64,000 nucleotides of DNA, from positions 33,463-97,462 of the forward strand of contig JANNBN010000018.1 in assembly GCA_031385545.1 (NCBI GenBank), written 5' to 3'. Shown in pieces: positions 1-64,000 of the stretch; positions within the stretch are counted from its first letter, which is position 1, and each line of letters starts with the position of its first letter. Under the pieces are notes generated by a model. It was not told where the DNA came from, made no database searches, and saw only the letters and a program-made list of their open reading frames with translations. Source of the stretch: Acidimicrobiia bacterium (lineage in GTDB: Bacteria; Actinomycetota; Acidimicrobiia; Acidimicrobiales; JANYDT01). Position numbers and translations under genes: made by a program.

Positions 1-1
1 G

Positions 2-1933
2 CCGGTTGCCGCGGCACCTGCGCGTCGGCGAGGGGGTCGCTCGGTTCTCCGCGTCGGCGCGGTTTGGCTGGCGCTGAGCACTCTTTGCGCCGCAGCAACC
101 GGCGGCGTCCAAGCTGCAGCGGCTCCTCTTCCGAGCCTCAAGCCCGGTCGGAATGCTGCCGATCTGATCGTGATGGCCGAAGCGGGAGAAATCACCAAGG
201 TGGTTGCGCAGATGCGAGCGGGCGGAGCAGAGATCGGCCGGGGGCTCCCGATCATCAACGCTGTCGCCGTTCGCTCAGATGCGACCGCGTTGGCACGCAT
301 TGAAGCGATGGACGGTGTCGATGCCGTTGTGGCGGATTCGCTGATGACGCCGATGGGTGCCGCAGTCACCGCCGATCGCACTTCGAAGCAGTCGGACAGG
401 TCCAACGACAAGAGCAACGAAAAGTCCACGGACAAGTCCTCGGACAAGACCAACGAAGACAACGCCTCCGACGACGAGAAGCGATCGGGCCAGGACGACA
501 AGCAGGACAAGGGGGCTTCAGCAACCGGTAGCCGCGATCCAGGGTCGCTCGAAGCAATTGCACGAGCCACGGGCGCACGCTCGCTGTGGCGGCGTGGCGT
601 GACCGGCAAGGGCGTTGACGTCGCGCTGATCGACACCGGAATCGTTCCGGTCGTCGGTAGCCCTGTGGTTGTCAATGGGGCTGACCTGTCGGCCGATGCA
701 GCGAACACGAACCTTCGGTTCCTCGACGGATTCGGTCACGGCACGCATATGGCCGGCATCATTGCCGGTCGCGACCCAGGGGCCGACCCCCTCCAGCAGA
801 ACGGCGCTTTTGTCGGCATCGCACCAGACGCTCGCATCGTGAACGTGAAAGTTGGAGCGATGGATGGCCGCGTGCATTCCAGCCAGGTTGTCGCGGCGAT
901 CGACTGGGTCGTGCAGAACCGCCAGGCGAACGGGATGAACATCCGCGTGATCAACCTCAGCTACGGCGCACCGGCAACACCGGACTGGCGCCGGGACCCA
1001 CTTGCATGGGCAGCAGAGGTTGCATGGCGCAAAGGCATCGTGGTGGTTGCTGCCGCCGGCAACGAAGGCAGCGGTCACGAGCTGAGCAGTCCTGCGTACT
1101 CACCAGAGATCCTCGCGGTCGGAGCGACCGACACGGAAGTGTCCCGCGGCGGCAAGGACGACTACAGCATCGCTCCGTACACCAGCACGGGCACTCGTCG
1201 GCGGCCGGACCTCTTCGTCCCCGGCGGCCACGTGATCAGCCTCCGCGCCAAGGGTTCGTTCGTCGACTCGTTCCTTGCGACGCAAAACGTGGGAGAGCGC
1301 TTCACTCGGGGGTCCGGCACGTCGCAGGCAACCGCTGTGACTTCGGGCCTCGCTGCGTTGTTGATCGAGGCACAGCCATCGGCCACACCGGACCAGATCA
1401 AGGCGCTGCTGCTGGACGGCACGGACATCTCGGGCAGGAAGCAGGATGTGACCGGGATCGAAGCCAGCATCGATGTTCTTGGTTCCTACAAGGCTGCCAA
1501 GAAGCGCCTGCCACAAGTCCGTGCTACAGACCCGTTCGCCACATGCGGCACCAGTTGGTGCCGTGGCATCGGTGACGGGTCGCCGACGTTCATCGACTGG
1601 GCCAAGGCAGCGTGGACAGGCAGCTCGTGGAACGGAAGCTCCTGGAACGGGAACTCGTGGAACGGCAGCTCGTGGTCCGGTTCCAGCTGGTCCGGGAATT
1701 CTTGGAACGGCAGCTCATGGAACGGCAGCTCCTGGAACGGCAGCTCGTGGTCCGGGTCAAGCTGGTCCGGGTCAAGCTGGTCGCAGGAAATGTGGGCCGG
1801 TTCGAGCTGGAACGGCAGCTCGTGGAACGGAAGCTCTTGGAACGGGTCGAGCTGGTCCGGGTCTTCGTGGTCAGGCAGCTCATGGAACGGCAATTCCTGG
1901 TCGGGTTCCTCGTGGTCCGGAGCGTGGGACTAG
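2..1933 (+). CDS. Secreted S8 (subtilisin-like) serine peptidase with C-terminal Trp pentapeptide repeats; 5' end probably outside the window
   Basis: Triad motifs VALIDTG (Asp), GHGTHMAG (His), GSGTSQA (Ser), oxyanion AAAGNEG. The frame is open from base 2 and encodes a signal-like segment RRRGGRSVLRVGAVWLALSTLCAAATGGVQA upstream of the ORF-track start at 170. Confidence 0.93.
   Translation, partial: PVAAAPARRRGGRSVLRVGAVWLALSTLCAAATGGVQAAAAPLPSLKPGRNAADLIVMAEAGEITKVVAQMRAGGAEIGRGLPIINAVAVRSDATALARIEAMDGVDAVVADSLMTPMGAAVTADRTSKQSDRSNDKSNEKSTDKSSDKTNEDNASDDEKRSGQDDKQDKGASATGSRDPGSLEAIARATGARSLWRRGVTGKGVDVALIDTGIVPVVGSPVVVNGADLSADAANTNLRFLDGFGHGTHMAGIIAGRDPGADPLQQNGAFVGIAPDARIVNVKVGAMDGRVHSSQVVAAIDWVVQNRQANGMNIRVINLSYGAPATPDWRRDPLAWAAEVAWRKGIVVVAAAGNEGSGHELSSPAYSPEILAVGATDTEVSRGGKDDYSIAPYTSTGTRRRPDLFVPGGHVISLRAKGSFVDSFLATQNVGERFTRGSGTSQATAVTSGLAALLIEAQPSATPDQIKALLLDGTDISGRKQDVTGIEASIDVLGSYKAAKKRLPQVRATDPFATCGTSWCRGIGDGSPTFIDWAKAAWTGSSWNGSSWNGNSWNGSSWSGSSWSGNSWNGSSWNGSSWNGSSWSGSSWSGSSWSQEMWAGSSWNGSSWNGSSWNGSSWSGSSWSGSSWNGNSWSGSSWSGAWD
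1598..1930 (+). repeat. Coding 15-bp-period repeat: W-[NST]-G-[SN]-S pentapeptides
   Basis: 22 Trp in exact 5-aa register plus terminal WD. 19 GxSW units in blocks of 11 and 8, separated by WSQEM. Ser codons vary between units. Confidence 0.97.
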
Positions 1934-1956
1934 CTCATGCACATGCGTAGGAAATC

Positions 1957-4521
1957 ATGGGAGTGAAACCCGGTCTGGACCGGTCTCGGTTCTTGCTGCA
2001 CACATACGTAGCCGCCGTGGCGGGTAGCGGAGCGTTCCTCGGTCTGGTGACCGCGGAGCGCTCTTCCGCGCCGCACAACGCCGGCATTGCGCTCACACTT
2101 GTGGTGTTCGTCGGAACACTTCTCGCAACGTCTTTTCCAGTGCATATCGAGCTCGGCAAGGGCGTGCACACATTTGCGTTCACCGAGCTTCCGATCCTCG
2201 TTGCCGTCCTCACGATGAGTACGTCCCAGGGCTTCATCATCCTGGTAGCCGCGGCCACGGTGGCTCGGACGATCGTCCAGAAGACGGGTTTGCTCAAGTG
2301 GCTGTTCAACGGCGCGACCCTCGCTGTCGAGATGGCGCTCGTCAGCCTGTGCGTGCAGGCCATCGCGCCTGAACTTGACGTCATGCAGACGCGAACCTGG
2401 ATCGGTGTCCTGGTCGGTGCAGCGGTCGGCAATGTGGCAAGCGGGCTGTTGGTGGGCGGAGCCATCCGCTTGAGCGGCGGTTCCGTCAACGTTCCCGAGC
2501 TTCTTCGCAACACGGTCATCGGCGTGGCCGGAGCGGCCATCATTGCCTCGGTCACCCTGGTCGGGCTGATCCTCACAGAAGCCAACCCGTTCTCGTTGTT
2601 CTTCTCGGTTCTTCTGGTCACCGGGGTCACGATGTTCCACCGCCGCCATGTGATGTTGAACGAGCGGTACCGCGCAGTTCTCAAGATGGAACGCTTCACA
2701 CGTGCGCTCACTCCGGCGAATGAATCATCGGAGACCATCATCGCTGCGCTCCTTGCCAACGCTGCCGAGTTGATGAACACGGAGACCTCTTCGCTGGTGC
2801 TCGCCACTCGCGATGGAGACGTGCTTCTGACCCGTTCATCCGGCACGTTCGAAGACGGCACCACGATCCCGTACCCAAACCCCACCGACTGGGTGTGGGT
2901 CCGTGCCGTGAGCGAAAACCGCTCATTCATGCTCGATCGGCATGTCCATCGCAACGAATCGAGTGCAGCCGAATACCTCGATCGTATGCGTGTGAAGGAT
3001 CTGATCGTCGCTCCTCTCGAACTGGACGACCACACTGTCGGCCTGATCGTGGGACACAACCGCCGCAACGGAGTCGTGCGGGTCTCCGGAGCTGACCTCG
3101 ACCTGATGAGCACCATGGCACACCACGCGTCCGTGAACCTGAAGTGCTCACGCCTCATCGAACAGCTCGAGGCCGAAGTAGCCGATCGACATTACGAGGC
3201 AACCCATGATTCGCTGACGGGGCTCCACAACCGGGCGGCGTTCAACACCTGCGCCGACTCACACTTCGGGTCGACAAGTCCGGGCCACCTTTCCGCCATG
3301 ATGCTGGTCGATCTCAACCAGTTCAAGAAGGTCAACGACACCATGGGGCATCATGCCGGCGACGAGGTCCTCATCCAGATTTCCCAGCGGCTCCTCAATG
3401 CGCTTCCTCCTGGCGCCACCGTCGCCCGCCTCGGCGGCGACGAGTTCGCAGTCCTTGTTCCCACTATCACGGGTGCCCAGCAAGCGCTGGACCACGCTGC
3501 AGCTCTTCGGCAAACGATTCGCCAACCGGTCAGTGTCGAGTCGATCACGTTCGCTCTCGACGCAGCGATAGGCATCTCGATCGCTCCGGTCGACGGCGTC
3601 GACCGACACAACCTGCTGAAACGGGCCGACATCGCGATGTACGCGGCGAAGGACAAATCGAACAACCCCATCGCGCTGTACGAAGCTTCGCAGCAGCGTT
3701 GGACGGCACGCGAGATCGGTCTGCTCGAAGATCTCCGGCGGGCACTCGAGGTTGACGGTCTGGCCCTCGCGTACCAACCGAAGACGTCGCTGATCGACGG
3801 CAAGGTCTTCGGAGTCGAGGCCCTGTGCCGCTGGAATCACGCTGAGCTCGGCCCGATCCGTCCCGATGAGTTCATCGGTCTTGCCGAGCAGGGCGGGATG
3901 ATCGACCAGATCACCGACTTCGTGTTGCGTACCGCTTTGCGCCAGAGCCGGACGTGGCTCGATGAAGGCCTGAGAATCGATGTCGCAGTGAACATCCCGG
4001 CGAAGTCGCTCAGCGACCCGACCCTTGCTTCACGGATGGCAGCGATGGCGGCAGCGTTCGACGTTCCGCCGAACACACTGACGCTCGAGGTCACCGAGAG
4101 CCAATTGGTCGAAGACGCGCGGACTTCGAAGGAAGTCATGGCGACGCTTCGTTCGCACGGCTTCCGGGTGTCGATCGACGACTTCGGCACCGGCTACTCC
4201 TCGTTGGCGTATCTGCACACTCTTCCGGTTGACGAACTGAAAATCGATCGAGCCTTCGTCCGGGATCTGGCCACCGATCAGTCGAGCCGTCAGATCGTGC
4301 ACGTGATCGTGGAATTGGCACGCACGTTCGGGTTGAAGACTGTTGCCGAGGGTATCGAGACGCAGGACGTTCATGACATTCTCGCTGGGCTTGGCGTCGA
4401 GCTGGGCCAGGGATTCTTGATGGCACGGCCTTCACCGGCGGCAGACCTGAGCGACTATTTACGAAACGGGTTCCCGGGAGCGCGTCGGCCGGCTGACCCG
4501 CTGCTGCTCCACTCGAACTAG
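1957..4521 (+). CDS. Membrane-bound GAF-GGDEF-EAL diguanylate cyclase/phosphodiesterase
   Basis: N-terminal ~230 aa with multiple hydrophobic helices, then a GAF-like segment, HDSLTGLHNR, RLGGDEF, VEALCRW, DDFGTGYSS, LKIDR and VAEGIE motifs. Confidence 0.95.
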   Translation: MGVKPGLDRSRFLLHTYVAAVAGSGAFLGLVTAERSSAPHNAGIALTLVVFVGTLLATSFPVHIELGKGVHTFAFTELPILVAVLTMSTSQGFIILVAAATVARTIVQKTGLLKWLFNGATLAVEMALVSLCVQAIAPELDVMQTRTWIGVLVGAAVGNVASGLLVGGAIRLSGGSVNVPELLRNTVIGVAGAAIIASVTLVGLILTEANPFSLFFSVLLVTGVTMFHRRHVMLNERYRAVLKMERFTRALTPANESSETIIAALLANAAELMNTETSSLVLATRDGDVLLTRSSGTFEDGTTIPYPNPTDWVWVRAVSENRSFMLDRHVHRNESSAAEYLDRMRVKDLIVAPLELDDHTVGLIVGHNRRNGVVRVSGADLDLMSTMAHHASVNLKCSRLIEQLEAEVADRHYEATHDSLTGLHNRAAFNTCADSHFGSTSPGHLSAMMLVDLNQFKKVNDTMGHHAGDEVLIQISQRLLNALPPGATVARLGGDEFAVLVPTITGAQQALDHAAALRQTIRQPVSVESITFALDAAIGISIAPVDGVDRHNLLKRADIAMYAAKDKSNNPIALYEASQQRWTAREIGLLEDLRRALEVDGLALAYQPKTSLIDGKVFGVEALCRWNHAELGPIRPDEFIGLAEQGGMIDQITDFVLRTALRQSRTWLDEGLRIDVAVNIPAKSLSDPTLASRMAAMAAAFDVPPNTLTLEVTESQLVEDARTSKEVMATLRSHGFRVSIDDFGTGYSSLAYLHTLPVDELKIDRAFVRDLATDQSSRQIVHVIVELARTFGLKTVAEGIETQDVHDILAGLGVELGQGFLMARPSPAADLSDYLRNGFPGARRPADPLLLHSN

Positions 4522-4577
4522 CGAACTTCTCCTGTCAGTGTGGGCGAGGCTCGCTCTCGCCTGCAAGTTGGATGGTT

Positions 4578-4595
4578 GTTCACCTTTCGTTCACC
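4578..4595 (+). promoter_or_regulatory. PHO box (two GTTCACC direct repeats, 11-bp period) upstream of pstC
   Basis: GTTCACCtttcGTTCACC lies 46 bp before the pstC start and matches the actinobacterial PhoP direct-repeat unit. Confidence 0.75.
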
Positions 4596-4641
4596 TGTGC
4601 GTGAAGCCGCCGAAAGGTGACCGCGACAGCATCTGTGTGCG

Positions 4642-5619
4642 ATGAATACCCCGCGAGATCTCGCTTCACGTCGCCCACCGGCCGACCGGATCTACCGTGG
4701 GGTCACAACGAGCGCGGCAATGGCGTCGCTCATGGTCATGGGCCTGATCGCGGTCTTCTTGGTCGTCCAGGCAATCCCAGCGTTGCGCACCGCCGGGCTG
4801 TCGTTCTTCACAACCAACGACTGGCGACCCGACGATGACCCGGCCACATTCGGAATCGCATCGATGCTCTGGGGCACGTTTGTGATTGCGGCCATTGCGT
4901 TGGTCATCGCTGTCCCGATCTCGATCGGCACTGCGGTGTTCGTCAATGAATACCTGCCATCTGCGCTGAAACGATCGTTCGTGTCGGTCCTGGATCTGCT
5001 CGCTGCGGTCCCTTCACTGATCTTCGGCCTGTGGGGGCTGTTCTTCCTCCAGCCTCGGTTGAGCGGAACATCACGCTGGCTTGCCGACTGGGTCGGGTTC
5101 ATCCCGATCTTCAAGGGCAACGGCATCTACACCTCTTCGATGTTCATCTCGGGTGTGGTGCTCGCGATCATGATCGTTCCGATCATCACCTCGGTCAGTC
5201 GTGCCATCGTCGCTGAAGTTCCGCGTTCGCTATCCGAAGCAGCGCTTGCGTTGGGCGGGACGCGCTGGGGGATGATCCGCCAGGTCGTTCTCCCCTACAG
5301 CAGGGGTGGGCTGGTCGGGGCGTCGATGCTGGGGTTAGGCAGAGCATTGGGCGAAACCATCGCGATTGCGTTGATCCTGAGTTTCGACTTCACCCGGTCG
5401 CTGCACATCCTCCAGCCGGGCGGCGCATCGGTCGCCGGCACCATTGCCCTCCGGTTCCCCGAGGCGCTCGATGCCGGCCGCTCGGCGCTCTCAGCCGCTG
5501 GTCTGACGCTCTTCGTCGTGACGCTGCTGGTGAACATGGCGGCACGATCCGTCGTTGCGCGCACGAACCGACGGCGCGGTGGCGGAGCAGAAGCGACGGG
5601 CGCGAAGGGAAGGGCATGA
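4642..5619 (+). CDS. pstC: Phosphate ABC transporter permease PstC
   Basis: LAAVPSLIFGLWG, EAALALGGTRW and LGRALGETIA motifs; first gene of pstCAB. Confidence 0.93.
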   Translation: MNTPRDLASRRPPADRIYRGVTTSAAMASLMVMGLIAVFLVVQAIPALRTAGLSFFTTNDWRPDDDPATFGIASMLWGTFVIAAIALVIAVPISIGTAVFVNEYLPSALKRSFVSVLDLLAAVPSLIFGLWGLFFLQPRLSGTSRWLADWVGFIPIFKGNGIYTSSMFISGVVLAIMIVPIITSVSRAIVAEVPRSLSEAALALGGTRWGMIRQVVLPYSRGGLVGASMLGLGRALGETIAIALILSFDFTRSLHILQPGGASVAGTIALRFPEALDAGRSALSAAGLTLFVVTLLVNMAARSVVARTNRRRGGGAEATGAKGRA

Positions 5620-6686
5620 CCACCATGCAGAATGCCGGCTCGCACGGACCCCGCCGCGGATCCGCTGTGTCGTCGCTGGTGTCGATGGCGCGCCAATTGG
5701 CAGTCCCCGGGCTCATCGCTGCGATCGTGACCGGGATCGCGTTTGCGACCACCCGCCTGTCCGGACCGTTCGGGATGTTCGTACTCTGGGCCGCCTGTTC
5801 GCTGCTCGGCCTCTACGTCTTCACACGTCGAAGCCAGGGACGAATGGCAGCAACAGACGCAGTTGCGTCGGTGACCCTGGGGTTCGCGGCGTTGCTGGTT
5901 GTGACTGCCTTGGGGTTCATCGTGGGCTTTGTGCTGCTGAAAGCAATCCCGTTCGTAAGGCTCAACTTCTTCACTCAGACCCTGGAAGGGATCGACCCTG
6001 ACTCGCCCGCGACGCAGGGCGGTGCGCTCCATGCGATTGTCGGCACCACTGCGCAGGTCCTTATCGCAACGTTGATCTCGCTCCCGTTCGGCGTGCTGAC
6101 AGCCGTGTACCTCAACGAGATCGGCGGCCGGCTCGCTGGCGTCGTGCGCGTCGTCATCGATGCAATGAGTGGTATCCCTTCTGTGGTCGCAGGTCTGTTC
6201 ATCTACTCCATCTGGGTCGTGCAGGGCGGGTTCGGCTATTCGGGTTTGGCGGCAGGTCTTGCGCTCGCTGTCCTGATGCTTCCGACGGTGGCTCGGACAA
6301 CGGAAGAGATGCTCCGCCTCGTTCCGGGAGGCTTACGCGAATCTGCCTTGGCTCTCGGTGCGCCCGAGTGGCGTACCGCCCTGCAGGTTGTTCTGCCGAC
6401 CGCCAAGGTCGGCATTGTGACTGCGGTGATCTTGGGTATCGCTCGCGTCGCAGGCGAAACCGCGCCGCTGCTCATGACCGCCTTCGGCAACGATCGCGTG
6501 AACGTCGTACAGACGGCCACCGAGCCGCAGTCTGCGCTCCCGCTCTTCGTGTACCAACAGTTCACCAGCGCCCAGGGTTCTGCGGTGGATCGTGCCTGGG
6601 TCGGCGCGTTCGTGCTGATCGCCTTGGTGCTGGTGCTGTTCCTCATCGCCCGTGTGATCGGGCGTTCCAAGACAGCTCGACTATGA
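5616..6686 (+). CDS. pstA: Phosphate ABC transporter permease PstA
   Basis: GIPSVVAGLF, LRESALALGA and ARVAGETAPLL motifs; ATGA overlap with pstC. Confidence 0.93.
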   Translation: MTTMQNAGSHGPRRGSAVSSLVSMARQLAVPGLIAAIVTGIAFATTRLSGPFGMFVLWAACSLLGLYVFTRRSQGRMAATDAVASVTLGFAALLVVTALGFIVGFVLLKAIPFVRLNFFTQTLEGIDPDSPATQGGALHAIVGTTAQVLIATLISLPFGVLTAVYLNEIGGRLAGVVRVVIDAMSGIPSVVAGLFIYSIWVVQGGFGYSGLAAGLALAVLMLPTVARTTEEMLRLVPGGLRESALALGAPEWRTALQVVLPTAKVGIVTAVILGIARVAGETAPLLMTAFGNDRVNVVQTATEPQSALPLFVYQQFTSAQGSAVDRAWVGAFVLIALVLVLFLIARVIGRSKTARL

Positions 6687-6756
6687 GCACTGTCGACCCG
6701 CGGAATATGTCGCATTCTTCTCCAACCTCCTTCACTCAGGAAGCCCGATCACTCTC

Positions 6757-7593
6757 ATGGCCGCAACGATGACCGCTCCACTGAACACAATCGCCCATGC
6801 CGCCGCACCGGCGAACGCACATGCGGGCACGCCTATCGAAACGCGTCACCTGTCGGCCTGGTTCGCCAAACGCCAGGTGCTCGATGATGTGACCCTTCGC
6901 ATGCCGTCGAACGCAGTCACGGCACTCATCGGGCCGTCGGGTTGTGGCAAGTCGACATTCCTTCGCAACCTCAACCGCATGCACGAACTGGTGGCAGGTG
7001 CATCGATGTCCGGCGAGGTATTGCTCGACGGGATCGACATCTACGGGCCGACGCTGCGACCGGCCGAGACGCGGCAGCGCATCGGCATGGTCTTCCAGAA
7101 GCCGAACCCATTTCCCACCATGTCGATCAACGACAACGTGCTCGCCGGGCTTCGGCTCACGGGCACAAAGGTTGCGGACAAGGATGCGCTGGTCGAATGG
7201 GCACTTACCAGGGCTGGGCTGTGGGCTGAAGTGAAAAATCGGTTGAGTGCGCCGGGCGGATCGTTGTCAGGCGGGCAGCAGCAGCGGCTCTGCATCGCTC
7301 GTTCGCTCGCCGTCAAACCCAAGGTCTTGCTGATGGACGAGCCGTGTTCGGCACTCGACCCAACGTCGACCCGACGCGTCGAGGACACCATCCGCGAGAT
7401 CGCGGACGAGGTCACCGTCGTCATCGTGACGCACAACATGCAACAGGCGCAGCGCTGCTCGGACCAGACCGTCTTCTTCCTCGCCGACGAGGAACGCCCC
7501 GGCCACATCGTCGAGGCCGGGCCGACCGAGCAGATCTTCGGAAACCCGGTCGATCCGCGGACCAACGACTACATCAACGGTCGTTTCGGCTGA
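6757..7593 (+). CDS. pstB: Phosphate ABC transporter ATP-binding protein PstB
   Basis: GPSGCGKST, GMVFQKPNPFP, LSGGQQQRLC and MDEPCSALDP motifs; C-terminal YINGRFG. Confidence 0.96.
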   Translation: MAATMTAPLNTIAHAAAPANAHAGTPIETRHLSAWFAKRQVLDDVTLRMPSNAVTALIGPSGCGKSTFLRNLNRMHELVAGASMSGEVLLDGIDIYGPTLRPAETRQRIGMVFQKPNPFPTMSINDNVLAGLRLTGTKVADKDALVEWALTRAGLWAEVKNRLSAPGGSLSGGQQQRLCIARSLAVKPKVLLMDEPCSALDPTSTRRVEDTIREIADEVTVVIVTHNMQQAQRCSDQTVFFLADEERPGHIVEAGPTEQIFGNPVDPRTNDYINGRFG

Positions 7594-7620
7594 ACTGTCG
7601 AGCGTCAGGTATTGGGTTCG

Positions 7621-8082
7621 TTACGGAGAGAATGCTCTCGCTGACTGCTCGGTGTCCTCGGAGCCACGGAAGAAGACGATCTTGCCGTCGACGACTCGCC
7701 ACCAGTGCAGCATGAACATCGAAGCCGTGCGTTGCGTGGACTTCACGGTGTACGTCCAACGAATGACGGCCACGACGTCTGTCTCGTTCGAGGTGAAGGT
7801 CACCGGCACGAACTCCGACACGTCGATCTGGGTGCTGATCGCAGCGAAGAAGCCGGGAACTGATTGCTTGCCCCGGAAGGGGCCGTACCAGGGGGCCGAC
7901 CTGCTGGATGCTTCAGCGGCCCAGTCGACATCGTCGGCGAGTTCGACAAGGACTGCGTCGATGTCACGCTTCGCGTAGGCTTCGTAGAGCCGCTTGACGA
8001 CATCGGCGCTGTTGGTGCTGTCGGTGGATAGGGACGGGGTTTGTGTGTTGACGGTTTGTGTGTTGACGGTTTGTGTGTTCAT
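7621..8082 (-). CDS. NTF2-like / SnoaL-like protein
   Basis: VVKRLYEAYAKRDIDAV...DDVDW pattern and WRVVDGKIV; start moved to the ATG at 8082. Confidence 0.8.
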   Translation of the reverse strand: MNTQTVNTQTVNTQTPSLSTDSTNSADVVKRLYEAYAKRDIDAVLVELADDVDWAAEASSRSAPWYGPFRGKQSVPGFFAAISTQIDVSEFVPVTFTSNETDVVAVIRWTYTVKSTQRTASMFMLHWWRVVDGKIVFFRGSEDTEQSARAFSP

Positions 8083-8148
8083 GACCCCACGATGACAAGC
8101 ACGCAACACCCTCGGCATCGGGAGAACACCCCACATACACTCCGAGAT

Positions 8149-9669
8149 GTGGGTACCCAGATCACGACGGTCGAGGTTGCTGCTTTGCTTGCTCTGGCGC
8201 AGGACCATTCGTTCGGCCAGCCGCCAGGGTCACAGCTCCGCGCCACGGTGATCGCACAGCATCTCGCCACTGCGGCAGGACTGACTCCCACAGAACGCGC
8301 CCATGTCTGGTGGACCTCGACCCTGCGGTTCCTCGGCTGTACGGGCCATGCGTTCGACACTGCGGTCGTCTTCGGAGACGAGATCGAGTTACGCGCAGCC
8401 TCCCTGCACGCCGACTTCTCGAGTACCGCGGAGGTATTGCGGTTGATGGTCGAACGCGCTGGATCGGACCGTTCAGGAAGCGCCCGCATTCGCTCGGTAC
8501 TCGCTGTCCTGGCCGGCGGCCAGAAGGCGGCCGAACTCAACTTCCGGATGGCGTGCGAGGTCGCCGATTCGTTCGCCCAGCGGCTCGGCATAGCCGACCC
8601 GGTCCGCCTCGCTCTTGCTGCGAACTTCGAGCGATGGAACGGCCGTGGTCTGCCGAAACATGTGAAGGGCAACGAAATCCCCATACCTATGCGGGTGGCA
8701 CAGCTCAGCCAGGAGCTGGAAGTTTTCGCACGTGTCGATGACGTCGCCAGCGCGGTGGAAATGGTCGCCGACCGCTCAGGCAGAGCGTACGACCCTGCGC
8801 TTGCGAACCTTGTCGGCGCGAACGCCGAGGAGTGGTTCGCCTCGATCAACGATGTCGACCCGTGGGACGCTGCGCTTGCGCTCGCGCCGCCCAGCCCTCC
8901 ACTTGGCGCGGCGGCAGCACGCGATGCGCTGTTGGTTCTCGCCGACTTCGCTGACCTCAAGTGCCCGTGGATGAGCGGGCACTCGCGGACGGTAGCGGCT
9001 CTGGCGCTCGAGGCCGGAGGCCCTGATGCCGAAGCTGCGGCGCTGGTCCACGATTTCGGGGTTGTGGCCGTGCCGAACACGATCTGGGACAAACGCGGCG
9101 CGTTGACGCGCGACGAACGAGACCGCGCCGAGAGCCACTCGCTGATCACCGAACAACTGCTGCGTCGGGTGCCGTACACCGCGGCCCTTTCGGGTCGCGC
9201 CGGAGCAGCCCATGAACGCGTCGACGCGACGGGCTACCACCGCCGTTGCGGTGCAGCGCAACTCGACCTGACGCAGCGCATCGTCGCAGCCGCCGACTGC
9301 TACCAGGCGATGACATCGGAACGTCCCCATCGTGGCGCACTGACGCGCGAAGCAGCCGTTTCTGAGATGCGTGCGATGAGCCGTGCGGGACAACTGGACG
9401 GTGAAGCTGTCGAACGAGTGCTCGAGGCCGCCGGCAATCGTCGTACCGCCAGGCCACCGTTGCCGGCCGGGCTCACGACCCGCGAGGCCGAGGTGCTGCG
9501 TCTCCTCACTCTGGGCCTTACCACTCGCGAGGTCGCTCGGCAGTTGACGATAACGGCGAAGACCGCCGATCACCATGTCCAGCACATCTATACAAAGATC
9601 GGCGTCTCCACTCGAGGCGCAGCAGCGCTTTTCGCAATCGAGCACGGCATTCTGCCGGGCGACACCTGA
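8149..9669 (+). CDS. Tandem HD-GYP-like domains fused to a C-terminal LuxR HTH
   Basis: FERWNGRGLP, LVHDFG and HERVDATGYH motifs; LTTREAEVLRLL...HVQHIYTKIGV HTH. GTG start at 8149 follows TACACT; alternative ATG at 8092. Confidence 0.88.
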   Translation: MGTQITTVEVAALLALAQDHSFGQPPGSQLRATVIAQHLATAAGLTPTERAHVWWTSTLRFLGCTGHAFDTAVVFGDEIELRAASLHADFSSTAEVLRLMVERAGSDRSGSARIRSVLAVLAGGQKAAELNFRMACEVADSFAQRLGIADPVRLALAANFERWNGRGLPKHVKGNEIPIPMRVAQLSQELEVFARVDDVASAVEMVADRSGRAYDPALANLVGANAEEWFASINDVDPWDAALALAPPSPPLGAAAARDALLVLADFADLKCPWMSGHSRTVAALALEAGGPDAEAAALVHDFGVVAVPNTIWDKRGALTRDERDRAESHSLITEQLLRRVPYTAALSGRAGAAHERVDATGYHRRCGAAQLDLTQRIVAAADCYQAMTSERPHRGALTREAAVSEMRAMSRAGQLDGEAVERVLEAAGNRRTARPPLPAGLTTREAEVLRLLTLGLTTREVARQLTITAKTADHHVQHIYTKIGVSTRGAAALFAIEHGILPGDT

Positions 9670-9701
9670 CGAACCGCTTCGAATTCCGCTCGGGAGCGGT
9701 G

Positions 9702-10574
9702 TCAGCTTGCTGGTGGGGATGCTGCCTGGTTCGAGCGGTATCTGTTTCGCAGCTCTCGCATCGAAATCAAGGTGAACGGCTGCCGGTCGAGCCATTCCTT
9801 CCAGGCCGGTGAACCGAAGAGCGCGTATTCGTCTGTACGCACATGACTTGTGCCCGGCTCGATCAAATCAACCTCGCCGGGCGCGTTCGGGTGGAATGCG
9901 CAAAATGCGAGATTACCGTGCACGTTCCCGAGGAGCGCCCGGTAATTCACCGCTGCCGAAGCCGATCGGTTGAAGTCGGTCTCAAGCACGAGATCGAACA
10001 CCGGCAACCCGGCACTCCGAGCCGCTCCGACGAACGGCGCAAAGGCACTCTCGTCGACACCCGCCACGTGATTGTTGGGTGCGTACGCGGCGAGCGTTGC
10101 AGTGATCACGATCGGCACCGCGAACTCCACGCCGATTGCGACGAAGCGGTCGCACCACTCGGGGGCGAGGGCTGAGCCCATGTGCGCGTCCAGATGCGTC
10201 ACGTCGATACCCATGGCAAGTGCTCGCTCTATCTGCGCCCGCCACTCGGCCTCGACGGCATCTGGGTGCGCGTGCTCGCGCACGGCCGAAACGGTGTGCC
10301 ACAGGTAGCCATCGGCATCCATCAGCCCCGAGGACCGGGAAGCGTTGCTGACCGGCCGCCAGCGGTAGTGCGACTTTTCAGCGTTGAGCGTGAGGTGTAC
10401 GCCGACGTCGAGTGATGGGTCTTGGGCGGCCAGTTCGGCGATCTCCGGAAACCACGGACACGGCACCATCACCGACCCGCTGGTGATGGTCCCCGCGTGT
10501 GACAACTCGACAAATGCTCGGTTCGCTCCGTGGCACATACCCACGTCGTCGGCGTGGATGACAAGCTCAATCAT
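9702..10574 (-). CDS. ChbG/HpnK (YdjC) family deacetylase
   Basis: IHADDVG, GVHLTL and THLDAHMG motifs. Confidence 0.88.
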   Translation of the reverse strand: MIELVIHADDVGMCHGANRAFVELSHAGTITSGSVMVPCPWFPEIAELAAQDPSLDVGVHLTLNAEKSHYRWRPVSNASRSSGLMDADGYLWHTVSAVREHAHPDAVEAEWRAQIERALAMGIDVTHLDAHMGSALAPEWCDRFVAIGVEFAVPIVITATLAAYAPNNHVAGVDESAFAPFVGAARSAGLPVFDLVLETDFNRSASAAVNYRALLGNVHGNLAFCAFHPNAPGEVDLIEPGTSHVRTDEYALFGSPAWKEWLDRQPFTLISMRELRNRYRSNQAASPPAS

Positions 10575-11452
10575 CGTGGCTCCTCGATCCCGGCGACGAA
10601 CTCGGCAGCCTCGCCGCTTTGCTCTGCGAAATCCCCGATGACCCGCACTTTGCCATCGGTACCACGCAAGGCTGCAAGTGGATCCTGCTGGTCACCGACG
10701 TAGCCGAGCGCGAACGCGCCCTGCTGGTAGCCCATCAGCCGCAGCAGGTCGTCGTCGAGAGTTCGGGCTACCTCGGGAGGGCACCCCAGGAACTGGTTCT
10801 CTTCTTGACGCACCCAGCCGACCGAGTAGGTGATGTTGACGCCCCGACGCACTCCGTCGGAGCGGTTCGCGCCCCCGCCGTGCACGACCTTGCCGTCGTA
10901 GAACAGCACACTGCCGCGCCGCATCTCGGCCTGGAACTCGGGCAGGCTCGCCGCCGCCGCGTCGCTCACAGTGGAGCTGCCCGGAACGACATGGGTCGCG
11001 CCGTTTTCCACGGTGAAATCCGTCAGTGCCCACATGGTGTTGCATTGCACGTGGTAGTCGGTGGGGAACGGGAAGAAGTCGAACGCCATCTGATCACGAT
11101 GAAGCTTCTGCGCCGTCTCGCCCGGCTCGATGGAAATCAGTTGGGTGAGGTGCAGCTGGACCGCCGTGACGTGCGACAGGAGTGCCTTGGCAACACCGAG
11201 CGCCACCGGATGCGTCACGAGTTCACGCGACGCTGGGCACCGCGCAATCAGTGCGCCGGTCCGGCGTGTGTATCGACCGTCGTACACGTCACGGCCATGC
11301 GCTGAGCGCTCGACGAACGGCAACACCTCACGTTCCAACTGATCAAGCAAGGCAGCGTCTGCGACTTCATCGACGATCGCGTAGCCCTGCGCTCGCAAAT
11401 GCTCTGCGACCGTTGCCGGGTCAGCGTCTGACGGAAAATGGTGAAGTCCCAT
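10571..11452 (-). CDS. Phytanoyl-CoA dioxygenase (PhyH) family protein
   Basis: QKLHRD, WALTDFTVENGATHVVPGS and HGGGAN motifs; start set at the ATG at 11452. Confidence 0.9.
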   Translation of the reverse strand: MGLHHFPSDADPATVAEHLRAQGYAIVDEVADAALLDQLEREVLPFVERSAHGRDVYDGRYTRRTGALIARCPASRELVTHPVALGVAKALLSHVTAVQLHLTQLISIEPGETAQKLHRDQMAFDFFPFPTDYHVQCNTMWALTDFTVENGATHVVPGSSTVSDAAAASLPEFQAEMRRGSVLFYDGKVVHGGGANRSDGVRRGVNITYSVGWVRQEENQFLGCPPEVARTLDDDLLRLMGYQQGAFALGYVGDQQDPLAALRGTDGKVRVIGDFAEQSGEAAEFVAGIEEPR

Positions 11453-11514
11453 CGGCGCATCGTAGAAGCCTGGCAAATCGCTTCGTGCAAGACTTCGACC
11501 GCTCGTCGTCGGTG

Positions 11515-11940
11515 CTACTGGCCGACAAACTCATACGTCACTCCGAGCAGATCGTATGTGCGCCGAGCACGATGGTCACGAGTGAGCAGCCGACAACCGT
11601 TGACCCGGGCAGCCTCGCTGACAAGCGCGTCGTACACGGCTCCTCCAACGATGCCAATCAGGCTGAGACGGGCGAAGAGCGCGTCCGAGGCGTCCGACTC
11701 AAGCCAACAGGTCGACGGAAACACACGTCCGATGATCGATGAGGCGGTGGGCGGATCGACCGCCAGTTGTCCTGGGAGACGGGTCAGGACGGCATAGGTC
11801 TCGAAAGCTGCGTGTCCGCTGAGACTCGGACGACGCACCCGTACTGCGTCGCGACACTGCGCGTGCGACACGTGCGAGGCGTCGAGGGCCGCCACGGCGA
11901 CACTGGTATCGGCAGCCCAGCGTTCAGCGCTGGTCGGCAT
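11515..11940 (-). CDS. vapC: PIN-domain (VapC-like) toxin
   Basis: AADTSV, FETYAVLTR, GAVYDALV and LLTRD acidic PIN motifs; overlaps the antitoxin stop. Confidence 0.88.
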   Translation of the reverse strand: MPTSAERWAADTSVAVAALDASHVSHAQCRDAVRVRRPSLSGHAAFETYAVLTRLPGQLAVDPPTASSIIGRVFPSTCWLESDASDALFARLSLIGIVGGAVYDALVSEAARVNGCRLLTRDHRARRTYDLLGVTYEFVGQ

Positions 11941-12169
11941 CTCGCCACCGCTGGACGTCGGCATCGGTCATGGCCAGTCCTTCGACGTGTTCGAGCGCAG
12001 GCCACCCGTCGACCTCGACGATGACTCGCCCGGGTTTTCGAACCGGAGAAAGGCGGATCTCGTCGCCGTCGGTCGTGATCTCGACCTCGGCGTCGACACC
12101 GAGCGACAGACGGTCGCGGATCTCCTTCGGGATCACAATCCGGCCAGCTTTATCGATGGATACCATCAT
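11924..12169 (-). CDS. AbrB/MazE/SpoVT-family antitoxin
   Basis: SIDKAGRIVIPKEIRDRLSL is an AbrB signature; upstream of the PIN gene; TAGCGT lies 7 nt before the ATG. Confidence 0.9.
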   Translation of the reverse strand: MMVSIDKAGRIVIPKEIRDRLSLGVDAEVEITTDGDEIRLSPVRKPGRVIVEVDGWPALEHVEGLAMTDADVQRWRDADQR

Positions 12170-12350
12170 GGTTGCCACGCTACCATCAAGGTCTCCGGCC
12201 GCGCCGTCGGTATCTCGTTCGCTCAGTCGCTCCCAGAGCGACTTCGTGCACGAACTCGAGGTCTTGTTGCGGCGTCGTTTACCTGGTCGCAAACCCTGCG
12301 TTGTGTGCGGTCCGTACGGTTGACACACCACCCCATCTCAAGGAGCCTCG

Positions 12351-13589
12351 GTGACCCTCCCCCGTTCTTTTCGCCTGACGCGGTTCGCCGCAATCACCCT
12401 TGCAGGTGCAGTCGGCCTGGCAGTACCCGTCAACCAGGCGCTCGCCCAGACCCTGCAGCTCGACACCTCCTTGACCGTCTCAGGGTCAGGTTCGACGTTC
12501 ATGTCGAACTTCGTGGAGCAGTGCAAGGCCGACGTCAAGAAATCCTTCAACATCAACTTGACGTACCAGGCATCTGGCTCCGGCGCTGGTCGAAGCGCCT
12601 TCATCAATGCGACCACGGATTTCGCCGGGTCAGACGTTGCGTTCACGAAGAACGAACTTGCGTCCGTCAAGAACCCCTTCGTCTACATCCCCATCACCAT
12701 CGGCGGAATCGCGGTGATCTACAAGGTTCCCGGCGTGACCGACCTTCGCCTGAGCGGACCGACCCTCGCGAAAATCTTTGGTGGATCGATCGCAAAGTGG
12801 AACGACGACGCAATCGCCAAAGAAAACCCTGGTGCAACGCTGCCGTCGGAGACCATCCGCGTGATTGTACGGTCAGACTCGTCAGGTACGTCGAACGTGT
12901 TCACCGATTATCTCGACACTGCAGGTGGAGGCAACTGGAAGAAGGGGGTCACCTCCACTTTCCCGGTGCCCGCGGGTACCGGCGTGGCGCAGCGCGGATC
13001 CGATGGCGTCACCAACTACGTGGCAGGCGCTCAGGGGAATTTCGCAATCACGTACGCCGAGTCGAGCTTTGCCGAAGAACGCAAGCTTTCCGTCGCAAAG
13101 GTGATCAACACCGCGGGCGAGTCGGTCTCTCCCGAACCGGCTGCCATTGCCGAAGCGATGAGCGACGCCAAGACACAGGACGACGGAACGCTGTTCCTCA
13201 ACTTCCTGACAGCGAAGCCGAATGCGTATCCCATCTCAACGACGGCTTACCTCATCGCACCACAGACGATCGACGCGAAGAAGGGTGACGTGCTCCGCAC
13301 GTTTCTCACGTACGCGCTCGGCGGTTGTCAGGCCAAGGCCGACAGGCTCGGATACGCACCACTGCCGAAAAACCTCGTCGACCTCGGACTTGCGGCTTTG
13401 GCGAAGGTGAACCCGGGCTCTGCTCCAGTACCAACTCTTGCCGGCTCCGGTTCTGCACCAGCAGGCACCGCCACGACGATCGCTGCGGTTCCCACGACGA
13501 AGGCATCTGCGGCACCGACCACAGCCAAGAAGGCGACCAAGAAGGTCACCACGACCAAGAAGAAGCCGACAACCACGAAGAAGAAGTAG
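12351..13589 (+). CDS. pstS: Phosphate-binding protein PstS with Thr/Lys-rich tail
   Basis: Signal peptide; GSGSTF, SGSGAGR, DFAGSD, RSDSSGTS and AYPI motifs; AAGGAG RBS. Confidence 0.93.
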   Translation: MTLPRSFRLTRFAAITLAGAVGLAVPVNQALAQTLQLDTSLTVSGSGSTFMSNFVEQCKADVKKSFNINLTYQASGSGAGRSAFINATTDFAGSDVAFTKNELASVKNPFVYIPITIGGIAVIYKVPGVTDLRLSGPTLAKIFGGSIAKWNDDAIAKENPGATLPSETIRVIVRSDSSGTSNVFTDYLDTAGGGNWKKGVTSTFPVPAGTGVAQRGSDGVTNYVAGAQGNFAITYAESSFAEERKLSVAKVINTAGESVSPEPAAIAEAMSDAKTQDDGTLFLNFLTAKPNAYPISTTAYLIAPQTIDAKKGDVLRTFLTYALGGCQAKADRLGYAPLPKNLVDLGLAALAKVNPGSAPVPTLAGSGSAPAGTATTIAAVPTTKASAAPTTAKKATKKVTTTKKKPTTTKKK

Positions 13590-13592
13590 CGA

Positions 13593-13868
13593 CTACGGCG
13601 AATCGCTGGCGACCGTGTCCGGTTCGACCATGTCCGGTTCGACCGTGTCGGTGCGCGTGTCGCGCCGGACAGTCGACCAGCGTCTGCACCCGGCTTCGTG
13701 GAACCAGCGTTCGGCAATCGGGCCGGCATCGTTGTCAAGGAACCACACGTAGTCCAGGTTGCGGGCTTCGTCGCCAACCACGTGATCGGGCACGTGCGGG
13801 AACGCGCCGCCCCACCGGAACTCTTCGACGGAACGGGGGCCGCAGCTGGTGCACGGAATGGCGAGCAT
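13593..13868 (-). CDS. soxD: Sarcosine oxidase delta-like subunit
   Basis: IPCTSCGPR..EEFRWGG and ERWFHEAGCRRW zinc ligands; start at 13868. Confidence 0.88.
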   Translation of the reverse strand: MLAIPCTSCGPRSVEEFRWGGAFPHVPDHVVGDEARNLDYVWFLDNDAGPIAERWFHEAGCRRWSTVRRDTRTDTVEPDMVEPDTVASDSP

Positions 13869-13879
13869 CGGACAGGCTC

Positions 13880-15091
13880 CTATTTCGTTCCGGTGGAGCC
13901 CTGGTCGGCCAGCACGTGGTCGCGTTGGAAACGGTCGATGGCGAACGGCTTGATCATCTCGGGCACCGTACCGGTGGCGAGATATTCCGCAAGCTGTTGA
14001 CCCCCAGCGGGAATTGCCTTGAATCCCCATGTGCCCCAGCCTGTGCTGATGGCAAGATTGTCGATACCGGTGGGCCCGATGATCGGGGTGAAGTCCAGGC
14101 TGACATCGCAACGACCGGTCCACTGGCGGAGGATCTTCAGGTTGTGCACGAATGGCAGAAGGTATTGGCACTTAGCAGCCACGGACTGGAACGAACGCCA
14201 CGTGCTCTGTTGGCTGTAGCTGGTCTGCGCCTCGTATTCGGCTCCCATCAGCAGCTGGCCTCGGGCGGTCTGCGACACGTAGAACAGCAGCTCTGTGGAG
14301 CTGACGATCGTTTGCAGGCCTTTGGCGTAGCCGTTGGTCACGAAAGCCTGCAGCGGATGGGTGCGGATGGGCAGGCGGAGCTTTGCATGTTTGGCAACCT
14401 CGGAGACGTTGCCACCGACTGCCAAGACGACATGCCCAGCACTGATGCTTCCCCGATTCGTCTGTACACCGACGACCTTGTTGCCTGCCATGTCGAACCC
14501 GGTGACGGTGGTGTGCTGGTGCACGTCGACGCCAAGCCGCATTGCTCCTTGGGCGAGCGCCCAGACCACCCTGTCGTGGCGGGCCGATGCACCCGGCACG
14601 TGATAGCTGCCGCCCAGAACCGGGTATCGCCCGCCGCCGGACACGTCGAGCTGCGGACAGATACGTTTGGCCTCGGCACCGTCAATCAGTTGCGTATCGA
14701 CGCCCATCGCCTGGTTCAGCAGGCAACGAGCTCGTTCAGCGCGCATACCACTTTCGGTGTGGGCAAGCCAAATGATGCCTTTAGTTGCATGCATGATCCA
14801 GCAGCCGGTTTCGGCTTCGAGCGTCTCATAGAGGCGCAGCGAATGATCATAGAAGCGAACGCTCTCGGGCACTCCGTAGTTGGACCGGATGATGGTTGTG
14901 TTGCGGCCTGTGTTGCCGCTGCCGATGTAGTCGCGTTCAATGACGGCCACGTTGGTGATGCCGTGGCGCGTTGCCAAGTAATACGCCGTCGACAGACCGT
15001 GGCCTCCCCCGCCGATGATCACGACGTCGTAGTGGCGTTTCATCTCGGATGGCCATTGGAGCTGAAGCAGTGTTTCCACGAACTCGTTCAT
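13880..15091 (-). CDS. soxB: Sarcosine oxidase beta-like FAD subunit
   Basis: IIGGGGHGLSTAYYLA, GNTGRNTTIIRSNY, ARHDRV and GWGTWGFKA motifs. Confidence 0.92.
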   Translation of the reverse strand: MNEFVETLLQLQWPSEMKRHYDVVIIGGGGHGLSTAYYLATRHGITNVAVIERDYIGSGNTGRNTTIIRSNYGVPESVRFYDHSLRLYETLEAETGCWIMHATKGIIWLAHTESGMRAERARCLLNQAMGVDTQLIDGAEAKRICPQLDVSGGGRYPVLGGSYHVPGASARHDRVVWALAQGAMRLGVDVHQHTTVTGFDMAGNKVVGVQTNRGSISAGHVVLAVGGNVSEVAKHAKLRLPIRTHPLQAFVTNGYAKGLQTIVSSTELLFYVSQTARGQLLMGAEYEAQTSYSQQSTWRSFQSVAAKCQYLLPFVHNLKILRQWTGRCDVSLDFTPIIGPTGIDNLAISTGWGTWGFKAIPAGGQQLAEYLATGTVPEMIKPFAIDRFQRDHVLADQGSTGTK

Positions 15092-15480
15092 GCGAGCCGC
15101 TCCTCCATTTCGTGAGCATGCGCGGTTGCGACCATGAGCAACGCTTCGGTGGTGTCAGGCGGTAGCCACACCTTGGCGGGTATTCCCGCCACCAGGCCCT
15201 GTCCGACGCCGGGACGGTTCGGCAACGGCCACTCGCAGAGCGACGCGAGCCGGACGGTGAGCGTGTGCTCTGCGAACCAGGCACCGCTCCACCCGGTGTC
15301 GTGTTCAACGATCGCCTGCACGGGAAACTCTGCGCGCAGATCATTGGGGTCGGAGAATGAAAAGGCCTCGTCGGACGAGATCCGTATGTCTGCAGACGAA
15401 AGCACAGCATCGAGGGCAGCCGCGGGGCCGACGATGCGGGAGAGTTCGAGTTGGATGAGTTCAGGCCCGCGCACGTGCAC
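15088..15480 (-). CDS. Probable sarcosine oxidase gamma-like subunit
   Basis: Lies between the alpha and beta genes and overlaps both; DTGWSG...GLVAGIPAKVW...AHEMEERL fits a small GcvT-fragment-like fold. Start uncertain (15474 or 15480). Confidence 0.55.
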   Translation of the reverse strand: MHVRGPELIQLELSRIVGPAAALDAVLSSADIRISSDEAFSFSDPNDLRAEFPVQAIVEHDTGWSGAWFAEHTLTVRLASLCEWPLPNRPGVGQGLVAGIPAKVWLPPDTTEALLMVATAHAHEMEERLA

Positions 15481-17692
15481 CCTCCGGATCGTAGAAGGGA
15501 GTCTCGGCGAGCGTTGCGACCCGTCCGTCGACGACGTACGAGGTCGGGATGCCGCCGTCAGGATCCCAATCACGTTTCAACATGGCAAGAGCGATGCTCT
15601 TGCCAATCAGCGGTGAGGCAAACGCCGTGGTGACGTGCCCGATGATGGTGGTGCCGTCTGCGGCGAACATCGGGCAACCCTCTGTGGGCATGGGACCTTC
15701 GAGGGTGAGCCCGACGAGTTTTCGGTAATCGACGAGCGGAGCGGTGCGGGCCAACGCTTCTTGACCGAGGAAGAACCGCTTGCTCATCTTGACCGCCCAT
15801 TCATGGCTGATGCGCCTGGGGGTGGTGTCGAGTTCGGTGTCGAGGCCCACGATCACGTGACCCTTCTCCAGCCGCAGACCGAACAGCGCTTGAAGGCCGT
15901 GCGGCTTGATGCCCAGGTCCTTCCCCGCGGCGAGCAAAGCACGCCACAACTCCACGCTTCGATTCCACGGGTGATGCAGTTCCCAGCTGGCCTCGCCGGT
16001 GAAACTCAGACGCATGGCGTGGCATGGGACACCAGCTACGTCGAGGCGTCGGTGCTGGAGGAACTTCGGCACATCTTCGGACACGACACCGCAACGTTGC
16101 AGCAGCTCGCGACCCAGCGGGCCGGTGACATTGATCGCCGCCAGGCTGGTCGTGCGATCCATGATGTGCACATCAAGCTGCCAGGTCTCGGCCCAGTCCC
16201 GCAGCCACGCCTCTGCGTTGGTCGCACCGCCCGAGGTGAAGCTCAACGTGAACCATGGGACAGCTGCGCCGTCAACCCCCGCCCGGTCGTCTTCGCGCAG
16301 CACCATGCCGTCGTCGAACAGATGGCCGCGTTCGTTGAGGACGAGGACATAGCGGGATCGACCCGGTCTGATATCGGCGATGGTTGTCGGATAGATGCGT
16401 TCCAGGAACTCCACAGCATCGGGACCGCTCACGATGAGCTTGCCCAGCGTGCTGACGTCGCCGATGCTGACCGCTTCGCGTACCGCCCAGTACTCAGCCA
16501 CGTGATCGCCGTAGTTCCACGGCCGCCACCATCCGCCGAACCGGTCCATGGTTGCGCCAAGTGCCAGATGCTCGTGATGCAGCGGCGAGCGCTTCCACGG
16601 ATCGGAAAAGTATCCGGCGCTCGCTTCGCCCATCGTCACCTGCTTGGCAGCGGCACGAGCGGTGAACGGCAGAGCCTGACCCGGATCGTCGGCGCGGGCA
16701 GCGATGAACGCCTGGAGGTGAGGCAGACACGCTGCGCCCTGACACGTACCGGTGCCGAAGAGGGCCGAACGCTTCATCAGCTCGGTCTCACGAAATCCCC
16801 GATCCCATACTCCCTGCATGTCCTCGACGGTGATCTTGGAACACGCGCACGCCACACCGGCAACAGGCGAAGGAGGAAGCTCGAACGCCTGCGCAGCAGA
16901 GCCGACCGCACCCACGCCGGAAACAGTCTGCATACGTACTAATACATCGCGCGGCGCACGCCCAATAGCCACAACAACCGAGTCGGCCGGGACAAAGCCC
17001 TGCCCTGTCGACACGCCCGTGACCTTGCCGTCCTCGCCATGGATCTCTACAACGTCTCGGCCCACCGTGGCCGTTCGGCCGAGATCGATACCCACTACTC
17101 GTAGGGCTTCGGCTGCGCTTGCCGTGTAGATCCCGTGTGCCGTGTTGCCCGCCACGACGGGCACCAGGTCCGTTGCCCCGGTTGCGAGCACGATCTGGTG
17201 TGCGTGGACATGCAACATGGCTGTGTCGGTGCGCACGATTGCTATCGGCCCCGCATAGATCGCGACGACTTCGTACCCATCTCCTGCGTCGTAGACCGTG
17301 ACGGCCCGCCCGGCGGCTCGGAGTTCGTCAGCCGCAGCAAGCCCGCTGCTTCCTGCCCCAACGACGACCGCATCGAGGTGCAGATACTCGACGTTGTGTT
17401 CCGAACCTGTCGTCGGCCCGCCGAACAACGACGGTGCAGCTCCGTCTGGGTGGCGTTCGACGACCATGCCTGGGCGGGCACTGATCTGGCACGTGCGTGC
17501 CCAGGAGACACCGTCGACGGTGGCCACACAGTTCCCGCAATCGCCGCTGAGGCACAGTGTTCCGCCGTGGGCCGGGGCCTGCCCATTGCGAATGGCGACA
17601 ACGGCAACCGTGTCACCCGGTTGCGCTTCGATCAGTTGGCCGTCGTAGACGATGCGGAAGGGACGCGGCGAAGGGTTCGAGGGTGCAGCCAT
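15461..17692 (-). CDS. Sarcosine oxidase alpha-like subunit (2Fe-2S, Rossmann, BFD-like and GcvT domains)
   Basis: CLSGDCGNC..RTC, VVGAGSSGLAAA, CACS...GTGTCQG..C, DVSTLGK, SFTGEASWE and LRLEKGH motifs. Confidence 0.85.
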   Translation of the reverse strand: MAAPSNPSPRPFRIVYDGQLIEAQPGDTVAVVAIRNGQAPAHGGTLCLSGDCGNCVATVDGVSWARTCQISARPGMVVERHPDGAAPSLFGGPTTGSEHNVEYLHLDAVVVGAGSSGLAAADELRAAGRAVTVYDAGDGYEVVAIYAGPIAIVRTDTAMLHVHAHQIVLATGATDLVPVVAGNTAHGIYTASAAEALRVVGIDLGRTATVGRDVVEIHGEDGKVTGVSTGQGFVPADSVVVAIGRAPRDVLVRMQTVSGVGAVGSAAQAFELPPSPVAGVACACSKITVEDMQGVWDRGFRETELMKRSALFGTGTCQGAACLPHLQAFIAARADDPGQALPFTARAAAKQVTMGEASAGYFSDPWKRSPLHHEHLALGATMDRFGGWWRPWNYGDHVAEYWAVREAVSIGDVSTLGKLIVSGPDAVEFLERIYPTTIADIRPGRSRYVLVLNERGHLFDDGMVLREDDRAGVDGAAVPWFTLSFTSGGATNAEAWLRDWAETWQLDVHIMDRTTSLAAINVTGPLGRELLQRCGVVSEDVPKFLQHRRLDVAGVPCHAMRLSFTGEASWELHHPWNRSVELWRALLAAGKDLGIKPHGLQALFGLRLEKGHVIVGLDTELDTTPRRISHEWAVKMSKRFFLGQEALARTAPLVDYRKLVGLTLEGPMPTEGCPMFAADGTTIIGHVTTAFASPLIGKSIALAMLKRDWDPDGGIPTSYVVDGRVATLAETPFYDPEGARARA

Positions 17693-17778
17693 GACAGTTC
17701 GACTGTAGGCCAACGATCCAGCCGGAGTGAATTGGACCGGTAAACCGGCCGGAGTGAACCGCCTCCCCGCCCACCGCT

Positions 17779-17895
17779 CCAACCTCGCCCGCACAGCAGC
17801 CAACGTTGTGAATCACAGCCGCAGGAGCGCCAGATTTCGCAACGTTGGTTGTGGAGACACCACACGTTGGTTGCACAAAACCCAACGTTGGTTCC
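17779..17895. repeat. CAACGTTG-family nested inverted-repeat element, copy A
   Basis: cagccaacgttgtgaatc pairs with gatttcgcaacgttggttg. ACGTTGG recurs at 17842, 17864 and 17885. Confidence 0.75.
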
Positions 17896-17915
17896 TCAGC
17901 ATGAGGTTCGCGGCG

Positions 17916-20429
17916 TCAGCTGCGCATGCGGCTACCCGACGGGTCGAACAGCGGCTCGTGTTGCAGGTGTGCAACGCGACGTTCGCCGATGATCTCGATC
18001 TCGAACCCCTCGGTCCCCTTCTCGGCGAGCGCCGCCGGGATGTAGCCGAGCGCGACCGATTTTCCCACGAAGTGTGCAAATCCTCCCGACGTGACCCAAC
18101 CGACGACCGTTGCGTTGCCGTCCGTGTCGGTGTGCCACACGGGCTCGTCCCCGATCACGTCGGCGGCATCGGCGCCGTCGGCAACGTCGACGACGAACGT
18201 GACCAGCCGACGATCTGGCCCCTTCGCGAGTTCAGCTTCGTGCGCAGCCCGTCCGATGAACTCGTGGTCCAGTTTCACGTAGCTCAGGATGCCGGCTTCG
18301 AGCGGTGTATAGATCGGGCGATACTCCCGGTACCAGGTACCGAAGCTTTTCTCCAGGCGGAGCGACAGCAACGCGCGAAGTCCGAAGAGCCGGATGCCGA
18401 ACTGCTCGCCGGCCTCCATGATGCGGTTGAACAAAGCGAGTTGGTATTCAGGAGCAACCCACAGCTCGTAGCCCAGGTCGCCGGAGTAGGTCAGGCGACC
18501 GCACATGGCTGGGATCATGCCGAACTCCAGTTTGCGGAACGACATGAACGGGAACGCCTCGTTGGACACGTCGGCATCGGTGACCTTGGCGAGCACCTTG
18601 CGGGCATTCGGCCCTGCGATCGACAGACCGGTGAGACTCAGGCCCCGGACAACGAACTGCACGCTGCCGTCGGTCGGCAGGTGATGCATGAACCAACGCG
18701 AGTGATGAACCTCGGCCGGAAGCGAACCGAAGAGGAAGAAGTGATCCTGCGCCAGGCGCGCAACGGTGAACTCGCCTTCGATACGGCCGCGGTGGTTGAG
18801 CATCGCGGTGAGCGCGACCTTGCCGACCTTTGGCATGCGCTGGGTCAGCAACGTCGATAGCCATGCCTCGGCGCCCGAGCCGGTTACTTCGTACTTGGCG
18901 AAGTTCGACACCTCGGTCAACCCAACGCGCTCGCGGACCGCCTTGCACTCCTCGCCAACAACGGGAAATGCGTTGGACCGCTTGAACGTGACGTTCTCGA
19001 CAGGCTCTTTGCCCGTGTCCTGGAACCACAACGGAGCCTCGAGACCGGCTGCTGCGCCCCACACCGCGTTTTCTTGCGACTGACGCTCGTACACCGGGGT
19101 GGTGAGGAGCGGCCGGCCAGCCGGGAGTTCCTCGTTGGGGAACGTGATGCGGAACCGCCGCTGATAGTTCTCACGTGCCTTGAGTGCGGTGTATCCGAGC
19201 GTGGCGTAGTCGCCGTAGCGGGCGACGTCCATGCCCCAGATGTCCATTCCAGGGTCGCCTTCGGTCATCCAAGCCGCAAGCGCAAGCCCGACACCGCCGC
19301 CCTGTGACAGGCCTGCCATCACGCCGCACGCCGTCCAGAAGTTGCGCAGCCCCCGGACCGGGCCCACCAGCGGGTTGCCGTCCGGAGCGAACGTGAAGGG
19401 GCCATTGATGACGCGCTTGATGCCGATCTCCTGCAACCGCGGGTAGTGCTCGAACGCGATCCCGAGCGGTTTCTCGAGGCGGTCGAGATCGGGCGTCAAC
19501 AACTGAGCGCCGAAGTCCCAAGGCGTCTCTTTCGGCGACCACGGCACACAGTCCCATTCGTAGGAACCGAGCAGCATCGAGTCGCCCTCTTGCCGGAAGT
19601 ACGACTCGCCGGCGAAGTCGACCGACATCGGCAGCTCTTTGCCGTTCTTCTCTCGGTAGGCGACGATTTCTGGCATGTCCTCGGTGAGGAGGTACATGTG
19701 TTCGAACGCCAGCACCGGCAGCTCGATCCCAACCATCCGGCCAACTTCGCGCGCCCACAACCCTCCGGCGTTGACGACATGCTCGGCGTGGATCGTGCCC
19801 TTGTTCGTGTGCACGTTCCAGGTACCGTCGGGACGTTGCGTGAGTTCCTGCACCATGGTGTGGCGATAGACCTCGGCGCCACGGTTGCGGGCGCACAATG
19901 CGTACGCGTGGGTGACACCCGACGGGTCGACGTGACCTTCGTCTGGGTCGTACAGGCACCCGAGGAAGTACTTGGGATCCAGCAGCGGGTGCAGGTCGGC
20001 TGCTTCCTGCATGGAGATCATCTCCAGCTCCATGCCCAGGTACCGGCCGCGAGCCTGGGCCATCTTCAGCCAGTCGAGCCGCTCGGGAGTGTCGGCCAGC
20101 ATGATGCCGCCAGGTAGGTGGATGCTGCAGTTCTGCCCGGACTCAGCTTCGATGTCTTTGTACAGGTTGACGGTGTATTGCTGCAGCTTGGCAACGTTGG
20201 GGTCGCCGTTGAGCGTATGCATGCCGCCGGCCGCGTGCCACGTGCTGCCGTGCGTGAGTTCTTTGCGCTCAAGCAGCACCACGTCGGTCCACCCGGCCTT
20301 GGTGAGGTGGTACAACACGCTGGCACCAACGACGCCGCCGCCGATGACCACCACCTGCGTCGAGGACTTGATCCCGCTGTCTGAGCGATCGGGGAGGTCG
20401 TGGAGGATGGGGGTCTCTTGGACAGGCAT
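17916..20429 (-). CDS. GcvT-family FAD-dependent dehydrogenase (dimethylglycine/sarcosine dehydrogenase-like)
   Basis: VIGGGVVGAS, GSTWHAAG (covalent-FAD His), NGPFTFAPDGNP, TYSGDLGYE and SLRLEK motifs. Confidence 0.92.
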   Translation of the reverse strand: MPVQETPILHDLPDRSDSGIKSSTQVVVIGGGVVGASVLYHLTKAGWTDVVLLERKELTHGSTWHAAGGMHTLNGDPNVAKLQQYTVNLYKDIEAESGQNCSIHLPGGIMLADTPERLDWLKMAQARGRYLGMELEMISMQEAADLHPLLDPKYFLGCLYDPDEGHVDPSGVTHAYALCARNRGAEVYRHTMVQELTQRPDGTWNVHTNKGTIHAEHVVNAGGLWAREVGRMVGIELPVLAFEHMYLLTEDMPEIVAYREKNGKELPMSVDFAGESYFRQEGDSMLLGSYEWDCVPWSPKETPWDFGAQLLTPDLDRLEKPLGIAFEHYPRLQEIGIKRVINGPFTFAPDGNPLVGPVRGLRNFWTACGVMAGLSQGGGVGLALAAWMTEGDPGMDIWGMDVARYGDYATLGYTALKARENYQRRFRITFPNEELPAGRPLLTTPVYERQSQENAVWGAAAGLEAPLWFQDTGKEPVENVTFKRSNAFPVVGEECKAVRERVGLTEVSNFAKYEVTGSGAEAWLSTLLTQRMPKVGKVALTAMLNHRGRIEGEFTVARLAQDHFFLFGSLPAEVHHSRWFMHHLPTDGSVQFVVRGLSLTGLSIAGPNARKVLAKVTDADVSNEAFPFMSFRKLEFGMIPAMCGRLTYSGDLGYELWVAPEYQLALFNRIMEAGEQFGIRLFGLRALLSLRLEKSFGTWYREYRPIYTPLEAGILSYVKLDHEFIGRAAHEAELAKGPDRRLVTFVVDVADGADAADVIGDEPVWHTDTDGNATVVGWVTSGGFAHFVGKSVALGYIPAALAEKGTEGFEIEIIGERRVAHLQHEPLFDPSGSRMRS

Positions 20430-20530
20430 ACGGCTAGCAAGTATGCCCGCCCAATCTCACCGCATGTGAGCGGTTACCCAAAGGCCGCAAGATTCCGCTG
20501 TTTGTGCTGCGCTGCTGGCAAGCTGAAACG

Positions 20531-21145
20531 ATGACCCACCGAAACATCTCCGTCCACCCGACCGCAGAGGTCAGTCACGATGCAGTCATGGGTGACGGAA
20601 CCCACGTTTGGAACCACGCACAGGTACGGCCCGAGGCGCGTGTCGGTGCCAACTGCGTCATCGGTAAGGGCACATACATCGATGCCCATGTGGTCGTCGG
20701 CGACAATTGCAAGATTCAGAACCATGTCAGCGTTTTCCATGGGGTGACGCTCGAAGATGGTGTCTTCGTCGGTCCGCACGTCTGCTTCACCAACGACTTG
20801 CAACCACGAGCGATCAACCCGGACGGGTCACCCAAGGCCGCAGCCGATTGGGTGCTGACACGCACGCTGGTGAAGCGCGGCGCTGCTCTCGGTGCAAACG
20901 CCACAATCGTATGCGGAGTGACGATCGGCGAGTGGGCGATGATCGGCTCAGGTGCCGTGGTCACCAAAGATGTGCCGTCTCATTCCCTGGTGGTCGGCAA
21001 CCCAGCCCGCGTCATCGGCTGGGTCTGTGCGTGCGGCTCACGCCTCGGGGCAGAACCAACCGCCGACTCCCCCGTGTTATGCACCGCATGCACGACTAAT
21101 CGTGCAAGAAATCAGTCCCAGCCTCATAGTTCGAACGAGTTGTGA
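20531..21145 (+). CDS. Hexapeptide-repeat acyltransferase (WbpD/WlbB-like N-acetyltransferase)
   Basis: IGKGTYID, CKIQNHVS, FVGPHVCFTND and VVGNPARVIGWVCACG motifs. Confidence 0.88.
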   Translation: MTHRNISVHPTAEVSHDAVMGDGTHVWNHAQVRPEARVGANCVIGKGTYIDAHVVVGDNCKIQNHVSVFHGVTLEDGVFVGPHVCFTNDLQPRAINPDGSPKAAADWVLTRTLVKRGAALGANATIVCGVTIGEWAMIGSGAVVTKDVPSHSLVVGNPARVIGWVCACGSRLGAEPTADSPVLCTACTTNRARNQSQPHSSNEL

Positions 21146-21160
21146 CGCAGCGTCGGCGGT

Positions 21161-21826
21161 TTACTTGCTGGCGAGTGCGACGTACAGGTTGGAACCGAGG
21201 TCACTGCCTACAGCAACCGCACGCTGACCAACCTGCAGCGACACGGACCCATCAGGTGCACGGGTCGACACCAACGCTTCGGTGCCGGTGATGAACTCGT
21301 TCTGGCTGAGATACATCATCGCGGCGTTGTCGATCTCGACGGTTTCGGTGACCCGCTCCAGGCGGATGTATGAGCCCGAGGGCACCTCGGAGAGCTTGAC
21401 GAGCTTCGTAGTCACCGGCCTGGTGCCCGGGATGGGGTTGCCGTGCGGGCAGGTATTGGGGTCGTCGAGGATGATGCGCAGACGCTCTTCCACCTCGTCC
21501 GAGATGACGTGCTCCCATTTGCCGGCTTCGAGGTGGGCCTTGTCCCACGGAAGACCGATGACGTCGGTCAGCAGTCTTTCGGCCAACCGGTGCTTGCGTA
21601 CAACGCTCTCGGCGACCGACTTTCCCTCGGTGGTGAGACTGAGTGTGCGGCCCGACTGGGTGACGTAGCCCTTGGCGGCCAGCCGTTTGATCATCTCAAA
21701 CACCGACGGCGCGCTGTGGCCGAGCCGCTCGACCAGGCGCGCCTGAATCACAGTGACGCCGTCTTCGGCGAGTTCGTAGATCGTGGTGAGGTATTCCTCG
21801 ACCGGCGGGTGGTATTCGTCAGCCAT
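21161..21826 (-). CDS. DtxR/IdeR/MntR-family metal-dependent regulator with FeoA-like C-terminus
   Basis: EEYLTTIYEL, RKHRLAERLL, EAGKWEHVIS and TCPHGNPIP motifs; start at the ATG at 21826. Confidence 0.93.
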   Translation of the reverse strand: MADEYHPPVEEYLTTIYELAEDGVTVIQARLVERLGHSAPSVFEMIKRLAAKGYVTQSGRTLSLTTEGKSVAESVVRKHRLAERLLTDVIGLPWDKAHLEAGKWEHVISDEVEERLRIILDDPNTCPHGNPIPGTRPVTTKLVKLSEVPSGSYIRLERVTETVEIDNAAMMYLSQNEFITGTEALVSTRAPDGSVSLQVGQRAVAVGSDLGSNLYVALASK

Positions 21827-21893
21827 GTCGGACGTCAGGCTACTGGAAAGGCGCTCCAACCGAACTCGCAATCGGACTTTCCGAAGCACCCAA

Positions 21894-22056
21894 CTCCCAC
21901 CGCCAACGTTGACCCCCACGCAACCGGCTCCCACCACCAACGTTGACCCCCACGCAACCAACGTTGCGAAACCGGGCTCGTTTTCGACGGTTTCGCGCAG
22001 GCGTTGGTTGCGGAACACCGCACGTTGGTTGCTGAGAGCCCAACGTTGGAGAAACC
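21894..22056. repeat. CAACGTTG-family nested inverted-repeat element, copy B
   Basis: A 34-bp-period direct repeat (21894, 21928), then gcaaccaacgttgcgaaaccg paired with cggtttcgcgcaggcgttggttgc, then two more CGTTGG units resembling the right arm of copy A. Confidence 0.8.
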
Positions 22057-22186
22057 GGGCGGACGTGCGCCACTTGACAGGTTCCGCTTGGTTTCAGCGG
22101 CAGGGCAAGCGTGTTGGCAATACCGAGGAAGCCGTCAACAAGCCACGCTGTTCTTTGTGACGCACCGTGGTTGCAGACCCGCGGAA

Positions 22187-23806
22187 TCAGTTCACGCGGC
22201 GGGTATGACCGGCCCAGAAAGGCTCGCGCAGGTCCTTCTTCAGCACCTTGCCGCTGGGGTTGCGCGGCAGCAGGTCGATGAAGTCGACCGAGGTCGGACA
22301 CTTGTACCCGGCCAAGCGTTCCTTGGCGAACGAGATCAGTTCGGGCTGAGTTGCCGAGTGCCCAGCGCGCAACACCGCAATCGCCTTCACCGTCTCTCCC
22401 CACCGTTCGTGGGGCACCCCGATGACCGCGATCTCGGCGATCGCCGGATGCGAGGCCAGCGCATTCTCGACTTCAGCCGGATACACGTTCTCGCCGCCAG
22501 ACACGATCATGTCCTTCACACGGTCGGTGAGGAACAGGAAACCCTCGGTGTCGACGTATCCGGCATCTCCCGTCTTGAGCCAACCGTCGGCATCGATGGT
22601 TTTCGCGGTTTCCTCAGGTTTGTTCCAGTAGCCGATCATGTTCTGCCGCGACCGCGTCCAGACCTCGCCCACTTCTCCGACTGCGCACACCTTGCCAGAC
22701 TTGCCGGCCTTGCCAGACTCGCCGGCCTCGCCCGACTCAACGTCCATGATCTTCATCTCGACCCACGGATAGGGGCGACCAGCCGAACGCAACAGGTGTG
22801 CCCGCGGTCCGGTGGGGTCATGGTCAGCAGCATCGAGCTGCGTGAACCCTCCGGTGGTTTCGGTCATCCCGTAGACCTGCACGAACGGCACCTTGAACAC
22901 GGCCATCGCGGCGAGCAACGTGTCGTTGGTGATGGGCGATGCCCCGTACACGATGCGCCGCATCGACGAATAGTCACGGTCTTCTGCTTCGGGGACCATC
23001 GACATGAACGCCAGCATTGCGGGTACGTACAGCGCGTTGGTGGCCTGGTGTTGGACCATGAGGTCCAGCACCACGTTCGGCACAAACTCCCGGACGATCA
23101 CCGACTTGCCCCCGAAGAACATGCCCACCATCGCCCAGCCACAGCCACCGATGTGGAATAGCGGCATCGCCACCATGTTCACCGAGTCGCCGTCGAACTG
23201 CCAATGGGCTGCGACCTCTTCGTACAGCGTGAACATCGAGGTATTGGCCAGCATCACACCCTTCGGAAGGCCGGTGGTTCCGCTGGTGTACAGCTGCATC
23301 GCGACGTCACCGGGGGCCGAGCCGACGCCAGGGTCGACCGTCGATCCTGAACCGACAACGTCCTCATATGACGGCCACCGCGGATGGTCGCCGATCGCGA
23401 TGATGGTGCTGACGGTCGTCAGTTCGCTTTCGATCTGCTCGACGATGCCGAAGAAGTCCGGCCCGACCACGATCACTTGCGCCTGTGCGTCGTTGATGGT
23501 GTAGGCCAACTCCGGCGGAGCCAGCCGCCAGTTGACAGCCACGATTACCGCGTTCAGCTTGGCACCACCGAAAGCGGTCTCGAAGTACGCCGGCCCGTTC
23601 TTGTCGATGAAGACCACACGTTCTTGGTTTCCAACTCCTCGCGCAGCGAGCGCATTGGCCAACCTGCTGGATCGCTCATCGAGTTCTCGCCAGGTTATGG
23701 AGCGACCCTCGAAGATCATCGACGTGGCATCGGGGGTTTGCACACCCCACTTGCGGATGATCTCGGCCGTGCACGTGGGCCGGTCAGTGCCCGACTCGGC
23801 GTTCAT
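22187..23806 (-). CDS. Long-chain fatty-acid--CoA ligase
   Basis: YTSGTTGLPKG, YGMTE, WLKTGDAG, SGGENVYPAEVE and LPRNPSGKVLK motifs; start at 23806. Confidence 0.93.
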   Translation of the reverse strand: MNAESGTDRPTCTAEIIRKWGVQTPDATSMIFEGRSITWRELDERSSRLANALAARGVGNQERVVFIDKNGPAYFETAFGGAKLNAVIVAVNWRLAPPELAYTINDAQAQVIVVGPDFFGIVEQIESELTTVSTIIAIGDHPRWPSYEDVVGSGSTVDPGVGSAPGDVAMQLYTSGTTGLPKGVMLANTSMFTLYEEVAAHWQFDGDSVNMVAMPLFHIGGCGWAMVGMFFGGKSVIVREFVPNVVLDLMVQHQATNALYVPAMLAFMSMVPEAEDRDYSSMRRIVYGASPITNDTLLAAMAVFKVPFVQVYGMTETTGGFTQLDAADHDPTGPRAHLLRSAGRPYPWVEMKIMDVESGEAGESGKAGKSGKVCAVGEVGEVWTRSRQNMIGYWNKPEETAKTIDADGWLKTGDAGYVDTEGFLFLTDRVKDMIVSGGENVYPAEVENALASHPAIAEIAVIGVPHERWGETVKAIAVLRAGHSATQPELISFAKERLAGYKCPTSVDFIDLLPRNPSGKVLKKDLREPFWAGHTRRVN

Positions 23807-25461
23807 GCGCTGAGAACCGTGATCACACCCGTTCCCCCGTCGATGCGGATCATCGCGCCGTCGGGGATACGCCTGGTGGCGTCGGTCGCACTGATGACGC
23901 ACGGGATACCCAGCTCGCGGCTGACGATGATCGCGTGGCTGAGGGGAGCGCCCACGTCGACCACGACACCCGCAGCCGGAACGAACAACGGTGTCCACGA
24001 CGGATCGGTGATCGGCGCAATGAGGATGTCGCCGGGCTCAAGTGCAGACGGATCGTTCGAGTCAAGGATCACTCGCGCCCGACCCTCGACAACACCCGTG
24101 CACCCCGGCATGCCTGCGAGCACGTCACCGGTGGCCAACTGATCCATGGCCGAGGTGTCACGCGACGGCCAGGTGTGCGGGTCTGAGGTTCCGTCGAACA
24201 CGAAAGCCGGTGCCATATCGCACAGCTTTGCGTATTCGGCGCGGCGGCTTCGGACTATGTCGGTGCACGACTTTGGGTCGGCGAGGAACGCCGGGTACTC
24301 CTCACGGGTGACGAACCCGAAGTCCTCGATCTCGTCGAAGGCACCGCATGCAACCATTCGGGTACCGAGCTCGCGCAGGACGATACGGATCTCGTGGAGG
24401 TGCCGGATGTTGTTCGTCTTGCTGCGCTCACGGCCCGGCAGCCATGCGCCGGTGGCTGCGATACCCGCAGCGAGTTGGCCGTGCGTTGCCGGATCCCCTT
24501 CGACCATTGCGAGCAGGGTAGCGGAAGCCTCGGTGCGTTCAGCAGCGCGCTTAGCACTCATGCCCGCCGGGTTCTGCTCGTCACCGGCTGGTCTCATCTG
24601 CGTTATGGCAGAGAGGGCGAGAGCGGGGCGCGTCTCCCACGTCGGCGACCGGGACTCCCATTCGTTCGGACCCCGCGAACCGAAGTCGACGAGGAACTGG
24701 TCGAACGCCACATCGAACTCGGCCGACCCCGCTGGCAAACGAGACATCGCCCACATGGCGTGGCTCGGCGCAGCCGAGTCAACCTCGCCGATGCCCGCAA
24801 TAATGGGCAGAATCAGATCGGGTCGGCCAACAGCGGTGGCCACCGCCGAAATGATGCCGACTGGAACGGTCGCCATGTACGTGGTGAAGATGTGCTGGCA
24901 GAACAGTTCCTGATGCTTGGGCAGCAGGTCCTCGACTCTTTGCCACAGCTGTTCGTCGGTGAAGGTCGAATAGTCAGGTCGGGCCGCACGGAGCGCAATC
25001 GTCTCGTTGCGATGGCGGGTGAGGTCTTCGAGATCACCAACGGTGTGTTTGCCAAGTGCCCATACGAATGTGGCACCGATCTTTTCAGTGAGGTCTGGCC
25101 GCTGGTCACCGGGCTGTTCGGCGTAGGGCGGGATACCGGGTTGCGCGCCGAAGAACTGCGCGTCCATGTCCTGCCACGTGAGACCCGGGGCACGCTCACC
25201 GAAGATACGGATCAGCGATGCGTTGAGATAGCAGTAGCCACCGAGCACGCCGAGCTGACAGAACTCGCCGTCGGGGAACTCGCCGAGGTCAAAAGCGCCG
25301 AGCCTCTCCCATGCCTCACGCCACCCAAGTTCCGCCTTCCAGAGCAGCGACCCCGAGCTGAGCGGCGTCACCGGATCGGGGAACACCTCGCCGACGTTGG
25401 CTCGGGTGTAGAGGGGAAAGCGCTCGGAGAGGTCGGTGTCGGTGACGTAGAAACGGGGCAT
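23803..25461 (-). CDS. PEP-utilising enzyme: central substrate-binding region plus His-swivel domain, no ATP-grasp
   Basis: TRANVGEVFPDPVTPL, FGSRGPNEWE, TDPSWTPLF and LSHAIIVSRELGIPCV motifs. Confidence 0.85.
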   Translation of the reverse strand: MPRFYVTDTDLSERFPLYTRANVGEVFPDPVTPLSSGSLLWKAELGWREAWERLGAFDLGEFPDGEFCQLGVLGGYCYLNASLIRIFGERAPGLTWQDMDAQFFGAQPGIPPYAEQPGDQRPDLTEKIGATFVWALGKHTVGDLEDLTRHRNETIALRAARPDYSTFTDEQLWQRVEDLLPKHQELFCQHIFTTYMATVPVGIISAVATAVGRPDLILPIIAGIGEVDSAAPSHAMWAMSRLPAGSAEFDVAFDQFLVDFGSRGPNEWESRSPTWETRPALALSAITQMRPAGDEQNPAGMSAKRAAERTEASATLLAMVEGDPATHGQLAAGIAATGAWLPGRERSKTNNIRHLHEIRIVLRELGTRMVACGAFDEIEDFGFVTREEYPAFLADPKSCTDIVRSRRAEYAKLCDMAPAFVFDGTSDPHTWPSRDTSAMDQLATGDVLAGMPGCTGVVEGRARVILDSNDPSALEPGDILIAPITDPSWTPLFVPAAGVVVDVGAPLSHAIIVSRELGIPCVISATDATRRIPDGAMIRIDGGTGVITVLSA

Positions 25462-25557
25462 CGTCGCACCCTACGAGACATCCTCGGGCTGTGCCAGCCG
25501 TCACAACAGATTCCTTGGGTTCGTTCTACGGGCGACCCTCGTCGTACATTCGCCGCC

Positions 25558-26793
25558 ATGGCAATCGACTTCTCGTTGACGCCCGAACTGGAAGAAATCC
25601 GGTTACGGGTCCGTACGTTCATTGACGAAGTCGTGAAGCCAGGTGAGCGTGCGATCAAGGACGGGCACCTCGACACCACCGACCGCAAGGCATATGTCGA
25701 TGTGCTGATGAGCATGCGAAAGGCTGCCTTCAAGACTGGTCTGTGGATGCCCCACATGCCGACCGAGTGGGGTGGGATGGGCCTGGGTCACGTACAGCTT
25801 GCGATGGTGCAGGCCGAGGCTGCTAAGTCCTCTTACGGACCGTGGGTGCTGAACTGCCAAGCCCCCGACGAAGGCAATATGCACACCCTGCTGCATTGGG
25901 GGACCGACGCCCAGAAGGAGAAGTATCTGCGCCCGCTGTGCGATGGCAAGACCCAATCGTGCTTCGCCATGACCGAGCCAGAGGTGGCCGGCTCGGACCC
26001 AACGCTCATTCGCACGCTTGCGGTCCAGGACGGCGACGAGTGGGTGATCAACGGCCACAAGTGGTTCATCTCCGGGGCCGAGCGCGCCTCGTTCGCCATC
26101 CTCATCGCTCGCACCGAAGACGACCCAGCGCTCCCCCAGGCAGCCAACACGGCATTCATCGTCGACATCCCGACAGAGGGGTGGATCAACAAGCGCCAGA
26201 TCTCCACGATGCACGGCGCTACGGGACACAACGAGATCGTCATCGAACACCTACGCGTGCATAACGACCACATGCTTGGCGGCCGCGGCCAGGGTCACCT
26301 GTTGGGCCAGTACCGCTTGGGGCCGGCCCGCCTGGCGCACTGCATGCGCTGGATCAGCCAGGCCGAGACAGCGCTTGACATGATGGTTGCCCGTTCGCTG
26401 GAGCGCTACAGCCACGGGTCCGTCCTCGCCGAGAAGCAAGGGATCCAGTGGATGATCGCCGACTCCGCGATGGAGATCTACCAGTCCAAGCTGATGATTC
26501 TCCACGCCGCCTACAAGATCGACCGCAAGGAGGATTTCAAGAGCGAGGTGTCGATGGCCAAGCACTTCGTGGCCAACACACTGAACCGAGTGATCGACCG
26601 TGCCATACAGGTGCACGGAGCACTTGGATACTCGAACGACACGCCGCTGGCCCACATGTATCAGCAGGCTCGGTGGGCCCGGTTCGCCGACGGAGCAGAC
26701 GAGATCCACCAGATGCGCATTGCCGAGCGGACGATTGCCGCCTACCGCGACAACGGCACAACCGCCGCCGCCACGGGCAACCTGCCCGTCTGA
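25558..26793 (+). CDS. Acyl-CoA dehydrogenase (ACAD10/11-like)
   Basis: NCQAPDEGNM, FAMTEPEVAGSD, INGHKWF, RLGPARLAHCMR and FADGADEIH motifs; start at the ATG at 25558, after TACATT. Confidence 0.93.
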   Translation: MAIDFSLTPELEEIRLRVRTFIDEVVKPGERAIKDGHLDTTDRKAYVDVLMSMRKAAFKTGLWMPHMPTEWGGMGLGHVQLAMVQAEAAKSSYGPWVLNCQAPDEGNMHTLLHWGTDAQKEKYLRPLCDGKTQSCFAMTEPEVAGSDPTLIRTLAVQDGDEWVINGHKWFISGAERASFAILIARTEDDPALPQAANTAFIVDIPTEGWINKRQISTMHGATGHNEIVIEHLRVHNDHMLGGRGQGHLLGQYRLGPARLAHCMRWISQAETALDMMVARSLERYSHGSVLAEKQGIQWMIADSAMEIYQSKLMILHAAYKIDRKEDFKSEVSMAKHFVANTLNRVIDRAIQVHGALGYSNDTPLAHMYQQARWARFADGADEIHQMRIAERTIAAYRDNGTTAAATGNLPV

Positions 26794-26812
26794 TACTGAA
26801 CACGAAACTGCT

Positions 26813-26886
26813 TGGAGGCGACGCCCGGAATTGAACCGGGATACGGGGCTTTGCAGGCCCCTGCATAACCATTCTGCCACGTCGCC
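26813..26886 (-). tRNA. tRNA-Cys (GCA)
   Basis: GGCGACG/CGTCGCC acceptor stem, GGGGC-CTGCAAA-GCCCC anticodon arm, TTCAA T-loop, U discriminator, encoded CCA. Confidence 0.97.
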
Positions 26887-26985
26887 CTGGCATGCCACCG
26901 GGTAAGCGGGGACACGACGGAGAGTTCACCCTAGCGGAACACGGTGCCGTTCACGGCACACGAAACAGCCGCGGGCAACGGTGCG

Positions 26986-28221
26986 TTACGGCTTGATCTT
27001 GGCGCCCTTCTGCACGATGACCACACCCTCGTCGGAGATGGTGAAGCCACGCGCCAGATCTGCGGCATGGTCGACACCGACGGTGACCCCCGGCGGAATA
27101 GTGACGTTCTTGTCGATGATGGCGCGGCGCACAATGGCACGAGGCCCCACCGTGACGCCCTGCATCAAGATCGAGTCATGCACCACAGCACCGTCGTCGA
27201 CGAAGACTCCTGACGAGGCAATGGTCCGTTCGACGTGGCCGCCCGAGACGATCGCTCCGTGACACAGCAGCGAGGCCGAAGCGGTGCCAGGTGCCCAACT
27301 GGAACCCTGCACAAGCTTTGCCGGTGGCATCGGCGAAAGGCTGGTGAATACCGGCCATTGCATGTTGTAGAGGTCGAACAACGGGTCCGGCGAGATGAGG
27401 TCCATGTTGGCGTGGTAGTAAGCGTCGATAGTTCCGACGTCGCGCCAGTAGCCACGGCCACGTTCGGTCTGGCCAGGAATGTTGTTGGTGTTGAAGTCGT
27501 ACCAATTGGCCTGACCGGTCTTGGTGAGGTTGGGAATGATGTTGCCACCGAGGTCGTGGGCCGACGTCTCGTCGTCTGCGTCGGACGCAATGGCGTCGAG
27601 GAGCACCTCGGTGTCGAACACGTAGTTGCCCATGCTGGCCAACACCATGTCTTCTCGGCCGGGCATCAGCGGCGGGTCGGTGGGCTTCTCATGGAACTGC
27701 ACGATGCGGTCGCCTTTGACTTCCATGATGCCGAACTGGTCAGCCTCGTGCTTGGGCACCGGGATGGCAGCAACGGTCAGCCCGCCGCCCATGTCGCGGT
27801 GCGCGTGCACCATCTGGCGTGGGTCCATGCGGTAGATGTGATCGGCACCGAACACGCACACGATGTCTGGCCGCTCGTCGTAGATCAGGTTGAAGTTCTG
27901 ATAGATCGCGTCGGCCGACCCGACGAACCACCGCGGTCCACGACGCATCTGTGCAGGCACAGGCGCCACGTAGTTGCCCAACTGGTTGGAGAACTGCCAG
28001 GTCTGGGCGATATGTCGGTCGAGGCTGTGGCTCTTGTACTGCGTGAGCACGACCATCTTGAGGTAGTTCGCGTTTGCGAAGTTCGACAACACGAAATCGA
28101 CCAGGCGGTACGTGCCACCGAAGGGCACGGCCGGCTTGGCACGATCGAGTGTGAGCGGCATCAGCCGCTTTCCCTCGCCACCGGCGAGGACCATCACGAG
28201 AACCTTGGGAGTCAACGACAT
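26986..28221 (-). CDS. glgC: Glucose-1-phosphate adenylyltransferase
   Basis: [37 protein letters not shown] and YWRDVGT motifs. Confidence 0.97.
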
Positions 28222-28344
28222 TCCTTGAAGCTACAGGGGAGACAGGGGCGGGAAACGCATGAACCCGACCGTACGAGAGGCACCGGGCGCTGTCCAGCCG
28301 ACTTGGCAAAAGTTGCTGGCAAACGTGGCTGATCCTGCTGCCGG

Positions 28345-29727
28345 TCAACGGCAGAGACCTTCGTACAGGTCCTTGTATCGCTGCGCAGGTTGCTGCCATG
28401 TCCAGTCGGTCATCATTCCCCGTCGCTGTGCGGCCTTCCATATCAGCTTGTTGCGGAACGCGGCGGACGCCCGGTGCATGGCGTCCACCAGTCCGGCCGT
28501 GGACACGTCGGCCGAGACGAAACCGGTCCACGACTCCGGGTGGGCCAACGGATCGATCACCGTGTCGTGCAACCCGCCCACATCGGTGACGACGGGGATG
28601 GTGCCGTACGCCATTGCCTGCATCTGGGCCAGGCCACATGGCTCGAACCTGCTGGGCATCAGATAGCAGTCCACACCGGCGAAAATCTGGTGCGACAGCG
28701 GGAGGCTGAAACCTTCGCGGAAGGCCACCCGGTCCGGTTGCTCCGCAACGGCATCATGCAGTTGATCTGCCAGGGCTCGGTCACCGCTGCCCAGCACCAC
28801 CAACTGGCCGTTGAGGCTGCGAAGGTACCGGGCAGCCTCGACGACGAACTCCACACCCTTCTGGTCGACAAGCCTGGTGACGAAGCCGAAGACGGGGCCA
28901 CCCAAATCTTCCAACCCGACCGCTTGCAGCAACGCACCTCGGCACGCCACCTTGCCGGTTCGCTTGGAGGCAGAAAACGGTGTGTCGATCAGCGGATCGG
29001 CGGCTGCGTTCCATTCATCGGCCTCGATGCCGTTGACGATCCCCACCACCGCTCCGGCTGCAGATCGGGCGCCGAGAATGTCGGTCAGGCCGCATCCCAA
29101 CGGCTCGGACAGAATTTCGGCGGCATACCGAGGACTGACGGCGATAATGCGATCGGCCAGGATGAGCGCGCCGGCCAACGGGTTGCAGCGACCACGCCGA
29201 TCGTATGCATACGCACGGTCACCGAACACGTGCAGCCACCCACGGTCGCTGTCGCCCTGATACGCGAGATTGTGGATGGACACCACGGTCGGCACCCCGG
29301 CCGGGGACCATGCCAACGCCGGTGCGGTGTGCCAGTCGTTGACGTGCAGCACGTCGGGGCGCGAACACTGGGCCAGCTCGGCTACGGCAGCGCTGAACCG
29401 GAAGAACCTGCGGTCGTTGTCCCAGTACCCATCGCCTCCGGGGTCACCGTAAGGCCCGGCCCGACGAATGTCCGGCACGTCGATCAGCGTGAGTTCACCG
29501 AAGCCCTCGAGTGTTCCGGTGCGCGCGGTCGCCCCACCGACCCAGTCCGGGACGTCGAGCGCTTCGACAGTTTCGTCGGTGAGTGCGGTACCCGTGTAGT
29601 CGGGCAGGACGACTTGGACCTCGACCCCAGCCGCCCGAAGCGCGCGGGTGAGCCCGCCAGAAACCTCACCCAGTCCACCGACTCGGACGAGTGGTGCAAG
29701 TTCGGCAGCGGCATAAAGGATTCGCAT
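28345..29727 (-). CDS. glgA: Glycogen synthase (GT5)
   Basis: ELAPLVRVGGLGEV, HVNDWHTA, IHNLAYQG, RLVDQKG, PSRFEPCGL and VGGLHDTV motifs; adjacent to glgC. Confidence 0.93.
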   Translation of the reverse strand: MRILYAAAELAPLVRVGGLGEVSGGLTRALRAAGVEVQVVLPDYTGTALTDETVEALDVPDWVGGATARTGTLEGFGELTLIDVPDIRRAGPYGDPGGDGYWDNDRRFFRFSAAVAELAQCSRPDVLHVNDWHTAPALAWSPAGVPTVVSIHNLAYQGDSDRGWLHVFGDRAYAYDRRGRCNPLAGALILADRIIAVSPRYAAEILSEPLGCGLTDILGARSAAGAVVGIVNGIEADEWNAAADPLIDTPFSASKRTGKVACRGALLQAVGLEDLGGPVFGFVTRLVDQKGVEFVVEAARYLRSLNGQLVVLGSGDRALADQLHDAVAEQPDRVAFREGFSLPLSHQIFAGVDCYLMPSRFEPCGLAQMQAMAYGTIPVVTDVGGLHDTVIDPLAHPESWTGFVSADVSTAGLVDAMHRASAAFRNKLIWKAAQRRGMMTDWTWQQPAQRYKDLYEGLCR

Positions 29728-29747
29728 CCCCGGAAGTTACCCGCTGC

Positions 29748-29897
29748 CGGGCGCGGCCGAGCGGTGAACGGAGGGATCGCAGTGAACCCGAGGTGGAGCA
29801 ACCCATCAAGCACGGGCGCGGCCGAGCGGTGAACGGAGGGATCGCAGTGAACCCGAGGTGGAGCAACCCATCAAGCACGGGCGCGGCCGAGCGGTGA
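29748..29897. repeat. 65-bp perfect tandem repeat (2.3 copies), member of a dispersed family
   Basis: Unit cgggcgcggccgagcggtgaacggagggatcgcagtgaacccgaggtggagcaacccatcaagca starts at 29748, 29813 and 29878 (partial). Confidence 0.97.
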
Positions 29898-30902
29898 TGC
29901 GGCGCGCTGCCTGATGACGGACAGCATTTCGGCCACGATGGCGAGAGCGGTCTCTTCGGGCGAACGCGCTCCGAGATCCAACCCTACGGGACCGCGAACG
30001 CGTGCTGCTGCCTCAGCTGCGATGCCGAGATGTTCGACGAGGTGCTGTCGTCGTGCCGCCTGGGTATGCCGGGATCCGAGCGCTCCGATGTAGCCGCATT
30101 GACCGTTCAGCGCTGCTGCAAGCACGGCGCACGACGCCGCGATGTCGTGCGAGAGCACGACGACGCCGTCATTCGGCCCAGCGGTAGCACTTGTGGATAT
30201 GGCTGATTCGGTCTCGGCTTCGGGGTCGACCCGCACGGACCATCCGAGGACGGACCCCACCCTCGCGATGGCGTCGGCCAATTCTGCCCGCCCGAACACC
30301 AACAGCGACGGTGTTGAGGTGACTGCCTCGATGAGGAACGTGTCGGTTCCCTCGCCGAAGAGGATGGTTCCCATCGGCCCTTTCACATGCATGCGGTGAG
30401 CCGCTGTGAGCGCGTCTGTCCACCGGTCAGGTACTGCGGATGCCGATGCATCGGCTGATGCATCGGCTGATGCGTCGTCCGAGGTGCCGGATTCGGACGC
30501 GATGAACCGCGTCTCGCCGCTTGCAACATCGGTGATGAGAACCATGTCGACGCCGGAGGCGATGTGCGCGAGCGCGTTGGGAGCTAAGGCTGCGCCCGTG
30601 TGCAGCAGGACGGTGAGCCGCCCACCGCAGGCCAGCCCGGAGCGAACAGCGGCGGCGTCACCGACTGACACCTCGACCACCGCCGACCGCACGGCAGTCG
30701 ACAACATCGAGCGCGCAGCACTGATCACCTCGGCATCCGCCGCCCCGGACGCAAGATTTCCGAACGACCGCGAATCGGTGACTATCAGCGCCTCCCCGGT
30801 CCGGCGACCGCCGAAACCCTGCGTCGACATCACTCGTGCCAGCACCGCTCGATCCAGCTGATCTCCACACGCTTCGATGACAGATGCAAGTCCAGAACCC
30901 AT
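29871..30902 (-). CDS. XdhC/CoxI-family molybdoenzyme accessory protein
   Basis: GLACGG, VLSHD, YIGALGSR and GPVGLDLGARSPEETALAIVAE motifs; the stop codon lies inside the 65-bp repeat. Confidence 0.9.
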   Translation of the reverse strand: MGSGLASVIEACGDQLDRAVLARVMSTQGFGGRRTGEALIVTDSRSFGNLASGAADAEVISAARSMLSTAVRSAVVEVSVGDAAAVRSGLACGGRLTVLLHTGAALAPNALAHIASGVDMVLITDVASGETRFIASESGTSDDASADASADASASAVPDRWTDALTAAHRMHVKGPMGTILFGEGTDTFLIEAVTSTPSLLVFGRAELADAIARVGSVLGWSVRVDPEAETESAISTSATAGPNDGVVVLSHDIAASCAVLAAALNGQCGYIGALGSRHTQAARRQHLVEHLGIAAEAAARVRGPVGLDLGARSPEETALAIVAEMLSVIRQRAASPLGRARA

Positions 30903-31048
30903 TCCACCATCCTTGCTGTTCGACCTGCGTTCGTGTGCGTCGCAACCCGAACCACCGAAATCGTCCGCAGACGGTCTCGGCTCCAACCAGGCTCATGTCA
31001 TTTCGGCCTGCTTGCGTCGACTCGAGCGGGCCGCAGTATCGTCGGGGT

Positions 31049-32239
31049 GTGCTCGCAATCGACTTCGGCGCTGCCTTGCGCATGTCACGCAACGACGACC
31101 CGGGACGCGTCACCGAAATCTTGGTTCGAGCGGCGAGAGGGTTGCGAGCAAGCGACGTCGTCGTGTACCTCATCGATTTCGGGCAAACCGTCCTCCAGCC
31201 GCTTCCCGACCGAACGGTGCATCCTGACCTGCCCATGACGGAAGACGTCGCGACGACCCTTGCCGGCCGATGTTTCCGAGATCAGTGCATCGTCACCGCC
31301 AAACGCGACGACGGGATCCGCATCTGGGCGCCCGTCATCGAGGGATCCGATCGCACGGGAGTCCTCGCCGTAACAGTGGCCGCAGCGGACGACGCTACGT
31401 TCACCGCGTGCGAAGAACTCGGCCTGTTCGCCGGGTACTTGATTGCCGCACAGGCGCGATGTACCGACATGTACAACCTGCATCGCCGCCGACGCAACAT
31501 GAGCCTCGCCGCCAGCATGCAATGGGACCTTTTACCGCCGCTTGTGATGAACACCGGCGCAGTCTCGATCGCCGGACTCCTCGAGCCCGCCTACGACGTC
31601 GGCGGTGATTGCTTCGATTATGCACTCAACGGTCCCACTTTTGATTTTGTGATCATGGATGCAATGGGCCACGGCATCGCGTCTTCCGTGATTGCGTCAC
31701 TTGCCATGGGGAGCTACCGCTACGATCGACGTGAAGGCCGGGCACTCGAAGTGATTCACCGAAACCTCTCGTCGACGATCGCTTCGTACTATCGCGATGC
31801 GTCGTTCTCCACTGGAGTACTGGGTCGCCTCGACGTGGCTACCGGCATGCTGAGTTGGACCAACGCCGGCCACCCGGTGCCGCTGCTGATTCGTGGTGGT
31901 CACGTCGTCAAGCAGCTCGTCTGTCCACCAACGCCCCCATGGGGAACACTGATGCGAGACCCGACGGTCGCAACCGAATCTCTCGAACCCGGTGACTTCG
32001 TGCTCCTCTACACCGACGGCGTGAGCGAGGCGCATACTCCTGGAGGTGAGCATTTCGGTTTGGAACGTCTTATCGATCTCATCGACCGAAGCGCATCGGA
32101 ACTACAACGTCCCCAACAAATCCTGCACACCCTCATCCGCGCAGTATCGGATCACCTCAAAGGTGACCCCCATGACGACGCAACATTCGTGCTCCTCCGG
32201 TGGGACGGGCCAAAGAACGACGTCGAGCCCAATCCCTGA
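31049..32239 (+). CDS. PP2C/SpoIIE-family phosphatase with GAF-like N-terminus
   Basis: QWDLLPP, EPAYDVGGDCFD, DAMGHG, NAGHP, LYTDG and DDAT motifs; GTG start after TATCGT. Confidence 0.9.
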   Translation: MLAIDFGAALRMSRNDDPGRVTEILVRAARGLRASDVVVYLIDFGQTVLQPLPDRTVHPDLPMTEDVATTLAGRCFRDQCIVTAKRDDGIRIWAPVIEGSDRTGVLAVTVAAADDATFTACEELGLFAGYLIAAQARCTDMYNLHRRRRNMSLAASMQWDLLPPLVMNTGAVSIAGLLEPAYDVGGDCFDYALNGPTFDFVIMDAMGHGIASSVIASLAMGSYRYDRREGRALEVIHRNLSSTIASYYRDASFSTGVLGRLDVATGMLSWTNAGHPVPLLIRGGHVVKQLVCPPTPPWGTLMRDPTVATESLEPGDFVLLYTDGVSEAHTPGGEHFGLERLIDLIDRSASELQRPQQILHTLIRAVSDHLKGDPHDDATFVLLRWDGPKNDVEPNP

Positions 32240-32312
32240 AGCGCTGACCCGTCACCTCTAAACCTGACTATGACCAGCCATAGCAGAACCCTGTTTCGGG
32301 CAGACTGGGTGG

Positions 32313-33236
32313 GTGCCAAGTACATCTGTTGCAACCATCGAGACGGACATCCACCTCGCCGGGACAGGCGTCTCCGTGCTCATAGGCACGATGCAGGGTA
32401 AATACCCCACCAGCAACACCATGCAGGTCACGGGTTCTTTCGGCTCGCTGCTGGTCGATCCGTCGATCGACGTCTACATCCGTGGCGGAGCACCGGCCAG
32501 CATCGATCGGGTGTTGATATCGCACGCGCACGAAGATCACCTCGCCGGGGTTGGCAGGTTCCCGGAAGCCTCGATCTGCGCGCATCACCACGACGTACGC
32601 GCGCTGCACACTCTCGGCGGACTGCTGGACGTCTACGGCATGCCGGAACCGCTCCGCAGCACCTGGGCGGAACAACTCCTGACCGACTTCCACTACACCT
32701 CCCGGGCTGACGCCTCGGGCTTCGCAGACGGTGAAGTGTTCGACCTCGGCGGACGCACCGTCACCGCGATTCACCTGCCAGGCCATACCCGCGGGCATTG
32801 CGGGTTTCTCGTGGAACCCGACGGCGTGTTCTTCGTCGCCGACATCGACCTGTCCAGCTTCGGGCCGTACTACGGCGACCACTGGAGCGACCTCGAAGAT
32901 TTCGAACGGGCGATGGACCGGTCGGCCGAGGTCGATGCCCGCTGGTACGTCACATCGCATCACAAGGGGATCGTGGAAGGCCAGGAAGCGTTCAACGCAG
33001 CGCTGGCGTTGTTCCGCTCCGTCATCGGCGCGCGCGAACAACGACTGATCGCATTCCTGGCCCAGCCTCGCACCATCGAAGAGATCGTTGCGCACCGCAT
33101 CATCTACCGCCCCGGCACAACGGGTGTGATTTGGATCGATCACGTGGAAGAGGTCTCTGCGCGGATGCACCTGAAACGCCTGACCCGAACGGGCGCCGTT
33201 GCCGAGTTGGAGTCTGGACAGTTCCGGGCACAATGA
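32313..33236 (+). CDS. MBL-fold metallo-hydrolase
   Basis: SHAHEDH, PGHTRGH and ADID motifs. Confidence 0.88.
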   Translation: MPSTSVATIETDIHLAGTGVSVLIGTMQGKYPTSNTMQVTGSFGSLLVDPSIDVYIRGGAPASIDRVLISHAHEDHLAGVGRFPEASICAHHHDVRALHTLGGLLDVYGMPEPLRSTWAEQLLTDFHYTSRADASGFADGEVFDLGGRTVTAIHLPGHTRGHCGFLVEPDGVFFVADIDLSSFGPYYGDHWSDLEDFERAMDRSAEVDARWYVTSHHKGIVEGQEAFNAALALFRSVIGAREQRLIAFLAQPRTIEEIVAHRIIYRPGTTGVIWIDHVEEVSARMHLKRLTRTGAVAELESGQFRAQ

Positions 33237-33245
33237 TCTGACCCT

Positions 33246-34370
33246 GTGAGTACCGAAACGCCTCCGTCGACCAACCCGCCCGGTAACGATGGGTTGCTCC
33301 ACCTCAGGTTCAACTCCGATCCCTCCGTTCACCGTTCGGCCGCGCCCGGGATCGAGGTCGAACGCGTTACCCACTGGTTCTCCGAGCATGCGTCGCAATT
33401 CCGCCCACCATTCGCGTTCCAGGCGCTGCCGGGAGGTCACTCCAACCTCACCTATCTGGTGACCGATGCCGACGGTGCCACGTGCGTCATCCGCCGCGGC
33501 CCGCTCGGCCATGTGCTGCCCACCGCCCACGACATGGGCCGCGAGTTCCGGGCCATCCATGCGCTCGGCCCCACCCGGGTGCCGGTGCCACCTGCCATCG
33601 GATTCTGTGACGACGACACGGTCACCGGTGCACCCTTCTACGTCATGGGCCACGTCGAGGGAATCGTGCTGCATGATGTTTCGGCAGCTGCGGCGCTGCC
33701 CGTTGCGTTGCGGGCCAAGACGAGCGAATCGATCTTCGACGTCCTCGGCGAACTGCACGCAGTCGACATCGACGAGGTTGGATTGCAGGGTCATGGGAAG
33801 CGCGACGGTTACGTCGAGCGTCAACTCCGCCGGTGGTACCAGCAATACACGGCGATGAAGACGGCAGAAGTTCCGAGCGTCGACATCGCCTTCGAGAAAC
33901 TCATCACGTCACTTCCCACCCAGCAACGCGCGGCCATTGTGCATGGCGACTTTCGTCTGGGGAACTGCATCACCGACAACACGAGCGAGGCAATTGTTGC
34001 CGTGCTCGATTGGGAGATCTCCACGCTGGGTGACCCCATGGCCGATCTCGGCTATCTGGTCACCACCTGGGTGCGCACGGCCGGGCAGGTCGGCAACGGC
34101 AACGAGTCAGCGGCTCCGACGCTGGCGGAAGGATTCCTGGACGTCGAACCGCTGGTTGCCCGTTACGCCGCAGCGTCGGGGCTCGACGTGTCTGACCTGC
34201 CCTGGTACACCGCGTTCAACCATTGGAAGGGCGCGTGCATCATCCAGGGGGTTGCCACCCGTTACCGCGGCGGGGCCAAAGGTGCTGAGGGCCTCGACCT
34301 GTCGATCTTCGACCGCAGTGTGGTCGAACGATCTGAAGCTGCGCTTGCGATGCTCGAATCGCTCAGCTGA
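33246..34370 (+). CDS. APH-family phosphotransferase (ACAD10/11 kinase-like) with a 22-aa repeat-derived insert
   Basis: GGHSNLTY, AHDMGRE, HGDFRLGN and VLDWEISTLGDP motifs. Confidence 0.92.
   Translation: MSTETPPSTNPPGNDGLLHLRFNSDPSVHRSAAPGIEVERVTHWFSEHASQFRPPFAFQALPGGHSNLTYLVTDADGATCVIRRGPLGHVLPTAHDMGREFRAIHALGPTRVPVPPAIGFCDDDTVTGAPFYVMGHVEGIVLHDVSAAAALPVALRAKTSESIFDVLGELHAVDIDEVGLQGHGKRDGYVERQLRRWYQQYTAMKTAEVPSVDIAFEKLITSLPTQQRAAIVHGDFRLGNCITDNTSEAIVAVLDWEISTLGDPMADLGYLVTTWVRTAGQVGNGNESAAPTLAEGFLDVEPLVARYAAASGLDVSDLPWYTAFNHWKGACIIQGVATRYRGGAKGAEGLDLSIFDRSVVERSEAALAMLESLS
33277..33349 (+). repeat. 66-bp in-frame copy of the 65-bp repeat family, bounded by cgcccgg direct repeats
   Basis: Near-identical to the reverse complement of the 29748 unit, with one extra base. 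cgcccgg occurs at 33277 and 33343. Confidence 0.9.
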
Positions 34371-34394
34371 GCCCATCGGGTGCAGGTCAGGGCT

Positions 34395-35897
34395 TCAAAT
34401 CTCGCCGGTCGACAATTTCGCACGAACTTCAACTGCACGTTCGCGGACGGCGTTGAGATCAGCGAGCCTGTGCATTCCGGCAACGGGCTTGCTCATCCGA
34501 TGATTTCGCGACCAGCGAGTTTCGTGGCGGGCGATGAAGTCCCAGTACAGCGATGTGTACGGGCACGCCTTCGGACCAACTCGCTGCTTCGGGTCGTACC
34601 GGCATCCCTGGCAGTAATCGCTCATGCGGGAGATGTAGGCACCTGCTGACGCGTAGGGTTTCGTGGCCATTCGTCCACCGTCGGCGTGCAACGCCATGCC
34701 GATGACGTTCGGCGCCATCACCCAATCCGCTGCGTCGATGAACCGTTCGCGCATCCAGTCGTTCAGTAAACCCGGTTGCACCCCGCCCGTCAATCCGAGG
34801 TTGCCCAGAATCATGAGACGCTGGATGTGGTGAGCGTATGCACGCTTATCAACACCGTCGAGGACCGCGCTCAGGCATGCCATGTTCGTCGCACCCGAAG
34901 ACCAGAACGCAAGAGGTAATGAAGCCGTCGCCTGTAGTTCGTTGCTGCTGGCGTACTGGGGTCCCCAGAGGTGCGCCAGGCCGTAGACGTACTCACGCCA
35001 GCCGATGATCTGCCGGATGAAGCCCTCTGCGCTTGCAAGAGGAATGAGCCCAGCATGGAAGGCGGCTTCTGTTTCCTCGACAACCCGTGCCGGAGAGAGC
35101 AGGCCGAGGTTCATCGAGCTGGACAGTGCCGTGTGCGCCAGGTGCCAATTCGAACGAAGCATCGCATCTTCGTGCGGACCGAAGATGGGCAAGGCATTGT
35201 CGATCACGTTGCGCAGCCTGGCAAGCGCCTGGGCGGGTGTGGTGGGCCAGAGCCCGGACCAGGGCGACCCAACTGCCAGCGGTGCGAACTGATCGATAAG
35301 CGAGCCGACGTAATCGTCGGTGTCATCGCTTGTTTCCGGGTGCGGTTGCGGCCACGTGCGGCCATCCTTCGGCGGTGCCTCCCTATTGGCTTCGTCGTAG
35401 TTCCACCGGCCGCCGATCGGCTCGTCGCCTTCCATGAGTATGCCGAGCCGCACACGCTGCCACCGATAGAAATCCTCCATGCGCAGCTTGTCGCCACGCG
35501 GCGCCGCCCACTCGGCGAACTCTGCTGTGCTGCAGAGGAACTGATCGTTCGGCGACACGACCACCTCGGGCCAGTCGGCCAGCGAACGCCGCAGTCGAAG
35601 GTCTGCCGGTTCCATGACCGACACGTGCTCGACCCCGAACTGCTGGCAATGCTGCCGCACGCCGGCACGCATCCCGGTTGCGATTCTGAAGTCCACGGCA
35701 AACCCGTCGGCTTCAAGGTTGTCGGCCATCCGGCGCATACCGGCCAGAACCAGGTGCAACCGCTGACGATGCCAGGGCCGCGATGCGAGCATCGACGTTG
35801 ACACTACGAACAGGACCCTGGTGGTGTTCGGGTCGGCGTCATCCAGCAACGTGCTCTCGTTGCTGAGTTGATCACCAAGTATCCAGACGCTGCGCAC
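34395..35897 (-). CDS. FeS-type cryptochrome/photolyase (CryB/PhrB class)
   Basis: ILGDQL, GGRWNYDEANR, EGFIRQIIGWRE, YAHHIQRLM and TKPYASAGAYI motifs; four Cys in MACL, YCQGC and ACPY. Confidence 0.93.
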   Translation of the reverse strand: MRSVWILGDQLSNESTLLDDADPNTTRVLFVVSTSMLASRPWHRQRLHLVLAGMRRMADNLEADGFAVDFRIATGMRAGVRQHCQQFGVEHVSVMEPADLRLRRSLADWPEVVVSPNDQFLCSTAEFAEWAAPRGDKLRMEDFYRWQRVRLGILMEGDEPIGGRWNYDEANREAPPKDGRTWPQPHPETSDDTDDYVGSLIDQFAPLAVGSPWSGLWPTTPAQALARLRNVIDNALPIFGPHEDAMLRSNWHLAHTALSSSMNLGLLSPARVVEETEAAFHAGLIPLASAEGFIRQIIGWREYVYGLAHLWGPQYASSNELQATASLPLAFWSSGATNMACLSAVLDGVDKRAYAHHIQRLMILGNLGLTGGVQPGLLNDWMRERFIDAADWVMAPNVIGMALHADGGRMATKPYASAGAYISRMSDYCQGCRYDPKQRVGPKACPYTSLYWDFIARHETRWSRNHRMSKPVAGMHRLADLNAVRERAVEVRAKLSTGEI

Positions 35898-35941
35898 GCA
35901 GCAGTCTGAACCAGTTTCTACTCTTCGGGGTAGTCGCCCGT

Positions 35942-36646
35942 TCAGTCCCGATCACGCGCGACGGCTACGACTTCGCGGACTGCAGGCGCGAATGGGCTCC
36001 ACAAGAACCACGTGCCGAATGATCGCACCAGTTCCTTGGGTCCGTGGATCGTCACTGTTCCGCGTCCCAGCGCATCGGCAAGTGACTCGGCCCCGGAAAA
36101 CACTCGCATCAACCCCACCCCATCGGTAAGGACCACCAGATCGGAATCGAACCCAGGGTGCTTCACGCAGACCGACGGGTCTCCCCGGTCAAGAATCAGC
36201 CAGATGTGGGTGGCATTCGTTCCCCGGTAGTCGAATTCGATTACCACGCGACGGTCGGGTAGACGGTCCGTATTGACTCGCCGGTGCATCCACCATGTGA
36301 GGGTAACGGGGTCAACGTCGGCCGGGCGGGGTTCCGCGTACATCCACCGAACGGCCCACTCACCCAACGCCATGATGACTGATTCGAGGCCGCGGCCGGC
36401 CGGTGTGAGGTGGTACTCACTGCCGTGCCCGGCCCGCGCCGGGCGCCGTTCCACCACCCCCTTCCGTTCGAGATGATCAAGCCGTTTGGTCAGCAAGGTG
36501 CGAGAAATTCCCGGTAAGCCACGCTCGATGTCGTTGAAACGTGTGCTGCCGAGCACCAACTCGCGCATCACCAACGGCGTCCATCGATCAGCGAGAACCT
36601 CGCTCCCCAGCGAAACCGGGCAGTACTGCCCATACTCATGTCCCAT
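35942..36646 (-). CDS. HxlR-family winged-helix regulator with SCP2-like C-terminus
   Basis: YGQYCPV, RWTPLVMREL, RFNDIERGLPGISR and EYHLTPAG motifs. Confidence 0.9.
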   Translation of the reverse strand: MGHEYGQYCPVSLGSEVLADRWTPLVMRELVLGSTRFNDIERGLPGISRTLLTKRLDHLERKGVVERRPARAGHGSEYHLTPAGRGLESVIMALGEWAVRWMYAEPRPADVDPVTLTWWMHRRVNTDRLPDRRVVIEFDYRGTNATHIWLILDRGDPSVCVKHPGFDSDLVVLTDGVGLMRVFSGAESLADALGRGTVTIHGPKELVRSFGTWFLWSPFAPAVREVVAVARDRD

Positions 36647-36714
36647 GTCCTGATCATGGCATTAGTACAACTTGAGCACTAGAGCCGAAGGCTCGGGAGG
36701 CACACCATGACCTC

Positions 36715-37872
36715 ATGACAACGATGACGGAACATTCAACAGCCGATAAGGAACGAGAGCTGGTTGCGTGGGCAGCAGAGCTGGGCGCTGCGATCGGTGT
36801 TCACTCGGCGCGACACGATGACGACGGCACGTTCGTCACAGAGGCCTACGAATTGCTGAAAAGCTCTGGATACTTAGCACTTGCGGTACCGGAGGAGTTG
36901 GGCGGCCGAGGCGCCACCATCCGTCAAGTCGCAATGGCGCAACGGGAGTTGGCTCGTTCATGTGCGTCAACCGCGCTTGCCTCGACCATGCATCACCACG
37001 TGGTGCTGTTCACGGCTTGGCGCATGCGGCGCGGGCTCCCGGGAGCAGAAGCAACCCTGAAGCGGGTCGCCAATGATGGCATCGTCCTGGTTTCGACCGG
37101 CGGCGCCGATCAGACGCGACCTCGCGGTGACGCGAAACGGGTCGACGGCGGATATCTGGTCAACGGTCGCAAGATCTTCGCCAGCCAGGCTCCAGCCGGA
37201 ACCGTGCTGTCGACGATGTTTGCTTTCGACGACCCGACCGACGGGCGGATCGTGTTGAACATGGCCGTGCCGATGGCATCGGAGGGCGTAGCCATCGACC
37301 ACAACTGGGATGCGCTGGGCATGCGTGGCACGGGAAGCCACGACGTCCTGCTGACAGACGTGTTCGTCTCCGATGCACAGGTGCTTGCACGGCGCCCGTA
37401 CGGCAAGGTGGACGGTCCGCTCCAGGTCATCCTCAGCATCGCAATGCCTCCGATTGCAGCGGTGTACCTCGGGATCGCCGAAATGGCACGTGATCATGCA
37501 CTGCAGGCGGTCCTCTCTTCCGGTCGAGCCGACGACACCGCCGTGCAACGTCAGGTCGGGCTGATGCAGAACCGGCTGATGATTGCCGGTTGGGCATTGG
37601 ACGGTGCACTCGAGGCGGTCGGCGAGGACCCGGAGCCGTGCATGGCAACCGTTGCGCAGGTCATGGCCGCAAAGCGCGAAATCGCGTTGGCGAGCATTGA
37701 GGCGTGCGACATGGCGATGGATCTCGCCGGCGGTTCGGCGTTCTATCGGTCGTCGCCGATTTCTCGCTGCTACCGGGACGTGCGGGGAATCAAGCTGCAT
37801 CCGTTCACGCCAGAGGAGACCCTGGTCCACGCCGGTCGTCTAGCGCTTGGTCGTCCGGCTGACGAACGCTAG
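36715..37872 (+). CDS. Acyl-CoA dehydrogenase-family flavoprotein (possibly monooxygenase-type)
   Basis: VPEELGGRG, VNGRKIFAS, WDALGMRGTGSHDV and RCYRDVR motifs; divergent from the HxlR gene. Confidence 0.88.
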   Translation: MTTMTEHSTADKERELVAWAAELGAAIGVHSARHDDDGTFVTEAYELLKSSGYLALAVPEELGGRGATIRQVAMAQRELARSCASTALASTMHHHVVLFTAWRMRRGLPGAEATLKRVANDGIVLVSTGGADQTRPRGDAKRVDGGYLVNGRKIFASQAPAGTVLSTMFAFDDPTDGRIVLNMAVPMASEGVAIDHNWDALGMRGTGSHDVLLTDVFVSDAQVLARRPYGKVDGPLQVILSIAMPPIAAVYLGIAEMARDHALQAVLSSGRADDTAVQRQVGLMQNRLMIAGWALDGALEAVGEDPEPCMATVAQVMAAKREIALASIEACDMAMDLAGGSAFYRSSPISRCYRDVRGIKLHPFTPEETLVHAGRLALGRPADER

Positions 37873-37889
37873 AAGCAGCAGAGGGAAGC

Positions 37890-38909
37890 CTACTCTTCGA
37901 GGTATTCCTTGAGCTTCTGGCTGCGCTGCGGATGGCGCAGTTTGGCCAGCGTCTTGGTTTCGATCTGACGGATGCGTTCACGGGTGACTGCGAACTCTTT
38001 GCCGACCTGTTCCAGCGTGCGGGCCTGGCCATCCTCCAGACCGAAGCGACGACGCACCACGTCACGCTCTCGGTCCGACAATCCTTCGAGAACCAGCTCG
38101 ACAGCCTCGTTGAGCATCGAACGCGTTGCAGCGTCTTCTGGCTTCACCGCCATGGCGTCGTGGATGAAGTCGCCGAGAACCGATCCGTCTTCCTCGCCGA
38201 CCGGCGACTCCAATGACAGCGGGTCATAGGAGATGCGCTGGATCTCACGGACCCGGTCTGCGGTCATGTCGAGACGCAGACCAATTTCTTCCGCGGCCGG
38301 TTCACGGCCCAGTTCTTGCAGCAGGTCACGTTGCGCCCGCGACACCTTCTGGATGATCTCGACCATGTGCACCGGTATGCGAATGGTGCGCGCCTGGTCC
38401 GCGATGGACCGCGTGATGGCCTGACGGATCCACCACGTGGCGTACGTCGAGAACTTGAAACCTTTGGTGTGGTCGAACCGCTCGACCGCACGCATGAGCC
38501 CAAGATTGCCTTCTTGGATGAGGTCGAGCAGCGTCATGCCGCGATTGGCATACCGCTTGGCGATGGAGACCACCAGACGCAAGTTGGCGTTGGTGAGGTC
38601 CCGCTTAGCGTCGTCGCCTGCGTGCTTGGCACGCTCGACCTTTCGCCGGTCCTCCAACGTGAGCGTGAGGCCCTGCGCTGCCGCTTCGGCAAGACGGTTC
38701 TCTGCGATGACGCCCGCGGCGATGGCCGAGGCAAGCCGCACTTCGCCTTCACCGTTGAGCAACGGGAACCGGCCGATGTCTTTCAGGTACTGGCGGACGG
38801 GGTCGGCCGAATAGCCCGATGAAGCGCCGGATGCGCGGCTGTAATCGCGGCCCTGGTCTCGTCCCGGCTCTCGACCTTCTAGGCCTTCTCCGTAGTCAGC
38901 TTCCCCCAT
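37890..38909 (-). CDS. rpoD: Sigma-70 group 1/2 factor (RpoD-like)
   Basis: [46 protein letters not shown] and TRERIRQIE motifs; directly downstream of dnaG. Confidence 0.9.
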
Positions 38910-40822
38910 GTAAGGAACCAGGGTACCAACTGATCCAGTGAAGCGAGGCGAGTGGTGGGTTCGGTCAGTTGCATTTCGTGTTCGCGAAGGAACGGAATGG
39001 CACCAGATTGGGGATGATCGGGTGAACGGCGCAACACATTCACTGCGCGCGCCACGGCTGCACGGACCACGAGAGCAACCAGATCGACGCCATCGGGCGC
39101 CGGCTGCTCGACCGCGAGGCGTTGCAGCAGATGCTCAAGGTCCGGGTCTTCTGTGCACCGATCGATGGCCGGCGCGATGTCACCCGTCTCAAGCAGCAGG
39201 ACACATGCTCGAGCGTGGAGGTCGAACGAGAAGATTCCTTCGACACAGAAATGGATAACCGATTCCGGATCGTGGATCAGTGCTGTGAGCAATTGCTCTT
39301 CGGCTTTGCCGATTCGATTCGTGGCTGCGGTCGCAGTGGTGGTGGGTGAACTGACGCGTCCGACGCTCGCGGGTCGGCGGACCGGCTTCGGGGCCACGCG
39401 CCCGAACGACGGATCGTCGACGGGAATGTCTTCATTCGGGATCTCGCGCGGGGTACCCCGGCGCGTGTCCGCCTTGCCTTTGTCCCGCTCACCGCCGCCA
39501 GGTGTGAGATGCGCCTGAGCTCGCAGGGCAGCAGCACGCCGCGGGTCTGACAATGCTGCGAGCACATCGGACATCATCGACTCGGAGATTCGGCACCGGT
39601 CCGCAACTTCACGCAGGTACTGCTCGCGGACGTAGGGGCTGGGGTGCTCGGAGATCATCGCAGCTGCGTTCTCGAAGACTCGTCCGCGACCCTCGGGAGT
39701 CTTCAGGTCCCCGGCGGCGACCGTGCGCTCGATTCGAAACGCCAGGAACGGGCGGGCGCTGGCAACTGCTGCTCGCAGCGCGTCGGGATCCGAGCGGGCG
39801 AGGTCTGCGGGATCTGCACCGTTCGGCAGCGACACGACAACGAGGTCGATCTCGAACCGCTTCTCCCACTCGTAGAACTTGGCCGCGGCGTTCTGTCCTG
39901 CAGAGTCTGCGTCGTAGGCAAGCACGATGCGCCGGGCGAAGTTCTTCAGCACCTTGAAGTGCTCGTCGGCCAACGCTGTTCCGCACGTGGCAACGGCTCG
40001 TGGCATCCCCGCACGATGAAACGCGATCACATCCGTGTAGCCCTCGCAGACGATCACTTCGCTGTCGTTGACGATGCCTCCTTTTGCCCAGTTGAGCCCG
40101 TACAACGTGCGGCTCTTGGAATAGAGGACGGTCTCCGACGAGTTCTTGTACTTCGGCCCGTCGGCTTCGGGCAATTTGCGTCCGCCGAACGCGATCGCCT
40201 GCCCGCTGACGTCGAAGATCGGAAAGAGGATGCGCGACCGGAAGAAGTCGTTGATGCGCCCCTGGCTGTTGAGGAGCCCGAGCCCCGTGTCCTTCGCAAT
40301 GTCGGTGGGGATGCTGAGTGCCTTGTTGAGCGCATCCCACGAATCAGGCGCCCAGCCCAGTTTGAACGCGCGGACCGCATCACCGTCATAACCGCGTGAT
40401 TTCAAGTATCCACGCGCCGCTCCTGCACCTGGAGACGTGAGCAACTGCTGGTGATACCACTCGACTGCGCGATCCATCGTTTCGCGAAGACGTTCTTTAC
40501 GCTTACGGTCGCGCCCCGACTGTTCGGAGTCATAGCGAACCGCAATGCCGGCCTTGGAAGCCAGACGCTCGACCGCGCTTGCGAAATCGAGGTGCTCCAG
40601 TTCCATGACGAACCGGATGACATCGCCCTTGGCCTGGCACCCGAAGCAGTAGTACAAACCCTTCTCGGGGTTGATCGTGAACGACGGGGACTTCTCGGAA
40701 TGGAACGGGCACAGTCCCTTGAAGCGGTTGCCGACCCGCGACAGTTGCAGGTGCTCGGACGCGACCGCAACAAAGTCTGTCGACTGCCTGACTTTGGCAA
40801 TGTCTTCGTCTGAGATCGCCAC
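38879..40822 (-). CDS. dnaG: DNA primase
   Basis: [17 protein letters not shown] zinc finger; PKYKNS, CEGYTD and YDADSAG motifs; GTG start at 40822. Confidence 0.97.
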
Positions 40823-40991
40823 AGCCGTAGTTTGGCCTACATCCGAGCGGTGCTCGGATGGCACTCCGATGCAGGGGCCGTTTCCTGGGCCGTTCGCAGC
40901 GAACAAGGCGACGGCCCAAATCAGGCTGAACACCGCTAAAGTCGCGTGGCCATCCCAACCCGAGAACCACGCGTCGACAGGTCAGGCCTAC

Positions 40992-41789
40992 GTGAACCTC
41001 CAGGAAGCCGCCGACCGTCTCGGCGTGCACTACCAGACCCTGTACCGCTGGGTCCGCGCCGGTCAGATCACAGCAGTCAAGAACCAGACTTCGTACGAAG
41101 TGACCGAAGAGGAAATCGACCGATTCGTTGCCCGTCGTGCAGTTCCCACCACCCCACCCGAGCGGGTCGCCGTCCGGAGTTGGGAGAACCAGCGGAAGCA
41201 GCTCTACGACGCGCTCGTCACGGGCGAGGAACTTGAGGCACGGGCCATTACCGATCGCCTGCACGATATGGGCGTCCCGTTGCTTGAACTGTGCGAGGAA
41301 CTCCTGTCCCCCACCATGCGTATGGTGGGGGAAGCGTGGCACGAGGGTGTGGTGTCTGTCGCACAGGAACACCGAGCAACAGCCATTGCGGAACGACTCC
41401 TCGCACGGGTCAGCACCAACCCGCGTGGCCGCCCGCGGGGCACAGCGGTGGTCGTCTCCGCTCCAGGCGATCAACACTCACTTCCTGGCGCAATGGCGGC
41501 GTTGGTCCTGCGCGACGACCGATGGAGGGTTCATCATCTCGGGTCGGCCCTACCGGCTTCTGAACTGATCGATTTCGCAGCGTCGGTGAACACCGACCTC
41601 GTTGTCGTTTCGGTCACCTCGCACCAAGGGACTGAGGACGCCGACGGACACGATGATCAGCAGAACATCCAGAGCCTGGTCCAGGCGCTCCGGTGCAACG
41701 GGCATCGGGTCCTGCTGGGCGCGCCCGGCAGGACCTTGTCCGAGCTTGTCGGGCTGGCGAGATCCGCCGACGACTCGTTGGTTCGCTAG
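40992..41789 (+). CDS. HTH plus cobalamin-binding regulator (CarH/LitR-like)
   Basis: LQEAADRLGVHYQTLYRW HTH, W-x9-EH motif (WHEGVVSVAQEH), GDQHSLPG B12-ligand loop, HLG..LP motif. Start uncertain. Confidence 0.85.
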   Translation: MNLQEAADRLGVHYQTLYRWVRAGQITAVKNQTSYEVTEEEIDRFVARRAVPTTPPERVAVRSWENQRKQLYDALVTGEELEARAITDRLHDMGVPLLELCEELLSPTMRMVGEAWHEGVVSVAQEHRATAIAERLLARVSTNPRGRPRGTAVVVSAPGDQHSLPGAMAALVLRDDRWRVHHLGSALPASELIDFAASVNTDLVVVSVTSHQGTEDADGHDDQQNIQSLVQALRCNGHRVLLGAPGRTLSELVGLARSADDSLVR

Positions 41790-41987
41790 CGGTGCTCACC
41801 CATGTGTGACCAAACGCATGCCGCAATCGACAAACGCACGCGTGTTTGTGCCGTAAGGTGACCGAGCGGCTCAACTTGGGCCATGCGTCTCACCTCACAC
41901 TGTCAATCTGACGGTTCTGCTGGGGAATTCCACTGGAATTCTGAGCACGAGGTACCGGGCGCCGTTTTTGCAGCTCGGAGTTTCCCT

Positions 41988-43538
41988 ATGACGGTCCGCC
42001 GTCCTTCTTCCCCTTCCGGCGCGTCTTCGCGCCCCAACCGCCGCTCCGGTGAGCGTCGGCCGACAGGTCAGTCACACACTGGCCAGCAACATCATCAGCG
42101 CGCTGAGCAATCATCGGGCACCCCGCTGCCACCCAGCTCGCCGGGCCTTCCCATGCTGCCGATCGATGCGTCGTTCGCCGATCTCGGTCTGTCACCGGCA
42201 ATCTGCAAGGTCTTGCAGAACCGTGGCCTCGAGGCACCATTCCCCATCCAACGAGTCACCATTCCGGACGCGTTGACCGGTCGCGACATCCTCGGCCGCG
42301 GCCGCACCGGCTCGGGCAAGACACTCGCCTTCGTGCTTCCGCTCGTCTCACGGCTTGCGGCAAGCCCGACCCGCCGTGCACCGCACCGCCCCCGCGCACT
42401 CATCCTTGCCCCGACACGTGAACTCGTGACGCAGATCAACGAGGCGATGGCACCCTTTGCTGCTGCGCTGGGTCTGAAGACCGCAACGGTTTTCGGCGGT
42501 GTCGGCCACGAGCCACAAGTACGCGCGCTGAGGAACGGCCTCGACGTTCTTGTCGCCTGCCCAGGTCGCCTGTGCGATCACGTGCAAACAGGCAGCGCAG
42601 TCCTTGATGCGATCGAGATCACCGTGCTCGACGAAGCTGACCACATGGCCGACATGGGGTTCCTCCCCGATGTCAAGCGTCTGTTGGACCGCACCCCGAA
42701 CAAGGGCCAGCGGCTGCTGTTCTCCGCAACGCTCGACCAGGGTGTCGATGTGCTGGTGCGCCGCTATCTCGACGATGCACTCACGCACAGCGTGGACCCC
42801 GCAGAATCGCCAGTGGTCGAGATGGAGCACCACGTGCTGCAGGTCAGCGCCGCTGACCGTCTGCCTGTGCTGTTCGACCTCACCGCTGCGCCCGGCAAGA
42901 CCATGGTCTTCACCCGCACAAAACACGGTGCCAAGAAGCTCACGAAGCAGCTCATCGCTGCTGGAGTGCCTGCCGTCGAAATGCACGGCAACCTCGGCCA
43001 GAACGCCCGCCAGCGCAACCTCGAGATGTTCTCCACGGGCAAGGCCAAGACGCTGGTAGCTACCGACGTCGCTGCACGCGGCATCCACGTCGACGACGTC
43101 AGTGTGGTCATCCACGCCGATCCCCCCACCGAGCACAAGGCGTATCTCCACCGATCCGGCCGCACCGCCCGTGCGGGCAACTCCGGTCTGGTGATCACGC
43201 TGGCCACCGACGATCAGATGCGCGATGTCCGCGACCTCACCACCCGTGCGCGCATCCAGGCCACGGTCTCAAAGGTCCGCCTGGGCGACCCGCTGCTGCA
43301 GGATCTCGTCCCCGGTGACCGTGTGCACGTGGAACCCTCGCCAGAAGCGCTGGCACCCGCACCGCAGGCGCAGCGTCCCGGCTCGGGTCGGGCTGGCGGC
43401 GGACGTCCTGGCGGCGGTGGCGGAAGTGGCGGCCCCGGCGGCTCTGTAGGCGCACGCCAGGGAACAGGGTTCCGCGGTGGCCAACGATCCGGTTCGGCCT
43501 CTCGCTCCGGTGGTGGCCGTCCGGCCTCCAGCCGCTGA
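41988..43538 (+). CDS. DEAD-box RNA helicase with Gly/Arg-rich tail
   Basis: TGSGKT, PTREL, DEAD, SAT, ARGIH and HRSGRTAR motifs; GGAG RBS before the ATG at 41988. Confidence 0.96.
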   Translation: MTVRRPSSPSGASSRPNRRSGERRPTGQSHTGQQHHQRAEQSSGTPLPPSSPGLPMLPIDASFADLGLSPAICKVLQNRGLEAPFPIQRVTIPDALTGRDILGRGRTGSGKTLAFVLPLVSRLAASPTRRAPHRPRALILAPTRELVTQINEAMAPFAAALGLKTATVFGGVGHEPQVRALRNGLDVLVACPGRLCDHVQTGSAVLDAIEITVLDEADHMADMGFLPDVKRLLDRTPNKGQRLLFSATLDQGVDVLVRRYLDDALTHSVDPAESPVVEMEHHVLQVSAADRLPVLFDLTAAPGKTMVFTRTKHGAKKLTKQLIAAGVPAVEMHGNLGQNARQRNLEMFSTGKAKTLVATDVAARGIHVDDVSVVIHADPPTEHKAYLHRSGRTARAGNSGLVITLATDDQMRDVRDLTTRARIQATVSKVRLGDPLLQDLVPGDRVHVEPSPEALAPAPQAQRPGSGRAGGGRPGGGGGSGGPGGSVGARQGTGFRGGQRSGSASRSGGGRPASSR

Positions 43539-43555
43539 CCCGAGTTCACGGTCTC

Positions 43556-44725
43556 GTGACCAATCCGGCCCGGACTGACTCCCTGTTGGGGCGGCCATCG
43601 CTTGCGGCACTGGGCTGGAACGACTCCGTCGCAGCCCGGTTCGCATCGATGGGCGAGCTGCCGGAGGTCGAGCCACTTGCCGATGCAGACCCGGAGGACC
43701 GCACCACGTCCAGCCAAGTCATCGTCGGACGCGTCATCGCCGTCCATCGCGGTCGCTGGACGGTAGCCGGGCCGGATGGCCTCGTCGGCGCAGATCTGTT
43801 GGGCATCTACCGGCTGGGCAATCCGCTCGATGTTCCCGCCGTTGGCGACTGGGTCCGTATTCGTCTGCGCGCAGAGGAAGACACCAAAGCCAATGCTGCA
43901 CTTGCGTCGGCAGCAGCAACCGGCGAGAAGACGGCTCTGCTTAGCGGCACCATCCACGACGTTGTCCCGCGTTCGTCCGCGCTGGTCAGAAAGACGGTCG
44001 GCGGCACCAGCGACGGGCAGGTCATTGCCGCGAACGTCGACATCGTGCTCATCGTCGTGCCGCTTGACGCGGATCTCAACCCGCGCCGCATCGAGCGTCA
44101 GCTCACGGCGGTATGGGACAGCGGTGCCCGCCCCGTGCTCGTCGGTACGAAGTGCGATCTCGCAGCGGCCGGTGTCATCGACGCACTGCAAGATGCTGCT
44201 GGTGATGTACCGGCATTGATCACCTCTGCGGTCACCGGCGAGGGCCTCGACGCGGTAGCGACGCTGGCGCAGCCGGGCGTATCGCTGGTGCTGCTGGGCA
44301 CCTCCGGAGCAGGCAAGTCGTCGATCGTGAACCGACTCGTCGGGTCACAGGTGATGGCCACGCAGACGATGGGCGTTGCAGGCAAGGGCCGGCACACGAC
44401 GACACACCGGGAGCTGCTCGCCCTTCCGTCGGGTGCCCTCTTGATCGACACACCCGGTATGCGTGAAATGGGGCTGTGGATGTCTGGCGGTGAAGACGGT
44501 GTCGCCGCCACATTCGCCGAGATCGACGAGGTGGCAGAGGAATGCCGCTTCTCCGATTGCGGGCACGAAGGCGACGCCGGCTGTGCCATTGCCGCAGCTA
44601 TCGGAACTGGCCTGATCGACCCGGTGAGGGTGGTCGCGTGGAAACGTCTGCACACAGAGCAACAGGCAAACGCAAAACGAGCCGAAGCCCGCACAAAGGG
44701 AACCGGACGGTCCCGGCGACGTTGA
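43556..44725 (+). CDS. rsgA: Ribosome small subunit-dependent GTPase A
   Basis: TKCD, GTSGAGKSS, GRHTTT and DTPG motifs; CRFSDCGHEGDAGC zinc motif. Confidence 0.95.
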   Translation: MTNPARTDSLLGRPSLAALGWNDSVAARFASMGELPEVEPLADADPEDRTTSSQVIVGRVIAVHRGRWTVAGPDGLVGADLLGIYRLGNPLDVPAVGDWVRIRLRAEEDTKANAALASAAATGEKTALLSGTIHDVVPRSSALVRKTVGGTSDGQVIAANVDIVLIVVPLDADLNPRRIERQLTAVWDSGARPVLVGTKCDLAAAGVIDALQDAAGDVPALITSAVTGEGLDAVATLAQPGVSLVLLGTSGAGKSSIVNRLVGSQVMATQTMGVAGKGRHTTTHRELLALPSGALLIDTPGMREMGLWMSGGEDGVAATFAEIDEVAEECRFSDCGHEGDAGCAIAAAIGTGLIDPVRVVAWKRLHTEQQANAKRAEARTKGTGRSRRR

Positions 44726-44753
44726 GTGGACGCCCGCCGCTCCGTTCGTCGGG

Positions 44754-45692
44754 TCAGGCAGTGAGCTTGCGGTGATCCGATGGGCTCACGCCGCGTACTC
44801 GCTTGAACGCTGCGCTCAACGCGTACGGCGTCGCGTACCCAACACTCGACGCAACGGCAGCCAGCCCACGTGTTGGTTCACGCAGTTGATCCGCCGCAAG
44901 CGATAGTCGCCAATCGGTGAGGTACTGCATGGGGGGTTGGCCGACCAACTCGTTGAAACGCCGAGCGAAGGCTGCCCTGGAACATCCAGCTGCGGCCGCA
45001 AGGCTGGCCACGGTCCATGGCCGAGCAGGCTCGTGCTGCATCAACCGCAGGGCTGGACCCACAAGAGGGTCGCTGTGAGCCCGGTACCACGCTGGAGCAT
45101 CGGCTCCCCTTCGGTCGAACCACGTCCGTAACGAGCTGATGAGGAGCAGGTCCAGAAGCCGGTCAAGTACCGCCTGCTGGCCCGGGACGCTCTTTCCGAT
45201 TTCCTGCGACAGCAGCTCGACGATCGGGGTCGCCACCTCGGCGGCACCCAAGTGGATGTACCGCGGCAGCGATGCGAGGAGGCGCCGGTCCAGGTCGCCG
45301 CTCATCTGGTACGAACCGGTGAGCATCACCGCGGCGCGCTCGTGATCTGCGTTGCCCCACGTACGCACGCCGAGCATCATGACGTCGTGCAGTTCGACCC
45401 CGTCGAGCGTGGTGCAGCGCTGGCCGGGGTGGATCACGATCCCAGCAGGTGTGGCTCGATCGTCGGCCACTTCATACGGGTCGGGACCGCGCATGATACC
45501 CACGTCGCCAACTTCGACTTGCATGCATTCTCCGTCATCGAAGCGAACGCAGCATGCTCCGTGCAGGACCGCGACGATCGTCACCGGCGCTTCGTCCTGG
45601 ATACGCAGACCCCAGGGAGGTGCCATGACCGCCTTGACCACGAACGCGTTCTGGGCCCGGGGACCATCGAGGACCGATGTCAGTTCGTCCAT
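44754..45692 (-). CDS. AraC-family regulator with cupin domain
   Basis: PWTVASLA, SRAAFARRF and VGYATPYALSAAFKR motifs; start at the ATG at 45692. Confidence 0.92.
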   Translation of the reverse strand: MDELTSVLDGPRAQNAFVVKAVMAPPWGLRIQDEAPVTIVAVLHGACCVRFDDGECMQVEVGDVGIMRGPDPYEVADDRATPAGIVIHPGQRCTTLDGVELHDVMMLGVRTWGNADHERAAVMLTGSYQMSGDLDRRLLASLPRYIHLGAAEVATPIVELLSQEIGKSVPGQQAVLDRLLDLLLISSLRTWFDRRGADAPAWYRAHSDPLVGPALRLMQHEPARPWTVASLAAAAGCSRAAFARRFNELVGQPPMQYLTDWRLSLAADQLREPTRGLAAVASSVGYATPYALSAAFKRVRGVSPSDHRKLTA

Positions 45693-45772
45693 CCGGAAAA
45701 TGTAGACGATTACGTATGTTCTTTGTACGAATGGCCATGGATCATCTCGATCCAATTCGATTTGCTAGGGGC

Positions 45773-46399
45773 ATGAAGAAACACCTCACACAACCCATCC
45801 GGCAGGCCACTCTCTTTTCTCCCGACTATCTGGATGTGCGTCGGGCCATCGCAAAGCGATCGTTCGCCACCGTGGCCTCGTGCTCATCGGCTGGTCGACC
45901 ACACGCCGTTGGGGTCATCTACGCCGACGTCGACGGGGTCCTTTACATCAGCACAGACCGTTCAAGCCGGAAGGCCCGCAACATCAGGGCCAACCCGGAC
46001 GTGTTCGTCAGCATCGCTGTGCGACGGATTCCGGTCGGTGCCCCACCGTCCAGCATTCAGTTCCGGGGCACTGCCGAGATCCTCGCCGTCGGTCATCCAG
46101 ATGTGGTCGAGCTGGGTCGGGCCGGCGCGTTGAAGGCAATCGCAAGCCACGGTGAACTTGAGCGCCCGGACATCTGTCTCCTTCGCGTCACCCCGGGCCG
46201 AACGATCCACACGTACGGCCTCGGCATGTCGCTGCGTGCGCTGGCCAAGGACCCGCTCAACGCTGCCGGAGAAGTGACGAACCCGGCGTCGCTCTTCCGC
46301 AGCGGACCGACCACCGGACCAACCCGCGATTCGACCCTCGAATCAACCCGTGATTCAACCTGTGCTTCAACCTGTGGTTCAGCGATGGTTCTGCGTTAG
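45773..46399 (+). CDS. Pyridoxamine 5'-phosphate oxidase-like (split beta-barrel) protein
   Basis: ATVAS..GRPH and SRKARNIRANPDV motifs; divergent from the AraC gene. Confidence 0.8.
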   Translation: MKKHLTQPIRQATLFSPDYLDVRRAIAKRSFATVASCSSAGRPHAVGVIYADVDGVLYISTDRSSRKARNIRANPDVFVSIAVRRIPVGAPPSSIQFRGTAEILAVGHPDVVELGRAGALKAIASHGELERPDICLLRVTPGRTIHTYGLGMSLRALAKDPLNAAGEVTNPASLFRSGPTTGPTRDSTLESTRDSTCASTCGSAMVLR

Positions 46400-46409
46400 A
46401 ACAACAGAC

Positions 46410-47279
46410 ATGGACATCACCCCGGCAGCTGGTTCGCTCGGCGCTTTCGTGAGCGGCGTCGATCTCACCCGACCCCTCGAAATTGACCAGCTTGCTGGTG
46501 TCCGTCAGGCACTTGCCGATCATCTTGTGGTGTTCTTCCGCAAACAGACGATGACGCTCGACGATCTTGAACGGCTCACCGACCAACTGGGCGGCCGAGA
46601 CGTCACTCCGTTCGTCAAGCCGCTGGCCGAACGGCCATTTGTCATTCGGGTCATCAAAGAGGCACACGACGAATTGAACTTCGCAAACGCATGGCACTCG
46701 GACCTCACGTACTTGCAAGCTCCTCCGTCATTCACGCTGCTGCACGCGTGGGATGTGCCGGTGGCAGGTGGCGACACGCTGTGGTCCAACCAGTACATCG
46801 CGTACGAGCAGCTCTCGCCGGGACTGCAGGTCACGCTGCGCAGCCTGAACGCAGTGCATTCGGCAGGGCCCGCATACGGCACGGGCGGATATCTCGAAAA
46901 AGTTGCATCGAAAACGTCGATGGCGATCGAACCCTCCGCCGAAGCGCACCGCACGCAGACCCACCCAATCGTCACCGAGCACCCGGATACGGGCCGACCC
47001 GTGCTGTTCCTCAACCCTGTCTACGCCCACAGCATCGAAGGCTGGACCCATGCGGAGTCAGCGGCGTTGATGCAGCACCTGTTCAGGCTGTCAGTCAATG
47101 AGAACTTCACGTGTCGCCTGCATTGGGAGCGCCACACACTGGCGATCTGGGACAACCGCTGCACCATGCACAACGCGCTCAACGACTATTCGGGGGTGCG
47201 TCGCGAGATGTTCAGGACCAGCGTGAAAGGCACCGTTCCGATGGCCTATCCGATGGCCTATCCGACCGGCGGACCGTAG
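46410..47279 (+). CDS. TauD/TfdA-family 2-oxoglutarate dioxygenase
   Basis: WHSDLT, GGDTLW, HPDTGR and WDNRCTMH motifs. Confidence 0.93.
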   Translation: MDITPAAGSLGAFVSGVDLTRPLEIDQLAGVRQALADHLVVFFRKQTMTLDDLERLTDQLGGRDVTPFVKPLAERPFVIRVIKEAHDELNFANAWHSDLTYLQAPPSFTLLHAWDVPVAGGDTLWSNQYIAYEQLSPGLQVTLRSLNAVHSAGPAYGTGGYLEKVASKTSMAIEPSAEAHRTQTHPIVTEHPDTGRPVLFLNPVYAHSIEGWTHAESAALMQHLFRLSVNENFTCRLHWERHTLAIWDNRCTMHNALNDYSGVRREMFRTSVKGTVPMAYPMAYPTGGP

Positions 47280-47306
47280 CCCCAGCGACGAAGACCTGCT
47301 GGCTTT

Positions 47307-48218
47307 TCACGCCAACTGCGCCGCTACCTCGGCGTCGAACTTCGCATAGGCATCGAGGCGTTGCTGCAAACTCTTGCCAAGGGTGAAGTCCGGCAGGATG
47401 AACTCGTTGATGCCTGCTTCTTTGTAGGCGCCCATACACTCGACAAGGTAAGACGTCGACCCGATCAGCGCGCGGTCAGCCGGCGCGTTGGCACGGATCT
47501 TGTCGGCAGTTGCGGGGTCGTCGACCATGAACACCAAGGCCTGCGTGCTGCGGTGCTGCCTGGCCGGATCACGGCCCTCCAGTTCGCACGCACGGTTCAT
47601 CGCGACGGCAGCGCCGCTGACCTGCTCCGGCGTGCCCCACACGTTCCACTCGGTGGCCCATTTCGCCGCGATGCGCGACATGCGCGGCCCCGAAGTTCCG
47701 ACGGTGATGGGCAGCGGGGATTGGACCGGTTTCGGCTCGCACGGCGCATCGTCGACGGTGAAGAACCTGCCATGGAAGGTGGTGCGAGATTCAGACCCCA
47801 TCAGGCGGATGATCTGGATGGCTTCTTCGAACCGGTCGACGCGGTCCTTCGCCTCGAACAGCTCGATGCCATAGGCGGCGTGCTCGTTGATCTGCCATCC
47901 GGCGCCGAGGCCCAGGGTGAGGCGTCCACCCGAGATCCGGTCGACGGTCGCGGCACGGTTGGCCATGACTGCCGGGTGGTGGATGGTGGTCGGCGAAACC
48001 AAGGTACCAATGCGTACCCGCTTGGTATGAGCCGCAAGCGCACCCATGACCGCCCAGGCTTCCAGGGCCGGACTGTCGCTGCGGTCAGACGAATCCGTGT
48101 TGCCCATGTAGTGATCGGCGTACCACAGGCAATGCCAGTTCCCCTGGTCCACCGCAGTTGAGAACGCAGCAAGGTCTTCCCACGGGTGGGCATAGTTCGG
48201 CCAAACGGAGAAGAGCAT
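47307..48218 (-). CDS. LLM-class (probably F420-dependent) oxidoreductase
   Basis: WYADH, TVDRISGGRLTLGLGAGW..EH and PKPVQSPLP motifs. Confidence 0.9.
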   Translation of the reverse strand: MLFSVWPNYAHPWEDLAAFSTAVDQGNWHCLWYADHYMGNTDSSDRSDSPALEAWAVMGALAAHTKRVRIGTLVSPTTIHHPAVMANRAATVDRISGGRLTLGLGAGWQINEHAAYGIELFEAKDRVDRFEEAIQIIRLMGSESRTTFHGRFFTVDDAPCEPKPVQSPLPITVGTSGPRMSRIAAKWATEWNVWGTPEQVSGAAVAMNRACELEGRDPARQHRSTQALVFMVDDPATADKIRANAPADRALIGSTSYLVECMGAYKEAGINEFILPDFTLGKSLQQRLDAYAKFDAEVAAQLA

Positions 48219-48279
48219 CTGAGCAACCTACCTGGACTGTTCAGATCGGACACGGACCGCACCGCTACAGTCGTCCCCT

Positions 48280-49965
48280 GTGAATGCCACAACGCCAGCC
48301 ATGACGTTCGAACAGGCCGCCGCTGCGGTCACCGCCGCGGGCCAGGTCTTCGAGATCACAACCGCCGACGTTCTCGGACTGGACACCAAGGTCTGGAAGA
48401 ACTCGCCGCCCAACATGCGAGCCGTGTTCGCCGCGGCCCGCATGCACGGCGACAAGCCGTTCATCGTGTACGAGGGCGAAACGCTGTCGTTCATCGATGT
48501 CATGGCACGCGCCGACGCGCTTGGTCACTCGCTGGTCCACACCTACGGGGTCAAACCGGGCGACCGGGTGGCCATTGGAATGCGCAACTATCCGGAATGG
48601 ATCATCTCGTTCATCGGCGCGGTCAGCATCGGTGCAATCAACGTCAGCCTGAACTCCTGGTGGACGGCCGACGAGCTGGACTTCGCACTGAAGGACTCAG
48701 GAACTACCGTGCTGATCTGCGACCGCGAGCGACTGGCGCTGTGCAAGGGCACGCTGGACACGCAGGGCATCAAGGCAATTGTCGCCCGAGCCGGAAACAC
48801 ACCCCTTCCCGATGGGGCCGAACCGTGGGACGCCGTTGTCCATGTCGGTAATCCGCTGCCCGATAGGGCGATCGACCCCGACGCCGATGCAACCATCCTG
48901 TACACCTCCGGCACAACGGGGCGACCCAAGGGCGCCGTCTCCACGCACCGCGCAGTCATCAGCGCGCTGATGGCTTTCGCGTGCAGGGGCGCTGTCGATC
49001 TCGTGCGCCGTCCGCCGTCTCCCGACGTCGAGGTGCTGCCCCCGGCGTTCATCCTCATCGTGCCGCTCTTCCACGTCACGGGGTCTGTGCCGGTCATGCT
49101 CGGGTGTCTGCTCAGCGGGGCAAAGCTCGTGATCATGTACAAGTGGGATGCGGGCACGGCCCTCGAGATCATCCAACGAGAGAAAATCACCAACTTCGTC
49201 GGCGTGCCCACCCAGTCCTGGGACCTCGTCCATCATCCAGACTTCGCCAACTTCGACACATCGTCGTTGCGCGCTGTCGGCGGCGGCGGGGCTCCAGCGC
49301 CGGCAGCTCAGGTTGATCTGGTCGCACGGAAGATCAAGAAGGGCGGTCCGCAGTTGGGTTACGGCATGACCGAAACCAACGCATACGGCCCGGGCAACAA
49401 CGGGCCGGACTACCTCAATCACCCCACCAGCACGGGCAAAGCGCTGCCCATCATGGACGTCGTCATCCGCGACGACGACCTCAACGACCTGCCAAGCGGC
49501 GAGCGAGGAGAGATTTGGTTCCGTGGGCCGATGCTCATCCGTGGCTACTGGGGCAATGCCGAAGCCACTGCCGAGACCATCATCGATGGCTGGCTGCGTA
49601 CTGGCGACATCGGCCGTTTCGATGCTGACGGGTTCCTCTACATCGAAGACCGCGCCAAAGACATGATCCTGCGCGGCGGTGAAAACATCTATGGCGCCGA
49701 GGTCGAGAGCGCGATCTACACCCATCCAGCCATCCACGAAGCTGCTGTGTTCGGGCTCCCGCACGAACGGCTCGGTGAAGAGGTCGCCTGCGCGCTCGTC
49801 CTGCGTGACGGTGCCACCCTCGACCCCGCTGAGCTGCGCACGTACCTGGCCGAACGAATCGCATCCTTCAAGGTCCCCGCCCACGTATTCATCCGCACCG
49901 AACCTTTGCCGCGCAACGCAGCCGGCAAGTTCCTGAAACGCCAACTCCGTGACGAACTGTCCTAG
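48280..49965 (+). CDS. Acyl-CoA synthetase (class I adenylate-forming enzyme)
   Basis: YTSGTTGRPKG, GYGMTE, WLRTGD and PRNAAGKFLK motifs. Confidence 0.93.
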   Translation: MNATTPAMTFEQAAAAVTAAGQVFEITTADVLGLDTKVWKNSPPNMRAVFAAARMHGDKPFIVYEGETLSFIDVMARADALGHSLVHTYGVKPGDRVAIGMRNYPEWIISFIGAVSIGAINVSLNSWWTADELDFALKDSGTTVLICDRERLALCKGTLDTQGIKAIVARAGNTPLPDGAEPWDAVVHVGNPLPDRAIDPDADATILYTSGTTGRPKGAVSTHRAVISALMAFACRGAVDLVRRPPSPDVEVLPPAFILIVPLFHVTGSVPVMLGCLLSGAKLVIMYKWDAGTALEIIQREKITNFVGVPTQSWDLVHHPDFANFDTSSLRAVGGGGAPAPAAQVDLVARKIKKGGPQLGYGMTETNAYGPGNNGPDYLNHPTSTGKALPIMDVVIRDDDLNDLPSGERGEIWFRGPMLIRGYWGNAEATAETIIDGWLRTGDIGRFDADGFLYIEDRAKDMILRGGENIYGAEVESAIYTHPAIHEAAVFGLPHERLGEEVACALVLRDGATLDPAELRTYLAERIASFKVPAHVFIRTEPLPRNAAGKFLKRQLRDELS

Positions 49966-51451
49966 GAGAGAGGCCGCGCCCAAGTTTCGAAGGGGTGCTC
50001 CACCTCGGGTTCTCTCCGATTCCTCCGTTCAACATATCCAGACTGAAGGCGCGCTTTTCGAGGCGGTCCAACTGGCACGGCTGTTCCCGGACTCCAAGAC
50101 GTTTGTCGATGCGGTGCCGCTCTTCCCAACGGAGGAAATCCAGGCTGCGTACGACGCGCTTCTTGCCTCGGGTGCCAGGTTTGATCTGCGCGCCCAACTC
50201 GAACTGTGGTTCGAACTACCGATTCGCAATCCCGGCGTGCCGGTTCGGGCCGACTCGGCCACTTCGTACATCGAACGGACCTGGGAGCGGCTCACCCGTA
50301 CGGCGACGTCGGTGCCAGCCGGGTCGACCATGCTTGCGCTGCCCCACCCGTTCCTCGTTCCCGGAGGGCGGTTCGACGAGTGCTTCTACTGGGACTCGTA
50401 CTTCACTGCGCTCGGCCTCGTGAAGCAAGGTCGAACCGATTTGGTGCAGGGCATCGTCGACAACCTGGTTCACTTGCAACAGACGGTCGGCCTCATTCCA
50501 AATGGTTCGCGTACATACCTTGCCACTCGAAGCCAACCTCCAGTGTTGTCGCTCTTGGTCGGGCTCCTTGCTGACCCAACCCGGTATGTCGATGCGCTGC
50601 TGGCCGAGCACGCACTCTGGACTTCGCCAGAGCGCACCGTCATCGTTGGCGGGGTGCCGATGTCGCGCTACCTCGGGGGCGAGAACACGCCGCGCCCCGA
50701 GTCCTTCGCCGAGGACGTCGCCACGAACGGTGGCAGCACAACGCCATGCAGCTTGTTCGCACACCTGCGGGCAGGAGCTGAATCGGGCTGGGACTTCTCT
50801 TCGCGGTGGCTGGACAACCCCGATGACCTGGCAACGATCCGCACGGAAGATGTCCTGCCCATCGACCTCAATTGCCTTCTGGCGCTCCTCGAACACAGCA
50901 TCGCTGCGCTCGGCGACCGGGCAGGACGCAACGATTTGCAGGAGTTTCGCCAACGAGCGCTGCGCAGGGCCGAGGCGATCCTGACGCACTTCTTCGACCC
51001 GGACGCTGGCTGGTTCACGGACCTCGAAGCCTCGACGCTTGCCCACCGCCCTCAATTGTCCCTGGCCGGCATGGTGGCACTCGCCGCAAGGGTGGCCGAT
51101 GGTCGCACCGCCGAACGGACCCGACGCACGCTGATTGACCGGTTCCTGGCACCAGGCGGACTGCGTACAACGTTGCGGGATACCACCCAGCAATGGGACG
51201 GTCGCAACGGGTGGGCACCGTTGCAGTGGTGGGCCATTGACGGTCTGCGCGCATATGGCTTCACCGATGAGGCCGAGACCGTTCGCACACGATGGCTGCG
51301 TACCTGCGATACCGGGTTCGCACAGGACGGTGTCCTGCTGGAGAAGTACGACGTCGACGACCCGGGCCTGCGTGCCGAGGGCGGCGAGTACGAAGTGCAG
51401 GAAGGGTTCGGCTGGACCAACGGCGTGTACATCGCGTTGTCTCAGGAGTAG
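49949..51451 (+). CDS. Alpha,alpha-trehalase (GH37)
   Basis: FPDSKTFVD, VPGGRF.E.FYWDSYF, RSQPP, PRPES, GAESGWDFSSRW, QQWD..NGWAP and QEGFGWTNG motifs. Start uncertain. Confidence 0.94.
   Translation: MTNCPRREAAPKFRRGAPPRVLSDSSVQHIQTEGALFEAVQLARLFPDSKTFVDAVPLFPTEEIQAAYDALLASGARFDLRAQLELWFELPIRNPGVPVRADSATSYIERTWERLTRTATSVPAGSTMLALPHPFLVPGGRFDECFYWDSYFTALGLVKQGRTDLVQGIVDNLVHLQQTVGLIPNGSRTYLATRSQPPVLSLLVGLLADPTRYVDALLAEHALWTSPERTVIVGGVPMSRYLGGENTPRPESFAEDVATNGGSTTPCSLFAHLRAGAESGWDFSSRWLDNPDDLATIRTEDVLPIDLNCLLALLEHSIAALGDRAGRNDLQEFRQRALRRAEAILTHFFDPDAGWFTDLEASTLAHRPQLSLAGMVALAARVADGRTAERTRRTLIDRFLAPGGLRTTLRDTTQQWDGRNGWAPLQWWAIDGLRAYGFTDEAETVRTRWLRTCDTGFAQDGVLLEKYDVDDPGLRAEGGEYEVQEGFGWTNGVYIALSQE
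49972..50031 (+). repeat. Degenerate copy of the 65-bp repeat family at the trehalase 5' end
   Basis: ggccgcgccc...tgctccacctcgggttctctccgattcctccgttca aligns to the reverse complement of the 29748 unit. Confidence 0.8.
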
Positions 51452-51521
51452 GCGCACACGGAGGCGGATTCGCCTCTAAGTCCGTTAGTACGGTGAAACA
51501 AAAGTTCCGACGTTGCCTTGC

Positions 51522-52700
51522 TCAGCGAGCCCGCAACGGGGCGATCAGCACCGCTGTCGATCCGATGAGACCCAGTACCAGCCATTGCAGTGGTCGGAAG
51601 TGTTGGGCACTGGCGCCGACCAGCAGCGGGCCAAGCGCAGCTCCGGCGGCACGGGCAACGGTAACGGCAGCGTGGTCGATCGCAACGACGAACCCGCGCC
51701 GTTCACCGCCGATCTCGCTGACGATTGCGAGCAACGATACGTAGGCGAACTCGAAACCGAGGAAGAACAACAGGACTGCGCCGACCGCAGCACCACGCGA
51801 ACCTTGGCCAACCGTGATGAAACCGACGCTTCCCAACGCCATGACCGCAACGCCGAGCAGGACGGCGTTCGCCTTGCCCATACGGTCGGTGAACAAGGCA
51901 GTCCCCCCGCTGCCGAGCAGTTCCATCGCACCGATGCCGGCGACTATGCCTCCCCGCGCACCGATACTGAACCCGTGGTGGTCTTTCAGGAACGAACCGA
52001 AGGTGGCAAACGTCAGCACCTGACCAAGCGTGATCGCGATCGAAACGCTCAACGCCCTGATTGTGATGGACCAGTTGAATCGCGTCGGCACGAGTCCGGA
52101 CTCGGGTTCGTCGACCACACGGACTGTGCGTGCATCCATCGCCCGCAACAGCAATGGGGTGGACATTGCGAGAGCAATTCCGGTCACCAGGAACGGTGCA
52201 CTCCATGAGAACCGTTCGATAAGGCGACCAGCGACGTAGCCGCCGATCAACAACGACAAAGCCCAAGACAATTCGTATGTACCAATAGCACGGCCCCGTT
52301 CGGAGAAGGGGGTGCGATCGCCGATGAACGTGTGGATGGTGGTGGTGACCAGGTTGACGCCGAGTGAAATCATGCAGAAGCCGATGACCACTCCGGCCTG
52401 GCTACGGAGCACCCCGATCAGGATGCCGCCGACTGCGCAGGAAAGCAGACCGCATACCGACCAGCGCCGGTGTCGCCCCCGGTCGAGGTCGCGGCCCACG
52501 AGAGAACCGCCGAGCCCAGCGAACTCACCTGCACCGAGCAATGATCCGACTCGCTTCTCGCTTGTCCCCAGCCCTTTCGAGATGTCCTCGATGAACGGGT
52601 AGGGCAAGCGAAGGAGCAGGTTCGCAAGGAATTTCAGCGACGTCAGCAGCAGCAGCGGAACCCCAGGACGCGGAGCAGGATTCGACGTCTGGGACTGCAC
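51522..52700 (-). CDS. MFS transporter
   Basis: About 12 hydrophobic segments; ERGRAIG and TDRMGK motifs; GTG start after TACGTT. Confidence 0.88.
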   Translation of the reverse strand: MQSQTSNPAPRPGVPLLLLTSLKFLANLLLRLPYPFIEDISKGLGTSEKRVGSLLGAGEFAGLGGSLVGRDLDRGRHRRWSVCGLLSCAVGGILIGVLRSQAGVVIGFCMISLGVNLVTTTIHTFIGDRTPFSERGRAIGTYELSWALSLLIGGYVAGRLIERFSWSAPFLVTGIALAMSTPLLLRAMDARTVRVVDEPESGLVPTRFNWSITIRALSVSIAITLGQVLTFATFGSFLKDHHGFSIGARGGIVAGIGAMELLGSGGTALFTDRMGKANAVLLGVAVMALGSVGFITVGQGSRGAAVGAVLLFFLGFEFAYVSLLAIVSEIGGERRGFVVAIDHAAVTVARAAGAALGPLLVGASAQHFRPLQWLVLGLIGSTAVLIAPLRAR

Positions 52701-52804
52701 CGACACAACGTAGTCAAACGGATTCAATCGTTAGAACGTCCGAAAGGACAAAGGGATATCGCTCAACCCTTCCCGTAGAGAATTCCCACGGGTACGATGG
52801 CCCG

Positions 52805-54046
52805 ATGGGCTCGAAACTCTCTCCGGTTTGGTCGAAACTCACCCCGCTGCAGGTGACCCACGGGCAAGGTAGCTGGGTGTTCACCACCGAAGGCGATGAA
52901 TACCTGGACTACTCGGCCGGCATCGCAGTGGTCTCAACGGGTCACGCGCATCCGAAAGTGGTCGAAGCCATTCGCGAACAGGCTGGTCGTTTCATACACG
53001 CGCAGACGAACTGCTATACGCACGACCTGTTGGAACCACTCGCAGAGAAGCTCGACACCATCACGCCCGCCTCCATCGAGCAGTTCTTCTATTCCAACTC
53101 GGGGGCCGAAATCACCGAGGCCTCGGTGAAACTGTCCAAGCACGTCACCGGAAAGCCCAACACCATCGTGTTCGCAGGTTCGTTCCACGGACGCACACAC
53201 ATGGCGATGGCCATGACCGCCTCGAAGGCCATATACCGCGCCCAGTACGGACCTCTGCCGGGCGGCGTCTACGTGGCGCCGTTCCCCGAGGTCGCCGCCG
53301 TGCCGGCAGACCAACACGACGCCGCGATCGATCGCGCACTTACGGGTTTCGACTACCTGCTGAAGTCACAGACCGCGCCCGAGGAAACAGCGGCAGTAAT
53401 CCTGGAGCCGGTGCTCGGCGAAGGCGGCTACATCCCTGCACCTCAGCGCTTCATCGAGGGCATCGTCGAGCGCTGCAACAAGCACGGCATCATGTTCATC
53501 GCCGACGAGGTGCAGTCGGGCTTCGGCCGCACCGGCAAGATGTTCGCAGTCGACCACTACGGCGTGCAGCCAGACATCATCTGCATGGCCAAGGGCATCG
53601 CATCGGGCTTCCCGTTCTCGGCGCTCGGCGCCAGTGCGGCGCACATGGCCAAGTGGGTCCCCGGCTCACACGGTGGTACCTACGGTGGCAACCCAATCGG
53701 TTGCGCTGCAGCACTGGCCACCATCGACATACTCACCGCGCCCGGTTTCCTCGACCACGTCTGCGCCCGCGGCGAGCAACTACGCGAGGGTCTCACCGCC
53801 ATCGCGCAGGACCATGGTGGCATCACCGACGTGCGCGGCCTCGGTCTCATGAGCGCTGCACAGTTCACCGACCCTGCGCGGGTCGCAGCCATCATCAGGC
53901 ACGCGCTCGAGGAAAGCCGGGTGATCTTGCTGAACGCCGGCACGTACGCCAACGTCATCCGGTTCATGCCCCCGTTGGTGACCACTGCGGACGAGATCGA
54001 CATCGCACTCGGCGCCATCCGTTCGGCGATGAAGGCCACGTCCTGA
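52805..54046 (+). CDS. Class III aminotransferase (GabT-like)
   Basis: NSGAE, SFHGRT, EPVLGEGG, IADEVQSGFGRTG, AKGIASG and HGGTYGGNP motifs. Confidence 0.93.
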   Translation: MGSKLSPVWSKLTPLQVTHGQGSWVFTTEGDEYLDYSAGIAVVSTGHAHPKVVEAIREQAGRFIHAQTNCYTHDLLEPLAEKLDTITPASIEQFFYSNSGAEITEASVKLSKHVTGKPNTIVFAGSFHGRTHMAMAMTASKAIYRAQYGPLPGGVYVAPFPEVAAVPADQHDAAIDRALTGFDYLLKSQTAPEETAAVILEPVLGEGGYIPAPQRFIEGIVERCNKHGIMFIADEVQSGFGRTGKMFAVDHYGVQPDIICMAKGIASGFPFSALGASAAHMAKWVPGSHGGTYGGNPIGCAAALATIDILTAPGFLDHVCARGEQLREGLTAIAQDHGGITDVRGLGLMSAAQFTDPARVAAIIRHALEESRVILLNAGTYANVIRFMPPLVTTADEIDIALGAIRSAMKATS

Positions 54047-54107
54047 CATGAGCGTCAGACGTGTCGACATGTCCGACCCAGCCCGACCTGCCTGACGCAC
54101 GAACCGG

Positions 54108-54500
54108 TCAGCCCGCCGACAGCGGGCCGTTTGCGGGTCCGTATTCACGCTCGACCGTTGCGACACGCACGCGATAGTCCGCGTACCACCGCTCCCGGCC
54201 AAGCCTCTGGGCACCGAGATGTTCGGTGACCTGTTTCCACGCCCGCGCCGCGTCGGCGGAAGTCCAATACGACACGGTAATGCCCAGGCGATCGGCGCCC
54301 CTCGCTCCTTCGATACCGAGGTACCCGGGCTGCAGGCGAGAGAGGCGATCCATCTCGAGAGCCATTTCGCCGTATTCAGCACCATCACCCGGGGCGCGCC
54401 GACTGGTAAAGATCACCGCCGTGTACGGCGGCTCCGGTGTCTCGGCAATGCCGGCGTCGGCATTCGGCCGGTCACGTTGTTCGCTGTTCGGTTCCATCAT
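54108..54500 (-). CDS. Antibiotic biosynthesis monooxygenase (ABM)-family protein
   Basis: PPYTAVIFTS, QPGYLGIE, GITVSYW and EHLGAQRLGRERWY motifs. Confidence 0.88.
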   Translation of the reverse strand: MMEPNSEQRDRPNADAGIAETPEPPYTAVIFTSRRAPGDGAEYGEMALEMDRLSRLQPGYLGIEGARGADRLGITVSYWTSADAARAWKQVTEHLGAQRLGRERWYADYRVRVATVEREYGPANGPLSAG

Positions 54501-54558
54501 TCGCGATCCTGTCAGAACGTCGACCCTCCCAGCCCCGACCCCCCGCCCAGGCGCCAGC

Positions 54559-54659
54559 GCAACCAACGTTGGATCTGCAGCAACCAACGTTGTTCTGGCG
54601 GCGCTTTTCGAGCGCGTTTTTGGGCGGGTTGGTTGCTGGCGACGCAACGTCGGAGAAAC
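54559..54659. repeat. CAACGTTG-family nested inverted-repeat element, copy C
   Basis: gcaaccaacgttg twice at a 21-bp period, then gttggttgc and caacgtcggagaaac, matching the end of copy B. Confidence 0.75.
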
Positions 54660-54789
54660 GCCCAGTTCCCGGCAGCCCACTTCGAGCACGGTGATTCTCG
54701 GTTGCTGTGTGATGGCGATCACGGTGGACGTCCAACCGATGTCCGACAGTGGATCGTCGCACCCGGCGACGATGTTGAGGGAGACCGCC

Positions 54790-55107
54790 ATGTACATCCG
54801 CACAACTTGGACCGCACGCCCGCTGACCGTCGAGCAGACGAACCGCATGATGGCTACTTGGGGGAAGCTCGAAGCAAACCTTGGCGAGCGTGTCGGATCC
54901 GAACGAGTCTGTTGGTTCATCAACGCAGATGGCTCCGGAGGCGTCACGATCGACAAGGTGACAGACGCCGATGCCGCCGCCCTTCTGGGGCTGGAGCAGT
55001 CCCTGGCGCTTGGCGAGTTCCTCGAACTCGACTCCAAGATCGTGCTCGACCTCGACACCGCAATGCCAGCAATTATCGCCGGCGTCGGTCACATCAACGC
55101 CAAGTAG
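54790..55107 (+). CDS. Hypothetical 105-aa protein (possibly DUF3303-like)
   Basis: GAGGGAG RBS, GC-rich third codon positions, N-terminus MYIRTTWTARP. The family guess is weak. Confidence 0.7.
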   Translation: MYIRTTWTARPLTVEQTNRMMATWGKLEANLGERVGSERVCWFINADGSGGVTIDKVTDADAAALLGLEQSLALGEFLELDSKIVLDLDTAMPAIIAGVGHINAK

Positions 55108-55177
55108 CGAAGACGGTCGATCCGGTCGCGGCGGCGGCCGGAGGACGAGCAGGTCTGTTCGGCGCGTTCGAACGAAG

Positions 55178-55591
55178 TCAGCCAACAGACCCGAGCGGCT
55201 CGGAGCCGTGGTATTGGCACCAGCGCCAACACTGGTCGCGGAACGCAAGCACGCCGGTCACCCTGTACGGGCGTTCGCTGATGGAACCGTCCGGCTGAAC
55301 CGTCTGCCACGGGGCATCGGCGATGAACCAGGCCACGTCGCCGACAACGGAGACCCGCCTATCGACCCATCGCCAACCGTGTGCGGTGGAACGAGATGTG
55401 AGCGCCTTCAGGCAAGCCCGCACCGCATCGGCGCCGATGAACTCCTCTCCGGCGGCCGACCCAAGAATCGAGACATCCTCTCGGTCGAGCAACCAGGCCG
55501 CTTCGGCCGCCGCACGATCACGGCTTCTCAGCGCCAAGTCGAACGCGTCAATCGCCTTCAGTACATCTTCAATTGCGTGCGTGCGGTCCAT
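55178..55591 (-). CDS. NTF2/SnoaL-like protein
   Basis: GSAAGEEFIG, GDVAW, YRVTGVL and WRWCQYHGSEP motifs. Confidence 0.82.
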   Translation of the reverse strand: MDRTHAIEDVLKAIDAFDLALRSRDRAAAEAAWLLDREDVSILGSAAGEEFIGADAVRACLKALTSRSTAHGWRWVDRRVSVVGDVAWFIADAPWQTVQPDGSISERPYRVTGVLAFRDQCWRWCQYHGSEPLGSVG

Positions 55592-55727
55592 GCGCCACCC
55601 GGAGATCTAACCCCGAAACGTGTCCGGTTCCGAGCAGTGTAGATCTGGTTCCGCCTGCGAGTTCGGTCGGCAACAGTCCAATCCACGAGATTTCGACGAC
55701 GGATTGCGCCCTCGCGAACGCCGGACG

Positions 55728-55753
55728 ACATCCACAACGCGCTTGGTACCGAA
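55728..55753 (+). promoter_or_regulatory. SigK-like ECF promoter ACATCC-N15-CCGAA
   Basis: One mismatch to the mycobacterial SigK consensus CCATCC-N15-CCGAA (recalled from memory); ends 8 nt before the ATG at 55762. Confidence 0.5.
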
Positions 55754-55761
55754 CCAGTGGC

Positions 55762-56787
55762 ATGCACAAGCCAACCAACGACGTTCACCCTGCCGGTCGG
55801 CAGTATGGACTGGCCAGGCTGAGTGTCGTTCTCGCCGTCACAGTTGCTGTCGGCGTCGGTTGCACTCGTTCCGCAGCGCCGTCCGCGTCAAACACTTCGG
55901 TCGTGCCGTCGACGACACCTCCGCAGGGTTCCCTGACCGCTGGTCAGCGGGTCGCCGCGTTGGATTTCACTGTTCCATCCGTGCCGTCCGTGCCGCCGCA
56001 GCCGGCTGGAGCAATTCAGATCGCGAAACCGGGCGACGCCCCAGCAACGGCAACTGCACAGCTCGCAACTTCGGCGTCGGGCGCGGTGACCACATTCCTG
56101 GACGCCCTGATCGCACGCGACTATGCCAACGCCTTCGCCCAGCTCAGTCCCCTCGAACAAGCGCGCGTCAGTTCGCCACAGCGACTTGCAGCGGAGACCG
56201 CTCCGTTCGGATTGACTGCCTTCACCATCAGCGAATCAACGCCCGGGTCGGTGACGACCGAGTTCGTGCAGACTTCTCGCGTCAGCGACATCGACGGGGT
56301 GATCGCGCCCGCTGCCACCGTCGTGTTCCCCATCGCGACCGAGAACGGTGTTTTCACCGTCGGCTGGAGCCGCCGAACCGTGGTCTCGCATCATCCGGAG
56401 CGTTCGGCAACGTCTGACTCCGAAGTCAGCGCCGCCGTGCTTGAGTGGGCCGACGCAGCACAGCGTTGCTCGGCGTCGCCGCTGCAGTATTCGGCCGGTC
56501 TGATCGGTGTGACCGGCCTGGCGGACAGGCTGTGCAAGAGCACCGGCACTCCAGTTGTCGAGGCCGTCGGTGACCTCGATGCACTCGATGAACCGCAGCC
56601 GGTGATCGACGGGTTCGGCAGTTCAGCAATGACGTGGGCACGCGTCGTACGCCTCAAGGAACCGGTGGACATGAACGTGGTCGTTGCGCCCGACGCAGGT
56701 CACTGGACCGTCATTGCGATCGCTCGCCCTTCGCTCGCTTCCCTCGCTGCACCGCCCTCGGTCCTCCCGACATCTGCTCCGTCATGA
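55762..56787 (+). CDS. Putative lipoprotein of unknown function
   Basis: Hydrophobic stretch ending in lipobox-like VGVGC, followed by a Pro/Ser/Thr linker. Confidence 0.72.
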   Translation: MHKPTNDVHPAGRQYGLARLSVVLAVTVAVGVGCTRSAAPSASNTSVVPSTTPPQGSLTAGQRVAALDFTVPSVPSVPPQPAGAIQIAKPGDAPATATAQLATSASGAVTTFLDALIARDYANAFAQLSPLEQARVSSPQRLAAETAPFGLTAFTISESTPGSVTTEFVQTSRVSDIDGVIAPAATVVFPIATENGVFTVGWSRRTVVSHHPERSATSDSEVSAAVLEWADAAQRCSASPLQYSAGLIGVTGLADRLCKSTGTPVVEAVGDLDALDEPQPVIDGFGSSAMTWARVVRLKEPVDMNVVVAPDAGHWTVIAIARPSLASLAAPPSVLPTSAPS

Positions 56788-56900
56788 GTTCACCTCACGA
56801 CACCCTTCTTGACCGGTTCGGCCGTACCCACGGCTGCATCGGCCCCAAGACGTCCGGCTTGTCCGGACACCGCCCCCAAACCCAGTTGAAAGGACACCTC

Positions 56901-58289
56901 ATGGTGCACCGAAACAAGAAGCTCCTCCGGTCCTTACCGGCAATCGGCGTCAGTGCCGCCCTCGCATTGGCGTTCACGCCTTCGGCGAATGCGTCCAGCC
57001 ACCGCGAAGCACCGTCGATCACCGAAGACCCGGTGGCCGACCTGACCGACCTGTACGCGTTCGTGAGCCCGGACAATGCGTCCAGCACCACGCTGGTCAT
57101 GAACGTCAACCCGTTCGAACTTCCTGCCGGCGGACCCAACTTCCACAAGTTCGGCGACGACGTCCTCTACGAGTTCAACATTGACAACAACGGTGACGCC
57201 GTTGCAGACATCAAGTACCAGTTCCGCTTCAAGACGACGTACTCCAACCCGAACACGTTCCTCTACAACACCAACCAGGTGACGTCGCTGAGCGACCCGG
57301 ATCTCAACGTGCGCCAGAGCTACACGGTCACCGAAGTGAAAGGTGGCGCATCGACTGCCATCGGAACCAACGTGATGGTTGCCCCGGCGAACGTCGGCCC
57401 GCGATCGATGCCCAACTACCGAGCCCTCGGTGACGCAGCGGTGACTCCGCTGTTGAGCAATTCGGCCAAGGTGTTCGCCGGTCCCCGTGACGATCCGTTC
57501 TTCGCTGATCTCGGAGCGATCTTCGACCTCGGTGGACTGCGCCCGTTGAACAAGGCCCACCTCATCCCGCTGAAGACAGCAGCGGGCCGCGATTACCTGG
57601 CCGGCTTCAACGTTCACTCCATCGTGTTGCAGGTTCCGTCTTCACGCATCACCAACGGCGACCCTGTCGTCGGTGTGTGGGCGACGACGTCACGTCGGGT
57701 TCCTGGCGCGTCCGGTGCTGCCGATACCTGGAAGCAGGTCGCACGTCTGGGCCAGCCTCTGGTCAACGAAGTGGTTGTTCCGATCGGCGCCAAGGATCTG
57801 TTCAACAGTTCCTCGCCGGACAAGGACCTCCAGTTCGCCAAGGGCGTTCTGGAGCCCGAACTGGGCAAACTGATCCCGGTTCTGTACCCGGGCGTGAAGG
57901 TGCCGACCAGCGTCAGCACCGGTTTGGGACTGGGAGGCCGTGAAGACCTTGCGACCATCTTCCTGACCGGCATCGCCGGGCTCAACCAGCCGAAGAAGGT
58001 GACACCGTCGGAGCAGTTGCGACTGAACACCGGAATCGCCAAGTCCGGTTTCCCGAACGGCCGCATGCTGGCCGACGACGTTGTCGACACTGCCCTCCAG
58101 GTGGTGGCCGGCGCGACGGACTTCTCCAAGGAGTTCAAGGTCTTCCCCAACAACATCCTTGGTGATGGCGTGGACTTCAACGATCGGGAGTTCATGAACC
58201 AGTTCCCATACGTCGGCTGGCCGAACGACGGTTACTCGACCCAGCCGCAGCGGGGTTCCGACCCAGCTGATGACAAGAACGAGAAGTAG
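56901..58289 (+). CDS. DUF4331-family secreted protein
   Basis: Signal peptide then ASSHREAP; D.TDLYAF, FAGPRDDPFF.D, RLGQPLVNE and GFPNGR...DDVVD motifs; AAAGGA RBS. Confidence 0.92.
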   Translation: MVHRNKKLLRSLPAIGVSAALALAFTPSANASSHREAPSITEDPVADLTDLYAFVSPDNASSTTLVMNVNPFELPAGGPNFHKFGDDVLYEFNIDNNGDAVADIKYQFRFKTTYSNPNTFLYNTNQVTSLSDPDLNVRQSYTVTEVKGGASTAIGTNVMVAPANVGPRSMPNYRALGDAAVTPLLSNSAKVFAGPRDDPFFADLGAIFDLGGLRPLNKAHLIPLKTAAGRDYLAGFNVHSIVLQVPSSRITNGDPVVGVWATTSRRVPGASGAADTWKQVARLGQPLVNEVVVPIGAKDLFNSSSPDKDLQFAKGVLEPELGKLIPVLYPGVKVPTSVSTGLGLGGREDLATIFLTGIAGLNQPKKVTPSEQLRLNTGIAKSGFPNGRMLADDVVDTALQVVAGATDFSKEFKVFPNNILGDGVDFNDREFMNQFPYVGWPNDGYSTQPQRGSDPADDKNEK

Positions 58290-58308
58290 CACGTAGCTCC
58301 GAGTGATC

Positions 58309-58345
58309 GTCAGTGCACAGAGAATTCCCCTCGCTGTGCACTGAC
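58309..58345. terminator. 12-bp perfect stem hairpin between the DUF4331 and TPR genes
   Basis: gtcagtgcacag-N13-ctgtgcactgac. No U-tract, so it may be a terminator or an mRNA-stabilising hairpin. Confidence 0.5.
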
Positions 58346-58420
58346 CCACCGTTGCATTTCGGCTGATCCCAGGCCGTACGCACACATATCTATTCACCAC
58401 ACACGAAGCCGAGCGATGAC

Positions 58421-59809
58421 ATGACGACCGTCGGACAAACCCCCGCCCAAACTGGTCTGGTTACGCCTCGACGCCTTGTAGGCGCTGCAACCCTGATCGG
58501 TCTGTTGTTGGCCACCGTTGCGCTCGTGTCCCGAACGTCCGGCCCGGTGCAGCGTTCCACTGTTGTGGGAGCGTCGACACCGACGCAAGCGGACGCGTCA
58601 GCGATCGACTCTCCGTCACAGGTCAGCGCCTCTGATCCCGTTTCCCGAATTGGGGAACTCGAACAAACGGTGAAGACCAGCCCGACGGACGGGAAGAGCT
58701 GGCAGTCATTGGCCGGCGCCTATCTGCGGCGGGCATTCGAAACTGCGGACCCGTCGTATTATTTGCTCACTACGAATGCCCTCGACCGCACCGAGTCCAT
58801 CCTCGGCAAGACAGTCGAAGTGCACGTGTTGCGAGCGAACCTGATGCTCGCGCTGCATGATTTCACCGGAGCGCGCACCGAGGCCGACGCAGCGTTGGCC
58901 ATTCAGCCGACCAGCTTCGACGCAACGGTTGCGTTGACAGATGCGATGATCGAGACGGGTGACTACACGTCAGCGAGCGAACTCATCGCCACGCTGGTCG
59001 ATTTTCGACCAGGTGTCGCTTCGTTGTCGCGACTCTCGTACTTCCGCCAGCTCACCGGGGACATTCTCGGGGCCGAGGCTGCAATGCGCGCTGCGATTTC
59101 CGCTGCCCCTGCGGAATCCATCGACCGGGCCGTTGCTCTTGCCTACCTGGGAGAGATTCAACTGGAACGAGGAGTCGTCGATCCGGCTGACCGTTCCTTT
59201 ACCGAGGCGCTCCGGCTCAACCCTGCTTCCCCTGTTGCAGCAATCGGCAAGGCACATGTTCAAGCCGCGCGTCTGGACTGGGCCTCGGCTATCACGACGC
59301 TCGACGATCTCGTTGAACAAACACCTGCTCCAGGGGCATTTGGTCTGCGCGCAGACATTGCTCGGGCAACCGGCGATGCCGCCGGAGCGCGCGCCGCCGA
59401 CCAGTTGGTCGACGCCAGTATGGCGTTGCTGAAATCGAACGGCGCAACTGTTGACGCTGATCTGGCGATGCTGCTCGCAGACCGCGGTCCATCGTCTGCG
59501 CCGGATGCGCTGAAGGCGGCGGCTCAGGCGTACGCAGACCGGCAGACGATCTTCACAAACGATGCGATGGCCTGGGCACTTGCCCAGTCCGGTCGGACCG
59601 GCGAAGCGGTCCCGTATGCGGAAGCGGCGTTGATGACCAACCCACAGGTAGCGTCGATTCATTGGCACGCGGCCGTGATCTTCGATGCACAGGGAGACCG
59701 CAAGCGCGCCGCCCGTGAGCTGACCGCAGCAATGCGGAACCCGGCGTTCTCCCCGTCGCAGGCGGCTGCTGTCCGTGCGATGGCGCAGCGTTACGGACTT
59801 AAGTCGTAG
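58421..59809 (+). CDS. Membrane-anchored tetratricopeptide-repeat protein
   Basis: N-terminal TM helix and repeated Ala-rich helical units (LAGAYLRRA.ETADPSYY, DAMAWAL); follows the DUF4331 gene. Confidence 0.85.
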   Translation: MTTVGQTPAQTGLVTPRRLVGAATLIGLLLATVALVSRTSGPVQRSTVVGASTPTQADASAIDSPSQVSASDPVSRIGELEQTVKTSPTDGKSWQSLAGAYLRRAFETADPSYYLLTTNALDRTESILGKTVEVHVLRANLMLALHDFTGARTEADAALAIQPTSFDATVALTDAMIETGDYTSASELIATLVDFRPGVASLSRLSYFRQLTGDILGAEAAMRAAISAAPAESIDRAVALAYLGEIQLERGVVDPADRSFTEALRLNPASPVAAIGKAHVQAARLDWASAITTLDDLVEQTPAPGAFGLRADIARATGDAAGARAADQLVDASMALLKSNGATVDADLAMLLADRGPSSAPDALKAAAQAYADRQTIFTNDAMAWALAQSGRTGEAVPYAEAALMTNPQVASIHWHAAVIFDAQGDRKRAARELTAAMRNPAFSPSQAAAVRAMAQRYGLKS

Positions 59810-61091
59810 GGCAGAGGACCTCGGGACGAACCGGCAACTTCACAGGCCCGCGCAACGAGCCGGACTGTTTCCACTCGATCGTTTGCGGGTCGACCGTGTA
59901 GTCGCCGAACGCAGCAACGAACGCGCTCAGCCCGATGCGCATCTCCAATCGGGCCAGCGCTGCGCCGAGGCAGTGATGGATTCCGTGGCCGAACGAGATC
60001 GGCCGCGGGTTCTCGCGGTCGAGATGTAGTTCGTGTGCGTCGGGCCAACGGCGCGGGTCACGATTGGCAGCGCCCCACAGGATGGCGACTCGGGCACCAG
60101 GCTTAATCGTCTTCCCGCCGAGATGCATTTCCTTCGTCGCAACGCGGACTCCCGAGATGACCGACGTGTCGAACCGAATGAGTTCCTCGATGGCGTTGTC
60201 GCGCAGTTCGGGTGTTGCCCGGAACATCGTGCGCTGCAGCGGGTGAGCGGCAAGCGCGACGATGCTGTTGCCGAGCATTCCGGTTGTGGTCTCGTGCCCG
60301 GCGATCATGATGATCTGGATCATCGCAACCAGTTCTTCATCCGTCAGCGCGTCCCCTGCTTCGGCCTGGACGAGAGCGGAAATGAGATCGTCTCGCGGCT
60401 CGGCCCGGCGTTCGGCGGCGACAGATCTGAAGTAGCGGTCGAGGTCCGCGAAGTGCCCGCTCAGCACGTCCGGATCGAAGGTGAGGAACGGATCGATGAG
60501 GCTGGCTATCGCATCGGACACTTCTTTGAGCCAGTCCCAACGATCCCGCGGCAGGCCGAGGATGTCGCCGATGACGTAGATCGGGAGGCGTGTCGTGAAC
60601 CCGGCGACGACATCAGGTTCGTGGCTGGCCTTCATCGCGTCGATCAGCTCTTCGGCAACTGCGCGAACGCGGGTTTCCCAGCTGGCGATCTGCTTCGGCG
60701 TGAACGCACGACTGACCAATGAGCGGAGGCGAGTGTGGTCAGGAGGGTCGGTCAGCAGAACCCATTTGCTGAAGTTCGATTTCGCAAGGTCCGACAGCGC
60801 CGAATACGGCCGCACCACCAACAGCATGTCGACCACGTCGCTCACAGCTGTATCGCTGGACCGGAGCAGCTCCTGGGTCTCTTCGTATCCAAGCACCATC
60901 CACTGGCCGAAAACCTTGTGGAAGAACACCGGCCCGTTGACCCACAGCCTGTCTGTTCTCGGGTACGGATCGATAGAGAACTCGGGCGCAAACGGGTTCT
61001 CGGTGCGAGCCAGCCCGAACACGATCTTCGACAGCCGTTGCCGTTTCGCCACCTGCCTGACGAGTGGTATCAGCACCTGCTCGACCCGCAT
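59799..61091 (-). CDS. Cytochrome P450
   Basis: DPPDHTRLR, AGHETT, EELIR and FGHGIHHCLG motifs. Confidence 0.96.
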   Translation of the reverse strand: MRVEQVLIPLVRQVAKRQRLSKIVFGLARTENPFAPEFSIDPYPRTDRLWVNGPVFFHKVFGQWMVLGYEETQELLRSSDTAVSDVVDMLLVVRPYSALSDLAKSNFSKWVLLTDPPDHTRLRSLVSRAFTPKQIASWETRVRAVAEELIDAMKASHEPDVVAGFTTRLPIYVIGDILGLPRDRWDWLKEVSDAIASLIDPFLTFDPDVLSGHFADLDRYFRSVAAERRAEPRDDLISALVQAEAGDALTDEELVAMIQIIMIAGHETTTGMLGNSIVALAAHPLQRTMFRATPELRDNAIEELIRFDTSVISGVRVATKEMHLGGKTIKPGARVAILWGAANRDPRRWPDAHELHLDRENPRPISFGHGIHHCLGAALARLEMRIGLSAFVAAFGDYTVDPQTIEWKQSGSLRGPVKLPVRPEVLCPTT

Positions 61092-61169
61092 GATGACGCC
61101 TCCTGGACGGGACCCACCGTATCCGTAGCGGGCTGGCTACGCCGAGGAGTTCTTCAGGAATTTCAGCCG

Positions 61170-61242
61170 TGGACCGTGAGGGGCTCGAACCTCCGACATC
61201 TTGCTTGTAAGGCAAGCGCTCTACCAACTGAGCTAACGGTCC
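61170..61242 (-). tRNA. tRNA-Val (TAC)
   Basis: GGACCGT/ACGGTCC acceptor stem, AGCTCAGTTGGTAGAGC D-arm, CTTGC-CTTACAA-GCAAG anticodon arm, GGTTCGA T-loop; CCA not encoded. Confidence 0.97.
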
Positions 61243-61438
61243 TTGTAGAAGTCGCCCAGTGTAGAGGAAGCGGGATCGCGGTCCGCTCGATACAGTCCTG
61301 GCTCCTCGTCCAGCACGGCGCAGACCTCAACGCAGCGTTCGTGGGTCCCCACTCCGAGACTGCGCTGCACATCTCACTCCGCAGCTCGCAACGGCCACAG
61401 GGAGCTCAGCGAGTTCCTCACTCAGCCATGACCAACGA

Positions 61439-61493
61439 GTGGGTGTCTCCAGCAGCTTCGGGTGTCTCCAGCAGCCATGCTGGAGACACCCAC
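61439..61493. repeat. Hairpin with a duplicated left arm
   Basis: gggtgtctccagcagc occurs twice at a 19-bp period, followed by the inverted arm tgctggagacacccac. Confidence 0.75.
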
Positions 61494-61610
61494 ACCTGCT
61501 CAGCACGCCCACTCAAGCTGAACCGCCTTGCACAGGTCTCGACGGGTCCGAGGACGTCGGTTCGATCGATTCATCTCCGTACGGACAGATCACCGACCCG
61601 GCAAAGGCGC

Positions 61611-61709
61611 ATCATCTCCGAAGTCCCCAAGACATCGACTCTCACGTTCGACAAGATGGTGCTCCGCGCTCCGAACAGCGCCGGCGACCTGGCGGTCACG
61701 ACGATCGGC
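61611..61709 (+). pseudogene. Remnant of a fatty-acyl-CoA ligase C-terminus
   Basis: Translates as IISEVPKTSTLTFDKMVLRAPNSAGDLAVTTI, resembling the A10 region (EVPKTSVGKFDKKVLR) but without the catalytic GK; no upstream ligase sequence. Confidence 0.5.
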
Positions 61710-61759
61710 AAAGCCTCACGCTGGATGGTGCAGCCTGGGTCGAGCAACCGAGAGCGGGG

Positions 61760-61885
61760 TTACTTCTCCCACGACTTGCGGGTTTCGGTCTGAGCAGACT
61801 GCTTTGCCTGCTTCGCAACCTTCTTCTCCTTGGCTGTCTTACCGACCTTTTTGTTGTTCGTCGATGATTTGTCTTTGTTTGCCAT
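61760..61885 (-). CDS. Small Lys-rich protein, 41 aa (not in the ORF track)
   Basis: MANKDKSSTNNKKVGKTAKEKKVAKQAKQSAQTETRKSWEK*; TAGGGT lies 6 nt before the ATG. Confidence 0.7.
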   Translation of the reverse strand: MANKDKSSTNNKKVGKTAKEKKVAKQAKQSAQTETRKSWEK

Positions 61886-62007
61886 GGTCGCACCCTACAG
61901 GGGGATCGCTGCGACCGGACCCCAGGAAGGCCGAGTACCGTAACTACGCTTACGATTCCGGGCAATCAGTGACCTTACGGATGCGATGACGCGGGCCAAA
62001 GCACACG

Positions 62008-63075
62008 ATGGCAGGCATGCTCACCATCGCACTTCGTGACCTCCAATGGCGTTCGCGTCGCATCGCCATCACCGTCGTCGGGGCGGCGCTTGTTCTCGCC
62101 CTCGCGCTCGTCATGTCGGGTTTGTCGGCCGGTTTCGACAACGAGTCGGCCCGAACCGTTGCAATTGCTCACGGCAGCGGATGGGTCATCGACCAGAACG
62201 GCACGGGGCCGTTCCTGCAGCCGAGTCCGCTCAGCAATGAAACGGTGTCTTCGATCCAGCGCGAAGTGGGCACCGACCACGCAGCACCGATCGTGTTTGC
62301 CCGCCAAAGCGTGCGAACGGACCGTGGTACGCCTCTGGGTGACCATCTCCATGTGAACCTCGTCGGCGTTGTGCCACAAGGACTTGGGGCACCGAAAGAG
62401 GTGGCCGGGTCGCCGCTTCGCTCCAGTGGGCAAGTGATCGTGGACGTCACCCTTGGGGCGGCGGTCGGTGACCGCATCCGGGTCGGCTCGTTGCTGATGA
62501 GCGTGGTTGGAACAGTCACGGGCGCACGCCTGCTGGCTGGCGTGCCGAACGTCTACGTCACCCTGGAAGACGCACGGACGCTCACCTTCAACGGCCAGCC
62601 GCTCGCCAGCGCAGTCGTGATCGACCGTACCGTGACGCCACCGAGGGGAACCAAGGTCCTGACGAACGGTGAGGCCCAGATCGACGGGCTGCGACCGGTG
62701 GTCAACGCGCAGAAAACCATCGCAATGGTGCGCTCGTTGCTGTGGCTGGTGGCCGCGCTCATCGTCGGCTCGGTGATGTATCTGGGTGTGCTGGAACGCA
62801 CACGGGACCTGGCCGTACTGAAAGGCATGGGAGCAACGTCGAAGTCGCTCGGTGTCGGGTTGGCGCTCCAATCTGCGCTGCTTGCGCTGCTTGCCTCGGT
62901 GATCGCCATCGGCCTCGCGATCCTCATCGCTCCCCTTTTCCCGCTCTCCGCGGAAATACCGGGCATTGCATTCGCAACGCTTCCCCTGCTTGCCGTCATC
63001 GTCGCCGGCATCGCAAGCATCGGTGCCGCTCGTCGCATCTTCTCCATCGAACCCGCCCTCGCCTTCGGAGCCTGA
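62008..63075 (+). CDS. ABC transporter permease (FtsX/MacB-like)
   Basis: ALRDLQWRSRR N-terminus, ERTRDLAVLKGMGA motif, 1+3 TM topology. Confidence 0.9.
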   Translation: MAGMLTIALRDLQWRSRRIAITVVGAALVLALALVMSGLSAGFDNESARTVAIAHGSGWVIDQNGTGPFLQPSPLSNETVSSIQREVGTDHAAPIVFARQSVRTDRGTPLGDHLHVNLVGVVPQGLGAPKEVAGSPLRSSGQVIVDVTLGAAVGDRIRVGSLLMSVVGTVTGARLLAGVPNVYVTLEDARTLTFNGQPLASAVVIDRTVTPPRGTKVLTNGEAQIDGLRPVVNAQKTIAMVRSLLWLVAALIVGSVMYLGVLERTRDLAVLKGMGATSKSLGVGLALQSALLALLASVIAIGLAILIAPLFPLSAEIPGIAFATLPLLAVIVAGIASIGAARRIFSIEPALAFGA

Positions 63076-63081
63076 ATCCAC

Positions 63082-63888
63082 ATGACACGCACTTCACCTC
63101 ACGCCGCAACACTTCCCGAATCCTTCGCCGGGCCGTCGCTGCCAGCAACCGCGCCGCTCGATCTGTTCGGCGGTACCGGCAACGCCAGCCGCGATCTGCA
63201 CCTCGTCGGCGTGAGCATCAGCTACCTCGCGACCGATCGCAGCCCGGTCACCCCGGTGACTGACTTGTCGCTCTACGCGCCGAGCGGAAGGATCACCGCC
63301 CTCGTCGGACGGTCAGGAACAGGCAAGACATCGATCCTGTCGTGCGTCGCAGCGACCCTCCGCCCGACCACTGGCCAGATCTGGCTCGGTGGCACCGACG
63401 TCGCAGCGCTGCAGGGAGCGGCGCTCGATGCGTATCGGCGGCGCAGTGTTGGCGTGGTTCATCAGGCCTACAACTTGATCCCCAGCCTCTCGGCGCAGGA
63501 GAACGTGATGGTGCCGATGGGCCTGGTCGGCACCTCGCGACGTGATTCCCTTGCTCGTTCCTCGGCGCTGCTGGCTCGACTTGGGCTTGCCGACCTCGCC
63601 CATCGTCGACCAGCTCAACTCTCCGGTGGCCAGCAGCAGCGCGTCGCAGTTGCCCGTGCGCTCGCGAACGATCCGGCGCTGGTGGTCGCCGACGAGCCGA
63701 CAGCACACCTCGATGGCGGCTCGGTCGACGAGGTCCGGTCGTTGCTGCGCTCCATCGCTGATGACGGTCGCACCGTGGTCATGTCGACCCACGACGATCG
63801 ACTGCTCGACGCAGCGGATCAGGTGGTGGTACTCGGACAATTCGACAACCCGACCGTCACAAGAGTGCCGAAGAAAACAGGTTCGTGA
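63082..63888 (+). CDS. ABC transporter ATP-binding protein (LolD/MacB-like)
   Basis: GRSGTGKT, LSGGQQQRVAVARAL, ADEPTAHLD and STHD motifs. Confidence 0.94.
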   Translation: MTRTSPHAATLPESFAGPSLPATAPLDLFGGTGNASRDLHLVGVSISYLATDRSPVTPVTDLSLYAPSGRITALVGRSGTGKTSILSCVAATLRPTTGQIWLGGTDVAALQGAALDAYRRRSVGVVHQAYNLIPSLSAQENVMVPMGLVGTSRRDSLARSSALLARLGLADLAHRRPAQLSGGQQQRVAVARALANDPALVVADEPTAHLDGGSVDEVRSLLRSIADDGRTVVMSTHDDRLLDAADQVVVLGQFDNPTVTRVPKKTGS

Positions 63889-63935
63889 CGGGTTGACGCC
63901 TACTTGTAACGCCGCCCGGCCTCTAGGTTTGCTGG

Positions 63936-64000
63936 GTGCCTGAAGGTCACACCATCCATCGCCTTGCGCTTGACCACAACCGGGACCTCGTGGGCAAAGC
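63936..64000 (+). CDS. Fpg/Nei-family DNA glycosylase, N-terminal fragment (runs off the window)
   Basis: GTG CCT GAA GGT CAC gives MPEGHTIHRLALDH, the Nei N-terminal Pro-Glu motif; TAGGTT lies 6 nt upstream. Confidence 0.8.
   Translation, partial: MPEGHTIHRLALDHNRDLVGK

Follow-up and report, generated by a model that had tools for sequence, protein, structure and literature searches.

A tryptophan pentapeptide tail on an S8 subtilase as a possible multi-copy peptide signal for the adjoining MASE9-like sensor

Introduction

The window analysed here is a stretch of 64,000 nucleotides from an Acidimicrobiia bacterium (GenBank assembly GCA_031385545.1, contig JANNBN010000018.1, positions 33,463 to 97,462 of the forward strand). 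Its first reading frame ends in a long tail in which a tryptophan returns at every fifth residue, and the question raised by this locus is what such a tail is for. A preliminary description, made from the DNA letters alone, favored a β-solenoid with a tryptophan core and listed an amyloid-like polymer, a binding face and, as the last option, a multi-copy peptide precursor. It did not identify the repeat as the C-terminal part of an S8 protease, whose gene starts 52 nt before the window. Here the tail is examined together with the protease that carries it, the membrane sensor encoded next door and the relatives of both.

Results

The repeat tail and its protease

The regularity reported for the tail is exact. 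Twenty-two TGG codons follow one another at a spacing of 15 nt (1598..1915), and the two non-consensus units that had been pointed out, WAKAA and WSQEM, both sit in register within this run. The protein ends in Trp-Asp as described, with the stop codon at 1931–1933, and the Cys pair ahead of the repeats is encoded by codons at 1544 and 1559. A 23rd Trp at 1925 lies four residues past the last of the 22 in-register residues. Read as G-x-x-W-x, the units are GSSWN and GSSWS (eight each), GNSWN (two), GNSWS (one), three variants and a terminal unit that ends in W-D. A C...CRG motif resembling the Cys pair recurs in the closest subfamily, 37 of the 121 proteins compared.

Shuffling the 111-residue tail 20,000 times gave in-register runs of at most 6 Trp, against 22 observed. 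A six-frame scan of the whole genome detected four runs of at least five in-register Trp, one of which is the window tail. Another belongs to a paralogous protease on contig C94, which has a 6-Trp tail and is 44% identical to the window protease; no sensor gene is present on its 8.6-kb contig. The two further runs, of five Trp each, are the opposite strand of ORFs with Thr/Pro-rich repeats. All five Ser codons named in the preliminary description (agc, tcg, tcc, tca, tct) are used in the tail, and 66% of the same-amino-acid codon pairs between units differ synonymously, indicating that the protein sequence is what is kept. Selection at the protein level, as proposed there, is therefore supported, also by a register that hundreds of homologues share. 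Chance or DNA slippage alone as the origin of the tail is ruled out by the shuffles and the synonymous codon differences; slippage also acts on such tails, as some perfect ones show low synonymous divergence (0.07–0.14). An artefact of the opposite strand or of the reading frame is likewise ruled out because the frame contains a full S8 domain.

The likely ATG of the protease gene is at window position −52 (contig C95:33410), with a promoter-like site some 400 nt ahead of it; Rfam gave no match at the three loci scanned. The PF00082 match scores 145 bits against a cut-off of 21.8, the model has a subtilisin fold, and D229, H264, N372 and S459 are invariant across 82 homologues. Judged by profile, catalytic triad and oxyanion Asn, the encoded protein is an S8 subtilase, for which proteolysis and self-maturation are predicted. 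The pro-domain and the protease domain both fold well in the AlphaFold model, with a pLDDT above 90 across residues 71–130 of the former, and the best Foldseek matches of the protease model are pro-subtilisin structures. The features of the locus are collected in Table 1.

Table 1. Features of the protease and sensor genes, in window coordinates.
Feature	Position	Strand	Remarks
S8 subtilase gene, 661 aa	2..1933 (part in window)	+	PF00082, E 3e-42; the tail is its C-terminus
Likely Sec signal peptide	2..121, start precedes window	+	Assigned by eye: basic n-region, hydrophobic stretch, Ala-x-Ala end
Folded β-α-β pro-domain, aa 70–135, subtilisin-propeptide-like	155..352	+	AlphaFold model, Foldseek
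Charged low-complexity linker	368..520	+	Includes a 12-nt repeat at 393–452
S8 catalytic domain	605..1420	+	Asp229 (632), His264 (737), Ser459 (1322), oxyanion Asn372
Cys pair C533, C538 ahead of repeats	1544..1561	+	Codon positions
Trp pentapeptide tail	1598..1930	+	Read as G-x-x-W-x units
Membrane sensor gene, 854 aa	1957..4521	+	23 nt downstream; membrane domain, GAF, GGDEF, EAL
MASE9-like membrane domain	1978..2700	+	ECF S-component fold, flanked by an additional helix on either side
Sensor Gln108, in loop L3 at the end of helix 3	2278..2280	+	Weaker co-variation with unit W-1
Sensor Asn159, middle of helix 5	2431..2433	+	Charge co-varies with unit W-2 across the family

The membrane sensor

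The catalytic motifs of the sensor are intact (GGDEF; EAL, DDFGTG and AEGIE), and two further sensors of the same family are encoded elsewhere in the genome. The membrane domain, modeled with an alignment of 116 membrane domains, contains eight helices and a hairpin (pLDDT 93). When the model was compared with 48,161 solved chains, the top 15 were all ECF S-components with Z scores of 10.2–13.7, the next chain scoring 6.8; the match to 4m5c reached a Z of 13.7 (rmsd 4.0, 184 residues aligned) and that to TmRibU a Z of 12.9 (rmsd 3.2, 165 aligned). RibU was also the sole PDB sequence match of the domain (E 0.1, 0.3). In the model, the sensor has the six-helix S-component fold.

The MASE9 profile (PF20972) is matched by 37 of 116 family members at E≤0.01 (best E 1e-7) and by neither the window sensor nor the rest of the genome; the domain is therefore called MASE9-like here and is not filed as MASE9. 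The architecture known from MASE9 is found in it, with eight membrane segments including a short hairpin, a conserved Asn and a signaling output. Asn118 is present in 168 of 168 sensors, and PF07694 matched none of the 116 membrane domains.

In S-components, the pocket sits under loops L1, L3 and L5 at the outer face (PMC4525288, available text). The same loops of the sensor model are on the side of the GAF domain, which is C-terminal, and hold more Lys/Arg, with means of 1.8, 3.1 and 2.3 residues against 0.8, 0.1, 1.0 and 0.5 on the other side, counted over windows that differ in length; L1 has acidic residues as well. From the GAF side, the Lys/Arg content and the eighth helix, the sensor is predicted to have an S-component-type pocket that opens to the cytoplasm. 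Asn159 aligns three residues before Asn123/Asn131 of RibU, which we take to be ligand-contacting residues.

Family spread and protease-sensor coupling

With the C-terminal 282 residues of the protease as the query, 2418 matches were obtained among 7979 candidates. Named relatives are from Acidimicrobiia, other Actinomycetota, Chloroflexota and Dormibacterota; those from Acidobacteriota are six-residue repeat versions, some lacking Trp. When the tail alone was used as the query, all 120 matches listed, of 716 longer ones, carried PF00082, and the 12 examined of 34 short matches were pieces of S8 proteases (11) or a chimera (1). Among the matches listed, the tail was thus seen only on S8 proteases. 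Neither these 12 short matches nor the fetched loci contained a convincing stand-alone mini-precursor.

The loci compared comprised 80 regions per genome search, drawn from the best-scoring matches, plus 79 and 80 loci from two contig scans. Coupling was scored for complete tailed proteases that had 1.5 kb or more of downstream DNA and was assigned if a sensor started within 800 nt, as it did for 171 of 218 (76/109, 31/37 and 64/72 by set). The other 47 have no directly downstream sensor, and some of them lie in tandem arrays. S8 matches without a repeat tail were followed by a sensor in none of five cases, a small control in which one member has little downstream DNA. At the level of genomes, which are kin and not independent, the sensor is present in 71 of 72 that bear the protease versus 84 of 329 that do not, one unpublished genome being included in the 84. 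Distances in the protease and sensor trees correlate with a rho of 0.70 (63 pairs). The output domains vary across the family (GGDEF-EAL, HD-GYP, kinase and PP2C motifs) and the membrane domain is constant.

Neighborhood clustering of 108 loci revealed neither a third recurring gene near the protease and sensor nor a linked transporter gene. ComX-like prenylation and radical-SAM-type modification were considered and rejected, as no recurring enzyme gene is found near these 108 loci. The genome encodes eight oligopeptide-type binding proteins (PF00496), none linked to the protease-sensor locus; such proteins are common and only permissive for an import reading.

Co-variation of repeat unit and sensor

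Co-variation was analysed in a discovery set of 72 protease-sensor pairs, leaving out three frameshifted loci and one two-sensor locus. For each trait, 924 sensor features and 812 protease features were scanned, and two charge-complementary links were chosen and fixed before new pairs were fetched. The first (H1) connects a basic residue at W-2 of the unit with an acidic residue at sensor position 159, and the second (H2) a basic residue at W-1 with loss of Lys/Arg at sensor position 108. For H1, acidic 159 was found in 9 of 10 basic-W-2 pairs versus 2 of 62 others in the discovery set and in 10 of 19 versus 6 of 82 among 101 new pairs. Once duplicates, gaps and loci lacking a usable protease domain had been removed, the new pairs gave 9/18 versus 5/76 (p 5e-5), the acidic residue being missing in half of the held-out basic-W-2 cases. 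For H2, Lys/Arg at 108 was retained in 3 of 21 basic-W-1 cases versus 53 of 80 among the 101 new pairs, and in the filtered set the basic residue was lost in 7/10 versus 13/64.

Shared ancestry was taken into account with FastTree trees of 168 pairs. Independent changes amounted to 7.6:0 on the protease tree and 7.1:0 on the sensor tree for H1, and to 7.3:0 and 6.5:0 for H2. Pagel-type tests, run with our own code on all branches and with the discovery pairs included, returned p values of 1e-4 or lower for both links, and swapped controls were null. H1 was the top feature on both trees among 1872 sensor and 2336 protease features; H2 ranked second to fourth, and position 108 falls in a gappy loop. 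On well-supported branches only 4 pairs remained for H1 (median p 0.5), so few that the test lacked power, and the held-out pairs alone gave about 4:0.5 independent changes. The contrast r of the two candidate pairs is −0.34 to −0.39, and unrelated columns reach an abs(r) of 0.40. When the protease was controlled for, a whole-sequence test of sensor versus unit did not reach significance (partial rho 0.14, p 0.065). The co-variation scan gave no clear signal for a protease-pocket residue that tracks the unit and would mark the cut site.

The window pair, with Ser/Asn at W-2 of the unit and Asn159 in the sensor, is consistent with H1; its sensor has Gln108 instead of the usual Arg, despite a neutral unit. 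H1 represents moderate evidence, drawn from sequence comparison, for contact between the unit and the sensor.

A G-x-[S/T]-W-[D/S/T/E/N/G] motif was also found ahead of the hydrophobic stretch of the signal peptide in 18 of 167 relatives, sometimes 2–3 times in one protein, versus an expectation of 0.8 and a maximum of 3 in 300 shuffles. The scan covered the 45 residues before the hydrophobic stretch, a region that may contain some non-coding sequence, and the relatives are in part kin. No clear copy is present in the window protease. The signal-peptide n-region stays in the cytoplasm, the side predicted for the sensor pocket.

The tail across homologues

Among 247 pooled tails, the copy number ranges from 5 to 38 units and 135 distinct dominant unit types occur. 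The tail stops exactly one residue past the last Trp in 168 of the 247. Units of one tail differ at 30% of non-Trp positions, those of different tails at 66%. Since the final residue of perfect tails is the unit's own, G-x-x-W-x is the natural reading of the repeat, and the protein ends at a unit boundary, where a proteolytic cut may fall. Copy number, unit diversity and tail ends all agree with the multi-copy precursor, which fits best of the options put forward in the preliminary description.

The alternative that stands next is that the tail forms a β-solenoid cap, a binding surface or a spacer and that the co-regulated sensor detects something else, for instance products of the protease. 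We consider this unlikely, although the solenoid proposed originally keeps a weak footing. The tail gives a weak match to the pentapeptide-repeat protein Qnr (E=0.0025), and 2 of 15 relatives scanned exceed a penta- or hexapeptide cut-off, one for Pentapeptide_2 and one, a Trp-less hexapeptide tail, for Hexapep. Hexapep is also found in 16% of the members of one Atlas neighbor cluster (score 0.89), which is a lead only. Pro is scarce in the repeats (48 of 16,437 residues), and the unit sequences are compatible with β-helix repeats. Like Qnr, MfpA (PF00805 group) and the hexapeptide left-handed β-helices, the tail has a 5- or 6-residue period and small residues; unlike pentapeptide-repeat proteins, it has Trp in place of their Leu/Phe and neither a four-unit periodicity nor a confident fold.

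Two of the checks that had been suggested for the solenoid, structure prediction and copy-number changes in multiples per coil, lean against it. Tail residues 558–661 have a pLDDT of about 29 in the AlphaFold model built with an 82-sequence alignment; this is weak evidence, as AlphaFold often fails on perfect repeats. The 247 copy numbers show no bias modulo 2, 3 or 4 (p 0.11, 0.15 and 0.38), whereas even numbers are favored in the held-out set alone (81:55) and multiples of 4 in the score-ranked protein set alone (44/120). The window tail itself has no Pfam match at E≤0.05, pentapeptide-repeat profiles included, and one superfamily holds relatives with 4-, 6- and 7-residue units or with units separated by spacers. 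The tail was also absent from non-S8 proteins among the 120 matches listed. A solenoid gives no reason why the charge of the unit should follow a single sensor position, or why lone units should appear in n-regions.

Comparison with known systems

The Phr/RRNPPA pheromones of Bacillota are described, in the available part of PMC11343458, as peptides of 5–10 residues that are usually C-terminal in precursors exported by Sec, cut by extracellular proteases and re-imported by Opp; the precursor gene adjoins the receptor gene, and 1–4 tandem copies are known. The present locus likewise has a short C-terminal peptide unit, a likely Sec-export signal and an adjacent gene for the putative receptor, with processing and import proposed. 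It differs in that the peptide is fused to its own 661-aa subtilase in 5–38 copies with an invariant Trp, and that the receptor is a membrane protein of S-component fold with c-di-GMP, kinase or phosphatase output, theirs being a soluble RRNPPA protein. The combination that marks RRNPPA systems, a separate propeptide gene of 50–120 aa and a soluble receptor, was not found.

The available text of bioRxiv 10.1101/2021.11.05.467447 describes MASE9 as a domain of eight membrane segments, two of them short, with a conserved Asn and aromatics and with fusions to HD-GYP or GGDEF-EAL; Galperin and Chou proposed there that its ligand, none being known, is bound within the membrane. The words 'protease' and 'peptidase' are absent from its main text. 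The sensor family shares the segment layout, the conserved Asn and aromatics and the output domains, but the window sensor lacks a match to the MASE9 profile. The six-helix S-component fold with its L1/L3/L5 pocket also recurs in the 5TMR-LYT receptors BtsS and YpdA, in which the pocket keeps its outward-facing orientation (PMC11109136, whose available text does not mention MASE domains). The window sensor resembles ECF S-components and 5TMR-LYT in its six-helix fold and the pocket under L1, L3 and L5, but has an eighth helix and a pocket predicted to be cytoplasmic. Seven helices, an outside N-terminus, an outside pocket and the NxR motif, the hallmarks of 5TMR-LYT, were not found in it, its orientation being a prediction.

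In agr and comQXP loci, the processing enzyme, the peptide and the receptor N-terminus form a co-varying cassette, and the yeast α-factor precursor carries tandem copies that are cut by the subtilase-family Kex2. The order of these elements in the present locus resembles the former, and the tandem copies with a subtilase-family enzyme recall the latter; unlike in these systems, there is no recurring modification enzyme, there are no spacer or dibasic sites, and enzyme and peptide are one chain. The prenyl transferase or AgrB gene of ComX/Agr systems is absent from the 108 loci. With its pro-domain and D/H/S catalytic domain, the protease is like AprX-type S8 subtilases, an automatic label, and is set apart from them by the Trp tail and the sensor coupling. 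By analogy, the system works like Phr-type peptide signaling, yet it falls outside every named signaling family tested.

Discussion

The reading that we favor, and to which we give about an even chance, is that the tail is a self-processed multi-copy peptide signal for the adjoining MASE9-like receptor, with cleavage, binding and import as steps that we infer. Its parts differ in strength. It is quite probable that the G-x-x-W-x unit or its W-x end is the ligand of the sensor, and we lean slightly towards the protease freeing pentapeptides with cuts placed one residue beyond each Trp. A pocket on the cytoplasmic side, as predicted, would require an import step; that the peptides enter by this route, for example through an oligopeptide permease as Phr peptides do, is plausible but falls somewhat short of even. 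The protease would be exported via Sec, as its predicted signal peptide suggests, would mature itself and would then cut its own tail into about 20 pentapeptides per molecule, mostly GSSWN and GSSWS. The freed peptides would be taken up by cells and reach the cytoplasm-side pocket, where their binding would shift the c-di-GMP level. Carrying some 20 copies on each protease would strengthen the signal, and changes in the unit sequence would create private signaling channels.

A different account accepts the unit as the ligand but has it sensed inside the producing cell, so that export load or the condition of the envelope is what the pair would report; the source would be unexported or degraded precursor, a free W-x end or an n-region copy of the motif. 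The predicted side of the pocket, the n-region copies in relatives (up to three per protein), the conserved W-x end and a locus without a linked transporter are all in line with this account, and the co-variation fits it as well as it fits the peptide-signal reading. It nevertheless appears to us an outside chance, as it leaves unexplained the 5–38 internal copies on an exported, catalytically intact protease and the 135 unit types between genomes, a diversity that suggests private channels, and the window protein has no clear n-region copy.

It is improbable that the tail acts as an internal decoy substrate or inhibitor for timing protease activation, with a link to the sensor that is regulatory only. 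Its restriction to S8 proteases among the matches listed and its retention in orphan and tandem proteases would agree with such a role, but a separate pro-domain is already there and the strongest charge-complementary co-variation is with the sensor rather than the protease. Amyloid-like self-assembly that anchors the protease in a c-di-GMP-controlled matrix, suggested by a Trp at each fifth residue in a Ser/Gly/Asn background, by the tryptophan-repeat (WR) region of Nanog that drives assembly (PMC9106587, available text) and by the adjoining gene product predicted to make and break c-di-GMP, is very improbable given that units with two basic residues and tails of only 5–7 units are common among homologues and that the co-variation would be left unexplained.

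A wider form of the peptide-signal reading is more tentative and, taken as a whole, rather doubtful. The system would then represent a widespread and undescribed class of cell-to-cell signaling in Actinomycetota, Chloroflexota and Acidobacteriota, in which one gene would encode the maturation protease together with as many as about 40 copies of its Trp-peptide pheromone, the receptor would be an inverted S-component fold of the vitamin-transporter type that reads a simple charge code on the cytoplasmic side, and the outputs would be c-di-GMP, kinase or phosphatase. In the openly accessible literature searched, there was no description of the tail or the protease-sensor pairing, no occurrence of the exact motif strings of the repeat and no report of peptide signals feeding c-di-GMP in these soil and aquatic phyla. 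A Trp-tail input to c-di-GMP signaling is apparently undescribed so far.

MASE9-like sensors have no known ligand, and the wider reading, if true, would supply the first one. Since a ligand candidate can be read from the adjoining gene, synthetic peptides of five residues and a single point mutation (Asn159Asp) make the question testable. Members of the family are common, occurring in 72 of 401 class-sample and 74 of 401 phylum-sample genomes (the latter tally counts three marked unpublished), and the family's at least 135 unit types could form a natural set of orthogonal peptide-receptor pairs.

Surroundings and repeats of the window pair

The tailed subtilase and its downstream sensor are followed by apparent pstC-pstA-pstB genes and preceded by apparent phoU, kinase and regulator genes, names judged from the translations; these pst/phoU-like surroundings did not recur in the other loci. 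Within the window, short DNA repeats encode a linker, the length of which differs widely among the closest homologues, and a VNTQT repeat.

Trp units in related proteases

Copies of the unit (G-V/I/L-S-W-D/N/G type) also occur at the N-termini of proteases at loci L010 (three copies), L091, L095, L261, L027, L248 and others, placed ahead of the hydrophobic stretch of the signal peptide. Loci L042, L092, L093, L097 and L099 carry two to five tailed proteases in tandem, and none has an adjoining sensor. The related proteases of Acidobacteriota, Chloroflexota and Gammaproteobacteria (L032–L082) contain Trp units of six residues, units split by spacers, or hexapeptides lacking Trp (L043, L075, L081); at L048, L049, L060, L062, L067 and L082, they adjoin sensors in which the output domain appears to be minimal or absent.

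Orphan proteases and sensors in the same genome

The genome encodes a second tailed S8 protease (L002), a paralogue on an 8.6-kb contig that carries no sensor gene. No tailed protease was found in the flanks seen beside two further sensors, which may listen to the orphan protease or to other cells.

Features of the window and its genome
Feature	Position	Strand	Description
12-nt repeat	window 393-452		D/K/S-rich linker, pro-domain to protease domain
pstC-pstA-pstB-like genes	window 4642-7593		downstream of pair
ORF	window 7621-8208	-	VNTQT repeat close to its start
15-nt repeat	window 8038-8079		exact, 2.8 copies; VNTQT repeat
phoU-like, kinase-like and regulator-like genes	C95:24801-27330		upstream of pair
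Protease L002	C94:5941-7455	-	tail with 6 Trp, GSTWS units
Orphan sensor L084/L325	C13:55074-		membrane-domain family of window sensor; GGDEF-EAL output
Orphan sensor L327	C146:29359-30072		membrane-domain family of window sensor; GGDEF-EAL output
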